Assembly: GCF_003334785.1 (NCBI RefSeq)
Contig: NZ_QOWV01000014.1
Length of the DNA: 64,000 bases
Source: Escherichia coli
Lineage (GTDB): Bacteria > Pseudomonadota > Gammaproteobacteria > Enterobacterales > Enterobacteriaceae
Reading direction: 5' to 3' (one strand)
This document shows, one piece after another, positions 1 through 64,000 of this stretch (within the stretch, counting starts at the first letter, position 1; every line of letters begins with the position of its first letter). The notes beneath the pieces were generated by a model that saw nothing but the letters and a program-made list of their open reading frames with translations, did not search any database and was not told the DNA's origin. Both the position numbers and the translations under genes were made by a program.

Positions 1-13057: not shown

Positions 13058-14023
13058 ATGAGTAAACCCATTGTGATGGAACGCGGTGTTAAATACCGCG
13101 ATGCCGATAAGATGGCCCTTATCCCGGTTAAAAACGTGGCAACAGAGCGCGAAGCCCTGCTGCGCAAGCCGGAATGGATGAAAATCAAGCTTCCAGCGGA
13201 CTCTACACGTATCCAGGGCATCAAAGCCGCAATGCGCAAAAATGGCCTGCATTCTGTCTGCGAGGAAGCCTCCTGCCCTAACCTGGCGGAATGCTTCAAC
13301 CACGGCACAGCAACGTTTATGATCCTCGGCGCTATTTGTACCCGCCGTTGTCCGTTCTGTGATGTTGCCCACGGTCGCCCGGTAGCTCCTGATGCCAATG
13401 AACCAGTGAAACTGGCTCAGACCATTGCCGATATGGCGCTGCGTTATGTGGTTATCACCTCCGTTGACCGTGATGACCTGCGCGATGGCGGTGCCCAGCA
13501 CTTTGCGGATTGCATTACTGCCATTCGGGAAAAAAGCCCGCAAATCAAAATTGAAACTCTGGTGCCGGATTTCCGCGGTCGTATGGATCGTGCTCTGGAT
13601 ATTCTGACTGCAACGCCACCAGATGTGTTCAACCATAACCTGGAAAACGTACCGCGTATTTACCGTCAGGTACGGCCTGGTGCAGATTACAACTGGTCGC
13701 TGAAGCTGCTGGAACGCTTTAAAGAAGCGCATCCGGAAATCCCGACCAAGTCTGGTCTGATGGTGGGACTGGGTGAAACCAATGAAGAAATTATTGAGGT
13801 AATGCGCGACCTGCGCCGTCATGGTGTGACGATGTTAACGCTGGGGCAATATTTGCAGCCAAGCCGCCATCACCTGCCGGTTCAACGTTACGTTAGCCCG
13901 GATGAGTTCGACGAAATGAAAGCCGAAGCGCTGGCGATGGGCTTTACCCATGCTGCATGCGGTCCGTTTGTCCGCTCTTCTTACCACGCCGATTTGCAGG
14001 CGAAAGGGATGGAAGTTAAGTAA
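13058..14023 (+). CDS. lipA: lipoyl synthase (radical SAM)
   Basis: 321-aa ORF with CxxxCxxC radical-SAM cluster motif (CTRRCPFC). Confidence 0.95.
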
Positions 14024-14052
14024 TCCTGTAATAATTACTTACATCTGTCTGA

Positions 14053-14086
14053 TAAAAAACCCGCTTTTTGAAGCGGGTTTTTTGTA
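14053..14086. terminator. bidirectional rho-independent terminator between convergent lipA and tatE
   Basis: aaaaaacccgctttttgaagcgggttttttg: GC stem flanked by A-tract and T-tract. Confidence 0.8.
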
Positions 14087-14123
14087 TCGAACAAGATATT
14101 GAGGGAGCGTCCTGCTCGCCACG

Positions 14124-14327
14124 TCACTCTTTATGAGAGAGCTTTTCAGCCTGAAGATCAACGTCTGCGCCTTTTTTCGCCGCAGCATCGTCATCATTCA
14201 TCGCCTTCTTGAACCCTTTAATGGCCGCTCCAAGGTCTCCGCCCAGCGTACGTAACTTCTTAGTCCCAAACAGCAGAACGACCAGCGCCGCAACTACCAG
14301 CAGTTTGGTAATACTAATCTCACCCAT
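14124..14327 (-). CDS. tatE: twin-arginine translocase subunit TatE
   Basis: 67-aa [36 protein letters not shown]... Confidence 0.93.
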
Positions 14328-14455
14328 AGATACCTTCTTGACATATAACCGGCAACAGAACGCGCCTTAAAAACCAGAGAATATTAACGGTCATTCGACG
14401 CGCGCACACAATAGCAATCTGTAACAAGGTGAATCAAGCGCCGAGTAAAAAAACA

Positions 14456-15249
14456 TCATAATAATTGCGGCGGCGCAAAGCGACGGTTGTTTAAGACGGG
14501 CAGTTGCGCGCGCACCTGACGCACACGTTCGGGCGTCACTTCCGCCATAATGAGTGCAGGCATTTCTGACGCTGCCGCAATGGTGACGCCAAAGGGATCT
14601 ATAATCCGGCTTTGACCGATATTTTTGTTCCCGCACTCCCCCGCCGCCACCATATAACAGGTGGTATCCAGCGCACGAGCGGCAAGCAACGTTGACCAGT
14701 GATGCTCTTTGAGCGGCCCGCGAACCCAGGCGGCAGGAAGTACCAGGATTTCAGCTCCCTGTAATGCCTGTGCCAGCGCCAGCTCTGGAAAGCGTAAGTC
14801 ATAACAGGTCATCAGACCGACCTTCATCCCTTCCACCTCCAGTAACGGAGCGATTTCATTACCAGCATCAACACGGCGTGATTCCTGAATGGCAAATGCA
14901 TCATAGAGATGCAGTTTGGCATAACGGGCGACGATGTTTCCTGCCTGAAGTGCCACCAGCATATTCCATGCGCGCCCCGGCGTTGAAGGAACATGAATCG
15001 TCAGAATTGTCGTCATCATGTTACGTTTACTTTCTCGCCGTAAAGTCCGAGGAATTCGCCTTCCAGCAGCTGTGCTGATTTAACCGATAGATCTGCATCA
15101 TGATCATCGCGCGCCAGCAATGCTTCCGGCAGGACAAACAGCGATACGTCGTTTTCCGCCGCCTGCGCCATCAACGAGGCACAAATCTCAGCGTTCTTTT
15201 CCCACACAGATGTAACAGCAAACTGTCCTGCGGCAACCAGCATTGCCAC
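14456..15249 (-). pseudogene. ybeM: C-N hydrolase (nitrilase-family) gene interrupted by a frameshift
   Basis: Two adjacent minus-strand ORFs in different frames (15016..15249, 77 aa; 14456..15019, 187 aa) jointly encode one nitrilase-family protein; junction near 15016-15022. Confidence 0.8.
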
Positions 15250-15335
15250 CTCCTGTCAGAGTCGTAAAATTCGCCAACGACGATTATTCGGCGTTACACT
15301 TATCACTCATACAAATCAAATAGCAGGATTTTGCA

Positions 15336-15719
15336 GTGTTACAACTTCTTTTAGCAGTTTTTATTGGCGGTGGTACGGGAAGCGTGGCGAGATGGCTGTT
15401 AAGTATGCGATTTAACCCACTGCATCAGGCGATTCCGTTGGGGACGCTGACAGCAAACCTGATTGGGGCATTCATCATAGGAATAGGATTCGCATGGTTC
15501 AGCAGGATGACGAACATTGATCCAGTGTGGAAAGTATTAATCACCACCGGATTTTGTGGCGGTCTAACAACCTTCTCAACATTTTCGGCAGAAGTGGTGT
15601 TTTTGTTACAAGAGGGCCGCTTTGGCTGGGCATTACTGAACGTTTTCGTCAACCTTCTGGGGTCTTTTGCCATGACCGCACTGGCATTCTGGCTGTTTTC
15701 GGCCTCAACCGCACACTAA
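15336..15719 (+). CDS. crcB: fluoride channel CrcB/FluC
   Basis: 127-aa hydrophobic ORF, GTG start. Confidence 0.92.
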
Positions 15720-15721
15720 AG

Positions 15722-15756
15722 ACCAAAAAAAACCCGCTGATTAAGCGGGTTTTGAA
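15722..15756. terminator. bidirectional rho-independent terminator between convergent crcB and cspE
   Basis: aaaaaaaacccgctgattaagcgggttttgaa. Confidence 0.8.
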
Positions 15757-15772
15757 TTCTTGCTGACGTATC

Positions 15773-15982
15773 TTACAGAGCGATTACGTTTGCAGCAGAA
15801 GGGCCTTTGGCACCGTTAGTGATTTCGAACTCTACGCGCTGACCTTCAGCAAGAGTTTTAAAACCATTAGTCTGGATTGCAGAGAAGTGTACGAACACGT
15901 CTTTGCTGCCGTCTTCCGGAGTAATGAAACCGAATCCTTTGGACTCATTAAACCACTTAACGTTACCTTTAATCTTAGACAT
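15773..15982 (-). CDS. cspE: cold-shock-domain protein CspE
   Basis: ORF 15773..16012; start at internal Met ([20 protein letters not shown]...) giving 69 aa. Confidence 0.95.
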
Positions 15983-16156
15983 CAAAATTACCTTTACATG
16001 AAAAATAGACACAAATGCTGTGTCGGTTACCAGTACACCAATTGTGGTACGCTTTGTCCAGTGTAACTTTACTAAAAAGTGATAAAAGTCGCGTTATTTT
16101 TGATGTTACTTATTTTAGCTATTGATTTTAAAGAAGTTACTAAAACTTCATTTGTC

Positions 16157-16717
16157 TCAAAACTGAAAGCGCATCCAGGCAAAGTACACATTGCCATTGT
16201 TGTAGGTACCCGGAATGTAGGTCATCTGAAAAGTCACTGGGCCATAACCCACGGAGGCCAATGGCAGTAGAACCGGGAGAGGGATGTAATTCCAGTTATC
16301 GCGTGCCGTTACGCCAGCGGTGAATCCCAGACCTAAATGAAAATTTTCATCCGCCAGCGGTCGCCAGGTACTTTCCCATCCGTATCCGGCAATCGGTTCC
16401 CATTTGTTCCACGAGTCCTTAAATGCCATGGCATACAGGCCATGCCAGTTTCCTTTTTCATCCCAACGCGACAGGCCAAAACCGCCACCCCACGGTCGCT
16501 CGTTATAGCGATCGGTTTTTTCTTTGTCGTAAGCGAAACGTGCATGCCAGGTGATGGCAGGAATATATAAATCATAATGTTCAGGCTGTTGCCAGGTTTG
16601 TGCAATATTTTCTCTAAACGTTGTCATCCACTCATCTGCGTTAGCAAAAACTTTACCAACGCTGATTAACTGAATAAAAACAAAGGAAAAGATAGCGACA
16701 TATTTACTCACGTTCAT
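16157..16717 (-). CDS. pagP: lipid A palmitoyltransferase PagP (CrcA)
   Basis: ORF 16157..16741; start at [12 protein letters not shown]... giving 186 aa outer-membrane enzyme. Confidence 0.92.
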
Positions 16718-17202
16718 TTGTGACCATAAAACATTTATCAAAAATCTACTACTAGCATAGCAAAGCTACAATTAACATAACCTTAATAGACCCAACATAA
16801 AGAATAATCTGAATAGCTGCTCTATTTATTTCCGCTTGTTCAAGTTAAATATTTCCGCGCATCGATTAAAGATGATGCGTCGTTTTCTGCGATGGGAATA
16901 GTCAAAAAAGAAAAACCAAGTCTTTTTTGATGACAAAATGCAATCAAGGAAAAATTATTTTATTTTTTAACGAGATACAACAATCATCTTAACGAAGTAT
17001 ATAATATATATCGTCAACCTATGCTCATATTAGATTATTTTTTGAGCGCACAGCCGCAGCTAACACCATTGCAATTAACAAATTTGCATCAATCCACCAT
17101 CAATTTGCACACATTATTATGTGATAATTGCCAACCGCTAAATATGCGTTTTGTTATCTATGTATAAAAACAGCAACTTCAATGTCTTAATGGCAGTTTT
17201 TA

Positions 17203-17216
17203 TTGATTTTAATCAG
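17203..17216. promoter_or_regulatory. FNR-like site upstream of dcuC
   Basis: ttgattttaatcag matches TTGAT-N4-ATCAA at 9 of 10 positions, about 90 nt upstream of the dcuC start codon. Confidence 0.45.
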
Positions 17217-17305
17217 CATTCATCGCCAATTTATTGGGCATATTTTTTCCTTAAGCTTTAGGAATTTTTTATTATTTACTTTGGGGCCTGGAGACAGGAA
17301 AAATT

Positions 17306-18691
17306 ATGCTGACATTCATTGAGCTCCTTATTGGGGTTGTGGTTATTGTGGGTGTAGCTCGCTACATCATTAAAGGGTATTCCGCCACTGGTGTGTTATT
17401 TGTCGGTGGCCTGTTATTGCTGATTATCAGTGCCATTATGGGGCACAAAGTGTTACCGTCCAGCCAGGCTTCAACAGGCTACAGCGCCACGGATATCGTT
17501 GAATACGTTAAAATATTACTAATGAGCCGCGGCGGCGACCTCGGCATGATGATTATGATGCTGTGTGGATTTGCCGCTTACATGACCCATATCGGCGCGA
17601 ATGATATGGTGGTCAAGCTGGCGTCAAAACCATTGCAGTATATTAACTCCCCTTACCTGCTGATGATTGCCGCCTATTTTGTCGCCTGTCTGATGTCTCT
17701 GGCCGTCTCTTCCGCAACCGGTCTGGGTGTTTTGCTGATGGCAACCCTATTTCCGGTGATGGTAAACGTTGGTATCAGTCGTGGCGCAGCTGCTGCCATT
17801 TGTGCCTCCCCGGCGGCGATTATTCTCGCACCGACTTCAGGGGATGTGGTGCTGGCGGCGCAAGCTTCCGAAATGTCGCTGATTGACTTCGCCTTCAAAA
17901 CGACGCTGCCTATCTCAATTGCTGCAATTATCGGCATGGCGATCGCCCACTTCTTCTGGCAACGTTATCTGGATAAAAAAGAGCACATCTCTCATGAAAT
18001 GTTAGATGTCAGTGAAATCACCACCACTGCTCCTGCGTTTTATGCCATTTTGCCGTTCACGCCGATCATCGGTGTACTGATTTTTGACGGTAAATGGGGT
18101 CCGCAATTACACATCATCACTATTCTGGTGATTTGTATGCTGATTGCCTCCATTCTGGAGTTCCTCCGCAGCTTTAATACCCAGAAAGTTTTCTCTGGTC
18201 TGGAAGTGGCTTATCGCGGGATGGCAGATGCGTTTGCTAACGTGGTGATGCTGCTGGTTGCCGCTGGGGTATTCGCTCAGGGGCTTAGCACCATCGGCTT
18301 TATTCAAAGTCTGATTTCTATCGCTACCTCGTTTGGTTCGGCGAGTATCATCCTGATGCTGGTATTGGTGATTCTGACAATGCTGGCGGCAGTCACGACC
18401 GGTTCAGGCAATGCGCCGTTTTATGCGTTTGTTGAGATGATCCCGAAACTGGCGCACTCTTCCGGCATTAACCCGGCGTATTTGACTATCCCGATGCTGC
18501 AGGCGTCAAACCTTGGCCGTACCCTTTCGCCCGTTTCTGGCGTAGTCGTTGCGGTTGCCGGGATGGCGAAGATCTCGCCGTTTGAAGTCGTAAAACGCAC
18601 CTCGGTACCGGTGCTTGTTGGTTTGGTGATTGTTATCGTTGCTACAGAGCTGATGGTGCCAGGAACGGCAGCAGCGGTCACAGGCAAGTAA
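17306..18691 (+). CDS. dcuC: anaerobic C4-dicarboxylate transporter DcuC
   Basis: 461-aa polytopic membrane ORF. Confidence 0.92.
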   Translation: MLTFIELLIGVVVIVGVARYIIKGYSATGVLFVGGLLLLIISAIMGHKVLPSSQASTGYSATDIVEYVKILLMSRGGDLGMMIMMLCGFAAYMTHIGANDMVVKLASKPLQYINSPYLLMIAAYFVACLMSLAVSSATGLGVLLMATLFPVMVNVGISRGAAAAICASPAAIILAPTSGDVVLAAQASEMSLIDFAFKTTLPISIAAIIGMAIAHFFWQRYLDKKEHISHEMLDVSEITTTAPAFYAILPFTPIIGVLIFDGKWGPQLHIITILVICMLIASILEFLRSFNTQKVFSGLEVAYRGMADAFANVVMLLVAAGVFAQGLSTIGFIQSLISIATSFGSASIILMLVLVILTMLAAVTTGSGNAPFYAFVEMIPKLAHSSGINPAYLTIPMLQASNLGRTLSPVSGVVVAVAGMAKISPFEVVKRTSVPVLVGLVIVIVATELMVPGTAAAVTGK

Positions 18692-18697
18692 ATAGTA

Positions 18698-18728
18698 ATG
18701 CCGGAGGCAAGTTTCCTCCGGCTTTATC
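18698..18728. terminator. hairpin between convergent dcuC and dpiA
   Basis: gccggaggcaagtttcctccggc stem-loop followed by ttta; weak T-tract. Confidence 0.4.
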
Positions 18729-18731
18729 ATG

Positions 18732-19412
18732 TCACCCACTGTGGTATATGCGTTGTGGTCTGCCAACTTTGCCGTGAACAATTTCAGCAATAATCAGATG
18801 GCGGCTGGCGCAATATTCAAGATAACGCCTGGCAGTGGTGCGGCTGATGGTCAGTGCCTGCGCCACCGTTTCTGCCGTATGTTGCACACCAGGCTCTTTA
18901 AACAGTTTTCGCACCGCGTTTAGCGTCAAGGGGTCAATGCCGGTCGGTAGCTCGTCCTTAGGTTCACCGCGAGCATAAGCATTAAACATCTCATCAATTT
19001 GCTTCTGGCTGGCGCTATCAATACTTTCCAGCATATGTTTACGCTGGCGGAAACGGGTTAGCGTTTGCCCCAGCCGTTCATAGGCAATGGGCTTAATGAG
19101 ATAATCAAATACACCACAACGTACGGCTTCAGACACCGTTTCCATATCGCTGGCTGCAGTGGTAAACACCACGTCGCCGGGATAATGCGCCTGCACCAGT
19201 TCATGCAGTAAATTAATCCCTCTACCGTCAGGAAGATAGTTATCGAGCAAGATTAGCCCCGGCTTAAAACGCTCGATCATCATTCGGGCCTGCGCCAGAT
19301 TTCCCGCCAGTAATATCTGACTGAATCCGGGAATGTGACGAATATATTCCGCATGCATCTCTGCCAGCGGCGTTTCGTCCTCAACGATCAATAGGGTTAA
19401 TGGAGCTGTCAT
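18732..19412 (-). CDS. dpiA: response regulator DpiA (CitB)
   Basis: 226-aa ORF with receiver domain (LIVEDE...LLDNYLPDG) and C-terminal HTH; overlaps dpiB 3' end. Confidence 0.93.
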   Translation of the reverse strand: MTAPLTLLIVEDETPLAEMHAEYIRHIPGFSQILLAGNLAQARMMIERFKPGLILLDNYLPDGRGINLLHELVQAHYPGDVVFTTAASDMETVSEAVRCGVFDYLIKPIAYERLGQTLTRFRQRKHMLESIDSASQKQIDEMFNAYARGEPKDELPTGIDPLTLNAVRKLFKEPGVQHTAETVAQALTISRTTARRYLEYCASRHLIIAEIVHGKVGRPQRIYHSG

Positions 19413-21039
19413 TAGGTTTCACTTTCGGAATATAGATTGAAAATAAGGTACCGCAGGGATCATTATCTTCGAGAGTGATAACACCACCGCAGCGCGTTAC
19501 GTAGCTGGCAATCAAGTACAACCCAATGCCATGTTCACCGGGCTCGTCAGCACGCGTACTGACCCCCTGCTCAAATATTTTGTCTCGTAGAGACTCTGGA
19601 ACGCCGCAGCCCTGATCGGCGACTTCAATCACCACATCATCGCCTTCATCGCTGAGGAATAATTCAACGATCTTGTTTCCTTCATCGCTACGCAGGCTGG
19701 CTTCGAAGGCGTTATCAAGTAAATTGCCCACAATGGCTGCAAACTCGGTGCTATCCAGTCCTGGCGGCAGTTGCGAAAGCTGGCTACCGGGGACAATGAT
19801 CATTTTTAGCCCCAGTTCCCGGGCGCGCTGCACTTTACCAAAAAGCAGCCCCGCCACCTGGCGATCGGCAAACGCCTCGCGCAGGCTGTCAATAAGCTGT
19901 TGCTGGGCCTGAGACTCCCCCTGCACCATCGCCAGCACGCGATCATACTCTTTCATCTGCAACAGACCATTGAGCGTCGACATCCAATTGAGATGCTCGT
20001 GTCGCAATGTACGAAGGCTCTCAACGTATTGTTTTATTTGCGTCAGTTGCGCATTGAGGGTGGAAATTTCGTCTTTACTACGAAAGCTGATAATGGCCCC
20101 CAGCAAATCATCACCTGAACGAATAGCTTCCCGGTTGGCAATAACGCTCAGACCGTTAAAGTTCGCCACCACATCCTGACGTTTTTCATCAATCTGTTCG
20201 GTAAAGAAATCGGCGGGCCTGACCACTTCAACAATGGGTTTACCCAACCATTGCCGTCCGGGGGAACTCAGCCCCAGCATCTTTCTTGCGTTACGATTGA
20301 TGGCGGTAATGTAACCATGCGGATCCACCGCAATCAGCCCTTCATAAACCGAACTAAACAGCGCCTCTTGCTGACGGACCACGCGTGCGATTTGCTTTGG
20401 CTCCATGCCCATCATCTGCCGACGGATATGCGCGGCCAGGAACCACGACAGCAACATCAGAATCCCTAACAGCACGACAAACACACCTGCCATCGGTAAT
20501 AAAAACTCAGCCCGCCAGCTATCGATTTTACTCACCAGGTAGCCAATCGACACCACGCCGATGACTTTTCCATCGTCATCAAAGATTGGCGTTTTGGCGC
20601 GCATCGCCATCCCCATTGACCCTTTCCCGGTAATGAAGTAGCTCTCCCCTTTCTCCAGCGCGCCCTGTTTGGTGAACTGCATAGGATAACCAATTTTCTC
20701 CGGATTAGGATGGTAAAGGCGGATCGAGTGCCGGTCCCCAATCACCACATAATCAAAATCGGTATCTCTTTGTAATTTGTTAGCGATGGTCGCCAGCCGT
20801 TTGTAGTCACGCGTTTTCACCGCAGAGATGACACTGTCATTGGAGGCAATAATTTTCGCCTGATTCATTGCCATGTCGCGTACATGAAGCGTTAAATAGT
20901 CCTCAAAACTGGCCGCAAAATATTGCGCCAGGGCTGCAATGACAAATATTGAGAACACCAGAATCAGCAAAAAGATACGCAGCGGAAATGCCAGTCTTTG
21001 GAAAAATGCAAACTGTTTATTCTCGTTAAGCTGCAACAT
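19381..21039 (-). CDS. dpiB: sensor histidine kinase DpiB (CitA)
   Basis: ORF 19381..21099; start at MLQLNENKQF... giving 552 aa; two TM segments, periplasmic sensor, kinase core. Confidence 0.92.
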   Translation of the reverse strand: MLQLNENKQFAFFQRLAFPLRIFLLILVFSIFVIAALAQYFAASFEDYLTLHVRDMAMNQAKIIASNDSVISAVKTRDYKRLATIANKLQRDTDFDYVVIGDRHSIRLYHPNPEKIGYPMQFTKQGALEKGESYFITGKGSMGMAMRAKTPIFDDDGKVIGVVSIGYLVSKIDSWRAEFLLPMAGVFVVLLGILMLLSWFLAAHIRRQMMGMEPKQIARVVRQQEALFSSVYEGLIAVDPHGYITAINRNARKMLGLSSPGRQWLGKPIVEVVRPADFFTEQIDEKRQDVVANFNGLSVIANREAIRSGDDLLGAIISFRSKDEISTLNAQLTQIKQYVESLRTLRHEHLNWMSTLNGLLQMKEYDRVLAMVQGESQAQQQLIDSLREAFADRQVAGLLFGKVQRARELGLKMIIVPGSQLSQLPPGLDSTEFAAIVGNLLDNAFEASLRSDEGNKIVELFLSDEGDDVVIEVADQGCGVPESLRDKIFEQGVSTRADEPGEHGIGLYLIASYVTRCGGVITLEDNDPCGTLFSIYIPKVKPNDSSINPIDR

Positions 21040-21417
21040 TGTTTTCCTTGCGGGTTGTCCCGAGCCTCTTTGACGGATGTAATTAAAATGTTGAATCAAA
21101 ATACATAGATATTAATTATGATCGTGGCAAATTTTATTCATTAAATCAATTAAATCACTTAAACCTGCGAGTCATTTCGTAATTACATTAATTAAAAAAC
21201 TTAAAATCATTAAATAAATAAAAAACCACTAACTCTATGTGAAATAAATCAAAATTTCACGCCGAAATACTCCTTAGGATGTATAGCGAAAGGAGAAAAA
21301 GATATACCTCGATCACCCCCTTTCTCCCAAGTGAAAATAAAAGGTTATCAGTTTGCAACATTGAACAACATTCGTTGCAAATCGATAACAACATGCACCT
21401 TCAGGATACTATTTATT

Positions 21418-22476
21418 ATGTTCGGCAATGATATTTTCACCCGCGTAAAACGTTCAGAAAATAAAAAAATGGCGGAAATCGCCCAATTCCTGCATGAAAA
21501 TGATTTGAGCGTTGACACCACAGTCGAAGTATTTATTACCGTAACCCGCGATGAAAAGCTTATCGCGTGCGGTGGAATTGCCGGAAATATTATTAAATGC
21601 GTTGCTATCAGTGAATCCGTCCGCGGTGAAGGACTGGCGCTGACATTAGCCACTGAATTGATAAACCTCGCCTATGAGCGGCACAGCACGCATCTGTTTA
21701 TTTATACCAAAACCGAATACGAGGCGCTGTTCCGCCAGTGCGGTTTTTCCACGCTGACCAGCGTACCCGGCGTGATGGTGCTGATGGAAAACAGCGCCAC
21801 GCGACTGAAACGCTATGCCGAATCGCTGAAAAAATTTCGTCATCCAGGGAACAAGATTGGCTGCATTGTGATGAACGCCAATCCCTTTACGAATGGTCAC
21901 CGTTATCTGATTCAACAGGCTGCGGCACAGTGCGACTGGTTGCATCTGTTTTTAGTCAAAGAAGATTCTTCACGCTTCCCCTATGAAGACCGGCTGGATT
22001 TGGTGTTAAAAGGCACCGCCGATATTCCACGCCTGACTGTGCATCGTGGCTCCGAATACATCATCTCCCGCGCTACGTTCCCTTGCTACTTCATTAAAGA
22101 ACAGAGCGTCATTAACCATTGTTACACCGAAATTGATCTGAAGATTTTCCGTCAGTACCTCGCTCCCGCGCTGGGTGTAACTCACCGCTTTGTCGGTACT
22201 GAACCCTTTTGTCGCGTTACCGCCCAGTACAACCAGGATATGCGCTACTGGCTGGAAACGCCGACTATCTCCGCACCGCCCATCGAACTGGTTGAAATTG
22301 AGCGGCTGCGTTACCAGGAGATGCCGATATCCGCTTCCCGGGTACGTCAACTGCTGGCGAAAAACGATCTCACGGCTATCGCGCCGCTGGTCCCTGCAGT
22401 CACGCTGCATTATTTGCAGAACCTGCTTGAGCACTCCCGCCAGGACGCGGCAGCTCGTCAAAAGACCCCCGCATGA
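21418..22476 (+). CDS. citC: [citrate (pro-3S)-lyase] ligase
   Basis: ORF 21331..22476; start at MFGNDIFTRV... giving 352 aa. Confidence 0.92.
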   Translation: MFGNDIFTRVKRSENKKMAEIAQFLHENDLSVDTTVEVFITVTRDEKLIACGGIAGNIIKCVAISESVRGEGLALTLATELINLAYERHSTHLFIYTKTEYEALFRQCGFSTLTSVPGVMVLMENSATRLKRYAESLKKFRHPGNKIGCIVMNANPFTNGHRYLIQQAAAQCDWLHLFLVKEDSSRFPYEDRLDLVLKGTADIPRLTVHRGSEYIISRATFPCYFIKEQSVINHCYTEIDLKIFRQYLAPALGVTHRFVGTEPFCRVTAQYNQDMRYWLETPTISAPPIELVEIERLRYQEMPISASRVRQLLAKNDLTAIAPLVPAVTLHYLQNLLEHSRQDAAARQKTPA

Positions 22477-22490
22477 GAAACAGGTGAAAA

Positions 22491-22787
22491 ATGAAAATAA
22501 ACCAGCCCGCCGTTGCAGGCACCCTTGAGTCTGGGGATGTGATGATACGCATCGCCCCACTCGATACGCAGGATATCGACCTGCAAATCAATAGCAGCGT
22601 TGAGAAACAGTTTGGCGATGCAATTCGCACCACCATTCTGGACGTTCTCGCCCGCTACAACGTGCGCGGCGTACAGCTGAATGTCGATGACAAAGGCGCA
22701 CTGGACTGCATTTTACGTGCACGACTGGAAGCCCTGCTGGCACGCGCCAGCGGTATCCCGGCTCTGCCATGGGAGGATTGCCAATGA
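22491..22787 (+). CDS. citD: citrate lyase acyl carrier protein (gamma subunit)
   Basis: 98-aa ORF directly upstream of citE. Confidence 0.93.
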
Positions 22788-23692
22788 TTTCCGCTTCGCT
22801 GCAACAACGTAAAACTCGCACCCGCCGCAGCATGTTGTTTGTGCCTGGTGCCAATGCCGCGATGGTCAGCAACTCCTTCATCTACCCGGCTGATGCCCTG
22901 ATGTTTGACCTCGAAGACTCCGTAGCATTGCGTGAAAAAGACACCGCCCGCCGCATGGTTTACCACGCGCTGCAACATCCGCTGTATCGCGATATTGAAA
23001 CCATTGTGCGTGTCAACGCGCTGGATTCCGAATGGGGTGTTAACGACCTGGAAGCCGTCGTTCGCGGTGGTGCGGACGTTGTGCGTCTGCCGAAAACCGA
23101 TACCGCTCAGGATGTTCTGGATATTGAAAAAGAGATCCTGCGTATCGAAAAAGCCTGTGGTCGTGAACCCGGCAGCACCGGCCTGCTGGCGGCGATTGAA
23201 TCTCCGCTGGGGATTACCCGCGCAGTGGAAATCGCTCACGCTTCCGAGCGTTTGATCGGTATCGCCCTCGGTGCAGAAGACTATGTGCGCAACCTGCGTA
23301 CAGAACGCTCCCCGGAAGGAACTGAACTGCTGTTCGCACGCTGTTCCATTTTGCAGGCCGCGCGCTCTGCGGGTATTCAGGCGTTCGATACCGTCTATTC
23401 CGACGCTAACAACGAAGCCGGATTTCTGCAAGAAGCCGCCCACATCAAACAGCTGGGCTTTGACGGCAAATCGCTGATCAACCCGCGTCAGATTGATCTG
23501 CTGCACAACCTCTACGCACCGACCCAGAAAGAAGTGGATCACGCCCGCCGCGTCGTAGAAGCCGCTGAAGCCGCCGCTCGCGAAGGCCTCGGCGTGGTTT
23601 CCCTGAACGGCAAGATGGTGGACGGTCCGGTTATCGATCGCGCCCGTCTGGTGCTCTCCCGTGCAGAACTTTCCGGCATCCGCGAAGAATAA
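22784..23692 (+). CDS. citE: citrate lyase beta subunit (citryl-ACP lyase)
   Basis: ORF 22769..23692; start at [10 protein letters not shown]... (302 aa), overlapping citD stop by 4 nt. Confidence 0.93.
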
Positions 23693-23702
23693 GGCAATCA
23701 AA

Positions 23703-25235
23703 ATGACGCAGAAAATTGAACAATCTCAACGACAAGAACGGGTAGCGGCCTGGAATCGTCGCGCTGAATGCGATCTTGCCGCTTTCCAGAACTCGCCAAA
23801 GCAAACCTACCAGGCTGAAAAAGCGCGCGATCGCAAACTGTGCGCCAACCTGGAAGAAGCGATTCGTCGCTCTGGTTTACAGGACGGCATGACGGTTTCC
23901 TTCCATCACGCTTTCCGTGGCGGTGACCTGACCGTCAATATGGTGATGGACGTCATCGCGAAGATGGGCTTTAAAAACCTGACCCTGGCGTCCAGCTCCC
24001 TGAGTGATTGCCATGCGCCGCTGGTAGAACACATTCGCCAGGGCGTGGTTACCCGCATTTATACCTCCGGCCTGCGTGGTCCACTGGCGGAAGAGATCTC
24101 CCGTGGTCTGCTGGCAGAACCGGTGCAGATCCACTCTCACGGCGGTCGTGTGCATCTGGTACAGAGCGGCGAACTGAATATCGACGTGGCTTTCCTCGGC
24201 GTCCCGTCCTGTGATGAATTCGGTAATGCCAACGGCTACACCGGTAAAGCCTGCTGCGGCTCCCTCGGCTATGCAATGGTTGATGCCGACAACGCAAAAC
24301 AGGTCGTGATGCTTACCGAAGAACTGCTGCCTTATCCGCATAATCCGGCAAGCATTGAGCAAGATCAGGTTGATTTGATCGTCAAAGTTGACCGCGTTGG
24401 CGATGCTGCAAAAATCGGCGCTGGCGCGACCCGTATGACCACTAACCCGCGCGAACTGCTTATTGCCCGTAGCGCTGCGGATGTGATTGTCAACTCTGGC
24501 TACTTCAAAGAAGGTTTCTCCATGCAAACCGGCACCGGCGGCGCATCGCTGGCGGTAACCCGTTTCCTGGAAGACAAAATGCGTAGCCGCGATATTCGCG
24601 CCGACTTCGCCCTTGGCGGTATTACCGCGACGATGGTTGACCTGCACGAAAAAGGTCTGATCCGCAAACTGCTGGATGTGCAGAGCTTTGACAGCCATGC
24701 TGCGCAATCGCTGGCCCGTAACCCCAATCACATCGAAATCAGCGCCAACCAGTACGCTAACTGGGGTTCGAAAGGCGCATCGGTTGATCGTCTCGACGTG
24801 GTGGTACTGAGCGCGCTGGAAATTGACACCCAGTTCAACGTTAACGTGCTGACCGGCTCTGACGGCGTACTGCGTGGTGCTTCCGGTGGTCACTGCGATA
24901 CCGCGATTGCCTCTGCGCTTTCCATCATCGTCGCGCCGCTGGTACGCGGTCGTATTCCGACTCTGGTGGATAACGTACTGACCTGCATCACCCCAGGCTC
25001 CAGTGTCGATATTCTGGTCACAGACCACGGTATCGCAGTTAACCCGGCACGTCCGGAACTGGCAGAACGTCTGCAGGAAGCGGGCATTAAAGTGGTTTCC
25101 ATTGAGTGGCTGCGCGAACGTGCGCGTCTGCTGACCGGTGAACCACAGCCGATTGAATTCACAGACCGCGTCGTTGCCGTTGTGCGTTACCGCGATGGCT
25201 CGGTGATCGATGTTGTGCATCAGGTGAAGGAATAA
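23703..25235 (+). CDS. citF: citrate lyase alpha subunit (citrate CoA-transferase)
   Basis: ORF 23661..25235; start at MTQKIEQSQR... (510 aa). Confidence 0.93.
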   Translation: MTQKIEQSQRQERVAAWNRRAECDLAAFQNSPKQTYQAEKARDRKLCANLEEAIRRSGLQDGMTVSFHHAFRGGDLTVNMVMDVIAKMGFKNLTLASSSLSDCHAPLVEHIRQGVVTRIYTSGLRGPLAEEISRGLLAEPVQIHSHGGRVHLVQSGELNIDVAFLGVPSCDEFGNANGYTGKACCGSLGYAMVDADNAKQVVMLTEELLPYPHNPASIEQDQVDLIVKVDRVGDAAKIGAGATRMTTNPRELLIARSAADVIVNSGYFKEGFSMQTGTGGASLAVTRFLEDKMRSRDIRADFALGGITATMVDLHEKGLIRKLLDVQSFDSHAAQSLARNPNHIEISANQYANWGSKGASVDRLDVVVLSALEIDTQFNVNVLTGSDGVLRGASGGHCDTAIASALSIIVAPLVRGRIPTLVDNVLTCITPGSSVDILVTDHGIAVNPARPELAERLQEAGIKVVSIEWLRERARLLTGEPQPIEFTDRVVAVVRYRDGSVIDVVHQVKE

Positions 25236-25238
25236 GCC

Positions 25239-26643
<1,405 letters not shown>

Positions 26644-26693
26644 TTATTTAAGCACTTGATAAATTTGGAAATATTAATTTTCGGAGAACCCGT

Positions 26694-28157
26694 ATGTCTT
26701 TAGCAAAAGATAATATATGGAAACTATTGACCCCACTGGTGGTGATGGGTGTCATGTTTCTTATCCCTGTCCCCGACGGTATGCCGCCGCAGGCATGGCA
26801 TTACTTCGCTGTGTTTGTGGCAATGATTGTCGGCATGATCCTCGAGCCAATTCCGGCAACAGCGATCAGTTTTATTGCGGTTACTATTTGCGTTATTGGC
26901 AGTAATTACCTGCTCTTTGATGCCAAAGAATTAGCTGACCCAGCGTTTAATGCGCAAAAACAGGCGCTGAAATGGGGCCTGGCTGGTTTTTCCAGCACCA
27001 CGGTATGGCTGGTATTTGGCGCATTTATTTTTGCATTAGGGTATGAAGTTTCCGGGTTAGGTCGTCGCATTGCCCTTTTCCTGGTGAAATTCATGGGCAA
27101 ACGCACGCTGACGTTGGGTTATGCGATTGTCATTATCGACATTCTGCTGGCACCGTTTACACCTTCCAACACCGCGCGTACCGGGGGTACGGTTTTTCCG
27201 GTCATTAAAAACCTGCCGCCGTTGTTTAAATCATTCCCGAACGATCCGTCCGCGCGTCGTATTGGCGGCTATTTGATGTGGATGATGGTCATTAGTACCA
27301 GTCTGAGTTCGTCCATGTTTGTCACCGGTGCGGCACCAAACGTGCTGGGTCTGGAGTTCGTCAGCAAAATTGCCGGTATCCAGATTAGCTGGTTGCAGTG
27401 GTTCCTCTGCTTCCTGCCGGTTGGGGTTATCTTGCTTATCATTGCGCCGTGGCTTTCCTACGTGCTGTACAAACCGGAAATCACACACAGTGAAGAAGTG
27501 GCAACCTGGGCGGGTGATGAACTGAAAACCATGGGTGCGCTGACACGCAGAGAGTGGACACTGATTGGCCTTGTATTGCTCAGCTTAGGTTTGTGGGTAT
27601 TTGGCAGTGAAGTCATTAATGCTACTGCGGTTGGTCTGCTGGCAGTTTCGCTAATGCTGGCCCTGCACGTTGTGCCTTGGAAAGACATTACCCGCTATAA
27701 CAGCGCATGGAACACACTGGTCAACCTGGCAACTCTGGTTGTGATGGCTAACGGCCTGACTCGTTCTGGTTTTATTGACTGGTTCGCCGGTACCATGAGT
27801 ACGCACCTGGAAGGATTCTCACCAAACGCAACGGTGATTGTACTGGTTCTGGTGTTCTACTTTGCACACTACCTGTTTGCCAGCCTGTCTGCGCACACCG
27901 CAACCATGCTGCCGGTTATTCTGGCCGTCGGTAAAGGTATTCCGGGCGTACCAATGGAACAACTGTGTATCCTGCTGGTGCTGTCTATCGGTATCATGGG
28001 CTGTCTGACGCCGTATGCAACCGGTCCTGGGGTGATTATTTACGGCTGTGGCTATGTGAAATCAAAAGATTACTGGCGTCTTGGCGCAATCTTCGGGGTG
28101 ATTTACATCTCTATGTTGCTGTTGGTTGGCTGGCCGATTCTCGCCATGTGGAACTAA
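26694..28157 (+). CDS. citT: citrate:succinate antiporter
   Basis: 487-aa polytopic membrane ORF ending the cit operon. Confidence 0.93.
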   Translation: MSLAKDNIWKLLTPLVVMGVMFLIPVPDGMPPQAWHYFAVFVAMIVGMILEPIPATAISFIAVTICVIGSNYLLFDAKELADPAFNAQKQALKWGLAGFSSTTVWLVFGAFIFALGYEVSGLGRRIALFLVKFMGKRTLTLGYAIVIIDILLAPFTPSNTARTGGTVFPVIKNLPPLFKSFPNDPSARRIGGYLMWMMVISTSLSSSMFVTGAAPNVLGLEFVSKIAGIQISWLQWFLCFLPVGVILLIIAPWLSYVLYKPEITHSEEVATWAGDELKTMGALTRREWTLIGLVLLSLGLWVFGSEVINATAVGLLAVSLMLALHVVPWKDITRYNSAWNTLVNLATLVVMANGLTRSGFIDWFAGTMSTHLEGFSPNATVIVLVLVFYFAHYLFASLSAHTATMLPVILAVGKGIPGVPMEQLCILLVLSIGIMGCLTPYATGPGVIIYGCGYVKSKDYWRLGAIFGVIYISMLLLVGWPILAMWN

Positions 28158-28185
28158 TACGTTCGCCAAACGCTGAATAAATCAT

Positions 28186-28224
28186 CACGCCCGCCAGGTA
28201 AGCCCACCTGGCGGGCTTTTTTAT
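28186..28224 (+). terminator. rho-independent terminator after citT
   Basis: cgcccgccaggtaagcccacctggcgggctttttt. Confidence 0.8.
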
Positions 28225-28270
28225 GATTTAATAGATAGTATTCAGTGTATGTATGAGTTCCACACCCATT

Positions 28271-29077
28271 ATGAAAGCATTCTGGCGTAACGCCGCGTTG
28301 CTCGCGGTTTCTCTGCTTCCCTTCTCTTCTGCCAACGCCTTAGCGTTGCAGGCAAAACAGTATGGCGATTTTGATCGCTATGTCCTGGCCCTCTCCTGGC
28401 AAACCGGATTTTGCCAGAGTCAACACGATCGAAATCGTAACGAACGAGATGAATGTCGCCTGCAAACCGAAACGACCAACAAAGCTGATTTTCTGACCGT
28501 ACATGGTCTGTGGCCAGGATTGCCTAAATCGGTTGCTGCCCGTGGTGTTGATGAACGCCGCTGGATGCGCTTCGGTTGCGCTACTCGCCCAATCCCGAAT
28601 CTACCAGAAGCGCGCGCCAGCCGAATGTGTTCATCGCCGGAAACCGGATTATCACTGGAAACGGCCGCTAAACTAAGTGAAGTCATGCCAGGAGCTGGCG
28701 GACGTTCCTGCCTGGAACGCTACGAATATGCCAAACACGGTGCCTGCTTTGGTTTTGATCCGGACGCATACTTCGGTACGATGGTACGCCTGAATCAAGA
28801 AATTAAAGAGAGCGAAGCCGGAAAATTCCTTGCGGATAATTACGGTAAAACAGTGAGCCGCCGTGACTTTGACGCCGCCTTTGCCAAAAGCTGGGGAAAA
28901 GAGAACGTGAAAGCAGTTAAGCTAACGTGCCAGGGTAACCCTGCGTATTTGACTGAAATTCAGATCTCGATCAAAGCTGACGCCATCAACGCTCCGCTTT
29001 CTGCAAACTCATTCTTGCCACAACCTCACCCAGGTAACTGTGGCAAAACCTTTGTGATTGATAAAGCGGGTTATTAA
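28271..29077 (+). CDS. rna: periplasmic ribonuclease I (RNase T2 family)
   Basis: ORF 28253..29077; start at MKAFWRNAALLAVSLL... (268 aa); signal peptide; HGLWP active-site motif. Confidence 0.93.
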   Translation: MKAFWRNAALLAVSLLPFSSANALALQAKQYGDFDRYVLALSWQTGFCQSQHDRNRNERDECRLQTETTNKADFLTVHGLWPGLPKSVAARGVDERRWMRFGCATRPIPNLPEARASRMCSSPETGLSLETAAKLSEVMPGAGGRSCLERYEYAKHGACFGFDPDAYFGTMVRLNQEIKESEAGKFLADNYGKTVSRRDFDAAFAKSWGKENVKAVKLTCQGNPAYLTEIQISIKADAINAPLSANSFLPQPHPGNCGKTFVIDKAGY

Positions 29078-29223
29078 TCATCTGATTTACAAAACACGCT
29101 AATTCGTCTTCCATAAACCAAGGCGATTAAGATTTATACATAATGCGCTGCATTGAGGAATTCCCTGAATGTGACGCAAATCACTTCAAAGAGTGAGCAA
29201 CAGTCAGTATCATCATGTGAGTT

Positions 29224-29258
29224 AAACCCTCGCCGCCTGACGGTGAGGGTTTTCTTTT
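29224..29258 (+). terminator. hairpin with T-rich tail between rna and rnk
   Basis: aaaccctcgccgcctgacggtgagggttttctttt. Confidence 0.45.
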
Positions 29259-29306
29259 GGGTATGTTTATCTGCGACACTCGCAGCACCGACGACATGGA
29301 GTAAAA

Positions 29307-29717
29307 ATGTCCAGACCAACTATCATCATTAACGACCTGGATGCCGAACGCATCGATATTCTGCTGGAGCAACCCGCCTATGCTGGTTTGCCAATCGCCG
29401 ACGCGTTAAACGCAGAGTTGGATCGCGCCCAAATGTGTTCGCCAGAAGAGATGCCACACGACGTGGTGACAATGAACAGCCGGGTTAAATTCCGCAATCT
29501 TAGCGATGGCGAAGTGCGTGTGCGCACGCTGGTGTATCCGGCAAAAATGACCGATAGCAATACTCAGCTTTCCGTTATGGCTCCGGTAGGTGCCGCACTG
29601 CTGGGGCTGCGCGTTGGCGATTCCATTCACTGGGAACTTCCGGGTGGCGTTGCAACCCACCTTGAAGTGCTGGAACTCGAATACCAGCCAGAAGCTGCTG
29701 GCGACTACCTGCTTTAA
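29307..29717 (+). CDS. rnk: regulator of nucleoside diphosphate kinase (GreA/B-like)
   Basis: 136-aa [25 protein letters not shown]... Confidence 0.92.
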
Positions 29718-29854
29718 TCCCATCTGCACAAGCGATAACTCGCTTTGCCCAGAGGATGCACTCGCATCCTCTTTACGCAAAATCAGCAATTTTTCCTGGT
29801 TCTCACTGTTCACTTTTGCTGCAAAATTATTCCGTTTCGTTTGTGGGAATAACC

Positions 29855-29944
29855 ATGGCAGAAGCATTTTACATCCTGATAGGATTTCTGATTATGGCGG
29901 TGATTATCGTCATGGCTGTCCTTTACCTCGAAAACCACTCCTGA
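29855..29944 (+). CDS. candidate small single-pass membrane protein (29 aa)
   Basis: ATG at 29855 preceded by GGGAAT about 5 nt upstream; MAEAFYILIGFLIMAVIIVMAVLYLENHS is one hydrophobic helix; stops 3 nt before convergent ybdR; not a protein I recognise. Confidence 0.3.
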   Translation: MAEAFYILIGFLIMAVIIVMAVLYLENHS

Positions 29945-29947
29945 CGA

Positions 29948-31186
29948 TCATATTGTTCCCCCCGGCATCGCATTCACCAGACCTGAAACCGCCTTCTGCG
30001 CCGCCTCTGCGCTTTGTGCACCGGGTACCAGAATCACCTTACGGCACTCCTCTTCACGTTTTTCGAAAATCTCATATCCCCGGGCGGCCTCTTCAAACGG
30101 CATATAGTGGGTAACAATTTCTTCTGGTTTCAGTAATCCTTTCTCAATTAACGGTAATAATTCTCCCAGCCATGCGTGAACGTGGGTCTGTCCCATTTTA
30201 AACGACAACCCTTTATCAAAGGCGTCGCCAAACAGGAAACCGTGAATAAATCCAGCGTAGACGCCCGGTACGCTAACAATGCCGCCACGCCTGACCGCCG
30301 CAATACACTGACGCAACGCTTTACCGCTGCTGCCCTCCAGTTTCAGGTTAGTCAGCACCGTTTCCGTGGTGCTGCCTTTCGCTTCAAAACCGACGGCGTC
30401 TATTACTGCATCCACGCCCCGGTGACCTGCCGTTTGTTCAATAATTGACTGTGCCGGATCGCTGTCTTCATCAAAATTAATCGGGATCGCGCCGTAGCGG
30501 TCGGCGGCGAAATGCAAGCGGTAGGGATGATGATCAACAACAAAAATCTGTTCCGCACCGAGCAACCGTGCACAGGCGATTGTCAACAATCCCACAGGAC
30601 CAGCACCATAGACTGCAACGCTTGAACCTTGTTGGATCTGCGCATTTTTTGCTGCCTGCCATGCCGTTGGCAGAATATCAGAAAGGAAAAGCGCTTTATC
30701 ATCTGAAAGCAAAGGCGGTACTTTAAACGGCCCCACATTCCCTTTAGGGACGCGGACATATTCCGCCTGCCCACCAGGAACGCCGCCATACAGGTGACTA
30801 TAACCAAACAATGCCGCTGGAGCTGGTATCTGTTTTTTATTGAGCGCAGCGCCTTTACCCGCATTGGTATTTTCGCAGGCGGCATATTGTTGCAATCGAC
30901 AGAAAAAACAGTCGCCACAAGCAATGACGAACGGAATTACCACTCGGTCGCCTTTTTGCAAATTTTTTACGTCCTTTCCGGTTTCAACTACTTCCCCCAT
31001 AAATTCATGACCAAAAATATCGCCATGTTTAACCTGAGGTATTTTGCCTCGATAAAGATGGAGGTCAGAGCCACAGATCGCCGTTGCCGTAATACGCAGA
31101 ATAATATCATCTGCCTGTTCAACGCCCGGATCGGGAACATTTTCTACCTGAACGTGATGTGGGCCGTGATAAGTCAATGCTTTCAT
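29948..31186 (-). CDS. ybdR: Zn-dependent alcohol-dehydrogenase-family oxidoreductase YbdR
   Basis: 412-aa ORF with MDR zinc-ligand motif (GHEFMGEV) and Rossmann GxGxxG (GAGPVG). Confidence 0.9.
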
Positions 31187-31406
31187 GCAACCTCCAGAGA
31201 CAGTTCAAAAAAGAGTCAGTCTTTAAGGGTAGCTATCACAGCGGGAAAACGGGCGGTACCACAGGTTTTGGGAGAATTCCTGGTGTTCAGTGAGAATATA
31301 TTCATCACAGAAACAGTTCGTAAGGAAAAAGAACCAGACAAATATCAGGGATAAATATTATAATCATGGCGAATGATTTGTTCATGATTAACAGGGAGAA
31401 AGGGTT

Positions 31407-31835
31407 ATGTATAAGACAATCATTATGCCAGTTGATGTATTTGAAATGGAATTGAGCGACAAAGCTGTTCGCCACGCTGAATTCCTCGCCCAGGATGACG
31501 GAGTTATTCATCTACTTCACGTACTACCCGGGTCAGCCAGCCTGAGCCTGCACCGTTTTGCCGCTGATGTGCGTCGTTTTGAAGAGCATCTGCAACATGA
31601 AGCACAAGAACGTCTGCAAACGATGGTCAGCCACTTCACCATCGATCCTTCCCGCATTAAACAACATGTCCGTTTTGGTAGCGTGCGGGATGAAGTCAAT
31701 GAGTTGGCAGAAGAACTGGGGGCTGATGTTGTAGTTATTGGTTCTCGCAACCCATCGATTTCGACCCATCTGTTAGGTTCTAACGCCTCGAGCGTGATCC
31801 GCCACGCCAATCTGCCGGTGCTGGTTGTGCGTTAA
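31407..31835 (+). CDS. uspG: universal stress protein G (YbdQ)
   Basis: 142-aa [32 protein letters not shown]... Confidence 0.92.
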
Positions 31836-31851
31836 TTGCCAGAATAAGTAT

Positions 31852-31888
31852 CCCGCCCTGCCCGGAGCCATCCCGGCGGGGCTTTTTA
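31852..31888 (+). terminator. rho-independent terminator after uspG
   Basis: cccgccctgcccggagccatcccggcggggcttttt. Confidence 0.7.
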
Positions 31889-31894
31889 ATGCCA

Positions 31895-31930
31895 TAAAAA
31901 AGCCGCCAGGTTTGACCCCGGCGGCTAAGC
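31895..31930 (-). terminator. rho-independent terminator after ahpF
   Basis: Minus strand reads agccgccggggtcaaacctggcggctttttt. Confidence 0.7.
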
Positions 31931-31955
31931 AATTGCAGGTGAATCTTACTTCTTC

Positions 31956-33521
31956 TTATGCAGTTTTGGTGCGAATCAGGTAGTCAAAAGCACTCAGAGA
32001 GGCTTTGGCACCTTCGCCAGTGGCGATGATGATCTGCTTGTACGGAACCGTCGTACAGTCACCCGCTGCGAACACGCCTTTCACGTTGGTTTCGCATTTC
32101 GCATCAATGATAATCTCGCCCATGCGGTTACGTTCGACTGCGCCTTCGAGCCAGTTGGTGTTCGGCAGCAGACCAATCTGGACGAAAATACCGGCCAGTT
32201 CGATGTTGTGAATATCGCCGCTGACACGATCTCGATATTCCAGACCAACGACTTTGCTGCCGTCGCCTTTCACTTCCGTGGTTTGCGCATTCAGAATAAT
32301 GTCGACGTTTTTCAGGCTGCGCAGTTTGTCCTGCAGAACCTGGTCGGCTTTCATTTCTGGCGCAAATTCCAGCAGCGTTACGTGCTCAACGATACCCGCC
32401 AGGTCAATTGCCGCTTCCACGCCGGAGTTACCGCCGCCGATAACCGCTACGCGTTTACCTTTAAACAGCGGGCCGTCGCAGTGCGGGCAGTAGGTCACGC
32501 CTTTGGTGCGATACTGATCTTCGCCCGGAACGTTCATGTTGCGCCATTTTGCACCGGTCGCCACGATAATGCTGCGTGCTTTCAGTACCGCGCCAGAAGC
32601 TGTTTCAATCTGATGCAGACCACCTTCAACTGCTGCTGGGATCAGTTTGCTGGCGCTCTGGCTGTCGATCACATCAACGTCGTATTCATCAACGTGAACT
32701 TTCAGTGCGCCTGCCAGCTTCTGCCCTTCAGTCTTCGGTACAGAAATGTAGTTTTCGATATCAACGGTATCGAGGATCTGACCACCAAAACGTTCGCCCA
32801 TCAGACCGGTACGGATGCCTTTACGTGCGGAGTAAATTGCTGCCGCTGCACCCGCCGGGCCGGAACCGACGATTAATACGTCATAAGCATCACGCTTGTT
32901 CAGCTCTTCTGCCGCACGTTTTTCCGCGCCAGTATCAATTTTGGCAACGATTTCAGTCAACGTCATGCGGCCCTGACCAAACTCTTTCCCGTTTACGAAC
33001 ACTGCCGGAACGCCCATCACGTTGCGATCGGTGATTTCGTTCTGGAAGGTGCCGCCGTCAATTGCAGTGTGCTTGATGCGCGGGTTCAGTACGCTCATCA
33101 GGTTCAGCGCCTGCACCACGTCCGGGCAGTTGTGGCAAGAGAGCGAGTAATAGGTTTCGAATTCAAAATCACCGTCAATATGGCGAATCTGCTCCAGCAG
33201 AGACTGCGCTTCTTTCGACGGATGACCACCGGTCCACAGCAACGCCAGTACCAGCGAGGTGAACTCGTGGCCCAGCGGGGAGCCTGCAAAACGTGGCCCC
33301 TGGTTGGAACCTGGGTTGGTGATCAGGAAAGACGGCTTACGCACCGGCAAGCTGTTATCTTCTTTAAAGGTGACTTTGTCTGACAGTTCTGCGATTTCAG
33401 CCAACAGTTCCTTGATTTCTGCCGATTTAGCGCTGTCATCCAGCGTGGCAATTAACTCAACAGGCTTGGTCAATTTCTCAAGGTAAGCCTTGAGTTGAGT
33501 TTTCATATTTGTGTCGAGCAT
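31956..33521 (-). CDS. ahpF: alkyl hydroperoxide reductase subunit F
   Basis: ORF 31956..33551; start at [10 protein letters not shown]... (521 aa); CxxC redox centres and FAD/NAD folds. Confidence 0.95.
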
Positions 33522-33574
33522 GTTTATCTCCTGGGCTTTAAACATCATCATGCAAGCGGCCTCTGCGGCTACCT

Positions 33575-33730
33575 GGATGCAGCTTGCATCATGGTGCGGG
33601 GAAGAAAATCGGGTGCCGCAGCACCCGAAGAATTAGGTGAATTTCCGAAGTATTTCGCGTCAGAGCAAGGCGGCTAGCCTGTGAATCCCCGGGAGCTTAC
33701 ACAAGTAAGTGACCGGGGTGAGCGGGCGAC
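33575..33730. repeat. ERIC/IRU intergenic repeat between ahpC and ahpF
   Basis: Contains gtgaatccccgggagcttacacaagtaagtgaccggggtgagcg, matching both halves of the ERIC core (ERIC1R and ERIC2 primer sites) within a larger imperfect palindrome. Confidence 0.8.
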
Positions 33731-33765
33731 GCCAACGCCGCTATGGCGTGAAAGACGAAGGAAAT

Positions 33766-34329
33766 TTAGATTTTACCAACCAGGTCCAGAGACGGAGCCA
33801 GAGTTGCTTCACCTTCTTTCCATTTAGCCGGGCAAACTTCACCTGGGTGAGAAGCTACGTACTGTGCTGCTTTGATTTTACGCAGCAGGTCAGACGCGTC
33901 ACGGCCAATGCCTTCAGCGGTAACTTCGATTGCCTGGATGATACCCTGCGGGTCAACAACGAAGGTCGCACGGTCAGCCAGACCTTCATCTTCACGCATG
34001 TTGTCGAAGTTACGGGTCAGGGCGCCAGTCGGGTCGCCGATCATCGCATATTTGATTTTAGCGATGGTTTCAGAGCTGCTGTGCCATGCTTTGTGGGTGA
34101 AGTGAGTATCGGTAGATACTGCGTATACGTCTACGCCCAGTTTCTGCAGTTCTTCGTAGTGGTCAGCAACGTCACCCAGTTCGGTCGGGCATACGAAAGT
34201 AAAGTCAGCCGGGTAGAAGAAGAAGACGCTCCAGCGGCCTTCGGTATCTTTTTCGGTGATTTCGATGAATTCGCCGTTTTTGAATGCCTGGTTTTTAAAA
34301 GGTTTAATTTTGGTGTTAATCAAGGACAT
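33766..34329 (-). CDS. ahpC: alkyl hydroperoxide reductase subunit C (2-Cys peroxiredoxin)
   Basis: 187-aa ORF with peroxidatic-Cys motif (FTFVCPTE). Confidence 0.96.
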
Positions 34330-34379
34330 CTATACTTCCTCCGTGTTTTCGATGAGATGTAAGGTAACCAATTTTTGCC

Positions 34380-34460
34380 GATTCGGCTAATGCGTTTCCA
34401 TTATCAAATCGATAAGTTTTACCTTACAACCTTCGTAAGACAACTTTGTGAACTTTGCAC
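34380..34460. promoter_or_regulatory. ahpC promoter and presumed OxyR operator region (divergent with dsbG)
   Basis: Position directly upstream of ahpC; exact operator not resolved by eye. Confidence 0.35.
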
Positions 34461-34700
34461 CGCCAGCGGCGATAAAAAGTAAAATGGCCCCCTTTCCAGG
34501 TGACCGTGTAATCTGAACTACCCTTTGGTATCTTCAGTGCCTGCCTGCAGGCTGAGGTGTTGCCCTTACAAATGCAACAACGACATGGATTACAACACCC
34601 TCATAAACAAAGGGCAATCACCTGATCTAAGCTCTTACCTATGACAGTGATAGGTTATGCCTTTTACTCGACTTTTGCACTGACTGAAAAGGACAAATTA

Positions 34701-35447
34701 ATGTTAAAAAAGATACTTTTACTGGCTCTGCTTCCTGCAATCGCCTTCGCAGAGGAACTTCCTGCTCCAGTAAAAGCGATTGAAAAACAGGGCATTACAA
34801 TCATCAAAACATTCGATGCCCCCGGAGGAATGAAAGGTTATCTCGGAAAGTATCAGGATATGGGCGTCACCATCTACCTGACTCCAGATGGTAAGCACGC
34901 TATCTCTGGTTACATGTACAACGAGAAAGGTGAAAACCTGAGTAACACACTTATCGAAAAAGAAATTTACGCACCAGCCGGACGCGAAATGTGGCAACGG
35001 ATGGAACAATCCCACTGGCTCCTCGACGGTAAAAAAGATGCGCCGGTCATTGTCTACGTCTTCGCCGATCCGTTCTGCCCATATTGTAAACAGTTCTGGC
35101 AGCAGGCGCGCCCGTGGGTAGATTCTGGCAAAGTGCAATTAAGAACATTGTTGGTTGGGGTTATCAAGCCAGAAAGCCCGGCGACAGCAGCGGCAATTCT
35201 TGCCTCCAAAGATCCCGCAAAAACCTGGCAACAATATGAAGCCTCTGGTGGCAAGCTTAAGCTAAACGTGCCTGCAAACGTAAGTACAGAGCAAATGAAA
35301 GTGTTAAGTGACAATGAGAAACTGATGGACGATCTGGGGGCAAATGTCACGCCGGCTATCTATTACATGAGTAAGGAAAATACGCTACAACAGGCCGTGG
35401 GGTTGCCCGATCAGAAAACGCTTAATATCATTATGGGGAATAAATAA
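34701..35447 (+). CDS. dsbG: periplasmic disulfide isomerase DsbG
   Basis: ORF 34641..35447; start at [13 protein letters not shown]... (248 aa); CPYC thioredoxin motif. Confidence 0.92.
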
Positions 35448-35655
35448 AAGGTAATTCATGGATGGTTGAACTATATCCCTGCTTTTCAACCATCCTAAAA
35501 AAGCATGAATTGCTCGCTCTGCCCTAAGTGGCTGTGCTATTTTAGAAAAACTTAATCCTGAGTTAAGCAAAAAAACATAATCAATAAAAATATATACGCA
35601 AAAAACATTGATTAAGTGAATATATCATGGAAGAAAAATATAACCGGAGTAGTGT

Positions 35656-36558
35656 ATGGCCAATCTCTACGACTTGAAAAAGTTCGACTTAAATCTTCTT
35701 GTCATATTTGAGTGTATTTACCAGCATTTAAGCATTAGCAAAGCTGCTGAATCACTATATATCACCCCATCAGCCGTGAGCCAGTCGTTACAACGCTTAC
35801 GTGCGCAATTTAATGACCCTTTATTCATTCGCTCAGGAAAAGGTATCGCGCCGACGACAACAGGGTTAAATCTGCATCACCATCTTGAGAAAAATCTCAG
35901 AGGCCTTGAACAAACAATTAATATAGTCAATAAGTCCGAACTAAAGAAAAACTTTATTATCTACGGCCCTCAGCTCATTTCTTGCTCTAATAATAGTATG
36001 CTGATCCGCTGCCTACGGCAAGATTCCTCTGTCGAGATTGAGTGCCATGATATCCTCATGTCAGCAGAGAATGCTGAAGAACTGTTGGTTCACCGCAAAG
36101 CCGATCTGGTGATCACCCAAATGCCAGTGATCAGCCGTTCCGTCATTTGCATGCCATTGCATACGATTCGCAATACTCTAATTTGTAGTAATAGGCATCC
36201 ACGAATTACTGACAATAGCACTTATGAACAAATTATGGCAGAAGAGTTCACCCAATTAATATCTAAATCAGCAGGGGTTGATGATATTCAAATGGAAATA
36301 GACGAGAGATTTATGAATCGCAAAATCTCATTTCGTGGTTCCTCTTTGCTGACAATCATTAATAGCATTGCAGTTACAGATTTACTGGGAATAGTCCCCT
36401 ATGAACTTTATAATTTCTACCGTGACTTTCTTAACTTAAAAGAGATAAAACTAGAACATCCGTTACCTTCAATAAAGCTTTACATTTCCTATAATAAATC
36501 TTCTTTAAATAATTTGGTGTTCTCCCGATTTATTGACCGTCTAAATGAGAGTTTTTGA
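35656..36558 (+). CDS. ybdO: LysR-family transcriptional regulator YbdO
   Basis: 300-aa ORF with N-terminal HTH (TPSAVSQSLQRLR); alignable by eye with ybeF along its length; markedly AT-rich. Confidence 0.88.
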   Translation: MANLYDLKKFDLNLLVIFECIYQHLSISKAAESLYITPSAVSQSLQRLRAQFNDPLFIRSGKGIAPTTTGLNLHHHLEKNLRGLEQTINIVNKSELKKNFIIYGPQLISCSNNSMLIRCLRQDSSVEIECHDILMSAENAEELLVHRKADLVITQMPVISRSVICMPLHTIRNTLICSNRHPRITDNSTYEQIMAEEFTQLISKSAGVDDIQMEIDERFMNRKISFRGSSLLTIINSIAVTDLLGIVPYELYNFYRDFLNLKEIKLEHPLPSIKLYISYNKSSLNNLVFSRFIDRLNESF

Positions 36559-36704
36559 TATATAACTACAGACAGCTACTATAACTTTCATCTATTTATT
36601 CACAGCGCGAATGAAAAATAAAACACTCTGCTTTACAGTGTTTACTTTATAATTAACAGACTTATCTCACTGATCACCCTGTAACGTTCAGAGAGCGTCT
36701 TCAG

Positions 36705-37925
36705 ATGTCTATTTATAAAATTCCTCTTCCGCTCAATATTCTGGAAGCTGCACGAGAGCGTATTACCTGGACACTCAACACCCTACCCCGCGTTTGTGTC
36801 TCATTTTCTGGCGGCAAAGACTCTGGTTTAATGCTGCATCTGACAGCCGAACTTGCCCGACAAATGGGCAAAAAAATCTGCGTTTTGTTTATCGACTGGG
36901 AGGCGCAATTCTCTTGCACCATTAACTATGTTCAGTCCCTGCGCGAGTTGTACACCGATGTCATCGAAGAGTTTTACTGGGTTGCGCTCCCGCTTACGAC
37001 GCAAAATTCCCTTTCACAATACCAACCCGAATGGCAGTGCTGGGAACCTGATGTCGAATGGGTACGTCAACCTCCCCAAGATGCGATAACCGACCCTGAC
37101 TTTTTCTCCTTTTACCAGCCAGGCATGACCTTCGAACAATTTGTACGTGAGTTTGCCGAATGGTTTTCACAAAAACGTCCGGCGGCGATGATGATCGGCA
37201 TCCGTGCGGATGAGTCCTACAACCGTTTTGTCGCCATCGCCAGTTTAAATAAACAACGTTTTGCCGACGATAAACCCTGGACTACGGCCGCACCAGGCGG
37301 TCATAGCTGGTACATTTACCCCATTTACGACTGGAAAGTGGCTGATATCTGGACCTGGTATGCAAATCATCAAAGTCTCTGCAACCCACTGTATAACCTA
37401 ATGTATCAGGCAGGCGTTCCTCTGCGTCATATGCGAATTTGCGAACCTTTTGGCCCGGAGCAACGACAAGGATTATGGCTCTATCACGTTATCGAACCGG
37501 ATCGCTGGGCTGCTATGTGCGCACGAGTCAGCGGGGTAAAAAGTGGCGGCATTTACGCCGGACATGACAATCATTTCTATGGGCATCGGAAAATCCTCAA
37601 GCCAGAACATTTAGACTGGCAAGAATATGCATTATTGCTGCTCAATAGCATGCCGGAAAAAACAGCTGAGCATTACCGCAATAAAATCGCCATTTATTTG
37701 CACTGGTATCAGAAAAAAGGCATCGAGGTTCCACAAACCCAGCAAGGGGACATTGGCGCGAAAGATATCCCCTCCTGGCGGCGGATATGCAAAGTTTTAC
37801 TCAATAACGATTACTGGTGTCGGGCATTATCATTTAGCCCCACAAAATCGAAGAACTATCAGCGTTATAACGAACGGATAAAAGGAAAACGTCAGGAATG
37901 GGGGATACTATGCAACAACGATTAA
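36705..37925 (+). CDS. ybdN: PP-loop ATP pyrophosphatase (PAPS-reductase-like) YbdN
   Basis: 406-aa ORF with PP-loop motif SGGKDSG near N-terminus. Confidence 0.88.
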   Translation: MSIYKIPLPLNILEAARERITWTLNTLPRVCVSFSGGKDSGLMLHLTAELARQMGKKICVLFIDWEAQFSCTINYVQSLRELYTDVIEEFYWVALPLTTQNSLSQYQPEWQCWEPDVEWVRQPPQDAITDPDFFSFYQPGMTFEQFVREFAEWFSQKRPAAMMIGIRADESYNRFVAIASLNKQRFADDKPWTTAAPGGHSWYIYPIYDWKVADIWTWYANHQSLCNPLYNLMYQAGVPLRHMRICEPFGPEQRQGLWLYHVIEPDRWAAMCARVSGVKSGGIYAGHDNHFYGHRKILKPEHLDWQEYALLLLNSMPEKTAEHYRNKIAIYLHWYQKKGIEVPQTQQGDIGAKDIPSWRRICKVLLNNDYWCRALSFSPTKSKNYQRYNERIKGKRQEWGILCNND

Positions 37926-38527
37926 CGCAGGATTTAACGCAATTTCTCGCCAGCTTGCCGGAAGATGATCGCATCAAAGCGATTAATGAAATCCGCATGG
38001 CGATCCATCAGGTTAGCCCCTTTCGTGAAGAGCCAGTGGATTGCGTTCTGTGGGTTAAAAACAGCCAACTTATGCCTAATGATTACAACCCAAACAACGT
38101 GGCACCACCCGAAAAAAAACTGCTGCAAAAATCCATTGAAATAGATGGTTTTACCCAACCCATTGTGGTCACACATACGGATAAAAATGCCATGGAAATC
38201 GTGGATGGTTTTCACCGCCATGAAATTGGTAAAGGCTCATCATCATTAAAATTACGCTTAAAAGGTTATTTGCCGGTGACCTGTCTGGAAGGTACGCGTA
38301 ATCAACGCATCGCCGCGACTATTCGTCATAATCGCGCTCGTGGACGCCATCAAATCACCGCCATGTCGGAAATCGTCCGTGAACTTAGCCAGTTGGGATG
38401 GGACGATAATAAAATTGGCAAAGAGCTGGGAATGGACAGCGACGAAGTGCTGCGCCTGAAGCAAATTAACGGCCTGCAAGAGTTGTTTGCCGACCGTCAA
38501 TATTCCCGCGCCTGGACGGTTAAATAG
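37898..38527 (+). CDS. ybdM: ParB/sulfiredoxin-like domain protein YbdM
   Basis: 209-aa ORF overlapping ybdN 3' end by 28 nt. Confidence 0.85.
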   Translation: MGDTMQQRLTQDLTQFLASLPEDDRIKAINEIRMAIHQVSPFREEPVDCVLWVKNSQLMPNDYNPNNVAPPEKKLLQKSIEIDGFTQPIVVTHTDKNAMEIVDGFHRHEIGKGSSSLKLRLKGYLPVTCLEGTRNQRIAATIRHNRARGRHQITAMSEIVRELSQLGWDDNKIGKELGMDSDEVLRLKQINGLQELFADRQYSRAWTVK

Positions 38528-39688
38528 CTAAAGCTGGCGCAGGCGTTCAGCTGCTGCCAGCAACGTCGATTCCTTCTTGGCAAAACAGAGACGAATCAGT
38601 TTATGTGGGAAGGGATCGGCGCAAAACACCGACAGCGGAATCGCCGCTACGCCGTGCTCCTGCGTCAGCCACTGGCAAAACTCAACATCATCCAGGGTAG
38701 AAACCGCGCTGTAATCCACCAGCAAAAAGTATGTACCTTCACACGGTAAAATCTCCAGCCGGCTTTCATTTAAAGCATTCACCAGAATATCGCGCTTCTG
38801 GCGATAAAAGTCCGGTAACGCAAGATAATGCTCAGGTTCTGCACGTAGCATATCAGCAAGCGCCAGCTGTGCCGGGGTATTCACCGAAAAGGTCAGATAC
38901 TGATGTACCTTGCGAATTTCGGCGCTGATGGGCGCTGGCGCAACACAATAACCCACTTTCCAGCCGGTCATATGATAGGTCTTGCCAAATGAAGAAACCG
39001 CCACTGCCCGCTCACGCAGCTGCGGATGCGCCAGCACACTGGCATGGCCCTGTTGTGAAAAGTTGATGTGCTCGTAGACTTCATCGCTAATGACAAAAAT
39101 CTCGTGCCCGGCGATCGCCTGCCACAAAGCGGCGAAATCAGCCTGCTGCCAGACAGTTGCACTGGGGTTATGCGGAGTGTTGAGGATCACCAGTCTGGTG
39201 CGCTCGCTTAATAATGCGGCAAATTCCTGCCAGTCAACGCGAAAATGCGGTGGTTGCAGTGCCATACGCTTCACTATTCCCCCAGAAAGCGCGATGGCGG
39301 GGGCGTAACTGTCATAGCTGGGATCAAAACAAATCACTTCATCGCCATTGCGCACCAGTGCGGTAATCGCCGCGTATAACGCTTCCGTCGCCCCTGCCGT
39401 TACGGTGATATCGCTATCGGCATCTGGTTGATAGCCATACAAACGTTCCGTTTTCTGAGCAATCGCCTCGCGCAAGGCCTGCACGCCGGTCATGGGCGCG
39501 TATTGGTTTGCCCCCTGTGCAACGTGGTGCGCCAGCCGCTCCTGTAAATAGCGCGGACCATCAAAATCAGGAAAGCCTTGCGACAGGTTAATCGCCTGGT
39601 GTTGCTGCGCCAGCGCGCTCATCTGGGTGAAAATAGTGGTGCCAAGTTGTGGAAGTTTGCTTTGTGGAATCAGAGGGTTATTTGTCAT
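38528..39688 (-). CDS. ybdL: PLP-dependent methionine aminotransferase YbdL
   Basis: 386-aa class-I aminotransferase ORF (SFGKTYHMTGWKVGY lysine region). Confidence 0.9.
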   Translation of the reverse strand: MTNNPLIPQSKLPQLGTTIFTQMSALAQQHQAINLSQGFPDFDGPRYLQERLAHHVAQGANQYAPMTGVQALREAIAQKTERLYGYQPDADSDITVTAGATEALYAAITALVRNGDEVICFDPSYDSYAPAIALSGGIVKRMALQPPHFRVDWQEFAALLSERTRLVILNTPHNPSATVWQQADFAALWQAIAGHEIFVISDEVYEHINFSQQGHASVLAHPQLRERAVAVSSFGKTYHMTGWKVGYCVAPAPISAEIRKVHQYLTFSVNTPAQLALADMLRAEPEHYLALPDFYRQKRDILVNALNESRLEILPCEGTYFLLVDYSAVSTLDDVEFCQWLTQEHGVAAIPLSVFCADPFPHKLIRLCFAKKESTLLAAAERLRQL

Positions 39689-39796
39689 TTTTATTGTACC
39701 TGACGAAGTTGCGTGTTGAAGGCACTATAACACGATGCTAGTATTTGGCAATCAAGACGTTTAGATGTCTAAATAAAACAATAAGGACAACACAAC

Positions 39797-40885
39797 ATGC
39801 CTCACAATCCTATCCGCGTGGTCGTCGGCCCGGCTAACTACTTTTCACATCCAGGAAGTTTCAATCACCTGCACGATTTTTTCACTGATGAACAACTTTC
39901 TCGCGCGGTGTGGATCTACGGCAAACGCGCCATTGCTGCGGCGCAAACCAAACTTCCGCCAGCGTTTGGACTGCCAGGGGCAAAGCATATTTTGTTTCGC
40001 GGTCATTGCAGCGAAAGCGATGTACAACAACTGGCGGCTGAGTCCGGTGACGACCGCAGCGTGGTGATTGGCGTCGGTGGCGGTGCACTGCTCGACACCG
40101 CGAAAGCCCTCGCCCGCCGTCTCGGTCTGCCGTTTGTTGCCGTTCCGACGATCGCCGCCACCTGCGCCGCCTGGACACCGCTCTCCGTCTGGTATAATGA
40201 TGCCGGACAGGCGCTGCATTATGAGATTTTCGACGACGCCAATTTTATGGTGCTGGTGGAACCGGAGATTATCCTCAATGCACCGCAACAATATCTGCTG
40301 GCGGGGATCGGTGACACGCTGGCGAAATGGTATGAAGCGGTGGTGCTGGCTCCGCAACCAGAAACGTTGCCGCTAACCGTGCGACTGGGGATCAATAATG
40401 CGCAAGCCATTCGCGACGTCTTGTTAAACAGTAGCGAACAGGCGCTGAGCGATCAGCAAAATCAACAGTTAACGCAATCATTTTGCGATGTGGTGGATGC
40501 TATTATTGCTGGTGGTGGGATGGTTGGTGGTCTGGGCGATCGTTTTACGCGTGTGGCGGCAGCTCATGCCGTGCATAACGGTCTGACCGTGCTGCCGCAA
40601 ACCGAGAAGTTTCTCCACGGCACCAAAGTCGCCTACGGAATTCTGGTGCAAAGCGCCTTGCTGGGTCAGGATGATGTGCTGGCGCAATTAACTGGAGCGT
40701 ATCAGCGTTTTCATCTGCCGACTACACTGGCGGAGCTGGAAGTGGATATCAATAATCAGGCGGAGATCGACAAAGTGATTGCCCACACCCTGCGTCCGGT
40801 GGAGTCCATTCATTACCTGCCAGTCACGCTGACACCAGATACGTTGCGTGCAGCGTTCAAAAAAGTGGAATCGTTTAAAGCCTGA
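39797..40885 (+). CDS. ybdH: iron-type hydroxycarboxylate dehydrogenase (HcxA/YbdH)
   Basis: 362-aa ORF resembling glycerol/1,2-propanediol dehydrogenase family. Confidence 0.88.
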   Translation: MPHNPIRVVVGPANYFSHPGSFNHLHDFFTDEQLSRAVWIYGKRAIAAAQTKLPPAFGLPGAKHILFRGHCSESDVQQLAAESGDDRSVVIGVGGGALLDTAKALARRLGLPFVAVPTIAATCAAWTPLSVWYNDAGQALHYEIFDDANFMVLVEPEIILNAPQQYLLAGIGDTLAKWYEAVVLAPQPETLPLTVRLGINNAQAIRDVLLNSSEQALSDQQNQQLTQSFCDVVDAIIAGGGMVGGLGDRFTRVAAAHAVHNGLTVLPQTEKFLHGTKVAYGILVQSALLGQDDVLAQLTGAYQRFHLPTTLAELEVDINNQAEIDKVIAHTLRPVESIHYLPVTLTPDTLRAAFKKVESFKA

Positions 40886-40894
40886 CGTACAAAT

Positions 40895-41092
40895 TTAGCA
40901 GCAGCGCGCGCCGCCTTTTCCACCGTAGCGCGCGTCCTGCCGCTCACGGAAAAACTCTTCGTAGGTCATCGGCGTTTGATCGGGATGGTTAACCCGCATA
41001 TGTTCGACATAGTTGTCGTAATCAGGCATACCAATCATCAGCTTCGCCGCCTGACCTAAATATTTTCCGGCTTTTGCCAGTGAATCAAACAT
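40895..41092 (-). CDS. ybdD: small DUF466-family protein YbdD
   Basis: 65-aa ORF downstream of cstA on the same strand. Confidence 0.85.
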
Positions 41093-41124
41093 CTTGGCCT
41101 CCGCTAACCATGTTGCTGAAAGAG

Positions 41125-41162
41125 TGCCGGATGCGGCGTGAACGCCTTATCCGGCCTACAAA
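41125..41162. repeat. REP (repetitive extragenic palindrome) unit
   Basis: tgccggatgcggcgtgaacgccttatccggcctacaaa; identical 38-mer recurs at 63059..63096. Confidence 0.85.
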
Positions 41163-41167
41163 TGCTA

Positions 41168-41272
41168 TCAACGCGCTCGGTCAGTCCCCTCGCCCCACCG
41201 GGGAGAGGGTTAGGGTGAGAGGGAACCCTGGGCACTAAGCCAACATTCGCCAACATCCCCCCCTCACTCTGA
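41168..41272. repeat. GC-rich inverted-repeat element between ybdD and cstA
   Basis: gtcccctcgccccaccggggagagggttagggtgag matches the reverse complement of 48661..48698 at about 36 of 40 positions; internally self-complementary. Confidence 0.6.
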
Positions 41273-41274
41273 CT

Positions 41275-43380
41275 TTAGTGTGCGCCTTTTGCCTGCGCCA
41301 CGATCTCCTCGACATTTTCCGGCATTGGTTCATACGGCGTTTCTTTCGCCGTTGGCTTCGGATCTTTCAATGCCGCAAGTGCCGTCTTAATCGAGAACAG
41401 TGCCAGAACCACCACGACCACCATAAAGAAGATGGTTAACCCGGCATCCAGACGGTTGTTGAACACCAGTTGCGCCAGCTGTGACTCAGTATACTGCGAC
41501 GGAATATTGCCGCTGTCGATCATTGCCTGGAACTTATTAGCAATGGCCAGGAAGCCGACTTTCGCATCCGGGCTAAACGCTTTCTGCCAGCCTGCGGTCA
41601 GGGTACAAATCAGCAGCCAGGCCGTTGGTACCAGCGCCACCCAGGCGTAACGTTGACGTTTCATCTTGAACAACACCACGGCACAGAGCATCAGCGCCAT
41701 CCCTGCCAGCATCTGGTTGGCAATACCAAACAGCGGCCACAGAGTGTTAATGCCGCCCAGCGGATCGACCACGCCCTGATGGAGGAAGTAGCCCCACGCC
41801 AGTACGCACAGCGCTGTTGCCAGCAGGTTAGCAGGCAGTGAATCGGTCCGCTTCAGGCCAGGAGACACCACGCCCAGCAGATCCTGCAACATAAAGCGCG
41901 CAGCACGCGTACCTGCATCCACCGCCGTCAGAATAAACAGTGCTTCAAACAAAATGGCGAAGTGATACCAGAACGCCACATCCATCATGCCGCCCAGCGC
42001 GCCGTGCAGAATGTAGGCCATCCCCACCGCCAGCGTCGGCGCACCGCCCGCACGGGAAATGATCGACTGTTCACCCACTTCGCTGGCAATCTGGTTTAGC
42101 GTATCTGGTGTAATGCTAAAGCCCCAGCTACTCACCACCTGCGCGGCAGAAGCGACCACATCCGCCGTCCCTGCCGGAGCCAGCACCGCCATCGGGCTGT
42201 TCATGGCAAAATACACGCCCGGATCGATGATACAGGCGGAAACCAGCGCCATAATCGCCACGAAGGATTCCATTAACATCCCACCGTAGCCGATAAAGCA
42301 CGCCTGCCCTTCGTTCGCCAGCATCTTCGGCGTGGTCCCAGAAGAGATCAGCGCATGGAAGCCAGACACCGCGCCACAGGCGATGGTGATAAACAGGAAC
42401 GGGAACAGGTTACCGGTCCATACCGGGCCAGTGCCATCGACAAATTTGGTCAGCGCAGGCATGGTCAGCGTCGGGCGCATAATCAAAATGCCTACCGCCA
42501 GACCGACGATAGTCCCGATTTTCAGGAAGGTAGAGAGGTAGTCACGCGGGGCCAGCAGTAACCACACCGGCAGCACCGCCGCCACAAAACCGTAACCCAC
42601 CAGCATCCAGGTCAACTGCACGCCGGTAAAGTCAAAGTACGGTGCCCAGGTCGGACTTTCTGCCACCCAGCCGCCAGAGATAATGGCGAAAATCAGGAAT
42701 ACCAGACCGATGACCGACACTTCGCCAATACGCCCCGGACGCAGATAGCGCAGGTAGATCCCCATAAACAGCGCCAGCGGAATGGTGAACGCAACGGTAT
42801 ATGTTCCCCACGGGCTATGAGTCAGGGCTTTCACCACGATCATCGCCAGCACTGCAAGGATAATGACCATGATCATAAAGCAGGCCACCAGCGCAATCAC
42901 CCCGGCGGTTGGCCCCATCTCTTCTTTGACCAGCTCACCCAGCGAGCGACCGTCACGGCGCGTAGAAACAAACAGCACCATGAAATCCTGCACCGCACCG
43001 GCGAGAACCACCCCAGCGAGCAGCCAGATCATCCCCGGCAGGTAGCCCATTTGCGCCGCCAGTACCGGCCCCACCAGCGGACCTGCTCCGGCAATGGCCG
43101 CAAAATGGTGACCGAACAGCACTTTCTTGTCCGTCGGCACATAGTCCAGCCCGTCGTTATGGCGCACCGCTGGCGTCATACGCGTCGGGTCAACCGCCAG
43201 CACATTTTTGGCGATATACAGCCCATAAAAACGGTAAGCGATCAGATAGATACAGACCGACGCCACCACAATCCACAGCGCGTTGATCTGTTCCCCACGA
43301 TTTAAAGCAATGTATCCCAGAGCAAATGCTCCCATTACAGAGAGCACTGTCCAGACGAGGTATTTCCCTGATTTGTTCAT
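41275..43380 (-). CDS. cstA: carbon starvation protein A (peptide/pyruvate transporter)
   Basis: 701-aa polytopic membrane ORF. Confidence 0.93.
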   Translation of the reverse strand: MNKSGKYLVWTVLSVMGAFALGYIALNRGEQINALWIVVASVCIYLIAYRFYGLYIAKNVLAVDPTRMTPAVRHNDGLDYVPTDKKVLFGHHFAAIAGAGPLVGPVLAAQMGYLPGMIWLLAGVVLAGAVQDFMVLFVSTRRDGRSLGELVKEEMGPTAGVIALVACFMIMVIILAVLAMIVVKALTHSPWGTYTVAFTIPLALFMGIYLRYLRPGRIGEVSVIGLVFLIFAIISGGWVAESPTWAPYFDFTGVQLTWMLVGYGFVAAVLPVWLLLAPRDYLSTFLKIGTIVGLAVGILIMRPTLTMPALTKFVDGTGPVWTGNLFPFLFITIACGAVSGFHALISSGTTPKMLANEGQACFIGYGGMLMESFVAIMALVSACIIDPGVYFAMNSPMAVLAPAGTADVVASAAQVVSSWGFSITPDTLNQIASEVGEQSIISRAGGAPTLAVGMAYILHGALGGMMDVAFWYHFAILFEALFILTAVDAGTRAARFMLQDLLGVVSPGLKRTDSLPANLLATALCVLAWGYFLHQGVVDPLGGINTLWPLFGIANQMLAGMALMLCAVVLFKMKRQRYAWVALVPTAWLLICTLTAGWQKAFSPDAKVGFLAIANKFQAMIDSGNIPSQYTESQLAQLVFNNRLDAGLTIFFMVVVVVLALFSIKTALAALKDPKPTAKETPYEPMPENVEEIVAQAKGAH

Positions 43381-43500
43381 AGTTGTTATCCGTGTGCGTG
43401 TCCATAGAGATGTTACATTTTGTTTCTATAACATCTTTGTACAATTTAACAACACAGCAACCATGTAAATCGGAGTTGAAACCAATATTTAACTTAACAA

Positions 43501-43516
43501 TGTTAACTCGATCACT
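43501..43516. promoter_or_regulatory. CRP-like half-site pair upstream of cstA
   Basis: tgttaactcgatcact resembles TGTGA-N6-TCACA, about 120 nt upstream of cstA start; overlaps a hairpin, so ambiguous. Confidence 0.3.
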
Positions 43517-43560
43517 CCGTTAACCGAGTTTTCCTGCAATCTCATCTAATTCTGTCGGGT

Positions 43561-44722
<1,162 letters not shown>

Positions 44723-44723
<1 letters not shown>

Positions 44724-45580
44724 TATTTCACCTCGCGGGAGAGTAGCTTCCACCAGGCGTCGATGGTCGGGTTTTTCGCCAGCATGACAAAGTCGATATC
44801 ACCATGCACTTTGCGCCAGCGCGCCGCCAGCGCCATCATGCGCACCGAATCCAGACCGTAGTCGATCAGGTTGTCGTCATCGAACGGTTCATCGGACTCG
44901 TCCAGCAACGGCAGGATCACCTCACGCAGCGCCGCTTTGCTGGCGGGGATAGGTGCTGGCAGTAATTCTTCAGTCATCACCACCCGGCCAGAACGTCCGG
45001 CCACATATTTCAGCGACATCAAATGCTCGTCACGGCTGAAATCGGCCAGCGCATCCGCCACCATAAACGGTTTAATATCGCGCATAAATGCGTCGGTTGC
45101 GGTGGTCATACAGCCAATGTGGGCATATACCCCGGTAATAATCAGCTGGTTACGTCCACTCTCTTTCAGCATTTGCTCCAGCGGAGAACGATGAAACGCG
45201 CTGTAGCGCCACTTCACCAGCACCGTGTCGTCGGCATCTGGCGTCAGGCGATCCACCACCTTTTGCTGTTCCGGCGAGCGGGTCAGGCCCGGCCCCCACA
45301 TATCATTCAACAGCGCCCGATCTTCATCGCTCTGCTCTTTCGGCTGGGCGGTGTAATAAACCGGGATATTGTGCTGTTTGCAGTAGTCGCGCAGCGCAGC
45401 AATATTCGCGATCACCTGCTCCATCATCGGGCAGTTCTCGCCCCAGAAGCTGACAAAATAGTCCTGCATATCATGGATTAACAACGCGGCACGTTGCGGT
45501 TCAAAGGCCCAGTCAACTTTATTCTGCGGAATATCGTGAGACTCCGGCAGTGCGTAAGCCTGTAATTTTGGAATAGCCAT
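44723..45580 (-). CDS. entB: isochorismatase / aryl carrier protein
   Basis: 285-aa ORF; isochorismatase domain plus C-terminal carrier domain (GLDSVRMMAL). Confidence 0.94.
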
Positions 45581-45593
45581 CGTGTTCTCTCCT

Positions 45594-47204
45594 TCAGGCT
45601 GATGCGCGTGACGCCAGCCACTGACGTAATTGTTTTTTATCGACTTTCCCGACCGCCGTCAGCGGAAGTGAATCCACACACTCCACGCGATCCGGTAATT
45701 TAAATTCGGCAATACCCTGTTCACGCAGGAAACGACGCACCTGCACCGCGCGCAGCGGCTCTTTTACCACCAGATAAGCGCAGCTTTTTTCGCCCATCAG
45801 CTCATCTTCCATGCTCACCAGTGCGGCGTAGATCACCGCCGGGTGGCGCAGCAGCAGGTTTTCGATCTCTTCGGCAGCGATCTTCTCGCCGCCACGGTTA
45901 ATCTGATCTTTCTCGCGCCCCTGCACGGTGATGTAACCCTCTGGATCAATAGAGATCAGATCGCCGGAACAGTAAAAACCGTTGGCATCAAAGGCGCTGG
46001 CATTGTGCTGTGGACTTTTGTAATAGCCGCGGAAGGTGTACGGCCCGCGCGTCATCAGGCGTCCGACTTCCCCTTGCGGCAGTGGATTTCCTTCGGCATC
46101 GGCAACCCATACTTCGTCATCCGGACACATTGGGTAACCCTGGGTATGGATAATTTTCTCCGCGCTATCATCAAGTCGGGTGTAGTTCACCAGCCCTTCC
46201 GCCATGCCAAACACCTGCTGCAACTGACAGCCAATCTCAGCGGGAATACGCGCCGCAAGGGTGGCAGAAAGACGTGCGCCGCCGACCTGTAACAGTTTCA
46301 GCGAGGCAAGCTGCGCCCGGCTTTCGCCTTCGATCAGCGCCTGCAACCACAGGCTGACTGCGGGTGGCACCAGCGCGGTAACGTTAACCTGATGTTTTTC
46401 AATCAATGGGAAACAGAGCGTGGCGCTGGGATCGGCCGCCAGAACAACCGTTCCTCCGGCAAGAAAGACGCCCAGCGATCCTGGCGAACTCATGGCGTAG
46501 TTATGAGCCGCCGGGATCGCGCACAGGTAGCGTGTCTGTTGTGTGAACTGACAAATCTCGACGCTACGACGCACGCTGTAGTAGTAGTCGTTATGAGTGC
46601 GCGGGATCAGTTTCGGTGTGCCGGTGGTGCCACCGGAAAGCTGGAAATAGGCCACTTCATCAGCAGGTGATGGCGTGGCAGTAAAATCCTCAGCCGGATG
46701 GTTAATCGCATCCTGCAAGTTATGCTCACCGCTGTCGTTGAGCAGTTGCACCACGCGAATGGAGGAATGTTCTGTGACGAAAGTATTGAGGAAATCATCC
46801 CCGCTAAACAGCGCATGTTGGCGATCGGCAATCAGCAATGCGGGTTCAATCTGGCTGGCATAGGCGTTCAGTTCACTACGCTGATGGCTGAACAACGCCA
46901 GCACCGGCGCAACGCCCAGTTTCAGCAGCGCGAAAAAGGTAATATACAATTCAGCGACGTTACCCAGTTGTACCAGCGCGGTTTCACCAGGTTTAATGCC
47001 CTGACGGCGTAAACTACACGCGAGGTTATCCGCCGCCTGATTCAGCTCCCGATAACTCAACTGTCGCTCGCCGTCGATAACCGCGATGCTGTCACTCGCA
47101 GCATGTCGCGTCAGAATGTCGGTCAGCGGCAAATCCTGCCAGTAGCCTTTTTCCCGATAGCGACGGGCAAACTCTTCCGGCCAGCGGGTGAATGGAATGC
47201 TCAT
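45594..47204 (-). CDS. entE: 2,3-dihydroxybenzoate-AMP ligase
   Basis: 536-aa adenylate-forming-enzyme ORF (SGGTTGTPK motif). Confidence 0.94.
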
Positions 47205-47213
47205 CCTCGCTCC

Positions 47214-48389
47214 TTAATGCAATCCAAAAACGTTCAACATGGTAGAAAGTTTGACGCCTGTTTCGCGCCACTCACCCAACGGTGACGACGCAGGCACAAT
47301 CCCCGCTCCGGCAAACAGACGCACCTGATTTTCCCGCAGCTTCGCGCAGCGGATGGTCACCACCCATTCGCCGTTACCTTCGCTGTCACACCAACCCACA
47401 ATGCCGCCAAACAGTTCGCGGTCGAACGGTTCCAGTTCAGCAATAACCTGGGTCGCGGCCTGATGCGGGAAACCGCTCAGCGCGGGGGTCGGATGCAGCA
47501 GACAGGCCAGAGTCAGTGCGTTTTCTTGCGAATTCGCTTTACCTTCAAAGGGAGTTGCGAGATGCCACAGCGTCGGCGTGGTGATCAGCTGTGGAGAAGA
47601 AGGAACGTGTAACTCACTACTGCGTTCGCGCAGTACCTCTTTCATCGCCTGAGTCACCAGTTCATGTTCATGGCGATCTTTTTCTGACGCCAGCAGACGA
47701 TTACCTGCTTCGCGATCGAGCACTTCATCCGGCTGACGACGCGCGGAACCGGCTAACGGAATGGAGCTAAAACGCTCGCCGTCTTTACGTAGCAGCAGTT
47801 CCGGGCTGGCCCCCAGCAGGACGCCACCATCAGCCAGCGGAACATGGAAGTTGTAACTAACCGGGTTTTGCGCAATCAACCGTTCCAGCAATACGCCACT
47901 ATCAATGGCGGCGTCAGTGGTGATATCAATCAACCGTGACAACACCACTTTGTCGACCTGCGGCGTGGCGGTAAGTGCGGCGGCGCGGGCAACCATCTGT
48001 TCAAACGTGGTTTGCTCCGGAATTGCCTGGCGTTCCACCACATTCAGCGACTGGCTGCGGGTGAAACGGCGTGCGGAAGCTTGTTTTTCCTGACGGGAGA
48101 ACGACTGCCAGGATTCAGGAATATACAGCGACGAAGGCTGACGTGGATCGAAGGGAATCGCCCCGACCATCACCGGATTTTTGATGCCCTGCGCTTTGGC
48201 ATCGGCAAACAGCGCGGCGAGTTTTTGCTGGAAGGGACTGTCGGGCGAATCCCCGTTCACAGCCGGTTCATCGAAGCGGGCGAAACATCCTGACGTCGTA
48301 AAACTGCGGTACGGCGACATAAAGAAAAAGCGATTGGGCGCAAGTGTTGCCATGGTCTGCTGTACTTCCTCAGCCAGTGACGTATCCAT
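47214..48389 (-). CDS. entC: isochorismate synthase
   Basis: ORF 47214..48401; start at [11 protein letters not shown]... (391 aa). Confidence 0.93.
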
Positions 48390-48399
48390 ATCATCCTCC

Positions 48400-48445
48400 A
48401 CAAAATGATAAAGGCTTTAATAATGATTATCATTTATATTTTCGG
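48400..48445. promoter_or_regulatory. Fur box in the divergent entC / fepB control region
   Basis: ataatgattatcattt, near-palindromic match to GATAATGATAATCATTATC, just upstream of entC start. Confidence 0.7.
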
Positions 48446-48593
48446 TCGCTAACCTAAAAGCAAACGCGCACTATGTCAACTCTTGAGGTAACGCAATCTG
48501 CAACTCGGGGTTGCATCTGGTTGTGGTTACAATGAAAATGAGAAGCATTATTGATGGATTCGCATAAGCGCAATGTGATGTCCTGCGCCGTTC

Positions 48594-48700
48594 TGCCCCC
48601 TCTCCCTTCCAGGGTGAGGGCTGGGGTGAGGGTTAATGTTCGCACCAGTGCTGGCTGTTCCCCTCACCCTAACCCTCTCCCCAAAGGGGCGAGGGGACGG
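48594..48700. repeat. GC-rich inverted-repeat element within the fepB upstream leader
   Basis: ccctctcccttccagggtgagggctggggtgaggg ... ccctcaccctaaccctctccccaaaggggcgaggggac; arms are mutually complementary; second copy of the family at 41168..41272. Confidence 0.6.
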
Positions 48701-48763
48701 ATTGTGCGCTTTGTCGAATTTGTCATTACGCCCTTAACCTTATTAATAACAGGAAGCTGATTT

Positions 48764-49720
48764 GTGAGACTCGCCCCGCTCTACCGCAACGCCCTTCTAT
48801 TAACAGGACTTTTGCTTTCAGGAATAGCCGCAGTTCAGGCCGCTGACTGGCCGCGTCAGATTACTGACAGCCGTGGCACACATACACTGGAAAGCCAGCC
48901 GCAGCGTATTGTTTCCACCAGCGTCACCCTGACCGGCTCACTGCTGGCGATTGATGCTCCGGTGATCGCCAGCGGCGCGACCACGCCGAATAACCGCGTC
49001 GCGGATGACCAGGGCTTTTTACGCCAGTGGAGCAAGGTGGCGAAAGAACGCAAACTGCAACGGCTCTATATCGGCGAACCGAGCGCCGAAGCCGTTGCCG
49101 CGCAAATGCCGGATCTGATTTTAATTAGCGCAACCGGCGGGGATTCGGCGCTGGCACTGTATGATCAGCTTTCCACCATCGCCCCGACATTAATCATCAA
49201 TTACGACGACAAAAGCTGGCAGTCGCTGTTAACGCAACTTGGCGAAATTACCGGGCATGAGAAACAAGCGGCAGAGCGGATTGCGCAGTTTGATAAGCAA
49301 CTGGCGGCGGCGAAAGAGCAAATCAAATTACCGCCGCAGCCGGTCACTGCCATTGTCTATACTGCCGCTGCACACAGTGCCAATCTCTGGACGCCAGAAT
49401 CAGCACAAGGGCAGATGCTGGAACAACTCGGCTTTACGCTGGCGAAGTTACCCGCAGGGTTAAATGCCAGCCAAAGTCAGGGTAAACGCCATGACATCAT
49501 TCAGCTTGGTGGGGAAAATCTGGCTGCAGGGTTAAATGGCGAGTCACTATTCCTGTTCGCCGGTGATCAGAAAGATGCCGATGCTATTTATGCTAATCCG
49601 CTGCTCGCGCACCTGCCTGCAGTACAAAACAAGCAGGTTTATGCGCTGGGAACCGAGACGTTCCGTCTGGATTACTACAGCGCCATGCAAGTGCTGGATA
49701 GGCTTAAGGCGCTGTTTTAA
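48764..49720 (+). CDS. fepB: periplasmic ferric-enterobactin-binding protein
   Basis: 318-aa ORF, GTG start, signal peptide; divergent from entC. Confidence 0.93.
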
Positions 49721-49723
49721 GCA

Positions 49724-50974
49724 TTAACTGTCGGACGCTGTCACCTGCGGCGGCGTCTGGCGAAAATGTCGCAACTCCACCAGCACCAGCAATAACAACA
49801 CGCCGATAATCAACAAACCAAAACCGCTCGCGCTTGCGGAAGCAACCGGTGTCATCATCGCGCCCAAACCACCCAGCAGCGCCGCGCCTATGGCATCGCC
49901 CGTCACGTTCTGCGCCGTCCACAAACCGTTAATCCGCCCTAACATCGCTTCCGGGGTTTGCGTTTGCAGCATTGTGTATTGCAGCAACGAGCTGACCGCA
50001 CTCAACCAGCCGAACAGCGCCAGACAAACCACGCCTAAAATCCACATCGGCATCAGGCCAAACAGACCAATGGCGAGGAACGATCCCAGCGTGGAGAGCA
50101 GCATCAATAACCCTGGTCGCGCACTATGTGCCAGCTTCCCGCTGGTTAACGCACCAATAGCCGCGCCGAGCGGGATCGCCGCGTAGAGAAAACCAATCTG
50201 TGCCGCTGACATCTGCCAGTTGTCAGCCAGCGCCGGATACAGTACCCGCACCGCGCTCGCCATCGTCAATAAACCACCCAGCAGCGCAATCCCGCCCACC
50301 AGCGGGCTGGCAAGCAGAAAACGAAATCCTGCCAGTAATGATTTCAACGGATGCTCACGCGGCTGCGGTGGCGGTGGCAACGCCGGAAGGCTTAACAACG
50401 GTAGCAAGGTAATAAACGTGCCCGCCGCCGCCAGCCCGTAGTTCCAGGCTACGCCACCGGTCGCCAGCAATAAACCGCCAATCATGGGCGAAATCACCGA
50501 CCCCAGACGCACGGTCAACATGGTGATCGCCCCGGCCTGCATTAAGTTTTCACGCCCTACCAGTGCTGGTGTCGCCGCCAATAGCGCCGTAACGCCAAGC
50601 GATGCGAAAAAACCATCCCATAAACCAAGTAAATAGATTGCCAGCAATGACGGCTCCGGCAGCAGTGCATTAAGGCACAGTCCAATGAAGCCAATGCCAC
50701 AGGTGCCGCGCGCCAGCAAAATCACTTTTTTGCGCTCATAGCGATCCGCCAGCACACCGCCGACCATCAGGCCAACAAACATCGCGCCGCCGGTCAGCGT
50801 CACCGAAAGCCCCACCTGCCAGGTGGAATGTGTCATCATCTGGATCTGCACCGGCACCGCGACGCCGAGCAAACCCAGAGACACAATTGAGATGAAACGA
50901 GCGAGGAATACTGCGCGAAACGCCGGGTGCGTTTTCAACAGGCTGAGGTTAAGCAGCCAGGATTGTTTATTCAT
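49724..50974 (-). CDS. entS: MFS enterobactin exporter EntS (YbdA)
   Basis: 416-aa 12-TM ORF divergent from fepD. Confidence 0.92.
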
Positions 50975-51039
50975 TACAATGCCTTGCCATCAAATATTTT
51001 AAATACCTATTCTTAGGCTGCACATGCTAACATATCCAA

Positions 51040-51075
51040 ATAAGATCGATAACGATAATTAATTTCATTATCATG
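51040..51075. promoter_or_regulatory. Fur box in the divergent entS / fepD control region
   Basis: gataacgataattaatttcattatc between entS start (50974) and fepD start (51085). Confidence 0.7.
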
Positions 51076-51084
51076 GAAGTTCGT

Positions 51085-52089
51085 ATGTCTGGTTCTGTTG
51101 CCGTGACACGCGCCATTGCCGTGCCCGGATTGCTGTTATTACTGATTATCGCGACGGCATTAAGCCTGCTCATTGGGGCAAAATCACTCCCCGCTTCCGT
51201 AGTGCTGGAGGCCTTCTCCGGCACCTGCCAGAGCGCCGACTGCACCATCGTGCTCGACGCGCGGCTGCCGCGTACCCTTGCCGGTTTACTGGCAGGCGGC
51301 GCGCTTGGCCTTGCCGGGGCGTTAATGCAAACCCTCACCCGAAACCCACTTGCCGACCCCGGCTTGCTTGGCGTGAACGCCGGAGCCAGCTTTGCCATTG
51401 TGCTGGGTGCGGCGCTGTTTGGTTACTCTTCCGCGCAGGAACAACTGGCGATGGCCTTCGCCGGGGCGCTGGTGGCCTCATTGATTGTTGCCTTTACCGG
51501 CAGTCAGGGCGGCGGGCAGTTAAGTCCGGTGCGTTTAACCCTGGCGGGCGTGGCGCTGGCGGCGGTGCTGGAAGGACTGACCAGCGGCATCGCCCTGCTT
51601 AATCCTGACGTCTACGATCAGTTGCGTTTCTGGCAAGCCGGTTCGCTGGATATTCGCAATCTACATACCTTAAAAGTGGTGCTGATCCCGGTGCTGATCG
51701 CCGGAGCAACTGCGCTATTACTGAGTCGCGCGCTGAACAGTTTGAGCCTCGGCAGCGACACCGCGACGGCGCTGGGCAGTCGCGTGGCGCGCACACAGTT
51801 GATTGGTCTGCTGGCGATTACCGTGCTTTGTGGTAGTGCGACGGCAATAGTTGGCCCGATTGCCTTTATTGGCCTGATGATGCCGCATATGGCGCGTTGG
51901 CTGGTGGGTGCCGATCATCGCTGGTCGCTGCCCGTCACGCTACTTGCTACCCCTGCCCTGCTGCTGTTTGCCGATATCATCGGGCGGGTGATTGTGCCCG
52001 GCGAACTGCGCGTTTCTGTGGTCAGTGCGTTTATTGGTGCACCGGTGCTGATCTTCCTCGTGCGACGTAAAACGCGAGGTGGTGCATGA
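51085..52089 (+). CDS. fepD: ferric-enterobactin ABC transporter permease
   Basis: ORF 51073..52089; start at MSGSVAVTRA... (334 aa). Confidence 0.92.
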   Translation: MSGSVAVTRAIAVPGLLLLLIIATALSLLIGAKSLPASVVLEAFSGTCQSADCTIVLDARLPRTLAGLLAGGALGLAGALMQTLTRNPLADPGLLGVNAGASFAIVLGAALFGYSSAQEQLAMAFAGALVASLIVAFTGSQGGGQLSPVRLTLAGVALAAVLEGLTSGIALLNPDVYDQLRFWQAGSLDIRNLHTLKVVLIPVLIAGATALLLSRALNSLSLGSDTATALGSRVARTQLIGLLAITVLCGSATAIVGPIAFIGLMMPHMARWLVGADHRWSLPVTLLATPALLLFADIIGRVIVPGELRVSVVSAFIGAPVLIFLVRRKTRGGA

Positions 52090-53078
52090 TTTACGTCTCT
52101 CGCCGATTACTCATCACCTGTTTGCTGCTGGTTTCCGCCTGTGTGGTTGCAGGTATCTGGGGATTACGCAGCGGTGCCGTCACGCTGGAAACCTCGCAGG
52201 TATTCGCCGCGCTGATGGGCGATGCGCCGCGCAGTATGACGATGGTGGTCACCGAATGGCGTTTACCACGCGTGCTGATGGCGCTGTTGATTGGCGCAGC
52301 ACTGGGCGTCAGTGGCGCGATTTTTCAGTCGCTGATGCGTAACCCGCTCGGCAGCCCTGACGTAATGGGCTTTAACACCGGGGCGTGGAGCGGCGTGCTG
52401 GTGGCGATGGTGCTGTTTGGTCAGGACCTGACGGCTATCGCGCTGTCAGCAATGGTGGGCGGCATTGTCACTTCGCTGCTGGTCTGGCTGCTCGCCTGGC
52501 GCAACGGCATCGACACCTTTCGGTTGATTATTATCGGTATCGGCGTTCGCGCCATGCTGGTGGCCTTTAATACCTGGCTGTTGCTGAAAGCGTCTTTAGA
52601 AACGGCGCTAACAGCAGGTTTGTGGAATGCCGGATCGCTCAACGGCCTGACGTGGGCAAAAACCTCGCCTTCCGCACCCATCATTATATTGATGCTCATT
52701 GCCGCCGCCTTACTGGTACGCCGGATGCGCTTGCTGGAAATGGGCGATGATACCGCGTGTGCGCTGGGCGTCAGCGTCGAACGTTCGCGTCTGTTAATGA
52801 TGCTGGTTGCAGTGGTGCTTACCGCTGCGGCAACAGCGCTTGCCGGGCCGATTTCCTTTATTGCTTTAGTCGCACCGCACATTGCCCGACGCATTAGCGG
52901 CACCGCTCGCTGGGGGCTAACCCAGGCGGCGCTATGCGGGGCGCTGTTACTGCTGGCGGCCGATCTCTGCGCCCAACAACTGTTTATGCCGTATCAACTT
53001 CCGGTTGGCGTCGTTACCGTCAGCCTCGGCGGTATTTACCTTATCGTCTTGTTAATTCAGGAGTCTCGCAAAAAATGA
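52086..53078 (+). CDS. fepG: ferric-enterobactin ABC transporter permease
   Basis: 330-aa membrane ORF overlapping fepD stop by 4 nt. Confidence 0.93.
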   Translation: MIYVSRRLLITCLLLVSACVVAGIWGLRSGAVTLETSQVFAALMGDAPRSMTMVVTEWRLPRVLMALLIGAALGVSGAIFQSLMRNPLGSPDVMGFNTGAWSGVLVAMVLFGQDLTAIALSAMVGGIVTSLLVWLLAWRNGIDTFRLIIIGIGVRAMLVAFNTWLLLKASLETALTAGLWNAGSLNGLTWAKTSPSAPIIILMLIAAALLVRRMRLLEMGDDTACALGVSVERSRLLMMLVAVVLTAAATALAGPISFIALVAPHIARRISGTARWGLTQAALCGALLLLAADLCAQQLFMPYQLPVGVVTVSLGGIYLIVLLIQESRKK

Positions 53079-53890
53079 CCGAATCAGTAGCCCGTTTGCG
53101 CGGCGAACAGTTAACCCTGGGATATGGCAAATATACCGTTGCGGAAAATCTGACTGTAGAAATACCTGATGGTCACTTCACGGCAATTATCGGGCCAAAT
53201 GGCTGCGGTAAATCCACGTTACTGCGTACCTTAAGCCGCCTGATGACGCCTGCTCATGGGCATGTCTGGCTGGATGGCGAGCACATTCAACATTACGCCA
53301 GTAAAGAGGTTGCACGCCGGATTGGTCTGTTGGCGCAAAATGCTACCACGCCGGGCGATATCACCGTGCAGGAGCTGGTGGCGCGTGGACGTTATCCGCA
53401 TCAACCGCTGTTTACCCGCTGGCGCAAAGAGGATGAAGAAGCGGTAACGAAAGCAATGCAGGCCACGGGAATAACTCATCTGGCAGATCAAAGCGTGGAT
53501 ACCCTTTCTGGCGGACAACGCCAGCGAGCGTGGATCGCGATGGTGCTGGCCCAGGAAACGGCAATTATGCTGCTCGACGAACCCACGACCTGGCTGGATA
53601 TCAGTCATCAGATTGATTTGCTGGAGTTGTTAAGCGAACTGAACCGCGAAAAAGGCTATACCCTGGCGGCGGTGCTGCACGATCTTAATCAGGCCTGTCG
53701 TTACGCCAGCCATTTGATTGCATTGCGGGAAGGGAAAATTGTTGCTCAGGGAGCGCCGAAGGAGATTGTCACTGCTGAACTGATTGAGCGCATTTATGGT
53801 CTGCGCTGCATGATCATTGACGATCCAGTTGCCGGAACGCCGCTTGTGGTGCCGCTCGGACGAACGGCACCTTCAACCGCAAATAGTTAA
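53075..53890 (+). CDS. fepC: ferric-enterobactin ABC transporter ATPase
   Basis: ORF 52934..53890; start at MTESVARLRG... (271 aa); Walker A GPNGCGKST, signature LSGGQRQR. Confidence 0.93.
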   Translation: MTESVARLRGEQLTLGYGKYTVAENLTVEIPDGHFTAIIGPNGCGKSTLLRTLSRLMTPAHGHVWLDGEHIQHYASKEVARRIGLLAQNATTPGDITVQELVARGRYPHQPLFTRWRKEDEEAVTKAMQATGITHLADQSVDTLSGGQRQRAWIAMVLAQETAIMLLDEPTTWLDISHQIDLLELLSELNREKGYTLAAVLHDLNQACRYASHLIALREGKIVAQGAPKEIVTAELIERIYGLRCMIIDDPVAGTPLVVPLGRTAPSTANS

Positions 53891-55020
53891 ACTAAGTGGT
53901 CTGCCATCATGGCATCCTGTTTTCTGGATGCCATCGCATAGCGCAACAGCACGCCACCACAAGCCACCATCCCGCCGATCAACGCGGAAAGGATCACAAT
54001 AATCGCCTTACCCGGACCGTCTTTTTTCACTGGCAATGACGGGCTTAACTGATATTTAAACGGCGTAAAATTCACATCGTTGACATGTGCTTTTGTTAAT
54101 TGCTCGACAAGATACTGCCGATTACGTAATTCACCGTTCAGTTCCGCAACGTCAGTGACCGCTTTTTCTATTTCCAGTTTGCGTTCAATACCGTCTGCAC
54201 CGAGAGAAATAGAAAAATCGGGGTCATCTTTAACGGCCTGACCATTACTGTAAACGGGCTTTTTAATTCCTGCCGCGTTGGCAATGTCGAGTGAATAATT
54301 GAGGCGCTGAATGTTTGCATCAAGTTGATTTTTCGTTTTAATGCGATCCTGAGCCAGTTTTTCTTTTTCAAACTGGGTTTTGATCTCCAGTTTATTACGG
54401 ACGTTTTCTAGCGACTCTTTCACCACCAACGTAGAGATATAATCGATATACCCGCTCAAAACGGTCTGCGCCTCTTCACTGGTTGGCGCGGTAAAACTTA
54501 GCGTCCAGGAGGTATACAGTGACGGTTCATCTTTTTTCTTACTGGCATTGTCATCAACCGCTTTCATTTTTTCGCTCAATGCGACAATTGCGCGATGCAA
54601 ATCCAGTTCGTCGATTTTCGCCTCTTTTAATTGGTCCATCACATAAGGTGATGAACGCAGGTACTCTTCCAGCAAGCTAACCGACTGAAACTTCTTGATA
54701 AACAGGTTAAATGCTTCTGTACGATCAATTTTGATATCCAGATCCAGCACACGAAGCTTAGTGAATGATTTCTCCAACTCTTGCCACTGAACAGGTTCTG
54801 GAGGCGTGACAACCGCCGCGCTGGTCCATTTTTGCGGCAGGATGAAAGAGATCAGCAAGCCTGCGCAGGCAAACGCAAAAACGACCGCCATGACCGTTTT
54901 TTTGGCCCGCCATAAAACTGAGATTAGATTAAGTAAATCAATTTCATTATTACTGGGCGACGCCAGAGGATAATCGGGAAAATGAGCGTCACTTCCCTGT
55001 TTAATATTCAGTGATGACAT
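53887..55020 (-). CDS. fepE: polysaccharide co-polymerase (Wzz-like) FepE
   Basis: 377-aa ORF with N- and C-terminal TM segments and coiled-coil periplasmic region. Confidence 0.9.
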   Translation of the reverse strand: MSSLNIKQGSDAHFPDYPLASPSNNEIDLLNLISVLWRAKKTVMAVVFAFACAGLLISFILPQKWTSAAVVTPPEPVQWQELEKSFTKLRVLDLDIKIDRTEAFNLFIKKFQSVSLLEEYLRSSPYVMDQLKEAKIDELDLHRAIVALSEKMKAVDDNASKKKDEPSLYTSWTLSFTAPTSEEAQTVLSGYIDYISTLVVKESLENVRNKLEIKTQFEKEKLAQDRIKTKNQLDANIQRLNYSLDIANAAGIKKPVYSNGQAVKDDPDFSISLGADGIERKLEIEKAVTDVAELNGELRNRQYLVEQLTKAHVNDVNFTPFKYQLSPSLPVKKDGPGKAIIVILSALIGGMVACGGVLLRYAMASRKQDAMMADHLV

Positions 55021-55182
55021 GGGGTATAACCTGAAAATGAGTCCAATAGGGGGAAATCTCCACGGCGCTCACTTTACCAGTTGGTGATAATTATCCGAAG
55101 CTGAAGTTTGTAAATTCCTTCCACTGAATGCAACATTCACTCTATTTAAGAGAAATATTCATCAAACCTATAAATCAAACAA

Positions 55183-55222
55183 ATAAAAAACCCATAATTA
55201 TTTTCTGTAATTATGGGTTTAT
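55183..55222 (-). terminator. rho-independent terminator after entF
   Basis: Minus strand reads aaacccataattacagaaaataattatgggttttttatttg. Confidence 0.7.
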
Positions 55223-55235
55223 AAATAATATTAAT

Positions 55236-58200
55236 TTACCTGTTTAGCGTTGCGCGAATAATCGGCCCAATTTTTTCAAACGTCCCTGGAGAGATAATAT
55301 CCACATGCGCACAATCCTGACGATAGATATCCAGCTCCGCTATCCACGGCGACCAGGCGCGTTCGGGACTCATACCTTCCTGAAGTGTGCGTTCAGCAAC
55401 AAACAGCGTCGCTTTACCGTCAAACGGTACGCTATGAGCAGTCGTCAGCAGGCGCACAGCATCAGCGTAGTTGCCTTCAATGGTGGTAAACAACTCCGTT
55501 GAAGTACTTCCCTGCTGTGCTGCCAGGAAGGCCTCGCGTTCGCGGTTAATCTCCGCCAGCACTTCCGGGTCCAGACCATTAGCTTCTTTTTCCTGCCAGT
55601 TTTGCGTTTCTGGCGGCCAGGTATCCAGCAAGCCAAGAAATGCCACCTGTTCGCCACGGGCACGCAGTCGCGCCGCAATACCCTGCGCCAGCGTACCGCC
55701 AAGGGAATACCCCAGCAGGTAATAAGGGCCATGCGGTTGTTGTTCAAGTAACGTTGCCAGATGCGCTTCGCAGACTTCATCCAGGTTTGCCGCCGTCTGC
55801 ATGGGGCCATTGGGGCGCGGTGACTGAATGCCGATAATCGACCATTGTGGATCGAGATAACGCGAGAGCACGCTGAACTGCCAGGCAAAACCGGACGCAG
55901 GATGGAAACAAAACAGCGTCGGGCCATTACCTTCACGCAACGGCAGAATGGTTTCGAATCCCATACGCCGGGTGCTGTCTTCTTCAGCATCAATAATCGT
56001 TGCCAGTTTGGCGACAGTTGACGCGACCATCACTTGCCCCGGCGTCACCTGGCGGGCAACCTGCCGACTTAACTGCGCTGCCAGTTTCATTGCCAGTAGC
56101 GAATGACCGCCAAGCGCGAAGAAATCAGCATCGGCATCCTGCACGTCACACCCCAGCAACGACGAGAATGCCGCGGCGATAATCGTTTCACTGCCCGCTT
56201 TCGGCGCACGCCCTGGCGCTTGTGCCTTCAGTTCAGGCAACGGTAAGGCTTTGCGATCCAGCTTGCCGTTGGCGCTAAGTGGTAACTGTGGAAGTTGCAG
56301 CAGAACCACCGGTACCATATGTGGTGGCAATGTTTCACGAAGCTGCGCCTGCAATGCGCTGGTATCCAACGGCAGGCCCGATTGCGACACCAGATAGCCC
56401 ACCAATTGACGCGCATCACCACCGGTGGCAGCCGCCTGGTTAATCACACAGGCGTGGGTAACGGCTTGTTCGACATCCGGCAGCGCCTGCATCACGCGAT
56501 CGATTTCGCCCAGTTCGATACGCTGCCCGCGAATTTTTAGCTGATCATCACTGCGCCCGAGGTACTCCACCGCGCCGTTATCCAGCCAGCGGGCAACGTC
56601 TCCGGTACGGTACATCCGTTCACCTGGGGCAAAAGGATCGGCAATAAAGCGGCTGGCGGTCAGATCGGGGCGTCCGAGATAGCCCTGCGCCAGTTGAATG
56701 CCAGTGAGATAGAGATCACCCGCCACACCCGGCGGCACCGGATGCATCATCGCATCAAGAATACGCAGACCCGTATTCCATACCGGATAACCAATCGGCA
56801 CACTGCTGCCGCGCACCTGTGCCAGTTCCTCGCCAAAAGCCGGATACCAGCTGACATCTACCGCCGCTTCCGTCGGGCCATATAGATTATGCAACGGCGC
56901 GCCAGTTAACTGTTGCCATTCGCGGCATAAATCAGCCGGTAAGGCCTCACCACTACAGAAAACCTGTTTCAACGTCGCGCAACTCTGGCGAGCGGTTTGC
57001 GGCGTCAGCGAGGCAACAAATGCCGCCAGCATCGACGGCACAAAGTGCGTGGTCGTTACGCCATATTCGGCAAAGAATTGCTGCATAGCGAGCGGGTCGC
57101 GGTGCGCTTCCGGTTCAGCCATCACCAGTTTTGCCCCTGCGATAAACGGCCAGAAAAACTCCCACACCGAGACATCAAAACTGCACGGCGTTTTTTGGGC
57201 AACGACATCTTCGCCTGTAAGCGGATAATGATTTTGCATCCAAAGCAGGCGGTTGACGATAGCCGTCTGCCCGACCATTACCCCTTTCGGCCTGCCGGTG
57301 GAGCCAGAGGTAAAGATGATATAAGCCGTGTGATGCGGTTGTGAAAGTTGCAGCGGCGCACTGCCCTGCGGTGTAAGCGGGGCGTTATAGCAAAGGCTTG
57401 TTAAATTGGGAACATCGCTAAAGCGCGGCAGTTGATCGTCGGTGGTAATTAACAGCGACGGACGCGCATCTTCCAGCATCATTTTCAGGCGATCGTCCGG
57501 ATAGCCGGTATCCAGCGGTAGCCAGGCCGCTCCAGCTTCAACTATCGCATGGAGTGCCAGGGTCAAAAAGACCGAGCGCGGTAGTGCCACCGCCACGCTG
57601 TCCCCTGGTTTAACGCCGCGCTCACGCAGCAGATTCGCCAGCGCCACCACCTGCTCGCGCATTTCCCGATAGCTGAACAGGTAACGCGCATCTGCCAGCG
57701 CCGGAGCATCCGGTGTTTTTGCCGCTTGTTCTGCCACCAGCGCGCTAAGCGTGGTTTCTGGAATCTCAACCTGAGTGGCGTTGAGCTGCGCCAGCTGCGC
57801 ATACTCACCTGGCAGCATAATATCGACATCGCCGCACAACAGCGCCGGATCCGCGGCGAACTGGGCAATCAGCATTTTCAGGCGTTCAGCATGCTGGATT
57901 AACGTTGGCTCATCGTAACGCTGTTTATTGGCGAGGATCTCAATACTCAAATCACCGTGTACATCCGGGAACAGGGCCAGTTCAAGGTCATTAACCGGAC
58001 CGGTTGCCAGGGTATGGGTTTGCGCCTGAACATCAGGAATATCCAGTTGGTAATCAAATACCTTGATATTGAGTACCGGACCAAACAGCGGTTCATCACC
58101 TGCCGCTCGCCCGCTGTCACGGACAATTTGTTCGGCATCGTAACGTTGATGACGACGCATTTTTTTCAGTTGTGCTGCCAGTCGGGTTGCCAGTTCCGGC

Positions 58201-59117
58201 AGCGTTTCTTGCGCCGCAATGTGAATACCCAACGGCAAAACGTTGAGCACGGGTCCGGTAGCCGTCAGCGCCGCCGAGCCCAGTCGACGCATAAAGATAA
58301 ATCCGGCGGCGTAGTCCATACGATTGCACAATCGCCCCAGCCACAAGGCTGCCAGCGCAAGGGCTAAATCGGTACGCTGCACACCTGAAAGTTGCGTAGC
58401 CAGCTGGCGGAATTCCCCGTCGGTAAATTCCAGTTTCAGGCGCAGAATATCTGCCGAGGCGCTGCGCCCCGGTAAAGGTGCCGGAGAAAGTGACGCGGGC
58501 GGCGGCAGTTGACGACGCTGTTCTGCCCAGAATGCCGCATCACGCTGCCAGGCTTCGCTTTCGCGGTATTGCTGGTACTCTTCCACTACATCAGCGAAAG
58601 GCGTAAATGGCGAAGCAGGCGTTGGTTCGCCACGCAGCCATGTGCAGTAAATATTGGCGATCTGGCGGGTAATGGCCGGGAAACTAAAGCCATCGACCAG
58701 CAAATGGTGATAACGCTGATACCAGTACCAGCGGTTATCCGCCACCTGTATCAGCTGATGAAAGACCAGTGGTTTACCGCTATCGACGCGCAGATCTTGT
58801 TGCAAATCCGCCTGCATTAATGCCTGCGCAGTACCGTGCGGATCAATGTTGGTTCGTAGGTCGATAATTTCTGGCAGTTCGAACGTCAGCGCATCATCGA
58901 CCCACTGCCAGACTTCGCCGTTATCTTCCGTAAAACGCATCCGCAGCGTATCTGCTTGCGCTAGTCCGGCAACCACCGCGCGGGCCAGTAATGGCGAATC
59001 AACCTCTCCGGTTAACTCAACGTAATGCGCCACGCTCCAGGCGGAGGGTAATTCTGACAGTTTTTCTGCCATCCAGATGCCGGGCTGTGCGGCGACCAAA
59101 GGTAAATGCTGGCTCAT
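55236..59117 (-). CDS. entF: enterobactin synthase NRPS component F (C-A-PCP-TE)
   Basis: ORF 55236..59255; start at MSQHLPLVAAQPGIWMAEK... (1293 aa); thiolation motif GGHSLLAM, thioesterase GYSLGG. Confidence 0.94.
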   Translation of the reverse strand: MSQHLPLVAAQPGIWMAEKLSELPSAWSVAHYVELTGEVDSPLLARAVVAGLAQADTLRMRFTEDNGEVWQWVDDALTFELPEIIDLRTNIDPHGTAQALMQADLQQDLRVDSGKPLVFHQLIQVADNRWYWYQRYHHLLVDGFSFPAITRQIANIYCTWLRGEPTPASPFTPFADVVEEYQQYRESEAWQRDAAFWAEQRRQLPPPASLSPAPLPGRSASADILRLKLEFTDGEFRQLATQLSGVQRTDLALALAALWLGRLCNRMDYAAGFIFMRRLGSAALTATGPVLNVLPLGIHIAAQETLPELATRLAAQLKKMRRHQRYDAEQIVRDSGRAAGDEPLFGPVLNIKVFDYQLDIPDVQAQTHTLATGPVNDLELALFPDVHGDLSIEILANKQRYDEPTLIQHAERLKMLIAQFAADPALLCGDVDIMLPGEYAQLAQLNATQVEIPETTLSALVAEQAAKTPDAPALADARYLFSYREMREQVVALANLLRERGVKPGDSVAVALPRSVFLTLALHAIVEAGAAWLPLDTGYPDDRLKMMLEDARPSLLITTDDQLPRFSDVPNLTSLCYNAPLTPQGSAPLQLSQPHHTAYIIFTSGSTGRPKGVMVGQTAIVNRLLWMQNHYPLTGEDVVAQKTPCSFDVSVWEFFWPFIAGAKLVMAEPEAHRDPLAMQQFFAEYGVTTTHFVPSMLAAFVASLTPQTARQSCATLKQVFCSGEALPADLCREWQQLTGAPLHNLYGPTEAAVDVSWYPAFGEELAQVRGSSVPIGYPVWNTGLRILDAMMHPVPPGVAGDLYLTGIQLAQGYLGRPDLTASRFIADPFAPGERMYRTGDVARWLDNGAVEYLGRSDDQLKIRGQRIELGEIDRVMQALPDVEQAVTHACVINQAAATGGDARQLVGYLVSQSGLPLDTSALQAQLRETLPPHMVPVVLLQLPQLPLSANGKLDRKALPLPELKAQAPGRAPKAGSETIIAAAFSSLLGCDVQDADADFFALGGHSLLAMKLAAQLSRQVARQVTPGQVMVASTVAKLATIIDAEEDSTRRMGFETILPLREGNGPTLFCFHPASGFAWQFSVLSRYLDPQWSIIGIQSPRPNGPMQTAANLDEVCEAHLATLLEQQPHGPYYLLGYSLGGTLAQGIAARLRARGEQVAFLGLLDTWPPETQNWQEKEANGLDPEVLAEINREREAFLAAQQGSTSTELFTTIEGNYADAVRLLTTAHSVPFDGKATLFVAERTLQEGMSPERAWSPWIAELDIYRQDCAHVDIISPGTFEKIGPIIRATLNR

Positions 59118-59332
59118 TGTGCCTCCTGCAACTGGGTAAAATTCGTCGGTGTCAGAGTACGCCAGTGGGCTTCCAGCCACTGCTGGCAGGACGCCTGTGA
59201 CTGCGGCTGACACACAATGTCCCAGCCTGCCGGTAAGACGCATTGTTGCGGCCACAGACTGAATTGCCCCTGCGCATTGCGCAATATGTAAAACGCTCCC
59301 TGCGGATCATCGAAGGGATTACTGAATGCCAT
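59114..59332 (-). CDS. ybdZ: MbtH-like protein YbdZ
   Basis: ORF 59114..59338; start at MAFSNPFDDPQ... (72 aa); overlaps entF start by 4 nt. Confidence 0.9.
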   Translation of the reverse strand: MAFSNPFDDPQGAFYILRNAQGQFSLWPQQCVLPAGWDIVCQPQSQASCQQWLEAHWRTLTPTNFTQLQEAQ

Positions 59333-59334
59333 AT

Positions 59335-64000: not shown

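Follow-up and report, generated by a model that had tools for sequence, protein, structure and literature searches.

A strain-variable BoxC repeat pair in the fepB leader of Escherichia coli

Upstream of fepB in Escherichia coli lies a GC-rich inverted repeat that raises a simple question: is it a regulatory part of the fepB leader, or a sequence that happens to reside there and is tolerated? We addressed this question in a 64-kb stretch of E. coli DNA (64,000 nucleotides, hereafter ‘the window’), in which entC ends at 48389 (minus strand), fepB occupies 48764–49720 (plus strand) and entS occupies 49724–50974 (minus strand). A first-pass annotation, made from the letters alone, had described a GC-rich inverted repeat at 48594–48700, proposed that it forms a very stable RNA hairpin within a long fepB leader, and suggested that it belongs to a dispersed family. 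The repeats in question, variously called BoxC, PIT and TMECO, have gone for some thirty years without an assigned function.

Results

The inverted repeat and its predicted fold

An inverted-repeat search resolved two complementary arms of 41 nt each, at 48592–48632 and 48661–48701, which are 28 nt apart and 76% complementary, with the G-rich arm on the fepB mRNA strand. The predicted RNA fold of 48590–48705 has a free energy of –68.6 kcal/mol (z = –5.71), against a mean of –47.1 ± 3.8 kcal/mol for 200 dinucleotide-preserving shuffles, none of which was as stable (0/200). The inverted repeat is thus a real, non-chance feature, and both its position and its predicted stability are much as the first-pass annotation had them. 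The hairpin is retained when 48450–48790 is folded whole and is lengthened there by an outer inverted repeat. The parts surrounding the two main arms are as follows.

48549–48572, no strand assigned: left outer arm, an imperfect inverted repeat of 48705–48728 (24 nt, 71% complementary) that pairs in predicted leader folds and has homologous arms in other copies
48634–48659, no strand assigned: spacer between the repeats, with a small hairpin of its own (GCACCAGTGC), conserved at ygfF-gcvP, alx-sstT, yggN-yggL and gldA-yijF according to alignments and the consensus fold
48705–48728, no strand assigned: right outer arm, ending ...TTTGTCATTA; the end motif TTGTCAT(C) is common to other full copies

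The consensus fold retains the hairpin in all full copies of the element and contains no covariation. Because every core pair is invariant, this test is uninformative about selection on RNA pairing. A search of 48000–49200 against Rfam 15 returned no family at the gathering threshold, the only look-alikes being microRNA precursor models at 20–29 bits against thresholds of 60–105.

The hairpin is an inverted pair of BoxC repeats

The hairpin consists of a type B and a type A BoxC (PIT, TMECO) repeat in inverted orientation. BoxC was described in the 1990s and the PIT (potential intrastrand triplex) element in 2000, and the repeat was later renamed TMECO (Bachellier et al. 1990s; Hoyne et al. 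2000; Holder et al. 2015, PMC4666352). Among the known stem-loop families of E. coli, BoxC is given as 56 bp long with 32 copies (Bachellier 1999, as cited). The TMECO consensus, CCCTCNCCC-N3-6-GGGNGAGGG-N3-GGGNGAGGG (Holder et al. 2015), has two exact matches in the window, at 48598–48632 (plus strand) and 48661–48695 (minus strand), with 0 expected from shuffles. Over this region the sequence shows 100% identity to E. coli K-12, for which the position in NC_000913.3 equals 673274 minus the window position, and both repeats are identical in sequence to entries in the list of 23 MG1655 copies in Table 1 of Holder et al. 2015.

48598–48633, plus strand: BoxC/PIT/TMECO repeat of type B (second loop CTG), TMECO #8; NC_000913.3 624676–624641
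48660–48695, minus strand: BoxC/PIT/TMECO repeat of type A with one mismatch (second loop TTA), TMECO #7; NC_000913.3 624579–624614

The fepB mRNA carries the G-rich strand of TMECO #8 and the C-rich strand of TMECO #7. Inverted pairs of a type A repeat (TTA loop) with a type B repeat (CNG loop) are reported at five K-12 sites, the fepB pair included (Holder et al. 2015). The RefSeq annotation of MG1655 has no repeat feature at the fepB leader, and the identification therefore came from the literature. Because the pair is catalogued as TMECO #7 and #8, the kind of element and the fepB copy were both known already; finding the BoxC pair in the fepB leader is the re-discovery of a catalogued repeat and in itself adds little that is new. 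The earlier idea of a dispersed family was right, and the family now has its name.

Published properties of these repeats bear on what they could do at fepB. TMECO copies lie on either strand, between genes of all classes and without functional correlation, and oligonucleotides of the consensus type form stable intrastrand triplexes in vitro, as judged by CD and NMR (Holder et al. 2015). In earlier functional tests, PIT elements showed neither promoter nor terminator activity and no effect on RNA polymerase, according to the summary of Hoyne & Maher 2002 given in Holder et al. 2015.

The element lies inside a 217-nt leader

The fepB start site has been mapped experimentally to position 623950 of NC_000913.2 (minus strand, 18 reads, upstream sequence ...ATGAAAATGAGAAGCA), with a UTR of 217 nt (Kim et al. 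2012 PLoS Genet, supplementary file 2). With an offset of +777 between NC_000913.2 and NC_000913.3 (entC start 624108 versus 624885), this start corresponds to 48547 in the window, upstream of the element rather than downstream of 48700. The element therefore does lie within the fepB leader, as first proposed, in a leader that is shorter than the roughly 300 nt of the earlier estimate. That estimate was off because the Fur box on which it was anchored, at about 48419–48435, belongs to entC: it is Fur box 2, within the entC footprint. The resulting assignment is as follows.

48395–48443, no strand assigned: entC Fur operator (footprint), with Fur box 2 at 48420–48437
48511–48539, plus strand: inferred fepB sigma-70 promoter, with –35 TTGCAT at 48511–48516, a 17-nt spacer and –10 GAAAAT at 48534–48539
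48528–48558, no strand assigned: fepB Fur operator (DNase I footprint), with Fur box 1 AAAATGAGAAGCATTATT at 48535–48552
48547, plus strand: fepB transcription start (A), experimentally mapped (Kim et al. 2012 PLoS Genet)
48751–48756 and 48764–48766, plus strand: fepB Shine–Dalgarno sequence AGGAAG and GTG start codon, both outside the hairpin

The footprints, 623939–623969 for fepB and 624054–624102 for entC in NC_000913.2, are those of Table 3 of Chen et al. 2007, which cites Brickman et al. 1990; AAAATGAGAAGCATTATT as Fur box 1, and the reverse complement of 48420–48437 as Fur box 2, are from Pakarian & Pawelek 2016. The entC start, at 624054 of NC_000913.2 on the minus strand, corresponds to window position 48443 (Kim et al. 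2012 PLoS Genet). The fepB promoter, which scores 8/12 and falls under the threshold of a consensus scan, was assigned from its spacing to the mapped start. The supplementary data of the Cappable-seq, transcriptome-compendium and ROSE studies contain nothing for the fepB start site. For annotators, these assignments correct the promoter and operator map of the entC–fepB spacer.

Two further features of this region came to light. At the O157:H7 equivalent of 48530, a C-to-T change turns GGTTACAATG into GGTTATAATG and creates a perfect TATAAT just upstream of the inferred K-12 –10 element, a change that, judging from the sequence, might move the fepB promoter of this lineage or make it stronger. 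Two open reading frames, of 69 and 63 codons and both unannotated in RefSeq, cross the repeat at 48551–48760 (plus strand) and 48454–48645 (minus strand); they resemble the spurious frames that GC-rich repeats commonly produce.

A GC-rich hairpin as strong as this one, placed in a 5′ leader, could act as an attenuator or terminator that limits read-through into fepB. This reading is close to refuted. The interval 48300–48850 contains no terminator-like site (0), and the stem is followed by GGAUUGUGCGC rather than by a U-run. The published absence of terminator activity in PIT elements also speaks against it, as does the finding that a reporter placed downstream of the complete fepB–entC spacer, leader included, is expressed and iron-regulated (Pakarian & Pawelek 2016).

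About half of E. coli genomes lack the element at fepB

When 48400–48800 was compared with 5426 complete E. coli genomes, 2755 covered at least 80% of it. The remaining genomes covered 54%, as two pieces with a joint span of 215 bp where the query has 401, and the reverse query with the empty allele gave spans of 301 versus 487 bp. At the nucleotide level, the empty site reads GAGAAGCATTA|ACTTCATTAATAAC and the filled site GAGAAGCATTA|TTGATGG...CGCCCTTA|ACCTTATTAATAAC, a 186-bp difference with identical flanks. The filled and empty alleles, when aligned, define the following segments.

48551–48736, plus strand: inserted segment, the full BoxC composite, 186 bp, +5 to +190 of the fepB mRNA
48548–48550 (left) and 48734–48736 (right copy), no strand assigned: TTA flanking the insertion

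With TTA at both ends, the insertion boundary can be slid by 3 nt. The flanking TTA, seen at the fepB locus only, may be a target-site duplication. The insertion point falls between +4 and +5 of the fepB mRNA, so the leader measures 217 nt in carriers versus 31 nt in genomes without the element. The filled allele is found in K-12 MG1655, 55989, DEC9B and O111:H8; the empty allele is found in O157:H7, Nissle 1917, O25b:H4-ST131, EC14 and the most divergent match (94.7% identity). In the E. coli phylogeny, B2 branches early and A and B1 are sister groups. From this phylogeny and the distribution among E. coli strains, we infer a single insertion in an ancestor of the A/B1 group, and not a deletion.

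The last 2 nt of Fur box 1 and the last 8 nt of the fepB footprint lie inside the insertion. By direct count, Fur box quality is the same in the filled and empty alleles, at 15/19 matches to GATAATGATAATCATTATC. With 8 nt of the Fur footprint falling within the element, the two alleles could differ in operator strength. Of about 2721 carriers, 2501 have a fepB copy with 99% identity or more, which is compatible with constraint and also with simple recency.

Several copies carry marks of slippage. In O111:H8 the fepB copy has lost 6 bp (ACCCTA), in isolate F467 a stretch of 51 bp within it is duplicated in tandem, and deletions between internal direct repeats have removed 75 bp at alx-sstT (EC17GD31) and 64 bp at hrpB-mrcB (strain 12089), each leaving a single short hairpin. 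These products reflect the instability typical of the BoxC family.

Such instability is central to a second alternative, in which the element acts as DNA. Each repeat would form a purine-motif triplex and each pair a cruciform; the consequences would be polymerase stalling or slippage, and the element, mainly a local source of genetic instability as published for TMECO, might perturb initiation or elongation just after +1. The triplexes formed in vitro fit this idea, as do the slippage products just described, the greater variability of TMECO loci relative to control spacers (Holder et al. 2015) and the retention of triplex-compatible bases in the three 9-mers even in distant phyla, among the matches listed. 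Against it, in vivo DMS footprinting gave no support for a stable triplex, and Holder et al. 2015, from their own data and from Hoyne & Maher 2002 as they present it, report no effect on polymerase in vivo. Purine-motif triplexes, moreover, do not form in RNA (Holder et al. 2015). Instability is also a property of the sequence and not a role at fepB. Taking both sides together, we regard a DNA-level action at fepB as quite improbable.

The repeat unit extends beyond the published motif

The median E. coli genome matches parts of a 193-nt query covering the element at 14 places. The fepB copy, in the entC–fepB spacer, and every other copy that we fetched are intergenic. Paired copies at fepB, ygfF-gcvP, alx-sstT, yggN-yggL and gldA-yijF can be aligned over about 182 nt, with 68–86% identity. 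This homology takes in the spacer of 26–28 nt and the outer arms (left, approximately GATTG.TAACAAA...; right, approximately ...TTGTCATC), whereas single copies have 45–100 nt in common around the type A core. Aligned in this way, the copies outline a repeat unit that exceeds both the published 36-nt motif and the 56-bp BoxC, namely an imperfectly palindromic sequence of about 180 bp with the BoxC pair as its core. Because Holder et al. 2015 found no consensus in TMECO flanks, the shared unit of about 180 bp is a small addition to what was known. We found no description of this unit, of the 186-bp insertion or of the strain polymorphism at fepB in the papers on BoxC/PIT/TMECO that we consulted.

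An nhmmer profile of the full unit, built from the five full copies, detected one further, degenerate copy in the window.

41168–41271, minus strand: degenerate second copy in the cstA-ybdD spacer (nhmmer E = 2e-15, profile positions 60–165; gapped alignment)

The type A half of this copy is well kept (41184–41223) apart from an extra GA, and its type B half has decayed until it is barely recognizable. The recurrence of the right arm in inverted orientation at 41184..41219, reported in the first pass, is thus genuine, although what recurs is a degenerate copy. A direct search with the exact 38-mer of that arm matches only itself at up to 3 mismatches, and it takes the profile to find the decayed copy. 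The cstA-ybdD copy is missing from the published list of 23 because it fails the strict consensus. The profile found no copies in the 64-kb window other than those at fepB and at 41168–41271. A sequence at about 41127–41165, which we take to be a REP from a comparison by eye with the REP consensus, adjoins the second copy.

Copies on plasmids are rare, at 10 of 34801 places. One of them, at 1627–1664 of the 155-kb E. coli plasmid NZ_CP074792.1, matches the type A arm perfectly over 38 nt; no association of TMECO with plasmids was reported by Holder et al. 2015.

TMECO has been reported in proteobacterial genomes (Holder et al. 2015). In a scan of species-representative genomes, the core CCCTCTCCC-loop-GGGAGAGGG-nnn-GGGTGAGGG turned up far outside the enterobacteria, and among the matches listed its free positions are almost always T, A and T. 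In Polaromonas sp. YR568, a TTG-loop copy and one with a CGG or CAG loop form inverted pairs, an arrangement like that in E. coli; the spacers of these Polaromonas pairs are not conserved. Among the matches listed, one Armatimonadota MAG carries dozens of core copies at least, and the core also occurs in MAGs of Planctomycetota, Desulfobacterota/Deltaproteobacteria and Nitrospirales.

Variation at other loci and the question of mobility

None of five further loci (ygfF-gcvP, alx-sstT, yggN-yggL, gldA-yijF and hrpB-mrcB) provided a second case of a clean empty site with a flanking duplication. At ygfF-gcvP, the neighbouring region is absent from non-carriers too; at alx-sstT, the only variants are internal deletions or wholesale replacement; and at hrpB-mrcB, 12 unrelated or remnant bases stand in the place of the element. 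The replacement at alx-sstT is seen in strain P27_L1, where the whole spacer, BoxC pair included, gives way to about 390 bp of unrelated GC-rich sequence, an allele common to a sizeable group of strains.

Two of these loci vary in another way. At yggN-yggL and gldA-yijF, the same position is occupied, depending on the strain, either by the BoxC composite of about 180 bp or by one or two REPs (BIME), the REP form occurring in K-12-like and other strains. Both alleles at yggN-yggL retain the outer arms (AGATTGATAACAAA and TTTGTCATCGCCC), from which it appears that the core was exchanged within one slot.

Between distant inverted motifs we found no transposase; the ORFs there are ordinary genes. 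An all-against-all comparison of 3792 ORFs from 120 loci, a limited sample, likewise revealed no protein family recurring beside the motifs other than common paralogue families. A miniature inverted-repeat transposable element (MITE) would resemble the BoxC composite in its presence/absence polymorphism with precise boundaries (186 bp). The terminal arms at 48549–48572 and 48705–48728 are only 71% complementary, the TTA flanks are present at one locus, and a related autonomous element or transposase was not found in this limited sample. Because no second locus gave a clean empty site with a flanking duplication, the composite is not proven to be a MITE.

Discussion

Our results are best explained if the fepB BoxC pair is a tolerated passenger, a copy of a dispersed and unstable palindromic repeat, and not a dedicated regulator of fepB. 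We consider this reading probable, with room for doubt. It is favored because the quality of the promoter and Fur box is unchanged, the ribosome-binding site lies outside the structure and half of the species does without the element. We propose that, in an ancestor of lineages that include K-12 and 55989, a BoxC composite of about 180 bp entered the fepB transcription unit between +4 and +5, just downstream of the promoter and Fur operator, and that lineages such as O157:H7, Nissle 1917 and ST131 have retained the site without interruption. Where the element is present, it would be co-transcribed with fepB, lengthening the leader from 31 to 217 nt, and the leader RNA would fold into a closed hairpin of about 175 nt that begins 5 nt in from the 5′ end, with the ribosome-binding site outside it. 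Any influence on fepB would then be a side effect of a stable 5′-proximal stem on mRNA decay or processing.

Predicted folds of the leader are in keeping with such tolerance. In the leader that begins at the mapped start, the element is predicted to form a closed domain from +6 to about +180. The mean unpaired probability of the Shine–Dalgarno sequence is predicted at 0.33 with the element and 0.35 without it, and that of the region from –20 to +15 at 0.46 and 0.48, respectively, suggesting that the ribosome-binding site is equally accessible with or without the element. Genomes that lack the 186-bp segment keep fepB behind the same promoter and operator. Transcription probably passes through the element at full efficiency, and its presence appears to be nearly neutral.

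The same folds could also be read as a cis-acting RNA element that tunes fepB post-transcriptionally, such that carriers would differ from other strains in FepB output. Possible routes include protection of the 5′ end from decay by RppH and RNase E, an RNase III site, or an RNA G-quadruplex in the type B arm (GGGUGAGGGCUGGGGUGAGGG). Indeed, a stem located 5 nt from the 5′ end could, on the predicted fold, alter 5′-end-dependent decay, and a long imperfect duplex could be a substrate for RNase III. The fold is very stable and self-contained from +6 of the mapped transcript, the consensus hairpin is common to all full copies and the G-rich arm is on the mRNA strand, as this account would have it. 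Yet half of E. coli lacks the insertion at fepB, the invariant core pairs provide no covariation that would point to selection on RNA pairing, copies of the family occur on either strand beside all classes of genes without functional correlation, as noted above, and the predicted accessibility of the ribosome-binding site is the same in both alleles. We found no report of fepB leader processing in the literature we consulted, and the main text of Altuvia et al. 2018, on RNase III targets, makes no mention of fepB. A dedicated RNA element at fepB is therefore, in our judgment, unlikely.

A more far-reaching possibility combines several of our observations. BoxC pairs would be the cores of a mobile, non-autonomous element of about 180 bp that rivals REP/BIME for intergenic slots and has spread, or been independently maintained, far beyond the Proteobacteria, and its insertion at +5 of fepB in lineages that include K-12 and 55989 would change the output of FepB to a measurable extent, by way of mRNA stability or processing. 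We hold this combination to be a long shot. If it were true, a lineage-specific 5′-UTR structure would alter enterobactin uptake relative to B2 and E strains. For the passenger reading as for its rivals, the locus has a practical advantage: the same promoter, operator and gene occur with leaders of 217 and 31 nt, so the effect of the repeat on transcription, mRNA decay and genetic instability can be tested directly.

Comparison with known systems

Compared with the BoxC/PIT/TMECO family as published, the fepB element is not different in kind. It matches the consensus, corresponds to list entries #7 and #8, is intergenic, pairs a type A with a type B repeat in inverted orientation as at the other four K-12 paired sites and stands at a strain-variable locus. 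What the fepB copy adds is the shared unit of about 180 bp, which takes in the spacer and outer arms, and a clean 186-bp insertion at +5.

REP/BIME sequences share several features with BoxC, being short, GC-rich extragenic palindromes that are present in many copies and often co-transcribed with flanking genes. At yggN-yggL and gldA-yijF they also occupy the same slots as the BoxC composite, which alternates there with one or two REPs, and a REP directly adjoins the degenerate copy at 41168–41271. In contrast, the BoxC element has no GCCGGATGCGGCG-type stem, REPs being found only beside the second copy or as alternative alleles, and BoxC numbers about 20–30 copies against several hundred for REP. 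To our knowledge, BoxC has no RAYT-type transposase partner, and we found none among the ORFs near the motifs in the limited sample of 120 loci.

ERIC/IRU sequences and the Correia elements of Neisseria are miniature inverted-repeat elements that land in transcribed spacers. They resemble the BoxC composite in being imperfect palindromes of 100–200 bp that are present in some strains and absent from others, are co-transcribed and have a long predicted RNA hairpin. They differ in that the terminal inverted repeats of BoxC are weak (71% over 24 nt), its TTA flank is seen at a single locus and we know of no parent insertion sequence. For Correia elements, processing by RNase III and the creation of promoters are documented; by analogy, the long BoxC hairpin could in principle affect mRNA processing.
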